NCBI GenBank assembly: GCA_002696275.1
Contig: NZRO01000039.1
Coordinates: forward strand, 8,923-68,673
Direction: 5' to 3'
From: Flavobacteriales bacterium
GTDB taxonomy: Bacteria; Bacteroidota; Bacteroidia; Flavobacteriales; BACL11
Length of the DNA: 59,751 nt
The number at the start of each line of letters is the position of its first letter. Positions within the stretch are counted from its first letter, which is position 1. The notes beneath the pieces were generated by a model. The model had not been told where the DNA came from. It was given only the letters and a program-made list of their open reading frames with translations, and made no database searches. Both the position numbers and the translations under genes were made by a program. This document shows, piece after piece, positions 1-59,751 of the stretch.

Positions 1-731
1 TTTTCCATAGTCATAATTTCATCTGCTACTATTTTCAAAGATTTAAGAGTTTCTTCTTGCGAATCTTGACCAGAGTCACTTTCTAATATTTTTGTATGTT
101 TTTCAAGAATATTTTTCAGTTGATTGTCTAATTTAAGAATATCTTTAATTTCATTCTTATTATTAGAAATATTTTTGGAGGTTAATTTATATATAACAAT
201 TAAGGAAACAATCAATAATAGACCAAGAAATAGAGAAATTAATGAGAGCATTGAAGTTTCGTCAGTTTTCGATTTTGTGTCTTCTATTTCATCTCTCTGA
301 TTAATTAATTTATGATTAACAGAATCTAATTGATTTTGATTATCATCCAGGGACGAATTTATATCCTTAATATCTTTTTGAATAATAACTGTTGATTCTC
401 CTAAATTGCTTTCAAGAACATTAATTTTACTATTAATTTCAGTCTCAAAGAATTTAAATTCACTGATTAATTTTGATATATCATCTGAAAGATTTTGGAT
501 ATCTTGTTTTAAATTAGAAATATCTTTTAATTCATTCTCAATAGTTAATATTTTTTTTTGAAGAATTTGCATGTTATTTTGGAGATTTTCCATTTCTTCA
601 GTCTTAACTAAAAGCTCAGAAACATTATTCTCTGCGGTAAGAGTTGTATCAGAGGGGATAGTTTCCATATTCTGTGCATTTATACATATTGAGATACACA
701 TAATGTTTAATAATAATATTTTTCTTTTCAT
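1..731 (-). CDS. Partial membrane-anchored coiled-coil protein (signal peptide, coiled coil, TM helix, cytoplasmic domain); GrpE-like family suspected; runs off the left edge
   Basis: Missing from the ORF track. Manual translation from ATG at 731 is open to the edge (243 codons): MKRKILLLNIMCISICINAQ..., heptad-rich region, TM MLSLISLFLGLLLIVSLIVIY, then ...LKLDNQLKNILEK...LKIVADEIMTME. Starts 10 bp downstream of the 742..2118 stop. Confidence 0.75.
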   Translation of the reverse strand, partial: MKRKILLLNIMCISICINAQNMETIPSDTTLTAENNVSELLVKTEEMENLQNNMQILQKKILTIENELKDISNLKQDIQNLSDDISKLISEFKFFETEINSKINVLESNLGESTVIIQKDIKDINSSLDDNQNQLDSVNHKLINQRDEIEDTKSKTDETSMLSLISLFLGLLLIVSLIVIYKLTSKNISNNKNEIKDILKLDNQLKNILEKHTKILESDSGQDSQEETLKSLKIVADEIMTME

Positions 732-741
732 TTTTTTATTT

Positions 742-2118
742 TTATTTATTGCTTATTATACTAAAAAAAGCAAATCCAGCGCCGAGCCAAAAGAAACCTG
801 GTTCGCCTATAACAGCAGCGCACCCACCTCCACATATAAGACAAATGATTATAGTAACTACCCATTCTTTATTGTTAGATGAACCTCCACTGTAAGATGA
901 ACCTCCACTGTAAGATGAACCTCCACTGTAAGATGAACCTCCTCCATAATTGGACGAACCATATCCATATGTAGATGAAGATTTGATATTTCTTTTTAAC
1001 TCTAATAATTCTCCATTGACTTTTTTAATAACTCTAAGATTTTCTATGATTGTTGATTTTATAGAACAATTAATTGAAGAAACTGCATTAGAAGCATCTT
1101 GAAGAACATCTACATACGACTTAAAGCTTGTTGAAGTAATTGTAGATTTATAACCCAATTTAAGTGCATTGTTTAAGGAATCCATTTCTTTATTGTAACA
1201 CATAATAACAGATCCATTGACTCTTGAATAAATTTCATCAATTAGATTTGTAAATTGAAAATTATTAACCCCCAAAATTCCTTTTAATTTATTTAAATCT
1301 GATTTTGTTTCTGAAACTAATTTTTTAAGTTGCTTAATAATTGAAGATTTTGAACTAACAATCGTAGAATTATTTTTAACAAAAGGAGCATTAAACAAAT
1401 CAAAAGAGTTAATTTTTGTATTTATCGAATCTAGTATTGATTTGACAATCTGATTCTCTATTTCTTTACGAATACTCTCCTCCTCAGAAAAAATTTCTAA
1501 CAATAATTTATTTTGATCATGTCTTGGAAAAAGTTCTTTCAACAAATACCTTGTATTCTGTATATACCTATCAATAAATAACTCTTGATTTATTTTACCA
1601 CTATTAGAAGTTATTAAACTTTCAAAACTTTTAAAAACAAAATTATCTTTTATTATTCTATATTTGTTTTTGATAGAATTCTTTACTCGTTCAGCATCTT
1701 GATGATTAGTATAGTTAATAATTTCTAGAGTAGAATGATTTAAAATAGAACTAAAAGAAGATGTGGAAATTTCAAAATTTCTACTACCCTTCCTAAAGCT
1801 TTCTAAGGCCTGATCAATATTCTTTTCTGAAGATAGTTTATTTAGAGCAATTTCATCAATCTTAGAACCATTTACAAACCAAAAAATCGAATATAATAAC
1901 TTATCTAAATCATCATGTATTTTTCTTTTTGCATCCGTAACTAATTCCTTGGTCCTTATTAATGAATTTAATGGGGGGGTTATATCAAATTTTAGATTAG
2001 TACTTTTACCAATTTCTAAATATCTAAGAATAAAAGTCTCTGATTCCAATGCATCTCTTGCAGATGTATTACTAATAATTCCTAAGATTCTAAAAGGATT
2101 ATTTTCTATAATATTCAT
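742..2118 (-). CDS. Hypothetical protein with J-domain-like N-terminus, helical body, Gly/Ser/Tyr linker and C-terminal double TM anchor
   Basis: 458 aa ORF. N-terminal NPFRILG resembles J-domain helix I, but there is no HPD motif. C-terminal hydrophobic segments WVVTIIICLICGGGCAAVI and GFFWLGAGFAFFSII. Confidence 0.7.
   Translation of the reverse strand: MNIIENNPFRILGIISNTSARDALESETFILRYLEIGKSTNLKFDITPPLNSLIRTKELVTDAKRKIHDDLDKLLYSIFWFVNGSKIDEIALNKLSSEKNIDQALESFRKGSRNFEISTSSFSSILNHSTLEIINYTNHQDAERVKNSIKNKYRIIKDNFVFKSFESLITSNSGKINQELFIDRYIQNTRYLLKELFPRHDQNKLLLEIFSEEESIRKEIENQIVKSILDSINTKINSFDLFNAPFVKNNSTIVSSKSSIIKQLKKLVSETKSDLNKLKGILGVNNFQFTNLIDEIYSRVNGSVIMCYNKEMDSLNNALKLGYKSTITSTSFKSYVDVLQDASNAVSSINCSIKSTIIENLRVIKKVNGELLELKRNIKSSSTYGYGSSNYGGGSSYSGGSSYSGGSSYSGGSSNNKEWVVTIIICLICGGGCAAVIGEPGFFWLGAGFAFFSIISNK
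877..942. repeat. In-frame 18-bp tandem repeat (AGATGAACCTCCACTGTA x3 plus 12-bp partial) encoding YSGGSS repeats
   Basis: Perfect copies at 877-894, 895-912 and 913-930, partial at 931-942; no spacers. Confidence 0.95.
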
Positions 2119-2138
2119 TGGTTACTGGTATAAGAAAA

Positions 2139-2146
2139 CAAATATA
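2139..2146 (-). promoter_or_regulatory. Bacteroidota -7 promoter element (TATATTTG) for the 742..2118 / 1..731 pair
   Basis: Exact TAnnTTTG match 20 bp upstream of the ATG at 2118. Confidence 0.55.
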
Positions 2147-2277
2147 AGAATAAAAATGAAAAAACTTACATTTAAAATATATTTAAAATAACTCAAGATA
2201 ATTGTGGAAAATCCAAAGAATGTTCACATTTTTTCGGAGATTTGCATTAAAAATAAACCCAGTCAATTAGCTTACGA

Positions 2278-3879
2278 TTATTCTATAATAATTTTTTTTT
2301 CAACTGTTCCGTCATCATAAATATAAAAAAGAGGAATATTTGCACTTTTTTTAACCTCTCTTCCTAAAAAATCTTTGATTTTAATTTGTTTTTTATTGAA
2401 TTTTGAACCTTCAAATCCTAATGGATTAATCATTGGAAGGACAAAGTCAACAACTACAGGGAAATGATCAGAAGCCTCTTTAGTGTCATTCCAAATTAAA
2501 TTATTCTGTAATAATAAAGAAGGACTCATATGCTCTGTTGATATAATAAATGATTTATCAGATGACATAACACTATTAGTAAAAAAGATGAAATCTAATC
2601 TTCCTGGAGGAAAATCTCCAACTGAAGGATTACTCTTATCCCATGTATATGCAATATTTTGCTCATTAAAATAACAAATTTGATCTTTCAGAGAAGTATT
2701 ATTCCAATCAGGAAAACCTCCACTTCCAAATGTAATAGTATCAGAAATTGTACCATTTAAAATAGTGTAATACTGCTCTGAATATCCAACTAAATTCATA
2801 TCTCCAGAAAATGAAATCGGTGTGTTGATTGGTAAATCTATAACGCCGCCTACTGATTTAGCATCATGTATAAATTGAATTAAAGCATCAAAATTTTCCT
2901 GCCTCCCCTGATTATTACTACAACATGGAGGATGACCATTTAGTATTAAAATATCTGTAGAATAAATACTATCGGGTAAATCTATTAATTCTGCATCAAT
3001 CCTATCAGCGACCTGCCAGGATTGTAATGATGGGTATTTGGATATTGTAAGATTACCTGAAATCATATCAGGAAATATATAAGGGTAACTTATAGGAACC
3101 GTGTTTAAGAAGTTAAGAACATCATTATAGCTTGTATTTCCACATTCCTGGTAGGTTACAATATCAGGATTAACACTTGTCAGTATCTTTCTATGCTTGT
3201 CAACACGACTATTGTTAATTAACCCATTACTCCAAACATTATAGGTCATAAGGCGTAAATTTCTTGGATTATTTTTAGAAAAATCAATAGGCGTTGTAGA
3301 TACTGATGAACAATTGTCAAAAATATATGTAAATTTATCACCATTGTCAGGCATAAAATCATTACCAATTTTTTCTCTTATAGAAATACATATAGTATCT
3401 GACAATAAAGTTCTATTTATAGCAATCTCAAATTCATCCGAACTGTATGTAGGAAGTGGAATAACATCTAAATCATAAAAAGAAAGGGTGTCAACGAAAT
3501 TAGGATCAGAATCGTCAAATATAAATTTATCATAAAAATTAATACCATATTCAGACCCAATATTATTTACATAAAAACCCGTGGATACATTGTTGTCAGC
3601 ATCGATATTAATCATCATTTCCGCGGGATTATAAAACTGTTCTGTTAGGTCAATTTCAGTATTACAACTAATCTTAATAAATAAATAATCATTATCGTTA
3701 CAGACACTAAAATCTAATAATTCTATGCCTTGAGAATCTGTAGAATCATCTACATAAGTATTAAGATTAAAATGAGTATTCCAGTCATTAAAAAAACCAT
3801 CTATCTTAATAATATTTTGTGAAGAAACATCAAATACAAATAACAATAAAATACAAGAAATATATATTACTTTTTTCAT
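2278..3879 (-). CDS. Secreted endonuclease/exonuclease/phosphatase (EEP) family protein with N-terminal accessory domain and short T9SS-like C-terminal tail
   Basis: Signal peptide; EEP motifs MTYNV, YQEC, GDMN, RLDFIF, SDHFPV; tail DFLGRE...PLFYIYDDGTVEKKIIIE. Confidence 0.8.
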   Translation of the reverse strand: MKKVIYISCILLLFVFDVSSQNIIKIDGFFNDWNTHFNLNTYVDDSTDSQGIELLDFSVCNDNDYLFIKISCNTEIDLTEQFYNPAEMMINIDADNNVSTGFYVNNIGSEYGINFYDKFIFDDSDPNFVDTLSFYDLDVIPLPTYSSDEFEIAINRTLLSDTICISIREKIGNDFMPDNGDKFTYIFDNCSSVSTTPIDFSKNNPRNLRLMTYNVWSNGLINNSRVDKHRKILTSVNPDIVTYQECGNTSYNDVLNFLNTVPISYPYIFPDMISGNLTISKYPSLQSWQVADRIDAELIDLPDSIYSTDILILNGHPPCCSNNQGRQENFDALIQFIHDAKSVGGVIDLPINTPISFSGDMNLVGYSEQYYTILNGTISDTITFGSGGFPDWNNTSLKDQICYFNEQNIAYTWDKSNPSVGDFPPGRLDFIFFTNSVMSSDKSFIISTEHMSPSLLLQNNLIWNDTKEASDHFPVVVDFVLPMINPLGFEGSKFNKKQIKIKDFLGREVKKSANIPLFYIYDDGTVEKKIIIE

Positions 3880-3992
3880 TGAGTTAATTTAATTAAAGCG
3901 AATAAAAAAAATTTAGTGAACAATTCCAAATTATATTTTAAGAAAATCTTTTTTTAATAAAACAATTATTTTCAAATAGACAATTATAAAAA

Positions 3993-4015
3993 TTATTTTT
4001 ATTTATTCTAAATAT
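3993..4015. promoter_or_regulatory. Putative Fur-like operator (TTATTTTTATTTATTCTAAATAT)
   Basis: 22/23 identical to the box at 19785..19807 in the iron-uptake promoter region. Confidence 0.45.
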
Positions 4016-4064
4016 AAATTTCTAAAAATCAAATAGTTGTACACAAGAAAAATAAATATTTAAT

Positions 4065-4072
4065 TATGTTTG
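4065..4072 (+). promoter_or_regulatory. Bacteroidota -7 promoter element (TATGTTTG)
   Basis: TAnnTTTG match 25 bp upstream of the ATG at 4098. Confidence 0.5.
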
Positions 4073-4097
4073 TATATGTATTATTAAAAATAAAACT

Positions 4098-4307
4098 ATG
4101 AACAAAGAATTATACAACATGCTTTTAAAATCAGCAGAAGCTGATAAAGCAAAAGCCTTACTATCATTAGAACTTTTAGGAAATAAATCTGTAGGTATTG
4201 GAGATCACTCAACAGAAGATTTCTATAAAAATGCGGAAGAAGCTCTTAGCATGCTAGTGGATGCAGACGATAGAATCAAAGCTCTCAATTCGTATTTCAA
4301 CAAGTAA
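4098..4307 (+). CDS. Small hypothetical protein (69 aa, two predicted helices around a VGIGDHST loop)
   Basis: Clean ORF with A-rich leader and own -7 element; not a shadow of any other gene. Confidence 0.75.
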   Translation: MNKELYNMLLKSAEADKAKALLSLELLGNKSVGIGDHSTEDFYKNAEEALSMLVDADDRIKALNSYFNK

Positions 4308-4341
4308 AATTACAAGTTATATAATCTATTCTTCTGAATAG

Positions 4342-5127
4342 CTATATGAAAAAATTACCACTAGAATATAAAACAGCCTGACCTCCAATTCTAACTCTTT
4401 CAGGAAGATTCTGACATTTTAAATAACCTCCTCGTTTTGAAAGTTGAGAAGATATCATTTTATCTTTCATAAGAAAGGTGGCCCAATATGGAATCAATGA
4501 ACAATGTGAAGAGCCTGTTACTGGATCTTCTAAAATAGTTGCCTGCGGAGTAAAATATCGAGAAACAAAATCTACATGATCTCCCTTTGAAGAAACAACT
4601 ACACCTCCAAAGCCTAAATTTATTTTATCAAAAAAATTTCTGTTAATTTCAATTTGCTCAACTTCTGCCTGATTTTCATATATTAGTAAATAATCTCTTG
4701 ATTTATAGATTTCCTTTGGTTGTATATTTAACGATTTTTCAATTTCTAAGGGCAAACTACTAGACACAGCTTTTCTAGAAGGGAAATCTAAAAAATAAAA
4801 ATCCTCAATTACTTCAACTATCAATTTACCACTCATAGTTTCAAAAAAAATTGTATCTGAACTATAATTTAAATAATTTTTAATCACAAAGGCAGTAGCT
4901 AAAGTTGCGTGACCACATAAGTCTATCTCTATATCTGGAGTGAACCATCTTAGTTTAAAACCATTTACTTCTGCAATAAAAAAAGCTGTTTCCGCCACAG
5001 AATTTTCTTGAGCTATTTTTAATAAAATCTCATCTTCTAACCACTCGTTCAATTGAACTACACAAGCCGGATTTCCTTCAAAAATCTTATTTGTAAATGA
5101 ATCTACTTGATAATATTTAAATTTCAT
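4342..5127 (-). CDS. PhzF family isomerase/epimerase-like protein
   Basis: QVDSFT...GNPA, AETAF, RWFTP.EIDLCGHAT, EDPVTGS motifs. Confidence 0.9.
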   Translation of the reverse strand: MKFKYYQVDSFTNKIFEGNPACVVQLNEWLEDEILLKIAQENSVAETAFFIAEVNGFKLRWFTPDIEIDLCGHATLATAFVIKNYLNYSSDTIFFETMSGKLIVEVIEDFYFLDFPSRKAVSSSLPLEIEKSLNIQPKEIYKSRDYLLIYENQAEVEQIEINRNFFDKINLGFGGVVVSSKGDHVDFVSRYFTPQATILEDPVTGSSHCSLIPYWATFLMKDKMISSQLSKRGGYLKCQNLPERVRIGGQAVLYSSGNFFI

Positions 5128-5283
5128 ATATATTGATAATTAATTAAACTAGTATTGTATAAAATCAAAATGTAAAATTTTAGAAAACAAATTTAACTGA
5201 ATTTGATGAATTGCAATTTATAATGTTTTTAAAATTAGTAATAATAAAATTCCTTGATTCAGAAATTCTTTAATTTAGCACAT

Positions 5284-5754
5284 ATGAAAATATTAATTAG
5301 AAAAGGCATAAAAAAAGATTTACCTCAGGTTTTATCATTAATCAAAGAGCTAGCAAAATTTGAAAACGCAGAACATGAAGTCACTATCTCAATAGATGAT
5401 TTAAAAAAAGATGGTTTTGGAAAGAATCCTTTTTTTCAATTTATAGTAGCTGTAGTTGATGAAAAAATAATTGGATTATCTTTTTATTTTATTAGATATT
5501 CAACTTGGAAAGGAAAATTTCTTTTTTTAGAAGATCTTATAGTTACAGAGAAGTTTAGAAACCAGGGTATTGGATCTAAATTATTTGAGGAAACAATAAA
5601 AATTTGTAAATCAGAGTCTATGAATGGAATGTTTTGGCAGGTTCTTGATTGGAATAAATCAGCAATTAAATTTTATAAAAAATATAACTCAAATATCAGT
5701 GGAGAATGGTTAAACGGTAAACTAACTAAAAATGATATTGAAAAAATTAATTAG
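5284..5754 (+). CDS. GNAT family N-acetyltransferase (diamine/SSAT-like)
   Basis: YSTWKG, LEDL, FRNQGIGSKL acetyl-CoA loop, VLDWN...FY. Start placed at ATG 5284 (MKILIRKG) rather than TTG 5254. Confidence 0.85.
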   Translation: MKILIRKGIKKDLPQVLSLIKELAKFENAEHEVTISIDDLKKDGFGKNPFFQFIVAVVDEKIIGLSFYFIRYSTWKGKFLFLEDLIVTEKFRNQGIGSKLFEETIKICKSESMNGMFWQVLDWNKSAIKFYKKYNSNISGEWLNGKLTKNDIEKIN

Positions 5755-5774
5755 ATTCCCTGATGCAGTCTTAA

Positions 5775-6812
5775 TTATTCAAAAATTATTTTTTTCTCAA
5801 CCTCACCATTATCATAGATGTATAATAGAGGTTTGTTTTTACATGTACTATTTTCTCTTCCCAGTATATCAACAATTCTAATAAGATTTTGAGATTTTAC
5901 AATATTAAAATCAATTTGATTTGTTGAGTTACAACCAATAAGACCATTCATGTCGAATTTAGACAAAAACTTCCACACCTCAGCACTAGCATTAATATCT
6001 TGATTTCCCCATGAACTAAAAGGGGAGGGCCAATCATGACCTCCATTTATAATTTTCAATTCTTCAACAGAAACACATCCATCTCCATTTTGCCATGAGT
6101 ACCTTTCAACAGTACTACCATCTGAGGTATTTAAATCTGGTAATTGTGTTGTTATTGGAAAAACATCCGTATTATTTGAATAAGCCCAGAAACTATCTAT
6201 AGACGCAACTGAAAAATACCATCCATTTTGGTCATTATATGGGTGTATGTCATCATCAGTTCCATTTATGCTTAGTACAGCTGTTGGGTGTGTTATACTA
6301 CAGCTTGAAAATGCCCCGTAAAAGGCAGCACCAGCAACGGAAGCGATTGCAGTTATTTTATTATTAAGCTGACAAGCTAACTCATAGGAAAACATACCTC
6401 CAAGTGAATATCCGCAAGCATATATTCTATTTAAGTCTATGTTATATTCAGATGATATTGTATCAATCAAAGTTTCAATAAAAAAGATATCTTTATGATC
6501 TGTTGGCTCTTTATGCAACCAATTTGTTGAGTTTCCATCACCCGGATCTTCAAGAGCTTGAGGATAAACCAATATAAAATTAGCAGTATCTGCTATAGAT
6601 CTGAAATCTGCTTCATAATTCATAAAGTCATTAGCATACCCGGAACCCCCATGAAATGCAAATAAAATTGGCGTCGAAATTGATGGTGAATAAGTTTGAG
6701 GAACATAAAGAATATATTCTCTGTTATTTCCATCATACCAAATGTTTTCAGTGGTTAACTGTTGTGATATAACAACATAAGGGAAGCATAATAATAAAAG
6801 TATTTTTTTCAT
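5775..6812 (-). CDS. Secreted PHB-depolymerase/LpqC-like serine esterase with short T9SS-like tail
   Basis: Signal peptide; FHGG oxyanion motif, GYSLGG nucleophile, NGTDD, GGHDWP; tail DILGRE...PLLYIYDNGEVEKKIIFE. Confidence 0.8.
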   Translation of the reverse strand: MKKILLLLCFPYVVISQQLTTENIWYDGNNREYILYVPQTYSPSISTPILFAFHGGSGYANDFMNYEADFRSIADTANFILVYPQALEDPGDGNSTNWLHKEPTDHKDIFFIETLIDTISSEYNIDLNRIYACGYSLGGMFSYELACQLNNKITAIASVAGAAFYGAFSSCSITHPTAVLSINGTDDDIHPYNDQNGWYFSVASIDSFWAYSNNTDVFPITTQLPDLNTSDGSTVERYSWQNGDGCVSVEELKIINGGHDWPSPFSSWGNQDINASAEVWKFLSKFDMNGLIGCNSTNQIDFNIVKSQNLIRIVDILGRENSTCKNKPLLYIYDNGEVEKKIIFE

Positions 6813-6978
6813 AAATCAAATTATTAATTTAAACAAAAATATTAAAAAAAAACAAGATTTCATCAAAATTAAAACTATCTTTTTAGGATTAAACTCACTT
6901 ATTTGAGCTTTAGTAAATAATTATTTTTTAAATCGATATTTTATTGTAACTTGAACTAAATTTTTAATTTAAAACCTA

Positions 6979-7338
6979 ATGAAGAATATAAAACTGTGTT
7001 TCATAATTTCTCTTACTATTATTCTTTTTTCTTGCTCCAAAAATGAACCAATATCAATGCGTTGGGACTTGACTGGATGCTCTAATCCATGGGACGACCA
7101 CTTTAGTTTAGATACATTTTCAACTGACAGTTACAATGCGGGTATATATAATTTCCTTACTGAAGAAGGAATAGCGGTTAATAATATAAAATCTGAATTT
7201 GATTCTTCAAAAGTAGAGTTATGTTATGCTTGTCATTGTAAAACCGGAACTATAATCATTATAAACATTTCAACTAAAAACAGAAAAAAACTAAAAAAGT
7301 TAGTTACGAACAATCAATTTGATTTGAGTTTTTACTAA
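6979..7338 (+). CDS. Hypothetical lipoprotein with GCSNPW and CYACHC motifs
   Basis: Lipobox ILFSC after a hydrophobic signal; 119 aa. Confidence 0.7.
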   Translation: MKNIKLCFIISLTIILFSCSKNEPISMRWDLTGCSNPWDDHFSLDTFSTDSYNAGIYNFLTEEGIAVNNIKSEFDSSKVELCYACHCKTGTIIIINISTKNRKKLKKLVTNNQFDLSFY

Positions 7339-7498
7339 AACAAATCTAAAGGAAATTCATTAAATATCAGTTGTATATCTATATAAAAAACACCCTGAAT
7401 TTATAGTGAGATTTTAATAATATCTTAATTAATAAATACATTTGTAAGGATTACCCCTCATAAATCTTCTTTTGGTAGAATAAAATAATCATATCAAT

Positions 7499-7927
7499 TT
7501 ATTTTGCTTGAGCGTTTTCAAGTATATAAACACAACGATAAATATCATCAGCATTTAACTTTAAAACTCCTGTGATAGTTGCAAATTGATCCATAAAAAA
7601 AGAATCATTAACTGATTTTAAACTTAATTCTATTACCGTTTCTGGACCTCCAGCTCCACAAAAAAAACAGGATGCAAAAGGTCCTTTAGAAAGAACATAA
7701 TAACCATTATCAGGGTCTAATGCTAGAATATATCCACTAATTGATACTTTTTTATCATGAATTTCTTTAACACTAGGACCGAAATATGGATATAAAACAT
7801 ATTCACCTATTGAATCAATATACATATCTGAAAATTGAACATCTTCTAAATCCTCCCAATTAATTTGGGTTTGACAAAAACTTAATTTTATAATAAATAA
7901 AAAAATGATGATTAAATACCTATGCAT
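7499..7927 (-). CDS. DUF3299 family protein
   Basis: Signal peptide, INWEDL, ISGY, SCFFCGAGGPETVIEL; last gene of the ABC operon (8-bp overlap). Confidence 0.8.
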   Translation of the reverse strand: MHRYLIIIFLFIIKLSFCQTQINWEDLEDVQFSDMYIDSIGEYVLYPYFGPSVKEIHDKKVSISGYILALDPDNGYYVLSKGPFASCFFCGAGGPETVIELSLKSVNDSFFMDQFATITGVLKLNADDIYRCVYILENAQAK

Positions 7928-9167
7928 TTGATAATACTTTTGGAATATTAATTTTAGAGGTGATAATAGCTGGGATTAATGAAGCAATTAACCCGATAAA
8001 CAATGATATTGAAAACAACCATAATTCATCAGTAATCAATATATATTCAATACTATTTAACATTTGCTGTTGATTAACCATAAAAGAAGTCGAAAACAAA
8101 ATCAACCTACTAGTCATCAAACCAAAAATAGTTCCTAGGGTTGATATAGTTAATCCTTCTAAAAAAACTAATTTAATTAATTGTAGTTTAGTAGCTCCAT
8201 GTACGCGAATTAAAGCAAGTTCATAACGCCTATTTTTAAGTGAATTATACAAACTAAAAAATATACTTAATCCTGAAACAATTATAATAATTAAAGCTAT
8301 TAAATTTACAGTTTGCACCCCAAATCCAAGTAAACTAGTTAATCGATTTATTTCTAATACTGGCATGGCCGCTTGTAAATTTGTAGTTTCATTAACTTTT
8401 CTAGGCATTTGAATAAAAGCCACAGGACTTTTAAATCGAACTAACATAGAAGTAATCATAAATTTTTCCGAATTATAAATATCTTCATTATGATTTTCAT
8501 CTGCGTGATGATGATCGTGATGGTCATGATCTTCACAAGTGTGATGGTCATGAGTATTGTGAACATCCCAAACACTTTTTGTGTCAGTAATTATTAACTT
8601 ATCAATTGTAGTGTTGGATTGTTTTAAAATACCAACTACCTCATAGTGGTGATGATCATGTACATGACCGTCATCTCCAAAACCATGAGTACCACAAAAC
8701 ATATCTCCGATGCTTAAATTAGTTATATCAGCAACAGTGCTTCCAATAACAACTTGCATACTTTTATCCCATAAAACACCTTTGGATAAATCTGCGTCGT
8801 AAAGATCAATATACTCCTGGGTAGTCCCAACAATTCTAAATCCATTATAAGAATCTCCATAAGATAGAGGTATAGTTTGGTCAACCATAGTATTTTTCGT
8901 TAGCTTTTCAACCTCTTTATATGAAATATTTCCTGTAGGATTATCAATATGATAAATACTAGAAAGAATCAATTGTAATGGACTACCTTTTGCACCAATC
9001 ACCATGTCAATTCCTCTAAGATTGTCTTGAAGTTGTTTGTCAATTTGATTATTCAATAATAATAGAAGAGATATTACGCCTACTCCAAATGTCATTAGTA
9101 ATATACTTAAAATTGTATTTAGAGGATTATAAATAATATTTCTCCAAGCTAATCTACTAATATTCAT
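7920..9167 (-). CDS. ABC transporter permease (FtsX/MacB type) with His-rich periplasmic inserts
   Basis: DMVIGAKGSPLQLILSSIYHID, RRYELALIRVHGA; inserts HVHDHHH and HNTHDHHTCEDHDHHDHHH. Confidence 0.85.
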   Translation of the reverse strand: MNISRLAWRNIIYNPLNTILSILLMTFGVGVISLLLLLNNQIDKQLQDNLRGIDMVIGAKGSPLQLILSSIYHIDNPTGNISYKEVEKLTKNTMVDQTIPLSYGDSYNGFRIVGTTQEYIDLYDADLSKGVLWDKSMQVVIGSTVADITNLSIGDMFCGTHGFGDDGHVHDHHHYEVVGILKQSNTTIDKLIITDTKSVWDVHNTHDHHTCEDHDHHDHHHADENHNEDIYNSEKFMITSMLVRFKSPVAFIQMPRKVNETTNLQAAMPVLEINRLTSLLGFGVQTVNLIALIIIIVSGLSIFFSLYNSLKNRRYELALIRVHGATKLQLIKLVFLEGLTISTLGTIFGLMTSRLILFSTSFMVNQQQMLNSIEYILITDELWLFSISLFIGLIASLIPAIITSKINIPKVLSNA

Positions 9168-9790
9168 AATGTAATCGATTTATTAAATTGAGTCTTTATT
9201 CGATTATCATGAGTAATGATAATTAATTTAGATTTATTTTTTTCAGCCTGTTCTTTAAGTAATTTTATAATTCTTTGACAATTAACATCATCTAAACTTG
9301 ATGTTGGTTCATCAGCTAATATTAAATCTGGTTGTTTAATTACAGATAATGCGATAGAGGCTCTTTGCTGTTCTCCTTGACTTAAATCGTCTGGCATACT
9401 ATCTAATTTATTACCTAGACCTAATTCATTCAAAAGTTGCGTAACACGTTTTTCATCCTGTATATTTTTTGATAAATATAGAGATAACAATAGATTGTCA
9501 AATATATTTAAGTTTCTCACAAAATGTGGATTTTGGAAAATCATACCAATGCGCCTTCCTCTAAATTGATCCATTTCTTTTAAAGATAATTCATTATAAT
9601 TAACGCTATCTAAATGAATTTGACCTGATTTTGGTTTCAACAATCCTGCTAAAATTTGAATAAAGGTAGTCTTTCCTACTCCTGAATCACCTAAGACTAA
9701 TAAACTATCTGCATTATTCAACTGAATATCAGGAAAGTTAAATTTAGAAAGTCCATCGTATGTAAAATTTATAGATTCTGTTTTTAACAT
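9164..9790 (-). CDS. ABC transporter ATP-binding protein (LolD/MacB-like)
   Basis: Walker A GDSGVGKT, signature LSQGEQQR, Walker B LILADEPT, H-loop ITHD. Confidence 0.92.
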   Translation of the reverse strand: MLKTESINFTYDGLSKFNFPDIQLNNADSLLVLGDSGVGKTTFIQILAGLLKPKSGQIHLDSVNYNELSLKEMDQFRGRRIGMIFQNPHFVRNLNIFDNLLLSLYLSKNIQDEKRVTQLLNELGLGNKLDSMPDDLSQGEQQRASIALSVIKQPDLILADEPTSSLDDVNCQRIIKLLKEQAEKNKSKLIIITHDNRIKTQFNKSITL

Positions 9791-9824
9791 ATTTTATTAA
9801 ATTATAACTAGATATTTAATTTTC

Positions 9825-9832
9825 CAAATATA
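9825..9832 (-). promoter_or_regulatory. Bacteroidota -7 promoter element (TATATTTG) for the ABC/DUF3299 operon
   Basis: Exact TAnnTTTG match 34 bp upstream of the ATG at 9790. Confidence 0.55.
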
Positions 9833-9852
9833 AAAAAAAAGATAAAATAAAT

Positions 9853-9871
9853 AACGCAGCCAAGTTGCGTT
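9853..9871. promoter_or_regulatory. Operator-like palindrome AACGCAGC-CAA-GTTGCGTT (candidate Zur/Fur-family site)
   Basis: 8-3-8 inverted repeat with one mismatch; GC-rich island in an AT-rich divergent intergenic region between two metal-related transcription units. Confidence 0.55.
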
Positions 9872-9916
9872 TATATAAAAAAAAAACCTATTATTGCCAA
9901 AAATTAAAATTATCAA

Positions 9917-10321
9917 ATGTATAAGTTATCGTTACCCTTTGATACTATAGGAATGTTTGCCGGTATTTTATGCACTATTCATTGCTTAGCAACACCTCTT
10001 TTATTTATTGCTAAAGCCTGTTCAACTACTTGTTGTGGTGACGCTCCTGTTTGGTGGATAATGATCGATTATTTATTCTTATTTATTTCATTTACAGCTA
10101 TATATTTTATAAGTAAATCTTTAAATATAAAATGGTTGAAAATTTCTTTTTGGATTTCATGGATCATTTTATTTTTTACAATATTAGATCATTCAGTTGG
10201 AATTTTTATTCTGCCACAAAACTTTATTTATTTACCTTCTGCTTTAATTATCTTATTACATTTTTACAATTTGAAATTTTGCAAATGTAAGACGGAAACA
10301 TGTTGTTTGGAGACAAAATAA
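9917..10321 (+). CDS. MerC domain membrane protein, Cys-rich
   Basis: DTIGMFAGILCTIHCLATP MerC-type start; four TM segments; CSTTCC and CKCKTETCC clusters. Confidence 0.8.
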   Translation: MYKLSLPFDTIGMFAGILCTIHCLATPLLFIAKACSTTCCGDAPVWWIMIDYLFLFISFTAIYFISKSLNIKWLKISFWISWIILFFTILDHSVGIFILPQNFIYLPSALIILLHFYNLKFCKCKTETCCLETK

Positions 10322-10336
10322 CACTAAAGAATAATT

Positions 10337-11287
10337 TTATTGTCTAATAACTTTAATGTAGTGAACTTGTAATTGATTTATTAATATTGAAATAAAGTAA
10401 TGACCTTTAGGAAGATTATCATGTGGATTCCATGAAATAGAATATTTTCCAGGATCTAATACTTTTTCAGAAAGAGTTGCTACTATCTCTCCTTGAATAT
10501 TATAAACAGAAATAATTACTTTTGATTTTGTAAATACTCCATAATTTATTTCAATATTATCAATAAATGGATTGGGATTAGCACTATAAATTATACCTTT
10601 TTCTAGATAAATATTATTTGTATCAACTGGAATTCCATTACCATTAATTATAATATCCCAACTGCCTTCTAGGTCACCATTAGCGTTTGTAACTAATGGA
10701 ATAATTCGATGAGTAGCATCAAAAGAACCACTATTAACTGAAGCAGCAGCGTCTGTAGGAATGTAAGGATCTCCTTGAAAGTAAAGTTGTGTGATTAAGG
10801 TATTGAATCCTGGAGGTGTAATTTTAAAATGGATATGCGAAGGTCTATAAGTAGATCCATTAAGATATAATCCAGGTTTAATAGTTTCAAAAATATAAAA
10901 TCCTTGACTATTTGATGTTGTTTTTCCTCTTAAATTATATCCTGTATTATCATAAAGTCCTGCATCATTAGCATGCCAAATATCGATTTCTGTATTTGGA
11001 ATAACTTCTGAACATTCCAGATTAAATACTTGTCCACTAATAATAATCTTTATACCAGGCTCATTAACATTGGCAAGTTGATTATTCTGAATAGTAGGAG
11101 CATTAGCAGTATAAAAAGGACCTTGTCCATATATGTCTTGTGTTGATGGATTACAAGAATAACTTGAATGCTTTTTAGTAAAATTCGAAGGGTTGTTTTC
11201 TGCCTTAATAATAGTTGGTAAAATTGAAGCAGACAATAAAGACAAAGAGGTATTCTTTAAAAATTGTCTTCTTTTATTTTTTTCCAT
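10337..11287 (-). CDS. Intradiol ring-cleavage dioxygenase family protein with Tat signal and T9SS type A C-terminal domain
   Basis: KRRQFLK Tat motif; GPFY, WHANDAGLY, FETIKPGLY, RPSHIHF; CTD NPNPF...VYNIQGEIV...LPKGHYF...KVIRQ. Confidence 0.85.
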   Translation of the reverse strand: MEKNKRRQFLKNTSLSLLSASILPTIIKAENNPSNFTKKHSSYSCNPSTQDIYGQGPFYTANAPTIQNNQLANVNEPGIKIIISGQVFNLECSEVIPNTEIDIWHANDAGLYDNTGYNLRGKTTSNSQGFYIFETIKPGLYLNGSTYRPSHIHFKITPPGFNTLITQLYFQGDPYIPTDAAASVNSGSFDATHRIIPLVTNANGDLEGSWDIIINGNGIPVDTNNIYLEKGIIYSANPNPFIDNIEINYGVFTKSKVIISVYNIQGEIVATLSEKVLDPGKYSISWNPHDNLPKGHYFISILINQLQVHYIKVIRQ

Positions 11288-11304
11288 AATACAAAAGTAT
11301 TAAA

Positions 11305-11937
11305 TTATTCTCTTTTAATTAATTTTTGAATCGATTCCTCTGATTTTAGTACAATATCATCAATCTCCAAAGAATGAAAATCGATTTTTTTTCCAAAAAT
11401 AATATTACAATTATAAGGAAGTATAATACTCGTTCCTTTAGGCAGGGTTTTGTATATACCATCTAGATATACTGGAATTACATCAATTTCAGGATGCTTT
11501 TGAATAAGATATCCTATTCCTTTTTTAAAGTTTGACATTACCCCTGGTGTCCCTCTAGAACCCTCAGGATATAGAATAACTGACCTACCCTTATTTAATA
11601 ATTTACTTATCACTTCAATAGGATCAATATCCTTGTCAGAATTTGCTTTTTTTCTTGGTATTAAAATAGCATTAACTAAATATTTCATTAAAAACTTATT
11701 AAGTTTAGTTCCTCCAAAAAAATCTGAAGCTGCAATGGGATGTACTCTATGAATATATTTTGATGGCATTGCGCTCATTATAGCCATAGTATCCATATGA
11801 CTATTATGATTTGCTATTAAAATAAATTGCTTTTTCTTTCTGAGAGATTTATGGTTGTGATATTTTAAACCAATTATTATTTTATTGAAACTTCTCCAAA
11901 AAACAGTATATATTAATGTTAAGATTAATTTTTTCAT
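11305..11937 (-). CDS. Lysophospholipid acyltransferase (PlsC family)
   Basis: NHNSHMD (HX4D) and YPEGSRG motifs. Confidence 0.88.
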   Translation of the reverse strand: MKKLILTLIYTVFWRSFNKIIIGLKYHNHKSLRKKKQFILIANHNSHMDTMAIMSAMPSKYIHRVHPIAASDFFGGTKLNKFLMKYLVNAILIPRKKANSDKDIDPIEVISKLLNKGRSVILYPEGSRGTPGVMSNFKKGIGYLIQKHPEIDVIPVYLDGIYKTLPKGTSIILPYNCNIIFGKKIDFHSLEIDDIVLKSEESIQKLIKRE

Positions 11938-12891
11938 TTAAGCAAGAAGTAAAAAATAAATTAAATGAAAAAACGGCGAAGAAGTAGTTGAAAGGCTATC
12001 AATCCTATCTAAATACCCTCCGTGCCCTGGTATTACATCACTCATATCCTTTACTCCAAAGTCTCTTTTTACAGCAGATATAATTGCATCCCCCATGAAA
12101 CCCAGTATCGCAATACAAGCGCTAATTAAAATCAGAGGCAATGTTTCTAATGGGGTAAGAAAGCCCATAAAATATCCAATTATCATACTACAAATAACAC
12201 CTCCAATAAAACCTTCCCAAGTTTTATTAGGACTTACATTAGGCAATATTTTATGTTTGCCAAAAATTTTTCCACAGATAAACTGCATTATATCATTTGC
12301 CTCGGTAATAAAAATCAAAAATAGCAATAAAGCCTTTCCTGAAATATTTCCCGTATTCATTTCTGGAAAACTAATTAAAAGACCTAAATGACTTATTCCA
12401 AACACACCAAGCATTAGAGAGGTTGGAAGAATGCACATTGAACTAATAATATCAGTTGTATCGCCAGATAATACCAAAAGAAATGGAATAATAATAAATA
12501 GAAATACTGGTATAAATATTAAAAACATTGTATACCATCCCTGAAAGGCAAAATAATATTGAAAAGGAATAGATAAATAACAAGCTAATAAAACAGTTCT
12601 GTCAGAATCTCTTAACTTTAAAAGAGTATATATTTCTCTTAAAGTAAAAAAGGAAAGAAATGCTAGGCCTAAATAAGTAACAATAGGATGAACTAAAGAA
12701 GCAAAAAGAAAAATAAAACACATCCCCCACCAGGATTTTGTCCTTAACATCATTTCATCAACTAAATTTGAAGGTTTAACTTTTTTCCAGATTTGAAAAG
12801 TAAGCGTTGCTGTGATTAATATTATTAAGATTATAACAATAACCCATTGTATTTCAGCATTTAAATCAATAAAATCAAATATTTTTTTCAT
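11938..12891 (-). CDS. Phosphatidate cytidylyltransferase family (YnbB-like)
   Basis: SPNKTWEG, SAVKRDFGVKD, IPGHGGYLDRIDS motifs; multi-TM. Confidence 0.88.
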   Translation of the reverse strand: MKKIFDFIDLNAEIQWVIVIILIILITATLTFQIWKKVKPSNLVDEMMLRTKSWWGMCFIFLFASLVHPIVTYLGLAFLSFFTLREIYTLLKLRDSDRTVLLACYLSIPFQYYFAFQGWYTMFLIFIPVFLFIIIPFLLVLSGDTTDIISSMCILPTSLMLGVFGISHLGLLISFPEMNTGNISGKALLLFLIFITEANDIMQFICGKIFGKHKILPNVSPNKTWEGFIGGVICSMIIGYFMGFLTPLETLPLILISACIAILGFMGDAIISAVKRDFGVKDMSDVIPGHGGYLDRIDSLSTTSSPFFHLIYFLLLA

Positions 12892-13486
12892 TACGAATAG
12901 ATTTATTAAGTCTCACAAATGAACTTATAGTTAGTAAAATAGAAGCAGTAATAAATATATAATTCAAGTATTGGTCTAATGGAACACCAAAGTAAAACAA
13001 CAAACAAATCACTCCAATTAAAAATGCACGGTCACTTTTCCCCATGGGACCATCATACCTTCTTTCTCCAGATATTACTTTAGATAGTATACCGCAAAAC
13101 TCATTAACTAACGACAAAATAATAAAAAGTATAGACAACTCGATCCTTAAATCTGAAAGTAGAATTAGGGGGAAATAAATTGCAGCATCAGAAATTACAT
13201 CCCCTATCTCATTTAAAACCTCTCCTAACTTGGATTGTAAATGATAGGCTGAAGCCATCATTCCATCTAAGGCATTTAATATCATTCTAAATATTAATCC
13301 CAAAGCGACAATTAAATAAAACGAATTGTTATTCGCGGCGTTCCAAAAGAAATAGGACAATAAAAATGAAAATAAAATAGAAAAAATTGTTATTGAATTT
13401 GGGGTAACTCCTATTTTTCTAAGTAATTTAAGAATAGGCCTTAATAACTGTTGAAACTTTGGTTTTATTTTATAAATTGAAATCAT
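12875..13486 (-). CDS. CDP-alcohol phosphatidyltransferase family (YnbA-like)
   Basis: ISIYKIKPKFQQLLRP start, DGMMA...G...NEIGDVISD signature, GPMGKSDRA. Confidence 0.88.
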   Translation of the reverse strand: MISIYKIKPKFQQLLRPILKLLRKIGVTPNSITIFSILFSFLLSYFFWNAANNNSFYLIVALGLIFRMILNALDGMMASAYHLQSKLGEVLNEIGDVISDAAIYFPLILLSDLRIELSILFIILSLVNEFCGILSKVISGERRYDGPMGKSDRAFLIGVICLLFYFGVPLDQYLNYIFITASILLTISSFVRLNKSIRNEKNI

Positions 13487-14273
13487 TCTTCTTTAATTTT
13501 TGAAATGGATCCCATTCATAAGGAATTCTTCTAGCGTTCTGTGTGAAAACTCCATTATTTAAAAAGTATAATATTTCTTCTCCTATTATATCAAATCTCA
13601 CATACATTTGATCGTGATCTAAAAATGTGTGAAACCAATCATCTAAGTTTGGTTCTATTGATTGTGCATTATAATTATATTCACCATAACTATCAGCCGT
13701 TTTCTTATAATACCTCATTAATTTGGTAGCCTTGTTTTCAATAATTACTCCAATTGACAATCCTCTATCCTCTGAAAGTCCTCCCTTTTCTTTTAAGCTA
13801 AAATCCTTCAATACCTTTCCATAAATAAGTTTTGATATAAATGGAAGCTTTTTAACTGCAGTTTGTGGAGCTCTTTCTTGAGTAGGACTTCTATCATAAA
13901 TAATTGTACTTATATTTCCTTTGCCATTCTTTTCAATATATTGGTTTAAAACATATCCCCCTATAATATAACATAGAAACTTAACTTCTTTATAATTATA
14001 CAACTCTTGATTTTCATAAAATAAGGAAAAAGTTTCAATAGACTTATTAATAGATTTTCTTTCAATATATTCTGGAATAAATAAATCATATCCTTTATTT
14101 TCAAAGAATTCTTTTTGTTTCTTTCTGTTTTTCTTTGAATCTCCAAAACCATTTAAGATTACCAAAGCAAGCTTTTCTGATTTCTCCTTTGAATCATTTA
14201 CAATAAACAAATCTTGAGAAAAAGATGATATTGTAAAGAAAACAATTAAAACAAAACTTAAAAATTTTTTCAT
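13470..14273 (-). CDS. Secreted alpha/beta-hydrolase-fold-like protein lacking the Ser nucleophile
   Basis: Signal peptide; LVILNGFG, GYDLFIPEY, FLCYIIGG at the expected G-x-S-x-G position. Confidence 0.55.
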   Translation of the reverse strand: MKKFLSFVLIVFFTISSFSQDLFIVNDSKEKSEKLALVILNGFGDSKKNRKKQKEFFENKGYDLFIPEYIERKSINKSIETFSLFYENQELYNYKEVKFLCYIIGGYVLNQYIEKNGKGNISTIIYDRSPTQERAPQTAVKKLPFISKLIYGKVLKDFSLKEKGGLSEDRGLSIGVIIENKATKLMRYYKKTADSYGEYNYNAQSIEPNLDDWFHTFLDHDQMYVRFDIIGEEILYFLNNGVFTQNARRIPYEWDPFQKLKKNDFNL

Positions 14274-14310
14274 AACACAAAATTAAATTAGCAAAATTAA
14301 ATTGCTATGC

Positions 14311-14982
14311 TTAGCATAATAAATCACTAACTAAATTAGGCAAAGCAATACTCGCTTTCTGTCTGATAATCTCAACTCCTTCATATAATTCAGCATTTGG
14401 ATCTACTATTATGATTCTATCAGCCCTTTCAGCATAATTCAACAATGAAGCAGCAGGATAAACATTTAAGGAAGTACCGACAATAATAAATATATCTGCT
14501 TGTAATACAAGATTTATTGCTTCATCCATTTTAGGAACAGACTCTCCAAACCAAACTACATTAGGCCTTAACTGAGTACCTTTTGGACAAAGATCACCTA
14601 TATTAAGATCGCTTCCTTCTATAGAATATATTGAATGATCTAAAACACTTTTACTTTCTCTTAATTTTCCATGAAGATGTAAAACATTCTCAGCTCCACT
14701 TCTCTCATGAAGATCATCTATATTCTGAGTAATAATAGATAAATTGTATTTATTTTTAAGTTTATTTAATGAGTAATGAGCAGGATTAGGGTTAGTTTTT
14801 AGAAGTTGTCTCCTTCTAATATTATAAAAATCTAGTACTAGTTTTGGATTGCTTTTAAAAGCCTCTGGCGTAGCGACTTCGTCAATTTTATATTTATCCC
14901 ACAATCCACCTGAATCTCTAAAAGTACTTAAACCACTTTCAGCGCTAATACCAGCTCCAGTAAATACAACTAAATTTTTCAT
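14311..14982 (-). CDS. cobB: NAD-dependent protein deacylase (class III sirtuin)
   Basis: GAGISAESG, FYNIRRR (YxxR), TQNIDDLHE, HLHG, RPNVVWFGE, GTSLNVYPA. Start placed at ATG 14982. Confidence 0.92.
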   Translation of the reverse strand: MKNLVVFTGAGISAESGLSTFRDSGGLWDKYKIDEVATPEAFKSNPKLVLDFYNIRRRQLLKTNPNPAHYSLNKLKNKYNLSIITQNIDDLHERSGAENVLHLHGKLRESKSVLDHSIYSIEGSDLNIGDLCPKGTQLRPNVVWFGESVPKMDEAINLVLQADIFIIVGTSLNVYPAASLLNYAERADRIIIVDPNAELYEGVEIIRQKASIALPNLVSDLLC

Positions 14983-15011
14983 CAATCAAATTTAAGAAAA
15001 AACCTTAAAAT

Positions 15012-17426
15012 CTAATAGATGTACTGTAAATTTATAAAATAGTTTATAGGAGGAGATGGTATGATACCAGGACCAGGATAGCCTGTTGCTCTTCTATTAT
15101 AATAGTGACAATTAAGTAGATTATTTATTCCGCACTCAAATATATATTTTGAAAAACCATACCTCAAATTTAAATCTAAAATATAATAAGATGGAATACT
15201 ACCAATTACACCACTAAGGTTTGATTCTACAGCATTTGTAGCATCAGTAAAATGATCTGACAAATAGGTAAACTGAATATTTGAGGAAAAATTTTTATAT
15301 CCAAAAACTAGTCCAGTTTTTAAATTTATAGAAGGGATAAATTCAACCTTGTTTCCTATTATTGATAATTCTTCTGAATTTGTATACCTAGAATCAATAA
15401 ATGATGAATTTATATAATAGTTTAATTTATAACTTCCCTCAAAAAAAGATTTTAGATTAAAATTAATTAAAGATTCTATCCCGTAAATTAACGCAGTACC
15501 AACATTATCTCTAACACTTTTTACATTTCCATCAGTTGTTATCCTTTGAACAAAGCCTATTCTATCATTATACCTTAAAAGAAAAGATGTAATATCAAAA
15601 GAAATAGTTCTATTGTGTTTACCTCTGAATCCCAAATCAAAAGTCTGCCCATACTCATCTGAAATATTAGGATCAATCATAAACGCTGGATTCACAACAC
15701 TTATATCTGCAAAAGTAACAGATCTATAATTTTGAGAAAGATTAGAATACAATTCATTATCTTTAATTTTATACACAAGCCCAACACCTGATAAAAGGAA
15801 ACTTCTCTTGTTATATTTGTTCTCATATATAGTTGTATCTTTAATGGGATTTGCAGCGGCATCTAAATTTATTTCTTTATAGTATCCTTCTGCTTTAGTA
15901 TTAATAAACTCATATCGAAATCCAGGAGTTATTGAAAAATTATCAGATAAATAAAAAATATTTTCTCCAAAAACGGAAATATTAAAATTTGGGTGAGTAT
16001 AACTTGACTGGTTGTTATAATAAGGAAATTCCTCATTATAAAAATTGAAATCTGCATCGAAATTGTTTGATCCTGGTCCTTGACTATTAGAGTTATTAGA
16101 TTTGTATAATTTTGTTCCTATTAATGAAACACATTTGATTTCTTTGATATTTGATTTATGAATTAATTTGTATTCATATCCAAAATTTTTAAATATTCCT
16201 TTAATTAAATCTCTTTCTAAAAATGGATCAATCTGATCAACTCTATTTGTTCTAAATCCTAATGCATTTCGTTCTGCATTTAAACCAAACAATGATAAAG
16301 TATAATAAGTATTTTCAGAAATTTGATGAGAAATCTTTGTATTATATAGAAACCAATTTACATAAAACCAATTTCTAGATCTGTTACTTTGAAACGGATT
16401 TTCTAGAAACATTTCATCACTTAGTCCGCCACCCTGCTGAGCGAGATACTCTAAAAATGTTATATCGCTTGAAATATTTACTTTTTCACTTATTTTCCAT
16501 TTTAGATTAATAAAGAAATTTCTAGAATTAAATTCTGAAAAATCCCTAAATCCATTGCCTTTTTTAATATTTACAAAAGAATAAAATGCAAAATTCTTTT
16601 TTGAGGCAGAAGCTGAAGTGAAATTAGTAAATAAGTGATTACTTCCAACAGTATTTCTAGTTTCAAACTTAAAAGGAGAATTTAATTCGGCTGTCTTTAA
16701 TTTAAAGTTTATTAGCCCTCCAAACTGTGTGCCATATTGTAAAGAAGCAGCCCCCCTGACTATCTCTATTCGCTCGATAGCTTCTGCTGGAGGTGTGTAG
16801 TAACTCTCTGGATATCCCAAAACATCAGCACTGATATCATAACTATTTTGTCTTGTAATAAAATTAGAAGTCCTATTTGGATCAAGACCTCTCCCCCCAA
16901 CATTTAATTGTAATCCAGCGTCATCATTTTGATATATATTTAAACCAGAAACTTGACTAAATATCTGTCTACTAGTATTTAAAGACAAGTTTGAATATAA
17001 TTCATCTATCAAAATTACTTCTGATTTCTTCCCGGCAAAAATAGAGGTTTCCTCTATGTCTTTTAGTTTGATTGTACTAAAAAGTTCTTTTCTTTGAGAT
17101 TTTATCTCTACTTGACTTAATTCAACAGATAGTGGTCTAAGTTCAATTCTTATTTTATTATCACTATCTGATAAAATTTCCGTTTGAGAGTAGTATTCCT
17201 CAGCATGAACTATAATACAAATCTTGTTTTTAATTGAGTTAAAACTAAATTCTCCTTTACTGTTTGTTTTATCAAGAATCTTAAAATCTTCATCTATAAT
17301 CTCAATATTTGAAAGTGGTAACTTTGTATCTTTATTTATAATTTTACCTGAAAATGTAAAGTTTTGAGATAAAAGAAAACTTGATTTGAATAAACAAATT
17401 AATAAAAAAAACTGCTTAGAACTCAC
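15012..17426 (-). CDS. TonB-dependent receptor (FecA-like) with N-terminal carboxypeptidase-regulatory-like domain
   Basis: Plug motifs GGRGLDPNR, YYTPPAEAIERIEIVRGAASLQYG; barrel; terminal INNL...YIY. Confidence 0.88.
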   Translation of the reverse strand: MSSKQFFLLICLFKSSFLLSQNFTFSGKIINKDTKLPLSNIEIIDEDFKILDKTNSKGEFSFNSIKNKICIIVHAEEYYSQTEILSDSDNKIRIELRPLSVELSQVEIKSQRKELFSTIKLKDIEETSIFAGKKSEVILIDELYSNLSLNTSRQIFSQVSGLNIYQNDDAGLQLNVGGRGLDPNRTSNFITRQNSYDISADVLGYPESYYTPPAEAIERIEIVRGAASLQYGTQFGGLINFKLKTAELNSPFKFETRNTVGSNHLFTNFTSASASKKNFAFYSFVNIKKGNGFRDFSEFNSRNFFINLKWKISEKVNISSDITFLEYLAQQGGGLSDEMFLENPFQSNRSRNWFYVNWFLYNTKISHQISENTYYTLSLFGLNAERNALGFRTNRVDQIDPFLERDLIKGIFKNFGYEYKLIHKSNIKEIKCVSLIGTKLYKSNNSNSQGPGSNNFDADFNFYNEEFPYYNNQSSYTHPNFNISVFGENIFYLSDNFSITPGFRYEFINTKAEGYYKEINLDAAANPIKDTTIYENKYNKRSFLLSGVGLVYKIKDNELYSNLSQNYRSVTFADISVVNPAFMIDPNISDEYGQTFDLGFRGKHNRTISFDITSFLLRYNDRIGFVQRITTDGNVKSVRDNVGTALIYGIESLINFNLKSFFEGSYKLNYYINSSFIDSRYTNSEELSIIGNKVEFIPSINLKTGLVFGYKNFSSNIQFTYLSDHFTDATNAVESNLSGVIGSIPSYYILDLNLRYGFSKYIFECGINNLLNCHYYNRRATGYPGPGIIPSPPINYFINLQYIY

Positions 17427-17440
17427 TATTTCTTGTTAAT

Positions 17441-18547
17441 CTAATCACCATCGGCATCTACATAATCAACTTTAATTCTCAAAGCTTGTAACATCTGAAT
17501 TTTCATCAAAGGGACCGCTTCTTGAATAGCATCAAAAGTGGCTAACATTTTCATATTTTCCGACTGAATCTGATTTACAAAATTATTATCTAGCATTTCC
17601 AATTGTTGTTTTGAATTTTCAAATTTTGAAATAATATCGTCAGTCAACACAGAGTTTGTAACATCTAAAAAATCAAGATAAGTCACAAGTGAACTTCCTG
17701 TTTGTAATGAGGAAAATGACTCACCAGTAAATAACTTACGAGTAGACTCTAAAGCATGTAATGCTAAAGTCTTAGAAAAATACTGACTATAAAAACCTTC
17801 AACATTTTGAGGCAAACTAGAGCTAGTAGAATATACTCCAGCTGGTATTCCTATTTTGTTTGCTCTAAATCCTTTTTCATAATAATAAATAAAATCATTA
17901 GTTAACATATTCAAACTAGAGGTCGCTGTATTTCCGTTACTATTAACGAAACTTAATTTTTCATCGTTCCAATAATTTAAGACTGATTGAGTATTGATAA
18001 CTAATTCATCAATCAAAGCTTTTGAATATTCTAAATATAAATTATCTGTATTATATAAATTTAAAATATTTGATGTATCAGAGGCAATACCATATAACAT
18101 ATAGTCCAACGCGGGAAATCCTTGAGAAGAATAATTTAGATAATTATCTGCAGAAAAATCATACATTTGGTTTTGTATGTTCATATCAATCATTGTAGTG
18201 TTACATGGGTAAGTATTAGATCTCAAATTATAAGAAATTTGTTCAGCTTTTCCTATGTTATATAATTCTACATATTGCCATGCAATATATGATTTTCTCC
18301 ATGCTGATTTTACTGTATTAAAATTTTCTTCATTAACAGAATTATAAAAATTATTGTAAGCTGTCTGTAAACTTTCAAGATTTGTTAATAAATTTACATG
18401 TGCCGGAATAATAATATTATCAACTGTATTTAACAAAACACTTTCTCTAAATGATTTATCCTCAACACTTTGTTGATTATTACTTTCTGTTGTACAAGAG
18501 GCAAATACAATTAATAAGAATAAATAAATACCTGTTTTTTTCATCAT
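17441..18547 (-). CDS. Imelysin family lipoprotein
   Basis: Lipobox FASC; AWRKSYIAWQ, GFPALDY, KIGIPAG, DADGD C-terminus. Confidence 0.85.
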   Translation of the reverse strand: MMKKTGIYLFLLIVFASCTTESNNQQSVEDKSFRESVLLNTVDNIIIPAHVNLLTNLESLQTAYNNFYNSVNEENFNTVKSAWRKSYIAWQYVELYNIGKAEQISYNLRSNTYPCNTTMIDMNIQNQMYDFSADNYLNYSSQGFPALDYMLYGIASDTSNILNLYNTDNLYLEYSKALIDELVINTQSVLNYWNDEKLSFVNSNGNTATSSLNMLTNDFIYYYEKGFRANKIGIPAGVYSTSSSLPQNVEGFYSQYFSKTLALHALESTRKLFTGESFSSLQTGSSLVTYLDFLDVTNSVLTDDIISKFENSKQQLEMLDNNFVNQIQSENMKMLATFDAIQEAVPLMKIQMLQALRIKVDYVDADGD

Positions 18548-18557
18548 CTTTCTTTTA

Positions 18558-18589
18558 AAAGAAAAGACAGCATATGCTGTCTTTTCTTT
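18558..18589 (-). terminator. Perfect 32-bp palindrome: intra-operonic hairpin or terminator between DUF4856 and imelysin genes
   Basis: AAAGAAAAGACAGCATATGCTGTCTTTTCTTT equals its own reverse complement. Confidence 0.7.
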
Positions 18590-18607
18590 GTGTATTAATA
18601 ATTAATT

Positions 18608-19714
18608 TTAAAGTCCACAAACAGCCTTAATATCAGCAGCCATTTGATTTAATTCTGCGTCAGTTCTGTCCCAAAAACCATCACCAGAATTAAGTTGATC
18701 CAACATAATATTCACTTCATCATGAGTATAATATGGATTACCATCAGCATCTACAGTAAATTGTAAAGACATGATAAATCCGTATCCTTCAGATAAAGAA
18801 TGGAAATATGCAGCTGAAAGATCAGTTTGTAAGGCTGCATCTTCTAAATAGTATGCAGCTCTTATAGCGACAACTTTTGACAAAGTTTCTTTAATTATTT
18901 GAGCTTGTTCATCTCTTACTTCAGAACAATTTTCAACAATAGCTTGTCTTCCTTCAATAAAAGCATTGTATACAGTTGCTCTATGATCTTCATATTTAGT
19001 TAAATATTTTCCTAATAGATTGTCTCCTGAAATTTCTTCAGAGGTAACTCCGTCAGCTCCTTGAATTCCATAGATGTAACCATATCCTTCGTCCCAGTGA
19101 TGTTCCATATCAGTGTAAGGATCTCTTGTAACATTATCTACAACATCACCAATCTTTGCCTCACTTAAATATCCGTTAGCTACTTGATCCAGACATAGAG
19201 CTCCTATAAGACCCTTTGCGAAGAATTGATCTAATTCCTGTCCTTTAGCATTTAACTCTCTATTATCAACCCAACCAGGAATACCGGGAGCAGCTTGAGT
19301 CCCAGCAGCCATGGCAGGGGCAACATTTGAAGTATAGTCAACTAACCAACTATCAAACATAGCCTGAATATTAGCTTTTACAGTTGCTGTTTGATATCCA
19401 GCAGTTTTACTTCTAACTTGCTTACCACTAGCATCCAATGTTGCATCAGCAAAACCTGTCCCATCAGCAAACATCTCATTCAAAATCGCAACATCAGTTG
19501 TTGTTTCGTCTTCCAATTTTCCTAAAATCTCATCTACCATTTTCAATCTAGCTGTTTGACCACCAAAAGAAACTGTATTTGTACCATCATGTGAAAACAC
19601 ATAATTTTCTGGAGATGAAACACTACACTCAACAATATCATTATCTGTACCACATGAACTAAATATTACAATAGTTGATAATAAGGCAGCTTTAATAAAA
19701 TTTAATTTTTTCAT
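18608..19714 (-). CDS. DUF4856 family surface lipoprotein
   Basis: Lipobox FSSC; VSFGGQTARL, ELDQFFAKGLIGA, MEHHWDEGYGY, HSLSEGYGF; first gene of the imelysin/TBDR operon. Confidence 0.82.
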   Translation of the reverse strand: MKKLNFIKAALLSTIVIFSSCGTDNDIVECSVSSPENYVFSHDGTNTVSFGGQTARLKMVDEILGKLEDETTTDVAILNEMFADGTGFADATLDASGKQVRSKTAGYQTATVKANIQAMFDSWLVDYTSNVAPAMAAGTQAAPGIPGWVDNRELNAKGQELDQFFAKGLIGALCLDQVANGYLSEAKIGDVVDNVTRDPYTDMEHHWDEGYGYIYGIQGADGVTSEEISGDNLLGKYLTKYEDHRATVYNAFIEGRQAIVENCSEVRDEQAQIIKETLSKVVAIRAAYYLEDAALQTDLSAAYFHSLSEGYGFIMSLQFTVDADGNPYYTHDEVNIMLDQLNSGDGFWDRTDAELNQMAADIKAVCGL

Positions 19715-19753
19715 TTTTTTTTTTTAAATTAATAATTCAGCAAAGATTGTATA

Positions 19754-19776
19754 TTATTTATAATAAATCCAAATAA
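19754..19776. promoter_or_regulatory. Fur-like box 1 (TTATTT-N11-AAATAA)
   Basis: TTATTTATAATAAATCCAAATAA upstream of the DUF4856-imelysin-TBDR operon. Confidence 0.6.
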
Positions 19777-19784
19777 AAACAATA

Positions 19785-19807
19785 TTATTTTTATTTATTC
19801 TAAATAA
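19785..19807. promoter_or_regulatory. Fur-like box 2 (TTATTT-N11-AAATAA)
   Basis: TTATTTTTATTTATTCTAAATAA, just upstream of the TATTTTTG -7 element (19818-19825) of the DoxX gene. Confidence 0.6.
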
Positions 19808-19850
19808 AAATTATTTATATTTTTGTAACATCAAAAAATTATAAACAATT

Positions 19851-20303
19851 ATGAAAAAATTATTACATACAGTATTTACTATAATACTTGCTATTTTCTT
19901 TATATATAAAGGAGTGGAGAAAATGCCTATAAAGACTAGTGAAATTTCAACTGAAGAGATAGAACAGTTGTCTAAAGGAGATTATCTGAATTCTGAAACA
20001 GGAGTTAAACCAATAGGATATAAAATCACAATGAATACTATGAGAACTTCTGGATTTATTCAAATGATTGGAATCTTTCAAATTTTAGCTGGAGTCTTAA
20101 TGATAATTCCCATAACAAGAATTATTGGAACATTTCTGCTTTTGCCAATTATATTTAACATTTTTATGATGCATGTATTCTTTGACAACAGAATAGATGA
20201 AAATATATTATGTGGAACCTTATTATTTATAAATGTACTTTTATGTTTCTTTTATTATAGTAACATAAAAACAATCATTATACACACCAAGTTAACAAAT
20301 TAA
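19851..20303 (+). CDS. DoxX family membrane protein
   Basis: Four TM segments; KG..K, GIFQILAG.L, LLLPIIFNIF..H pattern. Confidence 0.7.
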   Translation: MKKLLHTVFTIILAIFFIYKGVEKMPIKTSEISTEEIEQLSKGDYLNSETGVKPIGYKITMNTMRTSGFIQMIGIFQILAGVLMIIPITRIIGTFLLLPIIFNIFMMHVFFDNRIDENILCGTLLFINVLLCFFYYSNIKTIIIHTKLTN

Positions 20304-20315
20304 ATATATTGAATT

Positions 20316-21296
20316 TTGATTTATTTTGAGGAAATAAAACTGTTAGTTCTAGAAGCTATTAACCTATCAACATCTTATTTTATTAATCCAGAGAAAAGAA
20401 TCTATATCCTTTATTTATTTACATCTTTAATTTTATCCTTTTACGTGTATAATAGAGGTAAATATAAAAAAGAATCATTTTTGAAATTTATATTTAATAA
20501 AAAGGTTTGGTTGAGCAAATCATCAATAATTGATTATCTCTTTTTCTTTTTTAATTCCCTGATAAAGATTTTATTTATAGCACCATACATTTACTTTAGT
20601 TTTGTACTTGCGTTCTATACTACAGACACATTGGAACAAAGCTTTGGTTTTTACCAAAATAACTCCTCACAGATTGTAATTATTATTAGTTATACTGTTT
20701 GCCTTACTATTGTTAATGATTTTTTCAGTTATATTTTACACTATTTGATGCATCATAATAGAATTTTATGGGAATTTCATAAAATTCATCATGCGGCTAC
20801 AACCTTAAATCCAATTACACAATATAGAATTCATCCAATAGAATTAGTAATTAACAATTTGAGAAGTATATTTGTTTTTGGTATTGTAACAGGAATATTT
20901 GATTATTTTTCATCTCAAGAAATTAACAAACTATTATTTCTTGGAGTTAATTTTTTTAGCTTCTTATTTTATTTATTTGGAGCAAATCTGAGACATTCTC
21001 ATATAAAATTGTCATACCCTAAATTTTTTGAAAGAATATTTATTAGTCCCTACCAACATCAAATACACCATAGTATTAACAAAAAACACTACAATAAAAA
21101 TATGGGTTCTAAACTAGCAATTTGGGATTGGATGTTTGGAACTCTAGTATTTTCAGGAAAAATGAAAAGTATTAGATATGGTATAAAAGATACTCAACAT
21201 AATTATCAAGGTTTTTGGTATAATATTTTCAAACCATTTATTGAGTCAAAAAATATAATTTTTTCATATTTTAATTCATCGAAGAAGAATCAGTAA
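20316..21296 (+). CDS. Sterol desaturase / fatty acid hydroxylase family membrane di-iron protein
   Basis: His boxes HYLMH, HKIHH, RHSH, HQIHH; KNMG..LAIWDWMFGT. TTG start. Confidence 0.88.
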   Translation: MIYFEEIKLLVLEAINLSTSYFINPEKRIYILYLFTSLILSFYVYNRGKYKKESFLKFIFNKKVWLSKSSIIDYLFFFFNSLIKILFIAPYIYFSFVLAFYTTDTLEQSFGFYQNNSSQIVIIISYTVCLTIVNDFFSYILHYLMHHNRILWEFHKIHHAATTLNPITQYRIHPIELVINNLRSIFVFGIVTGIFDYFSSQEINKLLFLGVNFFSFLFYLFGANLRHSHIKLSYPKFFERIFISPYQHQIHHSINKKHYNKNMGSKLAIWDWMFGTLVFSGKMKSIRYGIKDTQHNYQGFWYNIFKPFIESKNIIFSYFNSSKKNQ

Positions 21297-21333
21297 AGAT
21301 TGTAATATATTTATAATTTAGCAAAAAAACGAT

Positions 21334-22104
21334 ATGATTAATTTCAAAAAAATTGATGGAGTAGGGAAAATCACCCTAAATAGACCTGAAAAGTTCAATT
21401 CCTTCGTTAGAGAAATGGCACTAAAGTTACAAGAAACATTAGATTCATGTAAGAAGGATGATGAAATACGATCTGTAATGATTACCGCAAGTGGGAAAGC
21501 ATTTTGTGCAGGGCAAGATTTAAAAGAAGCTACAGATCCTAATGGAAGAAATATATCAACAATTATTCAGGAACATTACAATCCTATTATTTTAAAAATA
21601 AGAAATCTTAATAAACCTGTAATTGCTGCTGTTAATGGCGTTGCTGCGGGCGCAGGAGCTAGTCTTGCTCTTTGTTGTGATATTATTGTCGCTTCAGAAA
21701 ACGCATCATTTATACAAGCATTTAGTAAAATTGGACTTGTTCCTGATAGTGGATCAACTTATTTCTTACCTAGAATAGTAGGAATTCAAAGAGCAGCGGC
21801 AGTTATGATGACAGCTGAACCAATATCTGCTCATGAAGCAGAAAAAATGGGAATGATTTATAAAGCTTATCCTCAAGATGTTTTTGAGAAGGAGAGTTGG
21901 CACCTCGTTTCAAAACTAGCAAAAATGCCAACTAAAGCTCTTGCTCTAACCAAAGAATTATTAAATTCATCTATAGAAAATAGCCTGAAAGAACAGTTGA
22001 ACTTAGAAGATAAGTATCAATCTATAGCAGCTAATACTGAAGATTTTAATGAAGGAGTGAAAGCCTTTTTAGAAAAAAGAAAAGCAAATTTTAAAGGAAA
22101 GTAA
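21334..22104 (+). CDS. paaG: Enoyl-CoA hydratase/isomerase, PaaG-like
   Basis: TLNRPEKFNSF, AFCAGQDL, EHYNP, AVNGVAAGAGA, AFSKIGLVPDSG; adjacent to a PaaJ-type thiolase. Confidence 0.78.
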   Translation: MINFKKIDGVGKITLNRPEKFNSFVREMALKLQETLDSCKKDDEIRSVMITASGKAFCAGQDLKEATDPNGRNISTIIQEHYNPIILKIRNLNKPVIAAVNGVAAGAGASLALCCDIIVASENASFIQAFSKIGLVPDSGSTYFLPRIVGIQRAAAVMMTAEPISAHEAEKMGMIYKAYPQDVFEKESWHLVSKLAKMPTKALALTKELLNSSIENSLKEQLNLEDKYQSIAANTEDFNEGVKAFLEKRKANFKGK

Positions 22105-23303
22105 TGACATATATTATTGACGCTATCAGAACTCCAATTGGAAACTTTGGAGGAACACTCAAAGATGTGAGAACAGATGATTTAGGAGCTATTCCAATAA
22201 GAGAACTTATAAAAAGAACAGGAATAAATACAGAGAGAATTGATGATGTAATTCTTGGATGCGCAAACCAAGCAGGAGAAGACAATAGAAATATTGCAAG
22301 AATGTCTCTTCTATTAGCAGGATTACCATTTACAGTGCCTGGAGAAACTATAAATAGATTATGTTCATCTGGAATGTCCTCTGTAATCCATGCACACAGA
22401 GCTATTTGTACAGGTGATGGTGATATTTTCATTGCTGGAGGTGTAGAAAACATGACAAGAGGCCCCTGGGTCATCTCAAAGGTTTCTAAAGCCTTCGGAA
22501 GAGATGCACAAATGTATGATTCTTCTTTTGGATGGAGGTTTGTAAATCCAAAAATGAAAGAGTTATATGGAGTGGACGGAATGGGGAATACTGCAGAGAA
22601 CTTAGCAGAAAAATATAACATCTCTAGAAAAGATCAAGATCTATTTGCGTACTATTCTCAAATGAAAGCTTCTAAAGCTCAATCAGACGGTAGATTTGAA
22701 GAAGAAATTGTATCAGTAGAAATTCCTCAAAGAAAGAAAGAACCTATCATTTTTAGTAAAGATGAATTTATAAAATCTAACACCTCATTAGAAATCTTAT
22801 CAAAACTTCGAACAGCATTTAAAAAAGAAGGAGGTAGTGTTACTGCTGGTAACGCATCAGGATTAAATGATGGCGCTGCCGCTATGCTTTTGGCATCAGA
22901 AAAAGGATTAAAAGAAAATAATCTTAAACCAATTGCAAGAATAGTAAGCTCCGCGGTAGTTGGTGTAGAACCTAGAATAATGGGAATAGGACCTGTAAAA
23001 GCTTCTAATAAAGCTCTTGAAAAAGCAGGTTTAACCATGAATGATATCGATATTATTGAATTAAATGAAGCCTTTGCAGCACAAGCTCTTGCTTGTCTCA
23101 GAGAGTGGGGGTTAAACGATGATGATCCTAGAATAAATCCTAATGGAGGAGCCATTGCACTTGGTCATCCCTTAGGAGTTAGTGGGACAAGAATCTTACA
23201 AACAGCCGCAATTGAATTAAAGAAACAAAATAAGAAATTTGCATTGGTAACAATGTGTATTGGAGTTGGACAAGGATACGCAACAATTATTGAAAGAGTA
23301 TAA
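22104..23303 (+). CDS. paaJ: 3-oxoadipyl-CoA thiolase (PaaJ/PcaF)
   Basis: GCANQAGEDNRNIARM, NRLCSSG, GHPLG, MCIGVGQG. Confidence 0.82.
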   Translation: MTYIIDAIRTPIGNFGGTLKDVRTDDLGAIPIRELIKRTGINTERIDDVILGCANQAGEDNRNIARMSLLLAGLPFTVPGETINRLCSSGMSSVIHAHRAICTGDGDIFIAGGVENMTRGPWVISKVSKAFGRDAQMYDSSFGWRFVNPKMKELYGVDGMGNTAENLAEKYNISRKDQDLFAYYSQMKASKAQSDGRFEEEIVSVEIPQRKKEPIIFSKDEFIKSNTSLEILSKLRTAFKKEGGSVTAGNASGLNDGAAAMLLASEKGLKENNLKPIARIVSSAVVGVEPRIMGIGPVKASNKALEKAGLTMNDIDIIELNEAFAAQALACLREWGLNDDDPRINPNGGAIALGHPLGVSGTRILQTAAIELKKQNKKFALVTMCIGVGQGYATIIERV

Positions 23304-24059
23304 ATGAAAGAATATGTAAAACTTACAAAAGAAAATGGAATTGGAATAATTGAATTTTTTCATCCTCAATCCAATTCTCTACCATCAAACATTTTATCTT
23401 TAATAGCAGAAACTATAACAAAATCAGGAAATGATAAAGATATTAAAGTAATAATTCTAAAAAGTGGTGGAGATAGAGTTTTTTGCGCAGGTGCTTCTTT
23501 TGATGAATTAGTTTCAATTAAAAGTGAAGAAGAAGGAGAAAAATTCTTTTCAGGATTTGCAAATGTTATTAATGCAGCAAGAAAATGTCCAAAATTTATA
23601 ATTGGTAGAGTACAAGGAAAAACTGTTGGTGGAGGTGTAGGAATGGCCTCCGCAACTGATTATTGTTTTGCTACCAGATTTGCATCTGCAAAATTATCAG
23701 AGTTAGCCATAGGAATAGGACCTTTCGTGGTAGGTCCCGCTGTAGAAAGAAAAATTGGAACCTCAGCATTTTCTGCAATGACAATAAATGCAACAAGATG
23801 GTTTGATGCAAAATGGGCTAGAGAAAAAGGATTGTATTCAGAAGTATTTGATTCAACAGAGGAAATGGATAAGGAAATTAATATCCTAGCAACAATTCTA
23901 TCAAATTCTAACCCAGAAGCAATGAAAGGATTAAAGAAAGTGATGTGGGAAGGAACAGAACATTGGGATCAACTATTAAAAGAAAGAGCTATTAGTAGTG
24001 GGACCTTAGTTCTTTCTGACTTTACAAGAAATGCGATAAATAAATTTAAACAAAAATAG
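23304..24059 (+). CDS. Enoyl-CoA hydratase/isomerase family protein
   Basis: FCAGASF, VQGKTVGGGVG, SELAIGIGPF crotonase motifs. Confidence 0.85.
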   Translation: MKEYVKLTKENGIGIIEFFHPQSNSLPSNILSLIAETITKSGNDKDIKVIILKSGGDRVFCAGASFDELVSIKSEEEGEKFFSGFANVINAARKCPKFIIGRVQGKTVGGGVGMASATDYCFATRFASAKLSELAIGIGPFVVGPAVERKIGTSAFSAMTINATRWFDAKWAREKGLYSEVFDSTEEMDKEINILATILSNSNPEAMKGLKKVMWEGTEHWDQLLKERAISSGTLVLSDFTRNAINKFKQK

Positions 24060-24849
24060 ATTCAAAGTCTATTTTAGTATTCTGAAATATTTTCTTCACA
24101 GCATTTCTTCCTTCAACCCCTAAAGAAACTGAGAATTCATTTACATATAAATCAATATGTGATTTTATTATTTTATCCTCTATTTCTTGAGCATTATATT
24201 TTACATAAGCTGATAAACTATTAGGATTTGATAATGCAAATTCAACGCTTCTTTTCAGAACTCTGTCAACTTTATTTTTAATGTCTGTAGTAAAGTTTCT
24301 TCTTACAACAATCCCCCCTAATGGGATTGGAAGAGAGGTTTTTTGTTCCCAAAACTCGCCTAAATCTAACACTTTTTCTAATCCTTTATCCTTATATGTA
24401 AAACGATTTTCATGTATAATTAAACCTGCATCAACTTCATTCTTCAGTACTTTTTCTTCAATCTCTGAAAACAAAACCTCCTTTTTATTTTGAAAATTGG
24501 GAAAAGCTAATTCTAATAACATATTTGCAGTTGTATATTTACCAGGTATTGCGATACAACTTTCTTTTGACAACTGCTTTTGTGGATCCTTGATTAATAA
24601 AGGTCCGCAATTTCTACCAAGTGCAGATCCGCTATTAAGTAAAACATAATCTTTAACACAATATCTAAACGCATTAAAACTTAACTTTGTCAAATCTAAT
24701 TTACATTCTAAAGCCCATTGATTTAATTGTTCTACATCAGAAAGAATAACATCAAATTCTAATCCTTCTGTATCTATCATATTATGAACAATAGCATCAA
24801 ACATAAAAGTATCGTTAGGACAAGGGGAAAAACCAAGAGTTAGTTTCAT
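24046..24849 (-). CDS. mqnD: 1,4-dihydroxy-6-naphthoate synthase
   Basis: LGFSPCPNDTF, ALGRNCGP, IPGKYTTA, IIHENRFTY, PIPLGG, HIDLYVNEFS. Confidence 0.9.
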   Translation of the reverse strand: MKLTLGFSPCPNDTFMFDAIVHNMIDTEGLEFDVILSDVEQLNQWALECKLDLTKLSFNAFRYCVKDYVLLNSGSALGRNCGPLLIKDPQKQLSKESCIAIPGKYTTANMLLELAFPNFQNKKEVLFSEIEEKVLKNEVDAGLIIHENRFTYKDKGLEKVLDLGEFWEQKTSLPIPLGGIVVRRNFTTDIKNKVDRVLKRSVEFALSNPNSLSAYVKYNAQEIEDKIIKSHIDLYVNEFSVSLGVEGRNAVKKIFQNTKIDFESIFV

Positions 24850-25424
24850 AAATTTGAAATTATTTTTTCAAGCTCGACATTTAAATTTTGTATTGCAAGC
24901 GGCATGTTCCAACTTTCTTTATTCCTTTTTTCCACATAATTAGATATAGCTCGAACTTGAATACATGGAACATTAAATTCTTCACAAACCTTAAAAACAG
25001 CAGCTCCCTCCATGTTTTCAATATCTGGATTCAATCTTCTCACTATATTTTCAATTGATTTTTCATTGCCATGAACAGTATTTACAGTTATGGATTTAAC
25101 TTTTCTCATATCAGTATAGGAATTATTTCTAAAAACTGTTTTTAATGAAAAATCAGTAAACTCTAAAAATTCATTTTTATCTTCATATCCGATTTCCGAA
25201 ATATTTTCTTCAATTACCTCTACAACATCCCCAATTTTTATAGATCTTTTAAAAGAACCTGCAATACCAAAATTAATTACTAAATCATATTTTTCCTCTA
25301 ATAGTTTTTTTGTTAAAACAATGGCGGTATTCAACATTCCAACTCCCGTTATCAAAACATCAATGGAAGAGAATTTCTCTTGTTGAATCTCAGAAACAGT
25401 CGCAACAACTAATAGAATCTTCAT
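24846..25424 (-). CDS. mqnB: Futalosine hydrolase
   Basis: ILLVVAT..E, TGVGM, GIAG, TVNTVHG, ENMEGAAV, RAISNYVE.RN. Start reassigned to ATG 25424 (MKILLVVAT). Confidence 0.85.
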   Translation of the reverse strand: MKILLVVATVSEIQQEKFSSIDVLITGVGMLNTAIVLTKKLLEEKYDLVINFGIAGSFKRSIKIGDVVEVIEENISEIGYEDKNEFLEFTDFSLKTVFRNNSYTDMRKVKSITVNTVHGNEKSIENIVRRLNPDIENMEGAAVFKVCEEFNVPCIQVRAISNYVEKRNKESWNMPLAIQNLNVELEKIISNL

Positions 25425-25477
25425 TACGCAAATATAGTATCTTTCTTTTGGTATATTTGCAACTAATAAACAAAAAG

Positions 25478-25591
25478 ATGAGTTCAGAATACAATAAAAA
25501 TATAGCAAAAAATATTAAATCTGTTTTATCTGAAATTGGGGAAAATCCAGAAAGTGAAGACCTTTTAAAAACACCAGAACTGAATTTATGA
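25478..25591 (+). pseudogene. folE: Truncated GTP cyclohydrolase I remnant (37 codons)
   Basis: MSSEYNKNIAKNIKSVLSEIGENPESEDLLKTPE matches the FolE N-terminal GE(D/N)PxRxxLxxTPxR helix pattern, then stops; preceded by TATATTTG at 25452-25459. Confidence 0.65.
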
Positions 25592-25607
25592 ATCTAATAA
25601 AATAATA

Positions 25608-26489
25608 ATGAAAGCATATGTATTTCCTGGTCAAGGAGCCCAATTTAAAGGTATGGGAAAAGACCTATATGAGACTTCTAAGGAAGCAAAAAAACTGTTT
25701 GAACAAGCTAACGAAATTTTAGGATTCTCAATAACAAATATTATGTTTGGAGAAGATGAGGATGCTTTAAAACAAACTAAAGTAACTCAACCTGCTATCT
25801 TTCTACATTCTGTAATTTTAGCTAAGGTATTAGGTATTTCTTTTGATCCAGAGATGGTAGCAGGTCATTCTTTAGGTGAGTTTTCAGCACTTGTTTCTGC
25901 TGGATATTTATCATTTGAAGATGGTTTGAAATTAGTTTCGAAAAGAGCAGTTGCAATGCAAAAAGCTTGTGAACAAAATCCATCTACAATGGCTGCTGTT
26001 CTTGGATTAGAAAATGAAGTTGTTGAAAAAATATGTACGGAAATTAAAGAAGTGGTAGTTCCTGCAAACTACAATTGTCCGGGTCAATTGGTTATTTCTG
26101 GTAGTAATGAAGGAATAGATATTGCATGTAAAAAACTAACAGAAGTAGGAGCCAGAAGAGCTTTAAAACTTCCTGTTGGAGGAGCTTTTCACTCACCTTT
26201 AATGGAACCAGCAAGAGCAGAATTAGAACATGCAATTGACGATACTAAATTTTACGAAGGAATATGTCCTATTTATCAAAATGTAACTGCTTCGGCAATT
26301 AAAAATACAGAAACAATTAAAGAAAACTTAAAAAAACAACTTACCGCATCAGTGCTTTGGACGCAGACAATGGAAAAAATGATATCAGATGGATTAAGCT
26401 CTGTAACAGAAGTTGGTCCTGGAAAAGTATTACAAGGACTATTTAAAAAAGTAGACAGACAAATTCCTACGCAGAGTGCTAGCTTATAA
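25608..26489 (+). CDS. fabD: Malonyl-CoA:ACP transacylase
   Basis: FPGQGAQ, TQPA, GHSLGE, ANYNCPGQLVISG, GGAFHS. Confidence 0.95.
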   Translation: MKAYVFPGQGAQFKGMGKDLYETSKEAKKLFEQANEILGFSITNIMFGEDEDALKQTKVTQPAIFLHSVILAKVLGISFDPEMVAGHSLGEFSALVSAGYLSFEDGLKLVSKRAVAMQKACEQNPSTMAAVLGLENEVVEKICTEIKEVVVPANYNCPGQLVISGSNEGIDIACKKLTEVGARRALKLPVGGAFHSPLMEPARAELEHAIDDTKFYEGICPIYQNVTASAIKNTETIKENLKKQLTASVLWTQTMEKMISDGLSSVTEVGPGKVLQGLFKKVDRQIPTQSASL

Positions 26490-27221
26490 AGTATTGTTTA
26501 ATAACTTTTCAGATTTGGACAACTGATGCCATAATGGATTTGTAAAACATTCCTTTAGTTTTATTGCTTGATTGATATTATGACAATCTGTCCCAACAAA
26601 GGATATCAAATCTTCATTAATTAGTTTTTCAGCATTCTTTCTCACTTGATCAGAGTAATAACCTGTAATAGAAAGAAGGTTTAATTGTAATAAAACTCCT
26701 TTCTCTGTAAATTTTTTAAGATCTTTATTGGTGTAATATAAATACCTCTCTGGATGAGCTAAGACAACATTATATCCGGATAGTTGTAGTTGAAAAATAA
26801 TATCATCAATATCTTTTGGTTCCTCTACAAATGGAAACTCAATTAACAGATATTTTGATCCGAAAGTTAAAAAGCTATTTTTAACAATTTGTTGTCTGAA
26901 ATCATAATCTACATAATACTCAGAAGCAGAATCAAATTCAATCTCTAAGTTTACTCTTTTTAATTCCTTGGAAACTTGAATTTTACCTTTATTTATAATT
27001 TCAGGCGTATTTTTATAATAATCACTCATCGTATGAGGAGTAGTTATTATCTTGGAAAAACCAAGATTTTTAAGTTCTGATATTATATGAATTGACTCTT
27101 CTTCACTTTGAGACCCATCATCTATTAATGGAATTAAATGTGAATGCATATCTGTTTTTAAAACAGTAAAATCTAGAGGATCTAACTTCTTTCTTCTAAA
27201 AGCTGAAAACCACTTAATCAT
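26484..27221 (-). CDS. CpsB/CapC family PHP tyrosine-protein phosphatase
   Basis: DMHSHLIP..DDG, TTPH, AHPERY, GTDCH. Confidence 0.88.
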   Translation of the reverse strand: MIKWFSAFRRKKLDPLDFTVLKTDMHSHLIPLIDDGSQSEEESIHIISELKNLGFSKIITTPHTMSDYYKNTPEIINKGKIQVSKELKRVNLEIEFDSASEYYVDYDFRQQIVKNSFLTFGSKYLLIEFPFVEEPKDIDDIIFQLQLSGYNVVLAHPERYLYYTNKDLKKFTEKGVLLQLNLLSITGYYSDQVRKNAEKLINEDLISFVGTDCHNINQAIKLKECFTNPLWHQLSKSEKLLNNTL

Positions 27222-28270
27222 TATCCGTATTGTTCCATATAATATTTTTGATAATCTCCAGAAGTAACATTATCTATCCACTGTTGATTATTCATATACC
27301 ATTGAATGGTTTTTTGAAGGCCTTCCTCAAATTGCAGTGAAGGTTCCCAGGATAATTCATTCTTTATCTTACTAGCATCAATAGCATATCTTTTGTCATG
27401 ACCAGGCCTATCTTTGACATAAGTAATAAGTTGTTCTGATGTTCCCTTATCGTTTCTTAAAATTTCATCCATCTGAGCACACATCACTTTTATTAAATCA
27501 ATATTAGTCCACTCATTAAAACCTCCAATATTATAAGTTTCTGCATTTTTACCTTTATGATAAATTAAATCAATTGCTCTTGCATGATCTTCTACATACA
27601 ACCAATCTCTTGTAAACAAACCATCTCCATATACAGGAAGCTCTTTGTTATTTCTGATATTATTTATAAATAAAGGTAATAGCTTCTCAGGAAATTGATT
27701 TGGACCATAATTATTAGAACAATTAGAGATGATAAAAGGTAATCCATAAGTATTTCCGTAAGCTCTTACAAAATGATCTGAACTAGCTTTAGAAGAAGAA
27801 TATGGAGATTGCGGATCATATGGGGTAGTTTCTAAAAACAGCCCTGTTTCTGGCAGACTTCCATATACCTCATCAGTAGATACATGATAAAACAACTTAT
27901 CTGCAAAATCATCACTCCAATTATTTTTTGCCACATTCAACAAGTTTACAGTACCTACAACATTTGTCATAATAAACTCCATAGGGTTAGTAATAGATCG
28001 ATCAACATGACTTTCTGCAGCTAAATGAATTACTCCATTAAAATCATACTTTTTGAACAATGATTGAATAAATTCTTTATCTACAATATCTCCTTTTTCA
28101 AAAATATAATTATCAGAATCTTCTACATCTGATAAGTTCTCTAAATTTCCAGCATAAGTTAGTTTATCCAGATTAACAATTTTATATTCAGGATATTTTT
28201 GAACAAATAATCTCACTACATGAGATCCTATAAATCCCGCTCCACCTGTTATTAAAAGGGTTTTTTTCAT
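27221..28270 (-). CDS. rfbB: dTDP-glucose 4,6-dehydratase
   Basis: TGGAGFIG, LTYAGN, AAESHVDRSI, STDEVYG, YSSSK, NNYGPNQFPEKL, DRPGHD.RY. Confidence 0.95.
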   Translation of the reverse strand: MKKTLLITGGAGFIGSHVVRLFVQKYPEYKIVNLDKLTYAGNLENLSDVEDSDNYIFEKGDIVDKEFIQSLFKKYDFNGVIHLAAESHVDRSITNPMEFIMTNVVGTVNLLNVAKNNWSDDFADKLFYHVSTDEVYGSLPETGLFLETTPYDPQSPYSSSKASSDHFVRAYGNTYGLPFIISNCSNNYGPNQFPEKLLPLFINNIRNNKELPVYGDGLFTRDWLYVEDHARAIDLIYHKGKNAETYNIGGFNEWTNIDLIKVMCAQMDEILRNDKGTSEQLITYVKDRPGHDKRYAIDASKIKNELSWEPSLQFEEGLQKTIQWYMNNQQWIDNVTSGDYQKYYMEQYG

Positions 28271-28366
28271 ACTGGTTTTTTTAATCTTTGCAAATATAAA
28301 TAATTATCAACTAATTAATTCGTTAGATAAAATTAAAGAAAATGTAAATTAGCAAAAAATTAATTT

Positions 28367-29101
28367 ATGAATAGGTATCTTTCTATTTTAGTATTATTTT
28401 ATAGTATAAACTCATTTGCTCAAGATGATACTTTTAAAAACAAAATGATTCTTTTTGAATATAGTTATCAAGTACCTATAACAAATTTAGCTAATGATTT
28501 TGGCAATAACTCGTCTATGGGATTATGTTACCTACAAAATAAAAACGACTTTCTTTTGGGTTTTGATGCAAATTTTATGTTTGGAGGTAATGTAAGAGAT
28601 ACTACTATTCTACAATTAATTTCTACTGATGATGGTTTTTTAATCAATGCAAGTGGAGAATTAGATGAAGTATTATTATACGAAAGGGGAATAAATACAC
28701 ATTTAATGACTGGAAAATCGTTCAGATTCGAAGCAAACAATCTAACTGGTATTTATATTTATGGAGGATTAGGATATCTTCAACATAAAATCAGATTGGA
28801 AAGCAACAGAACTACTCTACCACAAATTGAGGGAAATTATCTATATGGATATGACAAATTCACAAATGGTTTAAGCACAAAGATTTGTATTGATTATATG
28901 TATTTCGATAAAAAGAATTCCATTAAATATCATATAGGAACAGAATTCATTAATGCATTTACAACTATTAAAAGAAGATATAACTTTGCACAAATGGAAG
29001 AGTTTGATCAAAGTCTAAAATTAGATCAAATTGTAGGATTAAGATTTGGTATTATCATCCCAATAAACAGGAATAATGAAGCTAAATTTCATTACTACTA
29101 A
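28367..29101 (+). CDS. Hypothetical outer-membrane beta-barrel protein
   Basis: Signal peptide, alternating amphipathic strands, aromatic C-terminus (KFHYY). Confidence 0.6.
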   Translation: MNRYLSILVLFYSINSFAQDDTFKNKMILFEYSYQVPITNLANDFGNNSSMGLCYLQNKNDFLLGFDANFMFGGNVRDTTILQLISTDDGFLINASGELDEVLLYERGINTHLMTGKSFRFEANNLTGIYIYGGLGYLQHKIRLESNRTTLPQIEGNYLYGYDKFTNGLSTKICIDYMYFDKKNSIKYHIGTEFINAFTTIKRRYNFAQMEEFDQSLKLDQIVGLRFGIIIPINRNNEAKFHYY

Positions 29102-30292
29102 ATGAGATTTCTTTATAATATATTTATTTTCATCTATCATATAGGATTAAGGGTCTATTCCTTATTTAATGATAAAGCAAAACAAATCATATTAGAACAA
29201 AAAGATTTAATTCATAAGATTATAAATGAAACAAAAAACTATTCAAATATTGTTTGGTTTCATGCTGCTTCATTAGGAGAATTTGAGCAAGGTAAAAATG
29301 TAATACAGTCCTATAAGAAGAAAAATCCAACCCATAAAATTCTTCTTACATTCTATTCCCCTTCAGGATATGACTACATGAAAAATAATGAAATTGCTGA
29401 TTGGGTATTTTACATGCCACACGACAGTCCTAAAAATGCTAAATTATTTACAGAACAAATAAAACCAATTAAAGTAATTTTTATCAAATATGAGTTTTGG
29501 TTTAATTATATCCACCAATTATATATTCAAAAAATTCCCATTTATTTTATCTCATGTAAATTTAGGAAAGAACAATATTTTTTTAGATTTTATGGGAAAT
29601 GGTTTGCAAAAGAATTAAAAAAAATCACTTTGATCTTTGTTCAGGATGAGGACTCCAACAACTTACTTAAATCTATAAATATCAGGAATTCTATAATTTG
29701 TGGAGACACTAGATTTGATACTGTTTTACGGTATCCTAAGAAAGATTTTAACAATCCTATAATAAAAAAATTTATAAAACACAATAAAGTACTTGTACTA
29801 GGATCAGTATGGAAAGAAGATCTAAAATTAATTACTGAAACAAAAAAATTAAAAAATTACAAAATAATTGTCGCCCCGCACGAAATGACTCAAGTTAATC
29901 TTTTTAAGGGTTTAGAAAAATCTATCTTATTATCTGAAGCAAACAGTAATAATGTATCCAATTCTCATATATTAATTATTGATAAAGTTGGTATATTATC
30001 TAAAATATATAGATATGCTACAATTGCATACATAGGAGGTGGTTTTGGAAAAGGTATTCACAACACATTAGAGGCAGCTGTCTACAACACACCTATTTTA
30101 ATTGGACCAAATTACTACAAATTCTCAGAAGCTAAAGATCTTATAAATAAAAAACTTGCTCTAGTTGTTAAAAATCCAAACGAATTCATACAATCTATTA
30201 GATATTTTGAAAACATAGATATTAAGGAATCTTCTAAAGAATATTTTAATTCAAATAAAGGAGCAACCAAAAAAATCCTTGGTCACATTTAA
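29102..30292 (+). CDS. waaA: 3-deoxy-D-manno-octulosonic acid transferase
   Basis: WFHAASLGEFEQ, TFYSPSG, GDTRFD, GGFG.GIHNTLEAA. Confidence 0.92.
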   Translation: MRFLYNIFIFIYHIGLRVYSLFNDKAKQIILEQKDLIHKIINETKNYSNIVWFHAASLGEFEQGKNVIQSYKKKNPTHKILLTFYSPSGYDYMKNNEIADWVFYMPHDSPKNAKLFTEQIKPIKVIFIKYEFWFNYIHQLYIQKIPIYFISCKFRKEQYFFRFYGKWFAKELKKITLIFVQDEDSNNLLKSINIRNSIICGDTRFDTVLRYPKKDFNNPIIKKFIKHNKVLVLGSVWKEDLKLITETKKLKNYKIIVAPHEMTQVNLFKGLEKSILLSEANSNNVSNSHILIIDKVGILSKIYRYATIAYIGGGFGKGIHNTLEAAVYNTPILIGPNYYKFSEAKDLINKKLALVVKNPNEFIQSIRYFENIDIKESSKEYFNSNKGATKKILGHI

Positions 30293-30326
30293 TTCAATAT
30301 CCCTATATTTGCTGAAAATTCATAAA

Positions 30327-31136
30327 ATGAAAACTAAATTATTCTTAAGTTCAATTGTTATAGTCGCATTCTTATTTTCATCATGTAGAGAGGATATAAT
30401 AGAAGAAAGCGGAACTGTAAATACTAAAGATTATCTTTTTGCAGAGAACTTATTTAATGACGTAGGAAGAATTGTTGAAGACGCCTTTAATGACAATGGA
30501 GAAAGTAAATCATGTCCTAGTTATACTCTTATGAATACAGATACTTCTGATCTAGATACTATTATTGTAGATTTTGGGGATGGATATCCTGATGATTGTT
30601 TAAGCTATGGAAAAGAAATAAGAGGTAAAATTATAATAACTTATACTGGAAAATATAGAGATTCCTTATCTGTAATTACAACTACATTTGACCAATATTA
30701 TATTAACAACAATTGGATTCAAGGAGAAAGAATAGCAACAAATAATGGAAGAAATTCTGAAGGCAATGTTACTTTTACAATTGATATTTCTACTAGCATC
30801 ACAGGAAACGGAACAATAAATTGGGAATCAACAAGGAAAAGAGAGTGGATTTCGGGATATAATACTTTTTCAAATCCATTTGATGATGTGTATTCAGTAA
30901 GTGGCACAGGTCTAGGTAATAGTAGTAGTGGACAAAATTTTGAAGTAAATATTACAGAAGATTTGTATGTAGATTTATCATGTCTTTCTGAAAACACTTG
31001 TATAGTAACAAGCGGAAAAACAGAACTTATTCCTGAAGGATATAGCACCAGAGCAATAAACTACGGAGACAGTACTTGTGATTGTAATTACTCTGTTATC
31101 CTTAATGGAAATGAATATTTTATTGTTAGTAATTAA
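30327..31136 (+). CDS. Hypothetical beta-rich lipoprotein
   Basis: Start reassigned to ATG 30327 (MKTKLFL...FSSC lipobox); TATATTTG at 30304-30311. Confidence 0.72.
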
Positions 31137-32362
31137 GCTGCTTTTAACTTAACTAAAGATGATTTATCTAATTTACTTTTAGCATATGAATAGGTAAGTT
31201 TAAATTCTCTCCTATTCTTATCCGAAGGTAATTCAAACATAGCATCTAACATTATTGCTTCACATATTGATCTCAAGCCCCTTGCCCCTAATTTATACTC
31301 AACTGCTTTTTCTACTATTAAATCTAAAGATTTTTTATCTATATTAAACTCTATTCCATCCATATTAAAAAGCTTTTTATACTGCTTTATAATAGAGTTT
31401 TTTGGTTCCGTTAAGATTTGTCTAAGAGCGTGTTTATCTAAGGGATTTAAATAAGAAAGAACTGGCATCCTTCCAATTAGTTCTGGAATAAGACCAAAAG
31501 TTTTCAAATCTTGAGGAAGAATATACTTTAGTAAATTATCCTTATTTATTTTATCTTGTTTATTTGAAGAATATCCTATTGATTGGGTATTTAATCTTTT
31601 AGAGATATGTTTTTGCACTCCATCAAAAGCACCTCCACTTATAAATAATATATTTTGAGTGTTTAAAGAAATCATTTTTTGATCGGGATGCTTTCTGCCC
31701 CCTTGTGGAGGAACGTTTACAATTGTTCCTTCCAATAATTTCAACATCGCTTGTTGAACTCCTTCTCCACTCACATCTCTAGTAATTGATGGATTATCAC
31801 TTTTTCTTGCGATTTTATCTACTTCATCAATAAACACAATACCTTTTTCAGCTTGAGAAATATTATAATCTGCAGCTTGTAATAATCTAGTTAAAATACT
31901 TTCTACATCTTCTCCAACATATCCCGCTTCTGTAAGAACAGTAGCGTCGGCTATACAAAAAGGAACTTGTAACAATTTTGCAATAGATTTAGCTAAAAGT
32001 GTTTTTCCTGTTCCAGTTTCTCCAACTAAAATTATATTAGATTTCTCTATTTCTAAATCCTCAATAGATGTATCTGGTTGAAGAATTCTTTTATAGTGAT
32101 TATATACAGCTACTGACAACACCTTTTTAGCTTGATCCTGGCCAATTACAAAATCATCTAAATAAGATTTTATCTCTTGTGGTTTCAGCAACCTAGCGGA
32201 TTGATCTAAAGCTGATAATTCAGAAGAATCTACATCTAATATTTCATAAGCTTGTTCAATACATCTATCGCAAATATGTGCTGAAATACCAGCAATCAAC
32301 ACATCTGTATCCTGTTTATTTTTTCCACAAAAGGAACATTTTATAACCTCCTTATTGTCCAT
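31133..32362 (-). CDS. clpX: ATP-dependent Clp protease ATP-binding subunit
   Basis: CSFCG...C..C zinc-binding domain, [24 protein letters not shown]. Confidence 0.97.
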
Positions 32363-33036
32363 TATTTATTCCTAATCAAAACCTCATCAATCATACCATA
32401 TTCTTTAGCTTCTTCAGCAGTCATCCAGTAATCTCTATCTCCATCCTCCCAAACTTTTTTATAATCTGTTGCGGAGTGATTAGCAATAATTTCATAAAGT
32501 TCTTTTTTTAATTTTTGAATTTCCTTTGCTGTAATTTCAATATCTGAAGCTTGTCCACTAGCTCCTCCAAGGGGTTGATGAATCATAACTCTAGAATGTT
32601 TTAAAGCTGTCCTTTTTCCTGTTGCTCCCGCAGTTAACAAAACTGCTCCCATTGAAGCTGCCATTCCTGTACAGATAGTTGAAACATCTGGATTAATATA
32701 TTGCATTGTATCATAAATTCCTAAACCCGCATAAACGCTTCCTCCAGGGGTGTTTAAGTAGATTCTTATCTCTCTTTCAGGATCAGCAGACTCTAAAAAC
32801 AGCAATTGAGCCTGTATAATATTTGCAACATAATCATTAATGGGCACCCCAAGAAAAATAATTCTATCCATCATTAATCTTGAGAAAACATCCATTGTTG
32901 CAATGTTCATCTGTCTTTCTTCAATTATTGTTGGAGAAATATAGTTTCCATGTATTGAAGTAAACTGATCTAAATGAAGGGAGCTAATTCCCCTATCTTT
33001 GGTTGCATATTTTCTAAACTCTTTTGAATAATCCAT
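32362..33036 (-). CDS. clpP: ATP-dependent Clp protease proteolytic subunit
   Basis: DVFSRL, YLNTPGG, GMAASMG, MIHQP, DRDYWM. Confidence 0.97.
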
Positions 33037-33043
33037 AATAAAT

Positions 33044-34396
33044 TTATTTTTTGGATGCTAATTTAACAAAATCCTCATAAGCAATAGCTTTTTCTATTAG
33101 TTTGAATTTTTCTTTATATACCTCTAGAGTTTTAATATCATATAATTGGTCATATATTTTTTTTCTTTCGTCTTCTTTAGCCAAGATATTTGCAACAATT
33201 TCATTCATCTTATCATCTTCAGGAGCTGGCTGTCCATACTGATTCATTTGCATTGTAATTAAAGATTTAGTATGAGATTCTACTTCTTTAGAATCTACCT
33301 TTATTTCAAAAATTTCCAGAATACTATTTTCAATTAACTGCCATCTTAAAGATTTTGAATACATATCGTATTCTGATTCGATTTGTTCTAAGTTAACTGA
33401 TTGCTCTGAAGTGTGAACTAACCATTTCTTTAAAAAATCATCTGGCATATCAAACTTCACTTTGTCTAATAAGTAATTAACAACATCATTTTTTAGCATT
33501 CTATCACTTTCAGTTGTATAAGATCTCTCTGCCTCTTCTTTTATTTTAGCTTTAAACTCTTTTACTGTTTTTACAGAATCTTTACCATATACTTTCTCGA
33601 AAAGCTCCTTGTTCATTTTAGCAGGTTCTAATTTACTTACATTTTTTACTGTAAATTGAAATTCTTCTGAAGATAAATCCTGCAATTCCTCACTAGAAAT
33701 ATTTAACATAGCACTTAAATCAGTATGATTAGTAAAAGCCTTCTTAACATTCACTTTGAATGAATCTTTCTTTTTCACTCCAATAAATTTTTGCTTTATT
33801 TTCTTGTCTGTAATAAAATCCATTGAAACTGTAGCCTCATTTTTCACTCCATTCTGCATTAAATTCCCATCTAAATCTAATTGAACTATTTCGCAAAACA
33901 CTAAATCACCCTCTGAAGAAACCTTAGGATTACTCATTTTTCCATATCTTTTTGCTATATCATTAGCATAAGTATCTACAATCTTAGTATCTGCCTCAAT
34001 TTTATAATAGGTTAACTTATCTTTCTTAGATATTTTTACATCAAAATCTGGAGACAAACCTATTTCATACTTAAAATTAAAAATAGTGTCATTTTCCCAA
34101 TCTACTTTTTGATCTTTTACTGGCATTGGAGAGCCTAATACTTTTACCTTTTCATCAGAGATATATTTGTATAATTCTGATTGCAACATCTTATTAACTT
34201 CATCCACTAGTACAGGTGTTCTGTATTTTTTCACAATCATTCCCATCGGAGCTTTTCCTTTTCTGAATCCTGGAATCTCGGCATTTTTTCTATAATCTTT
34301 TAATACCTTATCTACTTTTTCCTGGTAATCTTCCGGACTAACCACTACTTTTAATTCTGCTTGTAAATTGTTGGTATTTTCTTGTGTAATTTTCAT
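33044..34396 (-). CDS. tig: Trigger factor
   Basis: IPGFRKGKAP ribosome-binding motif; tRNA-Leu/tig/clpP/clpX order. Confidence 0.93.
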   Translation of the reverse strand: MKITQENTNNLQAELKVVVSPEDYQEKVDKVLKDYRKNAEIPGFRKGKAPMGMIVKKYRTPVLVDEVNKMLQSELYKYISDEKVKVLGSPMPVKDQKVDWENDTIFNFKYEIGLSPDFDVKISKKDKLTYYKIEADTKIVDTYANDIAKRYGKMSNPKVSSEGDLVFCEIVQLDLDGNLMQNGVKNEATVSMDFITDKKIKQKFIGVKKKDSFKVNVKKAFTNHTDLSAMLNISSEELQDLSSEEFQFTVKNVSKLEPAKMNKELFEKVYGKDSVKTVKEFKAKIKEEAERSYTTESDRMLKNDVVNYLLDKVKFDMPDDFLKKWLVHTSEQSVNLEQIESEYDMYSKSLRWQLIENSILEIFEIKVDSKEVESHTKSLITMQMNQYGQPAPEDDKMNEIVANILAKEDERKKIYDQLYDIKTLEVYKEKFKLIEKAIAYEDFVKLASKK

Positions 34397-34480
34397 AATT
34401 AAATAATTGTTAAAATGGTCGTCAAAAGTACAATATTATCTCTGATAATTAATGTAAAAGAAGCTTTTATTTATAGGTAT

Positions 34481-34509
34481 AAAAAAAGCTCACTAAAAGT
34501 GAGCTCTTT
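34481..34509 (-). terminator. Intrinsic terminator downstream of tRNA-Leu(TAG)
   Basis: Minus strand AGCTCACT-TTT-AGTGAGCT followed by a T6 run. Confidence 0.75.
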
Positions 34510-34510
34510 G

Positions 34511-34592
34511 TGCGGATGAAGGGAGTCGAACCCCCACGCCTTACGGCACTAGATCCTAAGTCTAGCGCGTCTACCAATTCCGCCACATCCGC
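34511..34592 (-). tRNA. tRNA-Leu (anticodon TAG)
   Basis: GCGGATG/CATCCGC acceptor stem, CTAGA-CTTAGGA-TCTAG anticodon arm, long variable arm, TTCGACT T-loop; CCA not encoded. Confidence 0.96.
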
Positions 34593-34692
34593 TAAAATTA
34601 GGACCACAAAGATATTATTTTTTATTAGTTGAAATAAAAATTTCATCTATATTTGCATGAATATAAAAATTAAATAAAATTTAACTAGAAAA

Positions 34693-35055
34693 ATGAGCTT
34701 ATCAATAAAAGGAACAGTCAAGCAAAAACTAGAGTTAGAACAAGGAACGAGTAAAGCTGGAAATGAGTGGAAATCACAATCATTTGTGTTAAATACAGGA
34801 GCTCAGTACAATCCCGATATTTGTTTTAAATTATTTGGAGAAGACAAAATACAGATACTATCAAATATCAATGAAGGAGAAGAGATAGAAGTTTTTTTTA
34901 ACCTCTCATCAAGAGAATGGAATGGGAAATGGTTTACCTCCGCAGACGCTTGGAAAATTGAGAAATCAGAAAATGAAAACACAATTGAAACCGTTGACGA
35001 CTCTGAAATCCCTGTATTTGAAAATAATCAAACAGAAGACGATTTACCATTTTAA
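34693..35055 (+). CDS. DUF3127 family protein with SSB-like acidic C-terminal tip
   Basis: G.SKAGNEWKSQ.FV, LFGEDK, F.LSSREWNGKWFT...AWKI; ends EDDLPF. Confidence 0.85.
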   Translation: MSLSIKGTVKQKLELEQGTSKAGNEWKSQSFVLNTGAQYNPDICFKLFGEDKIQILSNINEGEEIEVFFNLSSREWNGKWFTSADAWKIEKSENENTIETVDDSEIPVFENNQTEDDLPF

Positions 35056-36426
35056 ATGTCCTTTGCTAAAAAGTTTGAAAATGTTTTTAGGTCGTTATTA
35101 CCCTCTCCTTTTTCTATAGCGATATTAATTACCCTCATAACTTTTGTTTTAGCGCTCATCTTTACAGACAACCAAAACCCTGAAAATTATCATGTTTTAA
35201 ATCTATTGGCTTCATGGGAAAATGGGATTTGGAACAATGCTTTACTTGTTTTTGCCTTTCAAATGATGTTAATGCTAGTGTTAGGTCACACATTAGCGCT
35301 GAGTAACTCAGTAAATTCTTTAATTTCTAAAATCATAAGGTTTTGTAGCTCAACAGCAAATGCCGCTGCAATTATCTCTTTCTTTACCATAATTGTAAGT
35401 TTATTTAATTGGGGACTAGGCTTAATTTTCGGGGCAATTTTCGCTAGAAAAGTTGCAGAAAATGCTTCTGAAAAAAAAATAAATCTTAACTACCCACTAA
35501 TTGGAGCTGCTGGATATTCAGGATTAATGGTTTGGCATGGAGGACTTTCTGGTTCTGCACCTATAAAAGTTGCAGAAAAAAATCATCTTATAGAGATGTT
35601 TGAAGGATTAGACTTTGATGTTCCCTCAACAATTACTCTTTCAGAAACTACTTTTTCACCAATGAATATTTTTGTTTCTATTTTATTATTGATTGTAATT
35701 CCTACATTTTTATTTTACTTAGGAAAAAAGAAAACAGGAAAAAAAATCCATATAGTTTCACAAGAAACAAGAGAAGAAAGAACAAAATGTAAAGGTGCTG
35801 AGAAATTAGATCACTCTTTAGTATTATCAAAAATAATTTCTATCTTAATATTAGGTTATTGTTTTTACAAATCCATCTTACTACCTGAAATCCTGTCTCT
35901 TAATGTAATTACTCCTAATTTTATAAATCTTGTTTTATTAGGGCTAGGAATCTTCTTTCACTCCTCATTTAGTCAGTTTACAAACGCAATAACAGAATCA
36001 ATAAAAGGAGCTTCAGGAATTTTAATTCAATTTCCACTATATTTTGGGATCATGGGGTTGATGAAAGATTCAGGAATGGTAAGCTCTCTTTCAGAATTTT
36101 TTGTAAGCATATCAAATGAAACTACTTTTCCCATTTTTACTTTTATTTCTGCTGGAATCGTGAATATTTTTGTCCCAAGTGGAGGTGGCCAATGGGCAAT
36201 TCAAGGACCTATAATAATAAAAGCTGCAAATCAAATAGGATGTTCATTTTCAAAAAGTATAATGGCTCTAGCTTACGGGGATCAGCTTACAAATATGTTG
36301 CAACCCTTTTGGGCTTTACCACTACTAGGAATTACAGGTTTAAAAGCAAAAGAAATTCTTCCTTATACTTTATATCTCTTCCTCATTGGATGTTTGATTT
36401 TTGTTGGAGGATTGTTACTTTTCTAA
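35056..36426 (+). CDS. atoE: Short-chain fatty acid transporter (AtoE family)
   Basis: LPSPF, FAFQM, VWHGGLSGSAP, FVPSGGGQW, YGDQLTNMLQPFWALP. Confidence 0.85.
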   Translation: MSFAKKFENVFRSLLPSPFSIAILITLITFVLALIFTDNQNPENYHVLNLLASWENGIWNNALLVFAFQMMLMLVLGHTLALSNSVNSLISKIIRFCSSTANAAAIISFFTIIVSLFNWGLGLIFGAIFARKVAENASEKKINLNYPLIGAAGYSGLMVWHGGLSGSAPIKVAEKNHLIEMFEGLDFDVPSTITLSETTFSPMNIFVSILLLIVIPTFLFYLGKKKTGKKIHIVSQETREERTKCKGAEKLDHSLVLSKIISILILGYCFYKSILLPEILSLNVITPNFINLVLLGLGIFFHSSFSQFTNAITESIKGASGILIQFPLYFGIMGLMKDSGMVSSLSEFFVSISNETTFPIFTFISAGIVNIFVPSGGGQWAIQGPIIIKAANQIGCSFSKSIMALAYGDQLTNMLQPFWALPLLGITGLKAKEILPYTLYLFLIGCLIFVGGLLLF

Positions 36427-36915
36427 AACTAAAAAAGAATAATTATATCTATTTTTATCATCTGATATACAATCTTCTCTTTCTATTATTTTCCAATCTT
36501 CAGAAAGATTAGGAAAAAAAGTATCTCCTTCAAAAGAATGGTGTATCCTAGTAAGATAAACCCTATCTATCAAATTTCTTTCTAATGCTAATTTATATAT
36601 CTGACCTCCACCAATAATAAATGGTTCAACATCTCCATTTTCTTGAGCAATTTTTAAGGCTTCTTCTATAGAATTTACTACAATACAATCTTCAGTAACA
36701 TAATCTAATTGTCGTGTTACAATAATATTAGTTCTATTAGGCAAAGGTCTAAATTTATGTGGAATGGATTCAAAGTTTTTTCTGCCCATAATAACATGAT
36801 GCCCTTGTGTGGTTTGCTTAAAGAATTTCATATCCTTAGGTAAGTTCCAAATAAGATCATTATCTTTTCCTATTACTCCATTTTCAGAAACTGCTACTAT
36901 TAATGATACTCTCAT
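36415..36915 (-). CDS. folA: Dihydrofolate reductase
   Basis: IVAVSENGVIG.DN.L.W.LP.DM..F, MGRKNFES, LPNRTN, IGGGQIY, GDTFFP. Confidence 0.96.
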   Translation of the reverse strand: MRVSLIVAVSENGVIGKDNDLIWNLPKDMKFFKQTTQGHHVIMGRKNFESIPHKFRPLPNRTNIIVTRQLDYVTEDCIVVNSIEEALKIAQENGDVEPFIIGGGQIYKLALERNLIDRVYLTRIHHSFEGDTFFPNLSEDWKIIEREDCISDDKNRYNYSFLVLEK

Positions 36916-38015
36916 TTTTTATTCACTTTATAATTTACTCCTCTTTCTTCTAAATAATTTTTTACAAAATTAAAATGCTCTCCCAAATATTCTGGGGGAG
37001 AAATTCCAGTTCTATTATAATCACCATTTATCACTAAGTTTGCTACTGCTGTACATGTATATCCGGTAGTTCTAGACATAGAATTTATTCCATCAGTATA
37101 TCTATCTAAAAGATTATACTCATAACATACTGGAACTTTGTTCTCGTCTCCAATTATTCTTATTCTCATCGCTGTAAAATCTTTATCTCCTTCTTTCATT
37201 TCCCATTTTGGAAATAGGAGTTTAGATGTAAGATCAATTGGCCTAACTTTTTGTCCATTTACTTCAATCTCATCATATGAAAAGAAACCACTCTCTCTTA
37301 AAACTTTTAAATATTCTACACAACCTGGATATCGAAGTGTTTTTTCAATCATATTTGGAACATGTTTCATGGTTTCAATCAAAGTTCGTAGTCCATCTGA
37401 ATTCCAACTTTCTAGGGTTCCTATTTTTTCAAATACAACCAATTCAGTATCTGAAAGAGCTTCTTTTACTACAAGTGAGGAATTCTTAACAAATCTTGCG
37501 GGTCGTATATATTCTTCAATTACATCAATAGGCGAAAAAACAGCCTGATATTCATACGGCCATTCTCTTTTTACTGGAAGCCCCCCAACTAAACACTCAT
37601 AATCTGTAATTTTCATTTTCATGTTATGATAACCAAAGATAATATTCCCCATTCCTGGAGCTACTCCACAATCCATAACTGCTACTACACCTTTTTCTTT
37701 TGCTAACTCGTCTAAACCAAAAGGATCCTCTGGATAAAAAGAAATATCTACAATATTCTTACCAGCTTCAATTACATCTTTCATCATTTTATACCCCATA
37801 AAACCTGGAACAGCACCAATTACTAGGTCAAAATCTTTAATAATATTTTGTAAGGCATTAGTATTAGAAACATCTGCAATAATTGTCTCAATTCCTGATA
37901 ACTTATCTAAGTTATCTTTAGAAATATCTACGCAGGTTACCTCATGTTGAATTGATAAATCTTCAGCCATTACACTACCAACTAATCCTGCTCCTAAAAC
38001 TACAATTCTTGCCAT
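36912..38015 (-). CDS. Saccharopine dehydrogenase / lysine 6-dehydrogenase-like oxidoreductase
   Basis: LGAGLVG Rossmann motif, DCGVAPGM, VGGLP, KTLRYPG, MSRTTG. Confidence 0.82.
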   Translation of the reverse strand: MARIVVLGAGLVGSVMAEDLSIQHEVTCVDISKDNLDKLSGIETIIADVSNTNALQNIIKDFDLVIGAVPGFMGYKMMKDVIEAGKNIVDISFYPEDPFGLDELAKEKGVVAVMDCGVAPGMGNIIFGYHNMKMKITDYECLVGGLPVKREWPYEYQAVFSPIDVIEEYIRPARFVKNSSLVVKEALSDTELVVFEKIGTLESWNSDGLRTLIETMKHVPNMIEKTLRYPGCVEYLKVLRESGFFSYDEIEVNGQKVRPIDLTSKLLFPKWEMKEGDKDFTAMRIRIIGDENKVPVCYEYNLLDRYTDGINSMSRTTGYTCTAVANLVINGDYNRTGISPPEYLGEHFNFVKNYLEERGVNYKVNKK

Positions 38016-38809
38016 TATATCGCTACTTTACCTTTAATATGTGGATGTGGATCATATTCAATAAGTTCAAAATCATCAATAGTAAAATCAAAAATGCTTT
38101 TTATATCTGGATTAATTTTCATCCTAGGAAGTGGTCTTGGATCTCTACTTAATTGTAATTCTGTTTGCTCAAAATGATTTGTATAAATATGTGCGTCTCC
38201 CAAAGTATGAACAAAATCTCCAACCGCCAAATCACAAACTTGTGCCATCATCATAGTAAGTAAAGCGTAAGAAGCAATATTAAAGGGTACTCCTAAAAAA
38301 ATATCTGCGCTTCTTTGATACAATTGACATGAAAGTTTTCCATCTGCGACATAAAATTGAAAAAATGCGTGACAAGGAGGAAGTGCCATCTGATCTATTT
38401 CTCCTACATTCCAAGCGCTAACAATAATTCTTCTGCTATCAGGATTGTGTTTTAAAGATTCAACCACTTGTGATATTTGGTCAATATGCTGTCCATCGGG
38501 AGCTGGCCATGACCTCCATTGGTATCCGTAAACATTTCCCAAATCTCCATTTTCATCTGCCCATTCATCCCAGATTCTAACACCATTTTCTTTTAAATAT
38601 TTTATATTAGTATCTCCTTTTAAGAACCATAGTAATTCGTGTATAATGGATTTTAAGTGTAGTTTTTTAGTAGTTACACAAGGAAATCCTTTGGACAAAT
38701 CAAATCGCATCTGATGTCCAAAAACACTTTTAGTTCCTGTTCCGGTCCTATCTTCTTTTAGCGTGCCTTCTTTCATCACGCGTTTCATCAAATCTAAATA
38801 TTGTTGCAT
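38015..38809 (-). CDS. thyA: Thymidylate synthase
   Basis: [42 protein letters not shown]. Confidence 0.97.
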
Positions 38810-38815
38810 TTATTC

Positions 38816-40453
38816 TTAAATTAACATTCCTACAATTACAGCTGTAAATAAAGAGGCTAATGTACCTCCTATTAAAGCTAATATTCCTAATCGGGACAAG
38901 TCCCCTCTTCTTTTTGGAGCTAATGATCCTATTCCTCCAATCTGTATTCCTATAGATGCAAAGTTGGCAAAACCACACAAAATATAAGTTGCTATAATCA
39001 TTGATTTTTGCTCAGCAAATAATCCGTTATTCTTCATTTCTCCCAACGACATATATCCGAAAAATTCGTTCAATACAGTTTTCTCTCCTAATAGTTGACC
39101 TACTAAAAACATATCCTCTTTGCAAACTCCCATTAACCATGCAATAGGTGCGCCAATATATCCTAGTATCATATTAAAAGAAAGTTCCGAATATCTAGTA
39201 TTTTCTTCAATCCAACCATTTAAATCAGTCCAAATCCCAATCTTAAATAAAATATAATTTGACATATACATAAGTGCTGTAAACACCAAAAGCATAGCTC
39301 CTACATTTACCGCTAATCTCAGTCCGTCATTAGTTCCCTGGGAAATCGCTTCTAATTCATTTGATATTTCACCCTCTAAATTCACTTCTAAATTAGAATT
39401 AAATTTTTCTTCTTCTGGCAACAATATTTTCGCAGCAACTACAGCTGCAGGTGCCGACATTACAGAAGCCATTATGAGGTGGATCGCAAATTCTTCTCCT
39501 AACATACCAATAAAAGCTGCCAACACTCCGCCAGCAATTGTCGCCATTCCTCCACTCATCAAACACAACATCTCGGACATGGTCATTTTCTCCAAGTATG
39601 GCTTTACAAGTAGAGGAGATTCTGTTTGTCCTAAAAAGATATTTCCTGCAGCCGCTACACTTTCAGGTCCTGATAATTTTAAAGTTTTTTTCATTACCCA
39701 AGCAAAACCATAAACTATTCTTGGCAAAATCCTCCAATAGTAAAACAACGAAGTAAGTGCTGAGAAAAATATTACAGTAGGTAAAACCTGAAAAGCAAAT
39801 ATATATCCCCAAGATTCTGAGGGAATCATTAAATTTCCAAATAAAAACTCGGAACCTTTATTTGTAAAATTAATAATTTTGGCAAATCCTTTTGCGATAA
39901 AATTAAATACGGAATATACAAAAGGAACTTTTAGGATTAGAACAGCAAACAAAATTTGTATTGACAATCCTTTTCCAACCAGTTTCCAATCAATCCCTTT
40001 TCGGTTTCTACTAAATAAGTAGGATATAAGTAATAGTGAAATTACTCCAAGTAATCCTCTAAAAAAAGAAGAAATGGAAAAACCAGAAGAAACTTTTATT
40101 TCAGATCTTTTAAATGCATAGTTTATACCATTTTCATTTAAGACTAAAGAGTTTGCTGAAATTGAAATTTTGTAAAACCTGCTTGTATCTATTGGAGAAA
40201 AATAATGTAAACAAAGTAAATCATCTTGCAATTCCCAATTTCCGACTGCATCCAAATTAATCTGTTTAATTTCATAATCAAATGAGCCATCTTCATTTAA
40301 AGTCATTTCATCATTTTCTGAAATTGGCTTTAAATTCTCTCCAGTTTGTAATGTATCAGGAAGTATAAAATCAAACTTCCAATTTCCTTCAATATTTTGC
40401 CCAAAACAAATTAATGAAAAAAAGGAAAAGAAAAAAAGGATTATTTTTTTCAT
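38816..40453 (-). CDS. nupC: Concentrative nucleoside transporter (NupC/CNT) with N-terminal soluble lipocalin-like domain
   Basis: FAFQVLPTVIFFS, AGNIFLGQTESP, GMATIAG, CGFANFASIGIQIGG; about 120-aa extra N-terminal domain after a signal peptide. Confidence 0.85.
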   Translation of the reverse strand: MKKIILFFFSFFSLICFGQNIEGNWKFDFILPDTLQTGENLKPISENDEMTLNEDGSFDYEIKQINLDAVGNWELQDDLLCLHYFSPIDTSRFYKISISANSLVLNENGINYAFKRSEIKVSSGFSISSFFRGLLGVISLLLISYLFSRNRKGIDWKLVGKGLSIQILFAVLILKVPFVYSVFNFIAKGFAKIINFTNKGSEFLFGNLMIPSESWGYIFAFQVLPTVIFFSALTSLFYYWRILPRIVYGFAWVMKKTLKLSGPESVAAAGNIFLGQTESPLLVKPYLEKMTMSEMLCLMSGGMATIAGGVLAAFIGMLGEEFAIHLIMASVMSAPAAVVAAKILLPEEEKFNSNLEVNLEGEISNELEAISQGTNDGLRLAVNVGAMLLVFTALMYMSNYILFKIGIWTDLNGWIEENTRYSELSFNMILGYIGAPIAWLMGVCKEDMFLVGQLLGEKTVLNEFFGYMSLGEMKNNGLFAEQKSMIIATYILCGFANFASIGIQIGGIGSLAPKRRGDLSRLGILALIGGTLASLFTAVIVGMLI

Positions 40454-41046
40454 TTCTGATCTTCTCTCCTGTTTATCTCATCTCTTATCTCAGATGCTCT
40501 TTCATAATTTTCATCTTCAATTGCTTCTTTCATTAACTTTTTCAATTCTCCTAAAGATAAAGTTTCCAAAACATCCTTTTGATTTTCCTCTTCTTGTAAA
40601 TCATCATCTTTGTATGCAGGTGTGTAATCGTCAGTAAGAATTATTCCAGCCTCTTGTAAGATATCATTATAAGTAAAAATAGGGCATCCCATTCTTATTG
40701 CAATTGCAATTGCATCTGAGGTCCTAGCATCTATTTCAATTTCCTCATCTCCATCCATGAAACAAAAGAAAGAAGCATGAAAAACACCTTCTCTTAAAGT
40801 ATGAATAACTACTCTACTTACAGTAATCTGAAAATTATTTGTAATTGATTTTATTATATCATGAGTAAGAGGTCGTTCTAGATTTTGATGACTTTCTAGA
40901 AATATAGCAATAGATCCAGCATTACAAGGACCTATTACAATTGGAAGCTTTCTTTCTCCCCCTATTTCTCTTAAAAGTAAAACATACGAACTTTTATGAG
41001 AACTACTTGGTTCTAACCTCTCTATATCTAATTGAACTAATTTCAA
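40450..41046 (-). CDS. Bifunctional nuclease family (DUF151) protein with C-terminal UVR domain
   Basis: LPIVIG, RPLTHD, DARTSDAIAIA; tail LKKLMKEAIEDENYERASEIRDEI. TTG start. Confidence 0.88.
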   Translation of the reverse strand: MKLVQLDIERLEPSSSHKSSYVLLLREIGGERKLPIVIGPCNAGSIAIFLESHQNLERPLTHDIIKSITNNFQITVSRVVIHTLREGVFHASFFCFMDGDEEIEIDARTSDAIAIAIRMGCPIFTYNDILQEAGIILTDDYTPAYKDDDLQEEENQKDVLETLSLGELKKLMKEAIEDENYERASEIRDEINRREDQK

Positions 41047-41049
41047 AAC

Positions 41050-41994
41050 TTAGTTTTTAAAATTCTTTATTTCTTCAATAAACTTTGGTACAACTTCAAA
41101 AGCGTCTCCAATAATTCCATAATCTGCTGCCTTAAAAAAAGGAGCTTCAGGATCCGTATTAATCGCTACCATTATTTTTGAAGAATTAACACCTGCCAAA
41201 TGCTGAATTGCACCTGAAATACCTATAGCAATGTATAAATCAGCTGTAACTGGCTTTCCGGTTTGACCTACATGTTCTGAATGAGGCCTCCATCCAATAT
41301 CTGAAACTGGTTTTGAACAAGCTGTTGCCGCACCTAACACATCCGCCAATTCCTCGATCATCCCCCAATTTTCTGGGCCTTTTAAACCTCTTCCCGCTGA
41401 AACAACAATTTCAGCTTCTGAAATTGAAATTTTACCACTAGCTGTTTCTTGTCCTTCAAATAAAAGATCACCTTCTTCTGAAAAATCAGATCTTTCAATT
41501 GTACAATCTATTTGGTTCTCTTTTAAACCAAAAGAATTAGGAGAAATAGATAATATTGTCTTTTCTGTATTTGATTTTACTGTCTCAATAGCTTTTGTAG
41601 AGAAAGATTTTCTTTTTACTGTAATTTCAGAGGATTTCGTTAATGAAATAACATTTGCAATACATGCTGCAGACAATTTTACCGACAATCTAGGAGCAAT
41701 CATTCTAGAGGTATGTGTTCCTGAAAACACAATAACGCAAGCATCTAATGATAATTCTGCAATTATTTTTGAAGCAGATTGACTATCTCCTTTATTTAAA
41801 GAAGGAATTGAAACTACCTTTGAAGCACCGTAAGACCCTAACTTTAACAACTCTTTTTCAGAGACATCTTCTAAAGATACCGCAACTACATTTGTGCTCA
41901 ACATTTTTGCTGTTTCACTTGCATAAGAAACTGCTTCAAATGTGCTTTTTCTAAAATTCCCTCCCCAACTTTCTGCATATACTAATACTGACAT
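41050..41994 (-). CDS. etfA: Electron transfer flavoprotein alpha subunit
   Basis: VVSAGRGL, SKPV, VGQTG, YIAIGISGAIQHLAG, AINTDPEAPFF.ADYG. Confidence 0.95.
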   Translation of the reverse strand: MSVLVYAESWGGNFRKSTFEAVSYASETAKMLSTNVVAVSLEDVSEKELLKLGSYGASKVVSIPSLNKGDSQSASKIIAELSLDACVIVFSGTHTSRMIAPRLSVKLSAACIANVISLTKSSEITVKRKSFSTKAIETVKSNTEKTILSISPNSFGLKENQIDCTIERSDFSEEGDLLFEGQETASGKISISEAEIVVSAGRGLKGPENWGMIEELADVLGAATACSKPVSDIGWRPHSEHVGQTGKPVTADLYIAIGISGAIQHLAGVNSSKIMVAINTDPEAPFFKAADYGIIGDAFEVVPKFIEEIKNFKN

Positions 41995-42010
41995 TTTTTA
42001 TATTTTTTAG

Positions 42011-42757
42011 TTAAATAACCTTTGCTTCATTATGTAATAAATGTACGAGTTCAGATACATTAGACGCATCTACAAATTTACAACCAGCTTTTTCCTCAGG
42101 TTTTGCAAAACTTACAGATGTAGAATACTTACTAGAAGAAACAGGTTCTATTACAGACAATGGTTTTGTCCTAGACTGCATAATACCTCTCATATTTGGA
42201 ATCCTTAATTCATTTTCTAACACCAATCCTTTCTGACCTCCTATGACCATAGGTAGAGGAGAAGTAATCATCTCCTTTCCTCCATCAATTTCTCTTACAA
42301 GTTTTACACTATTTCCTTCAATCTCTAATCCAATACAAGCATTCACAAGTGGTAAATTAGTCATTTCGGAAATCATTCCAGGAACAGCCCCTCCATTATA
42401 ATCTATCGATTCTCTTCCTGCAATAATTAAATCAAAACTATTTTGTTTAATATATTCCGAAATTTCAAAGGCTACTGAAAAACTATCATGAGGATTCATA
42501 TTTACTCTAACAGCATCATCCGCTCCTATAGCTAGAGCCTTTCTCATTACGGGTTCTACCGACACATCTCCAACAGTAATAACAGTCACTTTACCTCCTA
42601 TCGATTCTTTAATCATAATAGATTTTGTAAGTCCAAACTCATCATAAGGATTAATTACAAACTGAATGCCGTTGTTATCAAATTTAGTATTATTATCTGT
42701 AAAATTAATTTTAGATGTTGTATCTGGAACACTACTAATACAAACTAATATATTCAT
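42011..42757 (-). CDS. etfB: Electron transfer flavoprotein beta subunit
   Basis: LVCIS.VPDT, NPYDE, ALAIGADDA, GRESIDYNGG, RIPNMRGIM. Confidence 0.95.
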   Translation of the reverse strand: MNILVCISSVPDTTSKINFTDNNTKFDNNGIQFVINPYDEFGLTKSIMIKESIGGKVTVITVGDVSVEPVMRKALAIGADDAVRVNMNPHDSFSVAFEISEYIKQNSFDLIIAGRESIDYNGGAVPGMISEMTNLPLVNACIGLEIEGNSVKLVREIDGGKEMITSPLPMVIGGQKGLVLENELRIPNMRGIMQSRTKPLSVIEPVSSSKYSTSVSFAKPEEKAGCKFVDASNVSELVHLLHNEAKVI

Positions 42758-42907
42758 ATTTTATTTTTTAATTATAATTAGATTGCAAATCTAATAAAAA
42801 TGATGTTCAAAATTCTTTAAAAGAACAAAAAAACCAATACAAATATGTACTTTCAATAAAAATACTATTTTTGCAATCCTTTTAAACTAATATTAAAAAA
42901 AATTAAA

Positions 42908-45181
42908 ATGGAATCAATGATGATATATATGCCAATTGTTATGGCAATTATTGGATTGTTATTTACAGCAATCAAAAGAAATTGGATAATGAAGCAAGAT
43001 GCAGGTGATGGTAAAATGAAAGAAATATCTGATCATATCTACACTGGAGCTTTAGCCTTTTTAAATGCAGAGTACAAACTACTTACAGTATTTGTAATAA
43101 TTGTTAGTATATTGTTATTTATCGTTTCTACAATTGTACCTTCAACACATTGGATGATTGTAATCGCATTTATATTTGGAGCTATTTTTTCAGCATATGC
43201 AGGAAATATTGGAATGAAAATTGCTACCAGAACCAATGTTAGAACAACCCAAGCTGCTAAAACATCTTTACCTGAGGCATTGAAAATTTCTTTTGGAGGA
43301 GGAACAGTTATGGGGCTTGGAGTAGCTGGTTTAGCAGTGCTAGGACTTACAGGATTTTTTATATTTTTTCATAACTACTTTGCAGGAGAAGAAAAAGCTA
43401 TGTTAATTACTTTAGAGGCTCTTGCTGGATTTTCGCTGGGTGCAGAATCTATCGCTTTATTTGCAAGAGTTGGTGGAGGAATATATACTAAAGCTGCCGA
43501 TGTTGGAGCGGATTTAGTTGGAAAAGTAGAAGCAGATATCCCTGAAGATGACCCAAGAAATCCCGCTACAATTGCTGATAATGTAGGTGATAATGTAGGT
43601 GATGTTGCTGGAATGGGAGCGGACTTATTCGGATCCTATGTAGCAACTGTACTAGCAGCAATGTTACTTGGATACTATTTGATGGAGGATATGATTAGTG
43701 AATCTGTAAGTGGAACTTTTGAAATAGTAGGTGGAATACTTAATGGACCTATTCTATTGCCAATGTCAATCGCTGGAGCTGGAATCATTATTTCGATGAT
43801 TGGAACAATGCTGGTAAAAATAACTGACAATAATGCTAAGGAAAATAAGGTTATGGCTGCGCTAAACAAAGGAAATATTACTTCAATTTTATTAGTAGCT
43901 ATTTCTAGCTATTTTTTAACAATATATATGTTGCCTGAGATAATGATTATGGACTTTTTTGGTGAAGGGATGCAGAAGTTTAGTTCCCTGGAGGTCTTTT
44001 ATGCTTCATTAGTTGGTTTATTAGTTGGCGGTCTCATTTCTTCAGTAACTGAATACTATACTGGATTAGGTAAAAAACCTATTCTAAAGATTGTTCAACA
44101 ATCTAGTACTGGAGCAGCAACTAATATTATATCTGGTTTAGCTACAGGTATGATATCTACATTTCCATCTATATTATTATTTGCAGGAGCTATTTGGGCT
44201 TCTTACGAATTTGCTGGATTTTATGGTGTAGCAATGTCAGCATCTGCCATGATGGCTACTACCGCTATGCAGTTAGCAATTGATGCATTTGGTCCAATTG
44301 CAGATAATGCGGGTGGTATTGCAGAAATGAGTGAACAAGACCCTGTTGTTAGAGAAAGAACTGACATTCTTGACTCTGTGGGTAATACTACCGCTGCTAC
44401 TGGAAAAGGTTTTGCTATTGCTTCAGCTGCATTAACTTCATTAGCTTTATTTGCAGCATATGTTACTTTTACAGAAATTGATGGAATTAACATTTTCAAA
44501 GCTCCTGTTCTAGCGATGTTATTTATTGGAGGAATGGTTCCTGTTGTCTTTTCCGCACTTGCGATGAATGCAGTTGGGAAAGCTGCAATGGAAATGGTTT
44601 ATGAAGTAAGAAGGCAGTTTAAAGAAATTCCAGGAATTATGGAAGGAAAAGGAAAACCAGAATATGACAAATGTGTAGACATCTCAACTAAAGCATCCTT
44701 AAAACAAATGATGGCGCCGGGCTTACTAACTATTTTATTTCCACTTGGAATTGCATTTTTACCAATGTTATTTGGAATGGATAATAAGGAAATTGCTGAA
44801 ATGTTAGGTGGTTATATGGCTGGTGTTACTGTTAGTGGGGTACTCTGGGCTATCTTCCAGAATAATGCTGGAGGAGCTTGGGATAATGCAAAGAAATCTT
44901 TTGAAGCTGGAGTTGAAATAAATGGTGAAATGACCTATAAAGGATCTGAAGCTCATAAAGCTTCTGTAACTGGAGATACAGTTGGAGATCCTTTTAAAGA
45001 TACCTCAGGACCTTCTATGAATATTCTAATTAAATTAACTTGTTTAATTGGTTTAGTTGTAGCTCCAATCTTAGGAGGACATGCAGAAGATAGTCATCTT
45101 GAAAAGGCAAAAGAAGTTACAATTGAACATGTAAAAGAAGATAATTCAGAAAAAGAAGAGACTTCAGTTATTTTAGATTAA
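42908..45181 (+). CDS. hppA: Membrane-bound ion-translocating pyrophosphatase, K+-dependent, predicted H+-pumping type
   Basis: [77 protein letters not shown]. Confidence 0.95.
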
Positions 45182-45199
45182 CCATTAAAAGTGTTTATT

Positions 45200-45742
45200 A
45201 TGAAAAACTTATTTTATAATTTAATAAATATATTTCTTACAATCATAATTATTTCTTGTACAGGTAATTCTGAAAAGAAATCCTCCTCAACCGAAATACC
45301 AGTAAAAGAAATATCTGTGCACAACGAAGTGGAAGGTACTTATGAATCTAATCGCCCTACATTTAGTTCAATTGCAAGTTCTTATACTACAAATTTAATT
45401 CCTGATACTGAACAAGTTAGTATTAATCAAATTACAATATCTAACAAGTTAGATTGTAATAGTGAAAATATAAATCTATGCAATGAACTTTTAGCGTTTT
45501 TTAAAAATGCTACTGAGTTTAACTTTCTAGCTACAGAAGAGTTTGCTAAGGTTGATGAAGGAAAAAAGAATGTTTATATCATTAAAGGAAACTTTAGTGG
45601 TGGAGACAGAAAAGTAAATGCTACTTTTCTCTACTCTGTTCATGCCAATTATTTTAAAGGCAATATAATAATTGACACTCCAACTGAGTTTTCTAGTACA
45701 AGAGATAAGATTATTAGTATTTCTGTTAAAGGAAAAAAATAA
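45200..45742 (+). CDS. Hypothetical lipoprotein
   Basis: Start reassigned to ATG 45200; lipobox IIISC. Confidence 0.65.
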   Translation: MKNLFYNLINIFLTIIIISCTGNSEKKSSSTEIPVKEISVHNEVEGTYESNRPTFSSIASSYTTNLIPDTEQVSINQITISNKLDCNSENINLCNELLAFFKNATEFNFLATEEFAKVDEGKKNVYIIKGNFSGGDRKVNATFLYSVHANYFKGNIIIDTPTEFSSTRDKIISISVKGKK

Positions 45743-45759
45743 ATAGATAAAAAATCATT

Positions 45760-45791
45760 AAAAAACCACTTAATTAATTAAGTGGTTTTTT
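45760..45791. terminator. Perfect 32-bp palindrome; bidirectional terminator between convergent genes
   Basis: AAAAAACCACTTAATTAATTAAGTGGTTTTTT, with a T-run available on either strand. Confidence 0.8.
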
Positions 45792-45803
45792 TATATTATA
45801 TTT

Positions 45804-46418
45804 TTAAAACAAACCATTTATCTCAGCGTCTATTTTCTGAATAATAGATCCTAAATCTTCTTCATTTTCAGAAAAATTAATATCATCAACATCTATAATG
45901 AGAAGTCTTCCTTTATCATACTCAGATATCCATGCTTCATACCTATCATTAAGTTGAGTAAGATAATCTAACCTGATACTATTTTCATAATCTCTACCTC
46001 TTTTTTGTATTTGACTAACTAATGTAGGCACAGAAGCTCTCAAGTAAATCAGCAAGTCCGGCCCCTCTACTAGAGAATCCATCAAATTAAAAAGTTCTTT
46101 ATAGTTTTCAAAATCACGAGAAGACATTAATCCCATAGAGTGAAGATTTGGAGCAAAAATATAAGCGTCTTCATAAATAGTTCTATCCTGAATAAAGTTC
46201 TTGTCTTCTTTCTTAATATCAATAATCTGACGAAACCTACTATTTAGAAAATAAACTTGCAAATTAAAACTCCATCTTTGCATTTCCTTATAAAAATCAT
46301 TTAAATAGGGGTTGTTTTCCACATCCTCAAAATGTGGTTTCCACTTATAATGTTTTGAAAGCTTGGTTGTTAATGTTGTTTTACCAGAACCTATATTTCC
46401 AGCTATTGCTACATGCAT
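45804..46418 (-). CDS. Deoxynucleoside kinase
   Basis: AGNIGSGKTT P-loop, QVYFL..R, DRTIYED, LIYL, IQKRGRDYE lid. Confidence 0.92.
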   Translation of the reverse strand: MHVAIAGNIGSGKTTLTTKLSKHYKWKPHFEDVENNPYLNDFYKEMQRWSFNLQVYFLNSRFRQIIDIKKEDKNFIQDRTIYEDAYIFAPNLHSMGLMSSRDFENYKELFNLMDSLVEGPDLLIYLRASVPTLVSQIQKRGRDYENSIRLDYLTQLNDRYEAWISEYDKGRLLIIDVDDINFSENEEDLGSIIQKIDAEINGLF

Positions 46419-46496
46419 ATTTTTTAAAAATTTTTGATAAAAATAAAAAAACTTTAGTGTTTATAAGATATTTATAATATCTGATTAGAGTTAATG

Positions 46497-48017
46497 TTAA
46501 TAAGTTCTGTTCGCTTGTAGAATATCTAGAAATATTTTAGTGGAATTATCTAATCTTGGGACTTTATACTGACCTCCTAGTCTATTATTTTTTGAAAGCC
46601 AATTATAAAAGATTCCTTTTTTCACATCAATTAACTCAGGTGGAAGTAATAAATAATCTTTATATCTTTTTGATTCATAATCCGAGTTTAATTTCTTTAA
46701 TGAATCATCTAAATCTCTCATAAAATCAGACTTAGAAGCTGGGAATCTAACAAACTCTATAATCCATTTATGAACCGCAATCGCCTCGTTAATAAAAAAT
46801 GGTGAAACTATATAATTCGATATAGTACAATTATGTTTTTCCGCGCAGATTTTTAAAGCTTCATCTGCATTTTCTACCATTAATTCTTCTCCAACTGCAT
46901 TCAAATAACTCTGAGTCCTACCAACTATTTTTATCCGATAAGGATCTAAAGATGTAAACCTGACTGTATCTCCAATAATATATCTCCACAAACCTGCATT
47001 TGTAGAAATCACTATCACATACGTTGTATTTAGAGAAACATCTTTCAAACATAGAGCTTCCTTATTACCTTTGTTAAACTTATCCAGAGGAATAAATTCA
47101 TAAAATATTCCATAATCCAACATTAATAGCAAGTCCTTTTCCTGTTTCTGATCCTGAATTCCAAAGAACCCTTCAGAAGCATTATAACCTTCCAAGTAAT
47201 TCATATTTCCTTTAGTAATTAGCTTCTCAAACTGATTTTTATAAGGACTAAAGTTAACTCCACCATGCATGTATAATTCTAGATTAGGCCAAACTTCCTG
47301 TATATTTTCAGCTCCTGATTTCTCTAAAATCTTATTTAACAAAACTAAAACCCATGAACAAACTCCTGTAATATTAGTAATATCTTCTCGCAATACTTGA
47401 TCTGATATTAAATCTAGCTTGAGTTCCCAATCTTTTAACAAAGCTGTTTGTAAATCTGGAGATCGATGCATATTTACCCAAAATGGAAAATTATTTATTA
47501 ATATAGCAGATAAATCACCATCTGTATAGTTATATACCATATTCTGTTCTAAACTACCTCCTAACATTAACCCTTTTCCATTATACAAGTTTGTTTCTGG
47601 AAAATTATTACAATATAAAGAAAGCATATCTTTTCCTCCTTTAAAATGACACTCTTCTAAAGAATCTCTAGATATAGGAATGAATTTACTTTTATCATTT
47701 GTAGTTCCTGATGACCTAGCAAACCAATGTACTTTACCTGGCCATAACACATCCTTTTCGCTCTCTCTAACCCTATTTATATAAGAAAATAATTCTTCAT
47801 ATGTACGTACTGGAACTTGTTTACGGAAATCGACAATTGAATTAATCTTATGAAATTTATGATCTTCCCCAAATGAGGTATTTTTTCCTTTTTCTATTAA
47901 CAATGAAAAAACTTCTTTCTGCACATCATGAGGAAATTTCCTAAATAAATTAATCTGATGAATTCTTTTTTTCATCACCCAAGAAAGAATAGAGTTTTTA
48001 AAAGGAATATTGATCAA
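46497..48017 (-). CDS. GH3 (auxin-responsive promoter) family acyl-adenylate-forming enzyme
   Basis: RSSGTT, YNASEG, GLWRY.IGD, GGQYKVPRL motifs. Confidence 0.88.
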   Translation of the reverse strand: MINIPFKNSILSWVMKKRIHQINLFRKFPHDVQKEVFSLLIEKGKNTSFGEDHKFHKINSIVDFRKQVPVRTYEELFSYINRVRESEKDVLWPGKVHWFARSSGTTNDKSKFIPISRDSLEECHFKGGKDMLSLYCNNFPETNLYNGKGLMLGGSLEQNMVYNYTDGDLSAILINNFPFWVNMHRSPDLQTALLKDWELKLDLISDQVLREDITNITGVCSWVLVLLNKILEKSGAENIQEVWPNLELYMHGGVNFSPYKNQFEKLITKGNMNYLEGYNASEGFFGIQDQKQEKDLLLMLDYGIFYEFIPLDKFNKGNKEALCLKDVSLNTTYVIVISTNAGLWRYIIGDTVRFTSLDPYRIKIVGRTQSYLNAVGEELMVENADEALKICAEKHNCTISNYIVSPFFINEAIAVHKWIIEFVRFPASKSDFMRDLDDSLKKLNSDYESKRYKDYLLLPPELIDVKKGIFYNWLSKNNRLGGQYKVPRLDNSTKIFLDILQANRTY

Positions 48018-48055
48018 TAATTCATATTTTTAGAGCTATAAAAATACAAAAAAAT

Positions 48056-48877
48056 ATGAGTAGAGATACACTAAAGAAGATGCGTACAGAACTTTGTGAT
48101 GTCGTCAAATACAGCTTAGAAATTAATGGAGAAACTTATAATATGAATGATCTTATTGGTAAAAATATTAAGATTGAATGGAAAGGTAAAGTGATTTGTA
48201 ATTGTGGAGAGGAAAAGAAAAAATTTTTTCGTTCAGGATTTTGCTACAATTGTTATTGGACATTACCAGAAGCATCACAAAGTATATTCAAGCCAGAATT
48301 ATGCACCGCTCATTTAAATATAGAAGAAAGAGATTTAGAGTGGGAAAAAAAATTTCAATTAGCCCCTCATTATGTATATTTAGCGAACTCAAGTGGAATA
48401 AAAGTTGGGATAACACGAAAAAGTCAAGGAGTAGTGAGATGGATGGATCAAGGAGCTAGTCAAGCTATTTTATTAGCAGAAGTACCAAACAGAAGATATT
48501 CTGGTGATATTGAAGTATCACTAAAAGGATTTGTAGATGACATTACTAATTGGAGAAAGATGTTGTCAGGAGTACCACAATCTGTAGATTTAGTAAAGTT
48601 AAAAGAACAACTATCTGAACATGTTCCAGAAGAATTTAAACAATACATTCTAGCAGACAACACTGTTACTGAAATACGATACCCTGTAAATAAATACCCT
48701 TCCAAGATAAAGAACTTAAAACTTGAGAAGAATCCAGTAATTGAAGGGGAATTATTTGGAATAAAAGGTCAATATCTAATTCTTGATGATAATAGGGTAT
48801 TTAACATAAGGTCTCATGAGGGTTTTGTCGCAGATTTCTTCTACAATGACATTCCAAAACAAGGTTTATTGTTTTAA
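48056..48877 (+). CDS. DUF2797 family protein
   Basis: ICNCG...GFCYNC...CTAH, HYVYLANSSGIKVGITR, RWMDQGASQA, G.L.GIKGQY. Confidence 0.85.
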   Translation: MSRDTLKKMRTELCDVVKYSLEINGETYNMNDLIGKNIKIEWKGKVICNCGEEKKKFFRSGFCYNCYWTLPEASQSIFKPELCTAHLNIEERDLEWEKKFQLAPHYVYLANSSGIKVGITRKSQGVVRWMDQGASQAILLAEVPNRRYSGDIEVSLKGFVDDITNWRKMLSGVPQSVDLVKLKEQLSEHVPEEFKQYILADNTVTEIRYPVNKYPSKIKNLKLEKNPVIEGELFGIKGQYLILDDNRVFNIRSHEGFVADFFYNDIPKQGLLF

Positions 48878-50595
48878 TAAACTTCTATTATATAAGGTAA
48901 TATCGCTTGAATCTTATCGCCCGAATTTAGAAGTTTAATGTGTTTAAAAGTTTCATCTGAAATATTTAGAATCTCCTGAAAAAACACATTTTGTTGCATA
49001 GTTAATCCTTTTAATAATTCTTCAATTTCATCGGTTTTTTTCGGAAGTGAAACAACTCTATAATCTTCTAAATCAGACAATTCTGCTGCTGACACAATAG
49101 CATCCTCTAATCCTCCAATCTCATCAATAAGGCCTATCTCTAAAGCATCTATTCCACTCCAAACTCGACCCTGACCTATATTATCAACATCTCGTTTACT
49201 CATTCCTCTTCCTTCAGAAACATGAGTAATAAAAGTTTCATAAACATCTTCTACAGATTCCTGGATAACATCTAACTCAAAATTGGTTAATCTTCTATTT
49301 CCTCTTCCTAAATCAGAATACTTATGTGTATTTACAGTATCAATATATACTCCTAGTTTGTCATTTAATAATCTCTTGCTATTAGGAAGAATACCAAATA
49401 CACCAATAGAACCTGTTAAAGTTGTATGGTTTGCAAAAATCTTATCCGCATTACATGAAATATAATATCCACCGCTAGCAGCATAATCTCCCATTGAAAC
49501 AACTATTTTCTTTTTCTGTTTTGCTAGATTTAATTCTCTTAATATTATATCAGAAGCCAGGGCGCTACCACCGGGGGAATTTACTCTAAATACAATAGCC
49601 TTAACCTTTTCGTCTTCAGCAGCTTCTCTTATTGCCTTCACAGTAGTTTCAGAGCCAATAGAATTATAACTTCCTTTACCAGTATTTATAGCTCCTGTTG
49701 CATAAATTAGGGCTATCTTATTTTCACTAATACTTTTTACAGATTTTACATCCAGATATTTTTGAAATTCAATTAAATTCTTAGACTTTTCTTGAAGTAA
49801 AGATAAAACCTCGTCTTCATATCTAAGATCATCAACAAAATTTAGTTCCATACATGCTTGTGGAGAATTTAATTGCAAATTATTGATAATCTCATTAATC
49901 TTTTCATCCTTTATACTTCTCTGCTTAGAAACTCCTTCATTAATTACATCTGACATAGAATTAAGTAGTTTTTCTAATTGTTCTCTATTTTCATCACTCA
50001 TTCCATTATACATATATGGTTCAACAGCACTTTTAAATTTTCCATGTCTAATAACCTGAACATCATAACCTATTTTATCTAAAAATTCTTTATAAAATAA
50101 TACTCCCGCACTAAAACCATTAAACTCTATCATCCCTTGTGGATTAAGAAATATAGAATCTGAAACAGAAGAAAGATAATATGATAATTGAGTATATACT
50201 TCAGAATAAGAGTAAATAAACTTTCCTGTTTTCTTAAACTCTAATAGCTTCTCTCTTATCTCCTCGATATTAGTGAGACCCGCATTCAGTCCAGATAAAT
50301 TTAAATAAATTCCTGTAATCCTTTCATCAAGTTTTGCCTTTTCAATGTTATCTAGTATTTGCTTAAGTTCAATATTGTCCGCAGTAGAAAAACTTAAACC
50401 TTCAATCTTAGGAAGAGGATTTCCAGAAGTTCTATCTAAAATATTTTTATCTAATTTTATTTTTAAGATAGAATTTTTCTTTACAATTATTTCTTTTTCT
50501 TTAGGAATTAAGACAGATACTAAAACTAAAAAGAAAATGAATATTATAATTATTGAAAGTAAACGAGAAAATGTATTTTTAAGAAATTTTTTCAT
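48874..50595 (-). CDS. sppA: Signal peptide peptidase SppA, 67K type
   Basis: HGKFKSAVEP, RVNSPGGSALAS, SMGDYAASGGY, TLTGSIGVF, GRVWSG. Confidence 0.93.
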   Translation of the reverse strand: MKKFLKNTFSRLLSIIIIFIFFLVLVSVLIPKEKEIIVKKNSILKIKLDKNILDRTSGNPLPKIEGLSFSTADNIELKQILDNIEKAKLDERITGIYLNLSGLNAGLTNIEEIREKLLEFKKTGKFIYSYSEVYTQLSYYLSSVSDSIFLNPQGMIEFNGFSAGVLFYKEFLDKIGYDVQVIRHGKFKSAVEPYMYNGMSDENREQLEKLLNSMSDVINEGVSKQRSIKDEKINEIINNLQLNSPQACMELNFVDDLRYEDEVLSLLQEKSKNLIEFQKYLDVKSVKSISENKIALIYATGAINTGKGSYNSIGSETTVKAIREAAEDEKVKAIVFRVNSPGGSALASDIILRELNLAKQKKKIVVSMGDYAASGGYYISCNADKIFANHTTLTGSIGVFGILPNSKRLLNDKLGVYIDTVNTHKYSDLGRGNRRLTNFELDVIQESVEDVYETFITHVSEGRGMSKRDVDNIGQGRVWSGIDALEIGLIDEIGGLEDAIVSAAELSDLEDYRVVSLPKKTDEIEELLKGLTMQQNVFFQEILNISDETFKHIKLLNSGDKIQAILPYIIEVY

Positions 50596-50675
50596 ATTTA
50601 TTTTTTGAGAATATAAAATTACAAAAAAATATAATATAATAATTGTCTATTCCTATATTTGAATATTAGATTAAT

Positions 50676-51161
50676 ATGAATATAATTTACATACAAATAG
50701 GAAGTAATATGGGCGATAGAATATCCTATATCAACAACAGTATGCAACAAATTGAAGATAAATTAGGTGAAATTTCAAATTCATCTAAAATATATGAGAG
50801 CAGTCCTTGGGGAAATATTAATCAAGGAAATTTTTTAAATAGCGTTATTAAAGTAGAAAGTGATTTGGACGCGTTTAAGACCTTAAAAATATTACAAGAA
50901 ATTGAAGAGAATTTAGGAAGAAAAAGAATCCAAAAATGGGGAGAAAGATGTATTGATTTGGATATACTATTCTTTAACAATCACATAATTGATTCTAAAA
51001 ATTTAACTGTCCCTCATCCCTATATTCAAGATAGAAATTTTGTACTTATTCCACTAAACGAAATTGCTTCTACTTTTAATCACCCAACTCTAAAAAAGGA
51101 TATTTTTGCATTATTAAACGACTGTACAGACAAGGAAGAGGTTTCAATTTATGAGATATAA
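50676..51161 (+). CDS. folK: 2-amino-4-hydroxy-6-hydroxymethyldihydropteridine pyrophosphokinase
   Basis: IGSNMG, YES.PWG, FLN, GR.R..KWGERCIDLDILF, PHP.IQDRNFVL.PL. Confidence 0.95.
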   Translation: MNIIYIQIGSNMGDRISYINNSMQQIEDKLGEISNSSKIYESSPWGNINQGNFLNSVIKVESDLDAFKTLKILQEIEENLGRKRIQKWGERCIDLDILFFNNHIIDSKNLTVPHPYIQDRNFVLIPLNEIASTFNHPTLKKDIFALLNDCTDKEEVSIYEI

Positions 51162-51789
51162 TTTTTTAGTTATAGAAGGAAATATTGGTAGTGGAAAAAC
51201 TAATCTTGCAAAGAAAATTGCTGAAGATTTTAATGGAAAACTAATTCTTGAGGCATTTGCAGACAATCCATTCTTGCCAAAATTCTATAAAGAATCTGAA
51301 AGAAATGCCCTTCCATTAGAATTGTTTTTTATGGCAGAAAGATTTCAGCAACTAAACGAGAAGAAGAATACATCCGATCTTTTTTCAAAACTTATTGTTG
51401 CTGATTATTCTTTTTTTAAATCTAAGTTATTTGCTCAAAATAATCTGAAAGAAGATGAGTTAAATTTATTCAATAGACTTTATGATATTATGTTTTATAA
51501 CGTAAAGAAACCTGAATTATTGATATATATTCACTCTGATGTGGAGAGATTACAAAAAAATATTAAAAAGAGGGGTAGAAAATTTGAACTGGAGATTAAA
51601 GATGAATACTTGAAAAGTATTGAAAATAAATATCTAGATTACCTAAAAAAACAAAGAGATTTTCCTGTATTAATAATTGATGTAAGTTCTATTGATTTTG
51701 TCAACAACAAAAGTTCTTACAAAAAGATATTAGATGAAATAAATTTTATATCTAATAATGAGCAAATTAGAAGCGTTACATTAGATTAG
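51151..51789 (+). CDS. Deoxynucleoside kinase family protein (degenerate DRS motif)
   Basis: EGNIGSGKT P-loop, NPFL.KFY, FFMAERF, ADYSFFKS, NIKKRGR. Confidence 0.85.
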   Translation: MRYNFLVIEGNIGSGKTNLAKKIAEDFNGKLILEAFADNPFLPKFYKESERNALPLELFFMAERFQQLNEKKNTSDLFSKLIVADYSFFKSKLFAQNNLKEDELNLFNRLYDIMFYNVKKPELLIYIHSDVERLQKNIKKRGRKFELEIKDEYLKSIENKYLDYLKKQRDFPVLIIDVSSIDFVNNKSSYKKILDEINFISNNEQIRSVTLD

Positions 51790-52680
51790 CCATTTACTTA
51801 AATCTCTACCTATCAATTTCTCTAATTTTGGTATCTCTTCCTTGTAATATTTGTGTGTAAGTTTTTTTCTAAGTTCTGCAGATAATTTTTCAGGTTCCTT
51901 ATATGCTAATTTGAAAATAAAATGTACTAAACGAGATGGTAAATATTTAGAAATAGTAAACTTTGGCATTAAGTTATAAAACCTCATTTTTTTTAAAACA
52001 AATCCTAAAATTCCTTTAGGAGTTCCAGAAACATTGGATTTATTAGATATATCTATTTCAACATTTTCATTTACCTCTAGGAATTTAAAAATATCCTTTA
52101 AAGTTTCCTTGGGGCTTTTTATTATATCTTCAAATAAATAAACTTTTATTTTCTCTGAAGGAAATAAATCATAATACCTTTGTAATTGATCTGAGTAATA
52201 CCCTTTTTCTATATAATGATACAAGGGACTCCATTTTTCATTTATCCGTTCCTGTTCCTTTTCTATAGATTCTTCAAAAGAATTTGAATTTTCCTTATCT
52301 GCTCTTACAACATGAAGGTAATTAGAATATGCTCTATCTACAGGTTGTCTTAAAATTGCAATAATTCTTACATTCTGAAGATTTTCCTTAATTAAATGAG
52401 GTGCTTTTTTATTATAAATATATGCAGGTGAAGCTTCTCCAATTGCTTTCTCACTGGAAACATCTTCAAACATCAACCAGTAATCTTCAAGAGTTGTCAA
52501 ATTTTTACTCTTACTTCCTAAAACCTTATAATCCAAATTTTGTTTATAATGATTAAAGAACATAGGTTCTTTAATCTTTGTCATGAAAATTTCCGGATGT
52601 TGTTTTAAATAAGTATATAAAGATGTAGTTGCCGATTTCATCGCGCCAATCACAATAAAATTTGGTTTATTTTTTACCAT
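51781..52680 (-). CDS. PAPS-dependent sulfotransferase
   Basis: IGAMKSATTS (5'-PSB), GEASPAY, LRQPVDRAYSNY (3'-PB). Confidence 0.88.
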   Translation of the reverse strand: MVKNKPNFIVIGAMKSATTSLYTYLKQHPEIFMTKIKEPMFFNHYKQNLDYKVLGSKSKNLTTLEDYWLMFEDVSSEKAIGEASPAYIYNKKAPHLIKENLQNVRIIAILRQPVDRAYSNYLHVVRADKENSNSFEESIEKEQERINEKWSPLYHYIEKGYYSDQLQRYYDLFPSEKIKVYLFEDIIKSPKETLKDIFKFLEVNENVEIDISNKSNVSGTPKGILGFVLKKMRFYNLMPKFTISKYLPSRLVHFIFKLAYKEPEKLSAELRKKLTHKYYKEEIPKLEKLIGRDLSKWLI

Positions 52681-52735
52681 TTTGTTTCATACAAAAGAAC
52701 CCCAAATAATTGGGGTTCTAAACTTTCTTAAATCT

Positions 52736-54409
52736 TTATTTTGTTAACGAAATAAATTTTTCGTGAGTTCTATATTTCTCAAACTCTAAATCTTTTAGAG
52801 CTTCCTCTTTATAAATATCTGAATTCTGAATTGATTTTTCCAAATTTATGAATAACATAGATTCGTTACCTGCTCTTGCTCCTGCAATTGCATTTAAATA
52901 AAAACACTCAGCGGTGTTTTCATTACAAGTATAATTGTTGTTACCATTTAGAATATTAGCAAGAGCAGCATTGTAAGAATTACCTCTTAATCTTTCTGTA
53001 GCAGACCTATAATTTCCTTGTCTTATATCTAATATAGCAAGGTTCAATGGGGTGGTATTTGCTTTATTAAATAGAATTCGAGCTTTTTTCAGATCTCCAT
53101 TCCAAGAAGCAACAATTCCTAAGTTGGTAAGTACAGAAGATTCATTTGCCCCTCCATTTTGTTCTGCTTTATTTAAATATTCGTATGCCCTATCCATGTT
53201 TCCTTTAGAAAGATGATAAGCAGCAATATTATTATATGCTCTCCAATCATTATGCAAATCTATAGCAGTTGAGTAAATCTCTAATGATCTAGAAACATTT
53301 TCTAGCAAAGAAGCAGAGTACAATAACTCTTCAACCGATAAGTCAGAAGGATTACTAATAGAAAGCAACAAAATATCTTCTTTTGTCTTTTTTGGTACAT
53401 AAGAATTAATTGTAATCTCAGATTTTCTTAAGTATTGTAAAACATCATTTTCTAAAGCATCATATACTTGAGCCATATCTTGCAACAATTCACCTTTTTC
53501 CTTTTGAGATTTCTGTTTGTTTCTATCTGTTAAACTTAGTATTGTATTTTTTTCTTTTATAGAAGAATTAGAAACTAATTTGTTAAAACCGTCCCAGTCA
53601 GCACCTGCAGATGACTTTTTATAGTAATCATCACTACTAGCTCCATCTGCTTTTAATCTTTTTAGTAAATATTTTGCATATGAGAGAGTACTATTTTGTC
53701 TGTCATCAGAAAGCTCTGTATTGACCTTCTCTGTTCCTTCTGGGGAAGCTGAAGATTTAATCACAAAAGATTCGGTTTTATATCCTAACTTGATAAAGTC
53801 TTTTAATTTTTGTACATCTTCATCACTTTTTTCTGTAGTTCTAATATTACTTTTATTTACCAAAAAGTATATAGTAGCTGTTTCTGATATAGTTTCTACT
53901 TCTTTATATCCATGATCAGCAACCGCGATAATCTCATCATTCTGCACTCTCATTGATGTAGAGATTACACCATTCGCAATTGTAACAGGACCCAAAATTT
54001 TATTATCATCTTCTAAAATAGCTAATGCTCTTAACTCTAAATTAGATGATTTCATGTCCTCCGTATACTCTATTTTATCAGAGTAAACAAAAGAACCTCC
54101 TGATTCAAAAAATATTGTTTCATCTCCTCCTGTTGCTTGTTCACCTTGTAAGATAACTGACTTTAATCGCGTTTCTTCTCCTGTTTCGCTTATTATTACT
54201 GGAGTAATTTCTACAGTAGCTTTTTTGGCAAAATATTTTTCAGGGAATTTTCCTTTCAAATTAACAACTACATCTCCTGCATGGACTTCTAATACTTTAG
54301 GAGTTTGTTCATAAGTAACTTTATCATAATCAGAAGCCATCCTCTCAAGACCGCATCCAAAGAATGATATGACAATTGTTAGTAGTAAAAATAATTTAGT
54401 ATTAGTCAT
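52736..54409 (-). CDS. Conserved Bacteroidota lipoprotein with OmpA-like and TPR-like regions
   Basis: Lipobox FFGC; PKVLE...GKFPEKYF.KKA; SASPEG...N..LS..R; TPR-like WRAYNNIAAYHLSKG. Confidence 0.7.
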   Translation of the reverse strand: MTNTKLFLLLTIVISFFGCGLERMASDYDKVTYEQTPKVLEVHAGDVVVNLKGKFPEKYFAKKATVEITPVIISETGEETRLKSVILQGEQATGGDETIFFESGGSFVYSDKIEYTEDMKSSNLELRALAILEDDNKILGPVTIANGVISTSMRVQNDEIIAVADHGYKEVETISETATIYFLVNKSNIRTTEKSDEDVQKLKDFIKLGYKTESFVIKSSASPEGTEKVNTELSDDRQNSTLSYAKYLLKRLKADGASSDDYYKKSSAGADWDGFNKLVSNSSIKEKNTILSLTDRNKQKSQKEKGELLQDMAQVYDALENDVLQYLRKSEITINSYVPKKTKEDILLLSISNPSDLSVEELLYSASLLENVSRSLEIYSTAIDLHNDWRAYNNIAAYHLSKGNMDRAYEYLNKAEQNGGANESSVLTNLGIVASWNGDLKKARILFNKANTTPLNLAILDIRQGNYRSATERLRGNSYNAALANILNGNNNYTCNENTAECFYLNAIAGARAGNESMLFINLEKSIQNSDIYKEEALKDLEFEKYRTHEKFISLTK

Positions 54410-54546
54410 TTTTTATAATTTTTAATTAATGCAAATATATAATTATTAGAACAAAATATATTGTAGCTCTTCTTTATCTTTACAGAGGATATTAACAAAT
54501 CTATTTAATTAATTTTAAGTAAGTTTGCAACTGATAGTGTTTAATT

Positions 54547-56133
54547 ATGAAAAAAATTTTAATAATTTGTTTTGGGATGATATTTGGATTGAAATTAGTT
54601 ATTTCACAGAATAACACTAATATAAACCATTATTCAATTAAAGTTGATACAGAGGAATCAACAACAAAACAAAAATCAAAAAAATTATCTAATAATAATT
54701 TGTTTAATAATATTGAATTTGGACTTATGTCTGGAGTAACACAATTTTATGGAGATATAAAACAGTTTGACTTTAGACCTAGTTATGCTAGATTTTTTGA
54801 TGAAATAAAACCATCATATGAGATATCAATAAGAAAAAAAATCAATCCATTAATTTCGCTAAAAGGAAGTTTTATTACTGGAAAATTTGGAGGAATACAC
54901 ACTGAAAAGATTGGTGATAATTATGAAGTTTATGACCCTTACAATAACTTCTATGAAGGTAAAGGTGAATATTTTGTAACTAATTTTAATGAATTAGACT
55001 TACAACTATTATTAAACTTATCAAACGCAAGCTCATTCTTCTCAAACCATAATTTAGATAATTTCGATTTTTTCTTCAAAACTGGATTAGGAATAAATAC
55101 TTTTAATAGTTTAAATAGAAATTTTAGCGGAACTTATATTTACAGCTATGGATATGAAGAAGGTGTTTATCTACAAAATGATAACTTTATAAAAAAATCA
55201 TTTTCAGAATCTCCAAAAGAAATAGTATATGTATATGGTATTAGTTCATCATACAAATTAAATAATAAAATAGATCTTAATTTTGATATAACCAAGCGTA
55301 AAGCAAATACCGATTATTGGGATTCTCATGATAATAATGCTAATAATGACTATTTTAATTTTTATGCTTTTGGAATATCATATAAAATCTTAAATAAAGA
55401 ATTAAAAGATTGGTTAACTCCAATACAGGAGCTAGAAAAAAATATTAATTCTACTAATGCAAATATAGAATGGCTATCAGAAGACTCAGATCATGATGGA
55501 GTTTCAGATGCATTTGACAAAGAATTAAACACACCTATGGGGGTAGCTGTAGATGGATCTGGAATTTCTTTAGATATTGATATGGATAATATTCCAGACT
55601 ATATAGATAAAGATCCTTTCTCTTCAAAGGGGGCAATTGTAGATAACAATGGAGTTGAATTTGACTCTGATAATGATGGAATTCCTGATAGTAAGGACCT
55701 TGAAAACAACACAGAAACAGGATCAATTGTAAATCAATATGGAATTTCCGTTATCAATTACAACAAAGAAAACAATACTTATTTTCCATCTGTCTATTTC
55801 GAAAGCGGCAGTTTCTACATTAATAACTCTAATTTAAAAAGGTTAGCTACTGTGGCAATGATATTAAATAATAATCCTGATTTAAGATTAGAGGTTATAG
55901 GAAATACCGATAGGAATGGAGATGCTGATTATAACAAAGAACTTGCCAAAAAACGAGCTAACTCAGTGATTACTTATCTTTCAACAAATTTTAAAATTGA
56001 TGTAAACAGATTTAAGTCTTCTAGTAACGGAGAAGAGAAACCTCTTTCTATAGAAAGAATTTTAAATGACTTACCAATCAAAAATTCCTTATCAAAAATT
56101 AACAGAAGAGTCGATTTTAGAATTATCGAATAA
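54547..56133 (+). CDS. OmpA family outer-membrane protein with thrombospondin type 3 (TSP3) Ca-binding repeats
   Basis: N-terminal barrel, DSDHDGVSDAFD / DSDNDGIPDSKD repeats, C-terminal GNTD..G..DYN..LAKKRA, NRRVDF. Confidence 0.88.
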   Translation: MKKILIICFGMIFGLKLVISQNNTNINHYSIKVDTEESTTKQKSKKLSNNNLFNNIEFGLMSGVTQFYGDIKQFDFRPSYARFFDEIKPSYEISIRKKINPLISLKGSFITGKFGGIHTEKIGDNYEVYDPYNNFYEGKGEYFVTNFNELDLQLLLNLSNASSFFSNHNLDNFDFFFKTGLGINTFNSLNRNFSGTYIYSYGYEEGVYLQNDNFIKKSFSESPKEIVYVYGISSSYKLNNKIDLNFDITKRKANTDYWDSHDNNANNDYFNFYAFGISYKILNKELKDWLTPIQELEKNINSTNANIEWLSEDSDHDGVSDAFDKELNTPMGVAVDGSGISLDIDMDNIPDYIDKDPFSSKGAIVDNNGVEFDSDNDGIPDSKDLENNTETGSIVNQYGISVINYNKENNTYFPSVYFESGSFYINNSNLKRLATVAMILNNNPDLRLEVIGNTDRNGDADYNKELAKKRANSVITYLSTNFKIDVNRFKSSSNGEEKPLSIERILNDLPIKNSLSKINRRVDFRIIE

Positions 56134-56650
56134 TTTTATTATACAAATCCCACAAAACAATACCAATACTTACAGATACATTTATAGAGTGTTTAGTTCC
56201 TATTTGCGGAATCTCAATGGAACAATCACTTAAATCAATAACAGATTGTTGAACTCCATTTACTTCATTTCCAAATACAACAACTATTGGTTTTTTAGGA
56301 TGTGGAAACTGATGTAATAGCGTTGAATCCTCTACTTGTTCTACAGAACATATCAGATAATTCTTCTTTTTCAGATTTAGAACGATATCCTCTGTTTTTT
56401 CAACATACTCCCAATCGACAGAATTCGTTGATCCTAATGCTGACTTTCTGATCTCCTGATTTGGTGGAGTAGCAGTAATTCCACATAAATAGATTTTTTC
56501 TATTCTAAATGCGTCAGAAGTTCGAAAAGCAGAACCCACATTAAAAGAGGACCTTACATTATCTAAAACAAGTATAATAGGTGTTTTTTTAGCAGATTTG
56601 AAGTTTTCAACACTTATTCTCTCTAATTCACTATTCTTTAACTTTCTCAT
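56123..56650 (-). CDS. TrmH/SpoU family RNA methyltransferase
   Basis: [41 protein letters not shown]. Confidence 0.9.
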
Positions 56651-56687
56651 ATATTATATTTGTATTCGCAAAATTAAAAGATTTAAA

Positions 56688-59285
56688 TTGACAAAAACAA
56701 AAGCAAAAAAAGAAACGCCATTAATGACCCAGTATAATGGAATAAAAGGAAAATATCCTGACGCTCTTTTACTTTTTAGAGTCGGAGACTTTTATGAAAC
56801 TTTTGGAGAAGATGCTATAAAAGCCTCTAAAATTTTAGGAATTGTTTTAACAAATAGAGCTAATGGTTCTTCAAAAATCGAATTAGCAGGTTTTCCACAT
56901 CATTCAATAGACACTTACCTACCTAAATTAGTAAGAGCGGGAGAAAGAGTTGCAATATGCGATCAATTAGAAGATCCTAAAACAACTAAAAAAATTGTAA
57001 AAAGAGGAGTTACTGAACTTGTAACACCTGGAGTTTCCTATAGAGATACAATTACCGACCAGAAAAGTAATAATTTTTTAGCATCAATATATTTTGAAAA
57101 AGATAAAATTGGAATATCTTTTTTAGATAATTCTACTGGAGAGTTTTTAGTTGCTGAAGGAAAATCTGATTATATTGATAAATTATTACAAAGTTTTAAT
57201 CCATCTGAAGTTTTGTTTGAAAAGAATAAAAGAAAGGAATTTGAAAAATTTTTTGGGGACAGATTTTTTACTCATATGTTGGACGATTGGATATATACAA
57301 CAGATTACTCGAAAGAACTTCTAACACGTCAATTTAACACTTCTTCATTAAAAGGCTTTGGTATAGAAAAAATGGAAATTAGCATAATATCGGCTGGAGC
57401 TATCTTACACTATTTAAAAGAAACGCATCATAATCTAACTCAACATATATCTTCAATAAGCAGAATAGAACAAGAAAAATATGTTTGGATGGACAGATTT
57501 ACTATTCGAAATCTTGAGTTATTTCACTCTTCAAACGAGCAGGCTAAAACACTAATTGATATTTTAGACCACACTATTTCCCCAATGGGAAGTAGGATGA
57601 TAAAAAGATGGCTTGCCCTTCCATTAAAAGAAAAATCTCAGATAGACAAAAGGTTAAGTATAGTAGAATATATAATAAAAGAAAAAAACTTTCAGGAGGT
57701 TCTAGAAGAGAATATAAAGCATATTGGAGATTTAGAAAGATTAATCTCTAAAGTATCTACAACAAGAATAAGTCCAAGAGAATGTAACCAACTTAAACTA
57801 TCTCTGCAATCAATATCACCTATAAAAGAAATATGCATTGAATCTAGCAATAAACAATTGCAAATTATAGGAGAAAAGTTAAATCCATGTAAAAAAATAA
57901 CTAAGAAAATAGAGTCTACTATTTCTGAGAACCCTCCAGCTCTTTTACAAAAAGGAAATGTAATAAGGGAAGGAGTAAGTTCAGAATTAGATGAATTAAG
58001 AAGCTTATCAAAATCAGGGAAAGATTATCTTCAAAAAATACTAGAAAGAGAAACTGAAAGAACTGGGATTCCATCTTTAAAAATATCATTCAACAATGTT
58101 TTTGGATATTATCTTGAAGTTAGAAATGTTCATAAAAACAAAGTTCCTGAAGAGTGGATCAGAAAACAAACTCTGGTTAGTGCTGAACGATATATTACAG
58201 AAGAGTTAAAAGAATACGAATCTAAAATACTTAGTGCGGAGAGCAAAATTGCAGAATTGGAATCAAAATTGTTTTTTGAATTGGTATATAGTTTATCAGA
58301 GTCTGTACAAGCCATCCAATTAGATGCTCAACTGATTTCCCAACTAGATTGTTTGTATTCGTTTGCTTTAATTGCAAAAGCAAATAATTATAATAAAGCA
58401 TCTATCACAGAAGGAACAAATATTCTAATAAAAAAAGGAAGACATCCTGTAATTGAACAACAACTAAAATCTGGAGAAAGTTACATTCCTAATAATGTAC
58501 AACTAGATAGAGAAACTCAACAGATTATGATGATAACAGGACCTAATATGTCTGGTAAGTCTGCTTTGTTAAGACAAACAGCTCTTATAGTCCTTATGGC
58601 TCAAATAGGAAGTTTTGTTCCTGCAGAAGCTGCTGAAATTGGAATAGTTGATAAGATATTTACAAGAGTTGGAGCCTCAGACAATATCTCTATGGGAGAA
58701 TCAACATTTATGGTAGAAATGAATGAAACAGCAAGTATTCTTAATAATCTCTCTGAGAGAAGTCTAATTTTATTAGATGAAATTGGAAGAGGAACCTCAA
58801 CTTATGATGGTGTATCAATTGCATGGGCCATTGCAGAATATTTACATGAGAATAGCTGTAAATCAAAAACTCTTTTCGCAACTCATTATCACGAACTTAA
58901 TGATATGTCAAACATGTTTGATAGAATTAAAAACTACAATGTTTCTGTAAAAGAAGTTGGAAAAAAAATAATTTTTATTAGAACCCTGGCAAAAGGAGGT
59001 TCAGAACATAGTTTTGGAATACACGTTGCAAAAATGGCCGGCATGCCTAAAGAAATTATAAAAAAGAGCGAAAAGATTTTAAAGAAACTAGAAAATAACA
59101 AAAGTAAAAATGAAAATAAGAAAGCTATAAACACAAATGAAGAGATGCAACTTAGTTTCTTTAATTTAGATGATCCTACTCTAATTCAAATAAAAGATGA
59201 AATTAAGGACATTGATATTAACTCCCTAACACCGGTTGAAGCATTATTGAAACTTAATGAGATAAAAAAACTAATAGGAAAATAA
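56688..59285 (+). CDS. mutS: DNA mismatch repair protein MutS
   Basis: [50 protein letters not shown]. Start reassigned to TTG 56688, after TATATTTG at 56655-56662. Confidence 0.96.
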
Positions 59286-59333
59286 AAAAAGAGTTGGAAA
59301 TATTGAATATTTAATTAAATTTGCTGACCTAAC

Positions 59334-59405
59334 GCGAGTGTAGCTCAGGGGTAGAGCATCACCTTGCCAAGGTGAGGGTCGTGGGTCCGAATCCCATCAC
59401 TCGCT
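59334..59405 (+). tRNA. tRNA-Gly (anticodon GCC), atypical T-loop TCCGAAT
   Basis: GCGAGTG/CACTCGC acceptor stem, TCACC-TTGCCAA-GGTGA anticodon arm; TAAATTTG promoter element at 59316-59323. Confidence 0.93.
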
Positions 59406-59425
59406 CTAGTACTTTAAAATATCCT

Positions 59426-59511
59426 GCCCGGATGGTGGAATTGGTAGACACGTTGGACTTAAAATCCAATGGACAGTAATGTCCGTGCGGGTTCAAGTCC
59501 CGCTCCGGGTA
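59426..59511 (+). tRNA. tRNA-Leu (anticodon TAA)
   Basis: GCCCGGA/TCCGGGT acceptor, TTGGA-CTTAAAA-TCCAA anticodon arm, long variable arm, TTCAAGT T-loop. Confidence 0.96.
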
Positions 59512-59514
59512 CTT

Positions 59515-59545
59515 AAAGCAGAAACGAAAGTTTCTGTTTTTTTTT
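59515..59545 (+). terminator. Intrinsic terminator after the tRNA-Gly/tRNA-Leu pair
   Basis: CAGAAAC-GAAA-GTTTCTG stem-loop followed by T9. Confidence 0.88.
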
Positions 59546-59581
59546 ATTTCTTATTTTAGCCAAATTAAATAATTTATTTGA

Positions 59582-59751
59582 ATGAAAAATATAAAAATAA
59601 TAAGCGTGATGTCTGAGTTAGGAGCTGGAACAAGAGGGTCAAGCTTGGCATTTCCCGCTATGTTAACCGCTTCTTTAAAATCAAAAAGTGATTTATTTGA
59701 TAAATATCCGGTCGAAGAAATAGAAAATGAAAATCATTATTTATTTAATCA
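59582..59751 (+). CDS. Arginase family protein, partial (runs off the right edge)
   Basis: Manual translation MKNIKIISVMSELGAGTRGSSLAFPAM...; SELGAGTRG resembles the Bacteroidota arginase N-terminus. Confidence 0.65.
   Translation, partial: MKNIKIISVMSELGAGTRGSSLAFPAMLTASLKSKSDLFDKYPVEEIENENHYLFN

Follow-up and report, generated by a model that had tools for sequence, protein, structure and literature searches.

The gene analysed here, from the small marine genome of a Flavobacteriales bacterium, encodes a protein of 316 aa, followed by a stop codon, that by its sequence appears to be an intradiol dioxygenase similar to SACTE_2871 of Streptomyces and, at the same time, a predicted cargo of the T9SS with an unusual pairing of export signals, namely a Tat-type leader at the N-terminus and a T9SS C-terminal domain (CTD) at the other end. 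This pairing was not found described in the T9SS papers searched. We consider it reasonably probable that the full chain holds, that is, that a working dioxygenase would be exported by Tat and then secreted by the T9SS. The parts of the protein are laid out in Table 1; "the window" denotes the whole stretch of DNA analysed, 59,751 nucleotides in length.

Table 1. Layout of the dioxygenase gene and its predicted product (positions are those of the window)
Feature	Position	Strand	Basis or remark
Whole ORF	10337-11287	minus	predicted: leader of the Tat type, dioxygenase core of the minimal intradiol form, and type A CTD for the T9SS
Predicted Tat signal peptide, residues 1-29	11201-11287	minus	sequence reading; cleavage after IKA inferred
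Twin-arginine motif R6-R7-Q-F-L-K11	11255-11272	minus	conserved in homologues
Low-complexity N-terminal tail of the mature protein, residues 30-44	11156-11200	minus	predicted disordered, AF2
Intradiol dioxygenase beta-sandwich core, residues 45-215	10643-11155	minus	Pfam PF00775, Foldseek
Cys45	11153-11155	minus	invariant in 92 family members
Cys92	11012-11014	minus	invariant in 92 family members
Tyr112, equivalent of Fe ligand Tyr408 of 3,4-PCD beta	10952-10954	minus	alignment to 2pcd_M
Tyr141, equivalent of Fe ligand Tyr447	10865-10867	minus	alignment; invariant in relatives
R148-P-S-H151-I-H153, equivalents of Arg457/His460/His462	10829-10846	minus	alignment; codons checked
Inter-domain linker, residues 216-232	10592-10642	minus	AF2 pLDDT dip
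T9SS type A C-terminal sorting domain, residues 233-316	10340-10591	minus	PF18962, TIGR04183, AF2

Distribution and genomic setting

A profile scan of species genomes identified at least 588 stretches encoding a relative of the dioxygenase. The matches listed belong mostly to Flavobacteriales, Saprospiraceae, Lewinellaceae, Chitinophagales and Sphingobacteriales, are nearly all metagenome-assembled genomes (MAGs) and represent ocean, sludge, freshwater and soil habitats; no cultured isolate carrying the gene is found among these listed matches, and looking for a cultured host yielded MAGs and metagenome proteins only. The gene is present in 13 of 41 relatives of the genome under study, always as a single copy that encodes about 310-323 aa, and on account of this patchy presence it is best regarded as an accessory gene.

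Both sets of export machinery are encoded in the genome (1.79 Mb, 93.6% complete): TatC (212.9 bits) and two TatA proteins on the one hand, and, on the other hand, SprA (2649 bits) and PorU (1304 bits), the two T9SS components searched for. Because TatC is universal among the relatives (41/41), its co-occurrence with the dioxygenase is uninformative.

The dioxygenase gene is located 17 nt after a lipid-synthesis operon and converges on a gene for a MerC-like protein beside a His-rich ABC permease, an order that is kept in close relatives only. Within the 17 nt between the acyltransferase stop codon and the dioxygenase ATG (11288-11304, minus strand), the octamer TACTTTTG (11292-11299) agrees with the -7 element of Bacteroidota, TAnnTTTG, and ends 4 nt before the ATG; a -7 element in this position would imply a leaderless or near-leaderless transcript. 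The corresponding spacer in a 90%-identical orthologue is 182 nt long, and a scan for sigma-70 promoters and terminators gave results at the chance level. Across 37 orthologous loci, no neighbour family is present in more than 9, and those that do recur have the appearance of housekeeping genes; the neighbours seen in the window were not found beside orthologues beyond the close relatives. With no conserved neighbours across the 37 loci, we no longer assume that the gene belongs to an operon or a catabolic cluster.

Three genes occupy the segment of the window at 7499-10321. The permease (7920-9167) is of the FtsX/MacB type and contains two His-rich inserts, its ATPase is encoded at 9164-9790, and the third product (9917-10321) is a divergent member of the MerC family whose ends are rich in Cys; MerC, ATPase and permease also occur together within a few kb of the dioxygenase at the locus of a 62%-identical orthologue. 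Elsewhere in the window, a 23-nt AT-rich box (hereinafter iron-box) is found in three copies, at 3993-4015, 19754-19776 and 19785-19807, with at most 3 mismatches (0.02 expected by chance).

This setting bears on a reading in which the protein takes the Tat and then the T9SS route but serves in iron metabolism, cleaving catecholate siderophores outside the cell and thereby freeing iron or depriving competitors of it, which we consider rather unlikely. The predicted binding of catecholates at the Fe(III) centre would suit such a role, as would the position of the gene, which adjoins the metal-transport-like module described above and is 3.7 kb from an iron-uptake locus (15012-21296), and the origin of close relatives in the iron-poor open ocean (Tara samples). 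However, this neighbourhood is lost outside the close relatives, none of the three iron-box copies in the window lies near the gene, and relatives are found in sludge, soil and freshwater MAGs as well. On the same grounds, the substrates proposed in a first-pass annotation of this DNA, algal phenolics or catechol siderophores, find no support in the gene context. Cytoplasmic iron loading via Tat would make an extracellular enzyme of this kind possible, but that it is a siderophore-destroying dioxygenase at the cell surface, which releases iron for uptake or denies it to others in iron-poor water, seems to us improbable.

Predicted export signals at the two ends of the protein

The leader comprises the n-region MEKNK, the motif RRQFLK, a weakly hydrophobic, Ser/Leu-rich h-region (NTSLSLLSASILPTII) and a c-region in which the basic residue K28 is found and cleavage is likely to take place after IKA. 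The motif reads K-R-R-Q-F-L-K in this protein (residues 5-11) and S/N/D-R-R-x-F-L-K in the orthologues, in agreement with the Tat consensus S/T-R-R-x-F-L-K. The maximum 10-residue Kyte-Doolittle hydrophobicity of the h-region is 1.9, compared with a median of 2.78 for the CTD-bearing ORFs of the genome; it is the least hydrophobic among those of these ORFs that have an apparent signal peptide. The leader is accordingly predicted to be of the Tat type.

The motif is conserved throughout the family. In unselected family sets, RRxF[LI][KRQ] is present in 118 of 120 clusters of close relatives and in 105 of 112 diverse clusters, and the looser RRx-hydrophobic form in 111 of the latter; these counts show that the KRRQFLK motif singled out in the first-pass annotation does not occur by chance. 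The twin arginine is kept in 13 of 14 close homologues, and the Tat leader in all full-length orthologues from the 37 species loci. Among 80 diverse species loci, 75 have the leader (66 together with the CTD and 9 without it), and four CTD-bearing exceptions carry RK variants. An R[RK] motif was a criterion for inclusion in the alignment of 92 family members used for some of the analyses below; the invariance of R6 in it is therefore circular and is not taken as evidence; the unselected sets are the 37 loci, the 80 loci and the 120 and 112 clusters.

Within the genome, a leader of this kind is rare. An N-terminal RR.FLK is found in only 4 of approximately 2,600 ORFs. Of the three apart from the dioxygenase, two have a leader of the Tat type, namely an ORF that we take to be ActB-like, with a weak TAT_signal match, and an alkaline-phosphatase-superfamily protein. 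Altogether, the number of ORFs whose Tat leader is convincing is only about four: a metallophosphatase, the ActB-like protein, the alkaline-phosphatase-superfamily protein and the dioxygenase. The RRx-hydrophobic motif occurs in only 2 of the approximately 77 CTD-bearing ORFs, and the dioxygenase is, as far as can be read from the sequences, the sole CTD protein whose leader is of the Tat type. RR is present in just one further CTD protein of the genome, encoded by a 1745-aa ORF (contig C11:18144-23382, plus strand) that begins ...NNMRRSFLKFLTFIYILSAYLSL and combines an RRSFLK motif with a very hydrophobic, Sec-like h-region.

Export by Sec, with the RR motif persisting as a relic of a Tat-dependent ancestor and with folding and metal uptake occurring in the periplasm as in ordinary cargo, appears quite unlikely. 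The case for it is that all characterised T9SS cargo is Sec-dependent and that, in the 1745-aa ORF, MRRSFLK is followed by a Sec-like h-region, so that RR alone is not diagnostic. Further, the Pfam TAT_signal profile (PF10518) has no match in residues 1-44 of the dioxygenase even at E<=10; this profile gives no match on the metallophosphatase and alkaline-phosphatase-superfamily candidates either and scores 17.1 bits versus 22.7 on the ActB-like one, and because it missed two of the three other Tat candidates, we treat it as insensitive in this AT-rich genome. A relic would be expected to decay, but RRxF[LI][KRQ] is kept at the frequencies given above in relatives with identities down to 31-44%, and the least hydrophobic h-region and the basic residue in the c-region are each a Tat feature.

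At the C-terminus, the Pfam domain Por_Secre_tail (PF18962) matches residues 238-308 with 28.5 bits (cut-off 27), and the NCBIfam model of the T9SS type A sorting domain, TIGR04183, scores 24.1 (cut-off 23); both curated cut-offs are exceeded only slightly, so the assignment to type A made in the first-pass annotation holds, albeit narrowly. A profile was also built iteratively from the ORF tails of the genome itself, which identified approximately 77 ORFs with T9SS-type CTDs in 1.79 Mb, and the dioxygenase tail matches this profile with E 2e-16. The tail contains the motifs PNPF, NIQGxxV and G-x-Y...KVIRQ, and the domain runs to the last residue; AlphaFold (AF2) predicts a seven-strand beta-sandwich for it (strands within residues 231-315, pLDDT >90). 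The fold-related FlgD_ig model also matches this region and outscores the CTD models in many relatives.

The marginal scores lend some credit to the view that the protein is a periplasmic Tat enzyme whose C-terminal sandwich is a binding or Ig-like (FlgD_ig-like) module with no working T9SS signal, as does the FlgD_ig match, since among diverse relatives FlgD_ig is the more frequent of the precomputed annotations. The C-terminal module of SACTE_2871 is likewise a binding module and not a sorting signal, according to the PDB title, and many non-Bacteroidota relatives are Tat proteins that lack the CTD, many of them lipoprotein-like by sequence. We nevertheless assign a low probability to this view, given the extreme C-terminal position of the domain, the PNPF, D/NxxGxxV and terminal K-x-x-x motifs, the strong match to the CTD profile of the same genome, the origin of the CTD-bearing forms in our trees and lists from genomes of Bacteroidota and the FCB group, that is, the group that has the T9SS, and the presence of SprA and PorU genes.

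In a tree of the catalytic core with 127 representatives, which is weakly resolved, nearly all members have the Tat leader, whereas the CTD occurs in one part only and is missing from a clade of 61 members; some of the 300-aa members that seem to be devoid of a CTD have CTD-like tails below the threshold. This distribution, with the leader nearly everywhere and the CTD in part of the subfamily, makes the CTD look like an addition to an already Tat-dependent enzyme. The simplest reading is that a Tat-dependent enzyme gained the sorting tail in T9SS-bearing lineages.

The dioxygenase core

The Pfam domain Dioxygenase_C (PF00775) matches residues 55-186 with E 2.3e-28 and 99.3 bits (cut-off 27.3). 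When the protein is aligned by HMMER with the beta subunit of protocatechuate 3,4-dioxygenase (chain M of 2PCD, with chain positions counted by hand), Y112, Y141, H151 and H153 fall on the four Fe(III) ligands, Y408, Y447, H460 and H462, respectively, and R148 falls on Arg457, which bears out the ligand and Arg equivalents proposed in the first-pass annotation. These residues are contained in WHANDAGLY (residues 104-112), KPGLY (137-141) and RPSHIHF (148-154). Within the alignment of 92 family members, R148, Y141, H151 and H153 are invariant and Tyr112 is conserved in at least 90% of the sequences; the second-shell residues W104, R120, Q167, Y169, F170 and D173 are invariant or nearly so across relatives with 31-79% identity. 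All equivalog models of catechol 1,2-, chlorocatechol and protocatechuate 3,4-dioxygenases missed their cut-offs by a wide margin: TIGR02465 (83.4 vs 359), TIGR02422 (70.4 vs 296), TIGR02438 (68.9 vs 404) and TIGR02439 (65.7 vs 392). These low scores (83 vs 359 and 70 vs 296 for the best two) would be compatible with a protein that binds Fe(III) or catechols but does not catalyse, such as a scavenger or adhesin in which the fold is kept without turnover. However, the four ligands, Arg148 and several second-shell residues are retained at 31-79% identity, as one would expect if the active site works, and the nearest solved relative is reportedly an active enzyme, so that we regard this as highly improbable.

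A Pfam search of the 316-aa protein found no Dioxygenase_N match, that is, the helical dimerisation domain is absent; the genome encodes a single PF00775 copy and no partner subunit. An AF2 model with pLDDT 88.4 was obtained from the alignment of 92 family members, all of full length and translated from loci in species genomes, which replaced a set of 15 near-identical sequences (pLDDT 45); pLDDT is below 50 for residues 21-41, in the leader and the tail after it, and dips to 63 at residues 221-230. The best Foldseek match of the model is the dioxygenase domain of SACTE_2871 (4ILT; TM 0.94 on target, rmsd 1.6 A, 30% identity), which is also the best PDB match by sequence (4ILT/4ILV, E 6e-20), and many members of the intradiol dioxygenase family are matched with Foldseek probability 1.00. 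In the model, the core is a minimal form of the intradiol fold, without the helical dimerisation domain of the catechol 1,2-dioxygenases. The enzyme is probably monomeric, and, by analogy with SACTE_2871, its active site is predicted to be open. The model is structurally close, too, to a minimal catechol 1,2-dioxygenase encoded by a soil-metagenome phage (PDB 9YH9, released 2025; TM 0.81 on target); thus, the stripped-down intradiol fold occurs on mobile elements too.

Cys45 and Cys92 are a possible disulfide pair, judging by their conservation. The alternative of Cys45 as a lipoprotein cysteine was rejected: this residue is 16 positions beyond the h-region, behind charged residues, has no lipobox and, in the model, lies inside the structured core.

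Proposed route, known counterparts and implications

The route that we favour can be described in four steps. The enzyme would fold and take up iron in the cytoplasm and then be exported in the folded state by TatA/TatC through its RRQFLK leader, a route that would ensure correct metal loading where free extracellular iron is scarce. The leader would be cut off, probably after IKA29. The type A CTD would then guide the folded, metal-loaded protein through the T9SS, with SprA as the translocon, after which PorU would remove the CTD, and the enzyme would be freed or kept on the cell surface. Finally, as the conserved ligands and fold suggest, it would open catechol rings outside the cell between the two hydroxyls, in an O2-dependent reaction. 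The route proposed in the first-pass annotation, a cofactor-loaded enzyme exported by Tat and then secreted by the T9SS, is thus consistent with the in-silico results: the motif and the CTD are co-conserved, the genome encodes TatC, TatA, SprA and PorU, the weak hydrophobicity of the h-region is as in Tat leaders, and the fold and ligands are intact. Two other elements of that interpretation do not stand: its substrate suggestions have no backing in the gene context, and its premise of a cytoplasmic location for the characterised bacterial intradiol dioxygenases is incorrect, because SACTE_2871 of Streptomyces sp. SirexAA-E (PDB 4ILT/4ILV), the nearest relative with a solved structure, is a secreted enzyme, as stated in the PDB title and in text citing it.

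The present protein, for which secretion is predicted, resembles SACTE_2871 (Bianchetti et al. 2013, J Biol Chem 288:18574) in that both consist of a minimal beta-sandwich without the helical dimerisation domain and an additional C-terminal module. In SACTE_2871, this module is a CBM5/12 binding domain, whereas in the dioxygenase it is, by prediction, the T9SS CTD sorting signal. SACTE_2871 comes from a Gram-positive actinomycete, so that Tat alone puts it outside the cell; the present protein must cross the outer membrane too, the step for which the T9SS CTD would serve. SACTE_2871 is reported to have a Tat-type leader, to be monomeric with an open active site and to cleave lignin-pathway catechols.

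The protein shares with type A CTD cargo, such as RgpB of P. gingivalis and ChiA of F. johnsoniae, a C-terminal sandwich of about 80 aa, the PF18962 and TIGR04183 matches and a genome that encodes SprA and PorU. It differs from the characterised T9SS cargo in its leader, which is predicted to be Tat-type and not Sec-type. That cargo bears Sec-dependent signal peptides according to T9SS reviews and a 2025 primary paper, and the cargo set of T9GPred agrees, in line with what the first-pass annotation had said on this point. In the papers searched, Tat is named only in generic lists of two-step systems, and T9GPred, based on 102 experimentally known T9SS cargos, demands the absence of a Tat signal; since none of these known cargos has one, a Tat-to-T9SS hand-over would be without precedent. 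Our literature search, with incomplete coverage, found no paper describing such a hand-over. The T9SS transports folded proteins (T9SS review), which makes it mechanically plausible.

A two-step route of this kind is known for the phospholipases PlcH and PlcN of Pseudomonas aeruginosa, which are secreted by Tat and then by the T2SS. Two-step secretion by Tat and T2SS is also stated in general terms in a review. As with PlcH and PlcN, the route proposed here involves folded export by Tat followed by an outer-membrane system that accepts folded proteins; the differences are the T2SS secretin versus the SprA barrel of the T9SS and a structural signal versus a cleavable CTD.

Protocatechuate 3,4-dioxygenase beta and the catechol 1,2-dioxygenases have the same Tyr2His2 Fe(III) ligands, Arg457 and core fold, but are cytoplasmic and oligomeric and are encoded in catabolic operons, whereas the present protein lacks a partner subunit, Dioxygenase_N and pathway genes. 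Fungi and spider mites have secreted intradiol dioxygenases as well (PDB 5VG2, 6BDJ; PMC9167512), and secreted members are reported to cleave complex plant catechols; the fungal and mite enzymes have the same fold and are extracellular, but they are eukaryotic, undergo ER-type secretion and reach a TM of only 0.66 to the model.

Searches of the genome detected no muconate cycloisomerase and no pcaB above the cut-off. For a lone, patchily distributed gene with no catabolic partner genes, ring cleavage is probably not part of classical catabolism or the beta-ketoadipate route. The predicted open active site, taken together with the absence of muconate and beta-ketoadipate genes, suggests bulky, polymer-bound or toxic catechols rather than a carbon source. 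By analogy with SACTE_2871 and the fungal and mite enzymes, we favour action at the cell surface, on catechols that are bulky or bound to polymers or on toxic ones.

In T9SS papers and tools, cargo is by definition a protein with a Sec leader, and one predictor rejects any candidate that has a Tat signal, while a Tat leader and a CTD are kept together in hundreds of Bacteroidota species. The family is small, has a solved relative and lends itself to an easy assay, and thus offers a direct test of the Tat-to-T9SS hand-over of proteins folded and metal-loaded in the cytoplasm. If the proposed route is correct, T9SS secretomes are under-predicted, and the T9SS could display cofactor-containing enzymes. 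Abundant uncultured Bacteroidota, in the ocean and elsewhere, would then be capable of O2-dependent extracellular cleavage of aromatic rings, and so of a part in phenolic organic-matter turnover that they are not usually given credit for.

Follow-up and report, generated by a model that had tools for sequence, protein, structure and literature searches.

Positions 15012-21296 of the 59,751-nucleotide Flavobacteriales contig segment analysed here (the window) hold an iron-uptake operon and, on the opposite strand, a gene for a membrane-bound di-iron oxygenase. Does the oxygenase belong to the uptake system, or do the two only share a promoter region? With a probability of about two in three, the sequence comparisons below favour an iron-starvation locus with one shared divergent control region, in which the oxygenase (FAH) would be a working part of the uptake system.

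Gene content of the locus

15012-17426, minus strand: TonB-dependent outer-membrane receptor (TBDR), 804 aa; Pfam PF00593 (8.5e-25), PF07715, PF13715
17441-18547, minus strand: imelysin-like lipoprotein, 368 aa; PF09375 (2.3e-28)
18608-19714, minus strand: DUF4856 lipoprotein, 368 aa; PF16148 (4.4e-80)
19715-19850: 136-bp divergent spacer
19741-19748, minus strand: probable -7 element of the DUF4856 operon, AATCTTTG (minus-strand reading), one mismatch to TAnnTTTG
19754-19776: box 1, candidate Fur-type operator, TTATTTATAATAAATCCAAATAA, TTATTT-N11-AAATAA; core 19756-19774, ATTTATAATAAATCCAAAT
19785-19807: box 2, candidate Fur-type operator, TTATTTTTATTTATTCTAAATAA, TTATTT-N11-AAATAA; core 19787-19805, ATTTTTATTTATTCTAAAT
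19818-19825, plus strand: -7 promoter element of the p150-FAH pair, TATTTTTG, the sole plus-strand match in the spacer to the regular expression TAnnTTTG
19851-20303, plus strand: p150, a 150-aa polytopic membrane protein, DoxX/MauE-clan-like; DoxX_2 E = 0.012, sub-threshold
20316-21296, plus strand: FAH, an FA_hydroxylase-superfamily integral-membrane di-iron oxygenase, 326 aa, TTG start; PF04116 (1.8e-22)

The minus-strand operon opens with the DUF4856 gene and closes with the receptor gene, which starts 14 bp past the end of the imelysin gene. Pfam agrees with the initial annotation on all three proteins. The receptor carries an N-terminal CarboxypepD_reg-like domain, a plug and a barrel; its earlier description as FecA-like is sound in the generic sense but fails for the FecA equivalog, the best NCBIfam match, which scores 100 bits against a cut-off of 1100. 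The imelysin protein has a signal peptide ending in ...FASC and is an IPPA-like variant without the catalytic His, with GFPALD in place of GxHxxE in a regular-expression motif check. A sequence comparison with the PDB gives one relative, 4ecg, annotated "putative iron-regulated protein A" (E = 8.9e-4). The DUF4856 lipoprotein has an alignment-invariant MEHHWDE..GY motif and an all-helical AlphaFold model (pLDDT 90.4). A search of that model against the PDB gave no significant fold match, and no homology to the imelysin protein is detectable except in the lipoprotein signal peptide.

On the plus strand, p150 and FAH are 12 bp apart. The initial annotation called them DoxX and a desaturase. The first name holds weakly at the family level, where five of six members match Pfam DoxX (best E = 3.1e-6), but the window's own protein falls below every Pfam cut-off. 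The second was right about a His-box di-iron membrane enzyme, for which FA_hydroxylase-family di-iron oxygenase is the better name. FAH is a polytopic protein (AlphaFold pLDDT 88.6) with three His boxes, whose eight His residues (H142, H146, H155, H158, H159, H248, H251 and H252) are conserved without exception among 30 orthologues drawn from two phyla; by this alignment the catalytic site is intact. Its conserved motifs are LWEFHKIHHSA, NPxTQYRxHPxE, GANLRHSH and ISPxQHQIHHS. The His-bearing loops are rich in K and R, and the His boxes are therefore predicted to be cytoplasmic. The best specific NCBIfam match is the ornithine-lipid hydroxylase OlsE (1.3e-13), but the assignment is rejected because the score is 51 bits where the cut-off is 475. 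Neither Foldseek, by fold, nor phmmer, by sequence, turned up a solved structure related to FAH that might hint at a substrate.

A probable double operator in the divergent spacer

Both boxes are 19-bp palindromes of the 9-1-9 type, and their centres are 31 bp apart. Box 1 lies about 42 bp from the DUF4856 start codon and overlaps the -33 region of that promoter; box 2 lies about 46 bp from the p150 start codon and likewise overlaps the -33 region of the p150 promoter. The initial annotation placed each box beside one promoter's -7 element, and the distances bear this out. The core of box 1 is 7 bp from the DUF4856-operon element, an imperfect one for which orthologous spacers have a perfect TAnnTTTG in the corresponding position, and the core of box 2 is 12 bp from the p150-FAH element, itself 25 bp upstream of the ATG. 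At 7-12 bp, both boxes occupy a repressor-like position.

A putative Fur box, ATTTAGAATTATTCTAAAT, has been published for Riemerella anatipestifer RA-YM (PMC5609570) and is exactly the Flavobacteriales box that the initial annotation had given. The claimed match of 16/19 holds for each box, in the case of box 1 on the minus strand (15/19 on the plus strand). Orthologous spacers contain ATTTAGAcTTAaTCTAAAT-type palindromes, among them stronger versions such as ATTTAGACTTAATCTAAAT, in relatives whose proteins are 40-65% identical. With up to two mismatches allowed, ATTTAGA-N5-TCTAAAT is found upstream of cluster genes in 51 of 159 promoter regions, compared with 18 of 293 promoter regions elsewhere. 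Perfect Bacteroidota-type boxes also stand upstream of FAH in two loci where no imelysin gene is nearby. One relative repeats the two-box layout at 31 bp, but the proposed phasing at three helical turns is not upheld, as the spacing of double boxes in relatives varies (27, 28 or 31 bp) and several of these genomes have just one box. Many of the relatives' boxes are set 26-27 bp upstream of the -7 element, a location less clearly suited to repression. These comparisons support the boxes as a conserved operator of the Fur-box type published for Flavobacteriales; we infer Fur itself as the ligand from EMSA with promoter fragments in one species.

Association of FAH with imelysin modules

The adjacency of the oxygenase to uptake genes, whose loss the initial annotation had named as a refutation, is conserved. 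Of 80 loci, 54 have FAH next to an imelysin gene. They span two phyla and at least four gene orders, in which FAH is divergent, stands between imelysin and TBDR, precedes the other genes on the same strand, or follows the TBDR. In many genomes FAH is part of the uptake operon or comes immediately behind it, at distances of 43-69 bp or with overlaps, and must therefore be co-transcribed with it. In Arcobacter-type Campylobacterota, gene spacing indicates that FAH is inside a translationally coupled imelysin operon (imelysin-DHOR-imelysin-FAH-CCP, with overlaps or gaps of -35, -1, +3 and -1). Just upstream of this operon, in 9 of 11 loci that bear it, is a canonical Fur box, GATAAY-N-ATTATC, the sole copy in about 16 kb; 984 kb of other loci contain none. 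Imelysin context is found on both sides of the deepest split in the FAH tree. No imelysin gene lies near FAH in 23 of 75 tree rows, and in Crocinitomix (11 loci) and genome G027 FAH is unlinked and lacks a box.

The p150 gene adjoins FAH in seven relatives, following it in five and preceding it, as in the window, in two that belong to another family than the window genome. DoxX-like genes of this kind are restricted to a few marine Flavobacteriales lineages. The earlier proposal of an undescribed iron-acquisition system gains support for the oxygenase, from synteny and from the complementarity described below, and less for its DoxX-like neighbour. That protein may be a lineage-specific accessory of FAH, possibly one that delivers electrons.

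Complementarity of FAH and HTTM

Most relatives of the uptake operon carry a different membrane enzyme, HTTM, a homologue of vitamin-K-dependent gamma-glutamyl carboxylase (VKGC; PF05090 and PF22777). The three core genes occur together in 50 loci, of which 40 have HTTM, 8 have FAH, 2 have both and none has neither; HTTM is also present in only 2 of 33 FAH-type clusters. In a census of 81 Flavobacteriales genomes at least 90% complete, DUF4856 is present in 18, each of which has exactly one of the two enzymes: HTTM in 13 and FAH in 5. The other 63 genomes, without DUF4856, all lack FAH, and an HTTM/VKGC gene was found nowhere in the window's genome. In five loci FAH sits between imelysin and TBDR, exactly the slot that HTTM holds elsewhere.

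HTTM/VKGC and FAH are both O2-using integral membrane enzymes. They share a slot and are mutually exclusive across the 18 DUF4856 genomes, but fold and chemistry are unrelated. A simple one-for-one functional equivalence is not obvious, since VKGC has its active site on the lumenal (periplasm-equivalent) side and the metal site of FAH is predicted to face the cytoplasm.

Relation to known systems

The closest described system is the R. anatipestifer cassette RAYM_09779-09794 / B739_0094-0097, which encodes a TBDR, a "vitamin K-dependent gamma-carboxylase", an imelysin lipoprotein and a hypothetical protein. This cassette is induced when iron is depleted and derepressed in a fur mutant (PMC5609570, PMC5429918). 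Judged by annotation and by the DUF4856-imelysin-HTTM-TBDR order of 40 loci, the outer-membrane part of the cassette is the same as in the window, and the operator type is shared. The window differs in lacking HTTM/VKGC and in having the divergent DoxX-like gene and FA_hydroxylase oxygenase instead. Fur-regulated imelysin operons are also known from Pseudomonas aeruginosa (PA4370-PA4373, the icmP cluster) and Vibrio cholerae (VC1264-VC1266) (Xu et al., 2011, PMC3143127). Common to these and the window is an imelysin-like lipoprotein implicated in iron uptake and under Fur control, which in the window is predicted. The window lacks their DHOR/DUF1111 peroxidase and the imelysin GxHxxE His, and has DUF4856 and a TonB receptor in addition. 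In Campylobacterota, relatives of FAH occur in exactly the proteobacterial imelysin / di-haem oxidoreductase / imelysin layout. An FA_hydroxylase member of imelysin operons is not mentioned in PMC3143127, and the searchable literature yielded no paper describing one.

FAH shares its Pfam match, His boxes and polytopy with the FA_hydroxylase superfamily (PF04116: sterol C4/C5 oxidases, sphingolipid hydroxylases, alkylglycerol monooxygenase, CrtZ and OlsE) but matches no characterised member, having its own motifs and an iron-uptake genomic context. PiuC/YbiX-type Fe(II)/2-oxoglutarate hydroxylases are encoded beside Fur-regulated TonB receptors (fiu-ybiX, piuA-piuC) and provide a precedent for an iron-dependent oxygenase of obscure role, Fur-controlled beside an iron receptor gene. 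They are, unlike FAH, soluble, and belong to another superfamily with no sequence relation to it.

Alternative explanations

AT-rich palindromes could arise by chance in a genome of 30% G+C whose intergenic DNA is 78% A+T; each box has only one or two G/C, and the genome's best match to the Fur consensus lies upstream of ileS. That the boxes and their neighbourhood are accidental is nevertheless very improbable and already contradicted. TTATTT-N11-AAATAA occurs 13 times in the 1.79-Mb genome and three times in the window, where shuffled sequence would give 0.26. With a matrix built from relatives' sites only, box 1 scores 16.6 bits, the third-best intergenic site of the genome, and box 2 14.6 bits; six sites of at least 14 bits occur in the genome's own intergenic DNA against 0.30 expected. 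The 19715-19850 spacer is the sole intergenic region with two such sites, a configuration seen in none of 200 composition-matched simulations. Cluster-promoter enrichment, sites kept in orthologous spacers despite protein divergence, and synteny in two phyla argue the same way.

The other strong sites complicate the direction of control. The two with the highest scores lie ahead of ileS and of the alternative complex III operon, and further ones ahead of ferredoxin/korAB and sdhC. Hence the initial argument that iron repression of an iron-consuming enzyme would be odd is not decisive: the regulator, for which the genome has two Fur-family candidates, may repress or activate, and the presence of a box does not by itself establish induction at low iron. 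Fur-family regulators act both ways in some bacteria. Box 2 might accordingly turn FAH off at low iron to spare the metal, with a sign opposite to that of the uptake operon and divergence as an economical use of one regulator. This is improbable given the many genomes in which FAH must be co-transcribed with the uptake operon. Moreover, the two boxes at this locus are similarly close to their -7 elements (7 and 12 bp), whereas boxes before iron-rich enzyme operons are mostly 34-67 bp away. The exception is the spacer shared by ferredoxin and korA, in which the box abuts the -7 element of the promoter on the ferredoxin side.

FAH could instead be co-regulated yet functionally separate, remodelling membranes during iron starvation, for example by hydroxylating aminolipids, sphingolipids or lipid A acyl chains. 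Its superfamily consists of lipid hydroxylases and desaturases with OlsE as the nearest specific match, its His boxes are predicted to face the cytoplasm like those of lipid-modifying relatives, and the tree rows without a nearby imelysin gene would fit. We consider this unlikely, if less so than iron sparing. The OlsE score is far below its cut-off, and FAH recurs in coupled imelysin operons of Campylobacterota, whose membrane lipids are unlike those of Bacteroidota. In the 81-genome census FAH is also present in every DUF4856 genome without HTTM and in none of the 63 genomes without DUF4856; such tracking of the cassette and exclusion of HTTM is unlike a general envelope-remodelling enzyme.

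A possible role for FAH

In the favoured reading, where FAH works within the uptake system, iron-loaded Fur would shut off both the DUF4856-imelysin-TBDR operon and the p150-FAH pair. By analogy with the iron- and Fur-regulated cassette of R. anatipestifer, the two lipoproteins and the TBDR would form an outer-membrane capture and import arm. FAH would represent a dedicated subfamily of O2-dependent di-iron membrane oxygenases that face the cytoplasm and accompany imelysin-based iron-uptake modules, and in this genome it would fill the place held by HTTM in most relatives. It would probably oxygenate a membrane-embedded, lipid or quinone-like molecule needed by the module, with p150 as its putative lineage-specific accessory. 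If this is true, FAH would be an undescribed component of a known iron-regulated cassette.

The locus and its genes

The locus departs from a known iron-regulated cassette by a so far undescribed enzyme component. The window (contig C16:8923-68673) belongs to a genome of 1.79 Mb (30% G+C, 52 contigs, 94% complete) and the closest public genomes to it are MAGs of uncultured marine Flavobacteriales and Cryomorphaceae-like bacteria, one of them a Tara Oceans bin with 95% identity. The genes are as follows.

15012-19714, minus strand: block of three proteins, a DUF4856 lipoprotein, an imelysin-like lipoprotein and a TonB-dependent receptor (TBDR), with gaps of 60 and 14 bp
Within 15012-19714, minus strand: DUF4856 lipoprotein (PF16148, 4.4e-80)
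Within 15012-19714, minus strand: imelysin-like lipoprotein (PF09375, 2.3e-28)
Within 15012-19714, minus strand: TBDR with plug, barrel and CarboxypepD_reg-like N-terminus (profile matches)
19851-20303, plus strand: p150, a 150-aa membrane protein; the next gene starts 12 bp downstream
20316-21296, plus strand: FAH, a membrane di-iron oxygenase of 326 aa with a TTG start (PF04116)

DUF4856, imelysin and TBDR form one co-directional block, as in the Bacteroidota iron cassette DUF4856-imelysin-HTTM-TBDR, in which HTTM is a homologue of vitamin-K-dependent gamma-carboxylase (VKGC). In Riemerella anatipestifer, a block annotated as a TBDR, a vitamin K-dependent gamma-carboxylase, an imelysin lipoprotein and a hypothetical protein is upregulated under iron restriction and in a fur mutant (PMC5609570). 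B739_0094-0097 of R. anatipestifer CH-1 likewise rise on iron depletion and are noted as lying outside the neighbouring ICS locus (PMC5429918). In Pseudomonas and Vibrio, Fur controls imelysin operons (PMC3143127). A literature search returned no paper in which imelysin is connected to DUF4856, to HTTM or to a protein of the sterol-desaturase or fatty-acid-hydroxylase kind, and the combined search returned the Riemerella fur paper only.

The imelysin protein scores 100 bits against the imelysin/Peptidase_M75 profile (PF09375; cut-off 23.5). It lacks G.H..E, the GxHxxE motif of ICMP/IrpA-type members, and the equivalent stretch, GFPALD, resembles the IPPA-like GxxxxE group of Xu et al. 2011 (PMC3143127). 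The receptor, initially described as FecA-like, stands as a generic TonB-dependent receptor but falls far below the equivalog score for FecA, the ferric dicitrate receptor (NF041676; 100 bits versus 1100). DUF4856 is confidently modelled by AlphaFold (pLDDT 90.4) and has neither a significant fold match nor a sequence relative in the PDB. Its identity as a cryptic imelysin was ruled out by hhalign, which paired the lipoprotein signal peptides only (alignments A3 and A4 of the two families).

Two flanking candidates for module membership were also rejected. No relative carries a Sir2 gene downstream of the TBDR, as the window does. A paaG-like enoyl-CoA isomerase, a 3-oxoadipyl-CoA thiolase and a third crotonase-like gene (21334-24059) follow FAH after a 37-bp gap that has no clear -7 element; this arrangement is common only to the 95%-identical MAG (L003) and is missing in other relatives.

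A putative Fur operator in the divergent spacer

Sequence comparison supports reading the spacer between DUF4856 and p150 (19715-19850) as a putative operator of the Flavobacteriales Fur-box type. TTATTT-N11-AAATAA occurs twice, at 19754-19776 (box 1) and 19785-19807 (box 2), with centres 31 bp apart, as the initial annotation had described. The consensus that it named, ATTTAGAATTATTCTAAAT, is identical to the putative Fur box of R. anatipestifer RA-YM, where Fur shifted promoter fragments carrying it (PMC5609570). The matches of 16/19 per box also hold: box 2 matches directly and box 1 on the minus strand, each as a 19-bp 9-1-9 palindrome. Box 1 lies 42 bp from the DUF4856 start and box 2 lies 46 bp from the p150 start, inside the range of about 100 bp from the start codon of the regulated gene listed for Riemerella Fur boxes (PMC5609570, Table 5).

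On the p150 side, the core of box 2 is followed at 12 bp by a perfect Bacteroidota -7 element, TATTTTTG (19818-19825). The -7 element of the DUF4856 promoter, AATCTTTG (19748-19741, minus strand), is imperfect and lies 7 bp away from the core of box 1. Each box therefore overlaps the -33 region of its promoter, a repressor-like layout. The genome encodes two Fur-family proteins. A sigma-70-type promoter and terminator scan was uninformative (58 promoter-like sites versus 56.5 expected), and none of the RNA runs searched for the window sequence match it.

The intergenic DNA is 78% A+T, so chance occurrence was tested with a matrix to which only sites of other genomes contributed. Applied directly to the genome, ATTTAGAATTATTCTAAAT gave mixed results with its best site before ileS, and the matrix was therefore rebuilt from orthologous sites. 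Under this matrix the two boxes score 16.6 and 14.6 bits. Intergenic DNA of the genome (82 kb) holds six sites of at least 14 bits versus 0.30 expected under a first-order Markov model (200 runs, with a maximum of two sites in any run). The window spacer is the only intergenic region with two such sites, an arrangement found in 0/200 simulated runs.

Strong boxes outside the window (C14:39570, C2:14611, C2:216693, C8:14123 and C2:136868; 11.3-19.9 bits) precede the alternative complex III multihaem cytochrome operon, sdhC, and ileS with a small Cys-rich ORF, and one lies in the spacer common to a 4Fe-4S ferredoxin and 2-oxoglutarate:ferredoxin oxidoreductase (korAB). These promoters carry the strongest boxes elsewhere in the genome; the protein identities beside them were read by eye from translations. 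The regulon seems to include iron-rich enzymes. Boxes before such operons fit an iron regulator, but the regulator may act with either sign. At these operons the box mostly lies 34-67 bp from the -7 element, versus 7-12 bp in the window spacer; only at the promoter on the ferredoxin side of the ferredoxin/korA spacer does the box directly adjoin the -7 element.

A further copy of box 2 occurs within the window at 3993-4015 (22/23 bp, identical 19-mer core, 14.6 bits), between an EEP-family gene on the minus strand (2278-3879) and an ORF of 69 aa (4099-4308) with a -7 element of its own, TATGTTTG, at 4065-4072. This box lies about 51 bp upstream of the TATGTTTG element, farther than at the iron locus.

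Conservation of the operator in relatives

Every orthologous divergent DUF4856/FAH spacer examined contains one or two boxes. Some relatives carry better versions of the palindrome, such as ATTTAGACTTAATCTAAAT in L007, and two copies occur in L004, L006 and L009. Two genomes of a different family, G062 and G023, share the exact layout of the window, with FAH-p150 divergent from DUF4856-imelysin-TBDR and spacer boxes of 23.7 and 17.5 bits, respectively. In the 80 loci centred on FAH, ATTTAGA-N5-TCTAAAT, allowing up to two mismatches, is found in 51/159 promoter regions of cluster genes versus 18/293 others; the latter count includes several adjacent genes, for instance one for a LuxR-type response regulator immediately before FAH. 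In Vicingaceae and related loci (L039, L041, L045, L077, L035) the gene directly upstream of FAH encodes this LuxR-type regulator, often with a perfect ATTTAGA-N5-TCTAAAT box of its own. Perfect boxes also precede FAH genes that have no nearby imelysin gene (Aureivirga, L017 and L030).

The proposed phasing of the two boxes by three helical turns is not conserved: double boxes in relatives are spaced by 27, 28 or 31 bp, and several spacers have a single box. Another frequent arrangement among relatives has the box 26-27 bp upstream of the -7 element.

The oxygenase and its small neighbour

FAH scores 80.6 bits against the FA_hydroxylase superfamily (PF04116; cut-off 31). Eight canonical histidines in three His boxes (H142, H146, H155, H158, H159, H248, H251 and H252) do not vary among 30 aligned orthologues, drawn from Bacteroidota and Campylobacterota, indicating an intact di-iron site, and the same alignment contains long invariant blocks such as LWEFHKIHHSA and QHQIHHS. 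Assignment to the ornithine-lipid hydroxylase OlsE (NF052566) was ruled out (51 bits versus an equivalog cut-off of 475). Hydropathy and a positive-inside count place both His-rich loops on the K/R-rich side, which presumably faces the cytoplasm. The AlphaFold model of FAH (pLDDT 88.6) has no Foldseek match in the PDB below E = 2.8, and phmmer against the PDB yields spurious KtrA matches only; structure searches with FAH and DUF4856 give no pointer to a substrate.

The DoxX assignment of p150 is weak. The window protein reaches no Pfam cut-off (DoxX_2, 16.2 bits versus 26.3, E = 0.012; DoxX family PF07681/PF13564), and five of six family members match the DoxX profile (best E = 3.1e-6), making "DoxX-like" reasonable for the family and weak for the window protein. 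p150 is found in seven relatives, before or after FAH.

Linkage of FAH to imelysin modules

The adjacency of FAH and imelysin is retained in 54/80 loci across two phyla, and about 33-38 of these carry the full DUF4856-imelysin-TBDR block. FAH takes at least four positions: divergent as in the window, between imelysin and TBDR, upstream on the same strand, or directly downstream of the TBDR. A maximum-likelihood tree places imelysin context on both sides of the deepest FAH split and unlinked FAH genes in a few derived groups, chiefly Crocinitomix.

In Campylobacterota (Arcobacter, Aliarcobacter, Poseidonibacter and related; L064-L076, L081), FAH lies in an operon of imelysin, di-haem oxidoreductase (DHOR; PF06537), imelysin, FAH and cytochrome c peroxidase. 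The junctions of -35, -1 or -4, +3 and -1 bp indicate that the genes are translationally coupled. This operon shares the layout of the Fur-regulated PA4370-4373 type (PMC3143127). A classical Fur-box core, tGATAATtATTATCa, precedes the first imelysin gene by roughly 65-100 bp in 9/11 loci with this operon and is the only GATAAY-N-ATTATC in about 16 kb there; none occurs in 984 kb of other loci. In this second phylum, the FAH-containing operon thus follows a Fur motif of another type.

A Haem_bd gene (PF14376, 2.1e-51) recurs within FAH-type cassettes (L020, L022, L026, L034, L039, L043, L045), and Flavicella loci have a second module, imelysin-DHOR-imelysin, adjoining FAH. Cultured, non-pathogenic bacteria with an FAH-type cassette include Flavobacterium palustre CGMCC 1.12811 (L025) and Flavicella marina 2A-7 (L026).

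FAH and HTTM as alternatives

The usual order in DUF4856-centred loci is DUF4856-imelysin-X-TBDR, where X is HTTM with a VKGC lumenal domain (PF05090, 9e-71; PF22777, 8e-51). Fifty loci contain all three core genes: 40 carry HTTM, 8 carry FAH and 2 carry the two together, and no locus is missing both. HTTM is also present in only 2/33 FAH-type clusters.

The same pattern appears at the genome level, in 81 evenly sampled Flavobacteriales genomes with a completeness of at least 90% (whole sample, 81 genomes and 159 loci). DUF4856 is present in 18/81, of which 13 have HTTM without FAH, 5 have FAH without HTTM (G000, G023, G027, G056 and G062), and none has both or neither. HTTM adjoins the cassette in all but one of the 13. 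No strong FAH orthologue was found in the 63 genomes without DUF4856. The whole genome of the window likewise has no HTTM/VKGC homologue and has FAH instead. Three families contain FAH-type as well as HTTM-type genomes, so exchange happened repeatedly. Another genome of the same genus (G040) has no DUF4856, FAH or HTTM; the whole cassette is therefore patchy even between close relatives in this order-level sample.

In G056 and G027, two genomes of one family (L164, L165), FAH lies apart from the DUF4856-imelysin-TBDR block. The G056 FAH gene (C3:7982-8923) holds an in-frame TAA, and in G027 the cassette retains two boxes and the distant FAH has none.

Synteny, the complementarity with HTTM and the operator support membership of FAH in an iron-uptake module. 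The initial proposal that the enzyme is part of the uptake system is thus favoured on comparative grounds in these respects, and its DoxX and phasing components are weaker.

Proposed role and implications

The metal site of FAH and the active site of VKGC probably lie on opposite faces of the membrane; provided that the enzymes are equivalent, their common substrate should be membrane-soluble. A tentative reading, given a probability of roughly one in five, is that the DUF4856-imelysin-TBDR system needs an O2-dependent integral-membrane enzyme. Either of two unrelated enzymes, the VKGC homologue or FAH (here with a DoxX-like and possibly quinol-linked partner), would fill this position. The two would share a membrane-soluble substrate, perhaps the menaquinone pool or a lipid-anchored ligand, and so serve to release or reduce imported iron or to pass it on.

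In the most likely mechanism, Fur would occupy both boxes in the presence of iron and block both promoters. Under iron scarcity both units (DUF4856-imelysin-TBDR and p150-FAH) would be transcribed, and the lipoproteins and receptor would capture and import an iron species. On the cytoplasmic side, FAH would use O2 and two electrons to oxygenate a membrane-embedded molecule needed by the system, a requirement that the VKGC homologue would meet in most relatives. p150 might be a lineage-specific helper of FAH. A quinol-linked electron supply by p150 is a guess from the supposed role of DoxX-family proteins.

Imelysin-based iron uptake is widespread in marine and host-associated bacteria. The strict either/or of VKGC homologue and di-iron oxygenase offers a concrete genetic handle on a possible common substrate. 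If true, the reading in which either enzyme fills the same position would represent a new, widespread step in bacterial iron acquisition and the first physiological role for bacterial VKGC homologues and this FAH subfamily. The published Riemerella Fur-box motif now extends to uncultured marine Flavobacteriales, and likely regulon members, including iron-rich respiratory enzymes, are identified in a streamlined ocean genome, where they bear on how such bacteria cope with the scarcity of iron in seawater.
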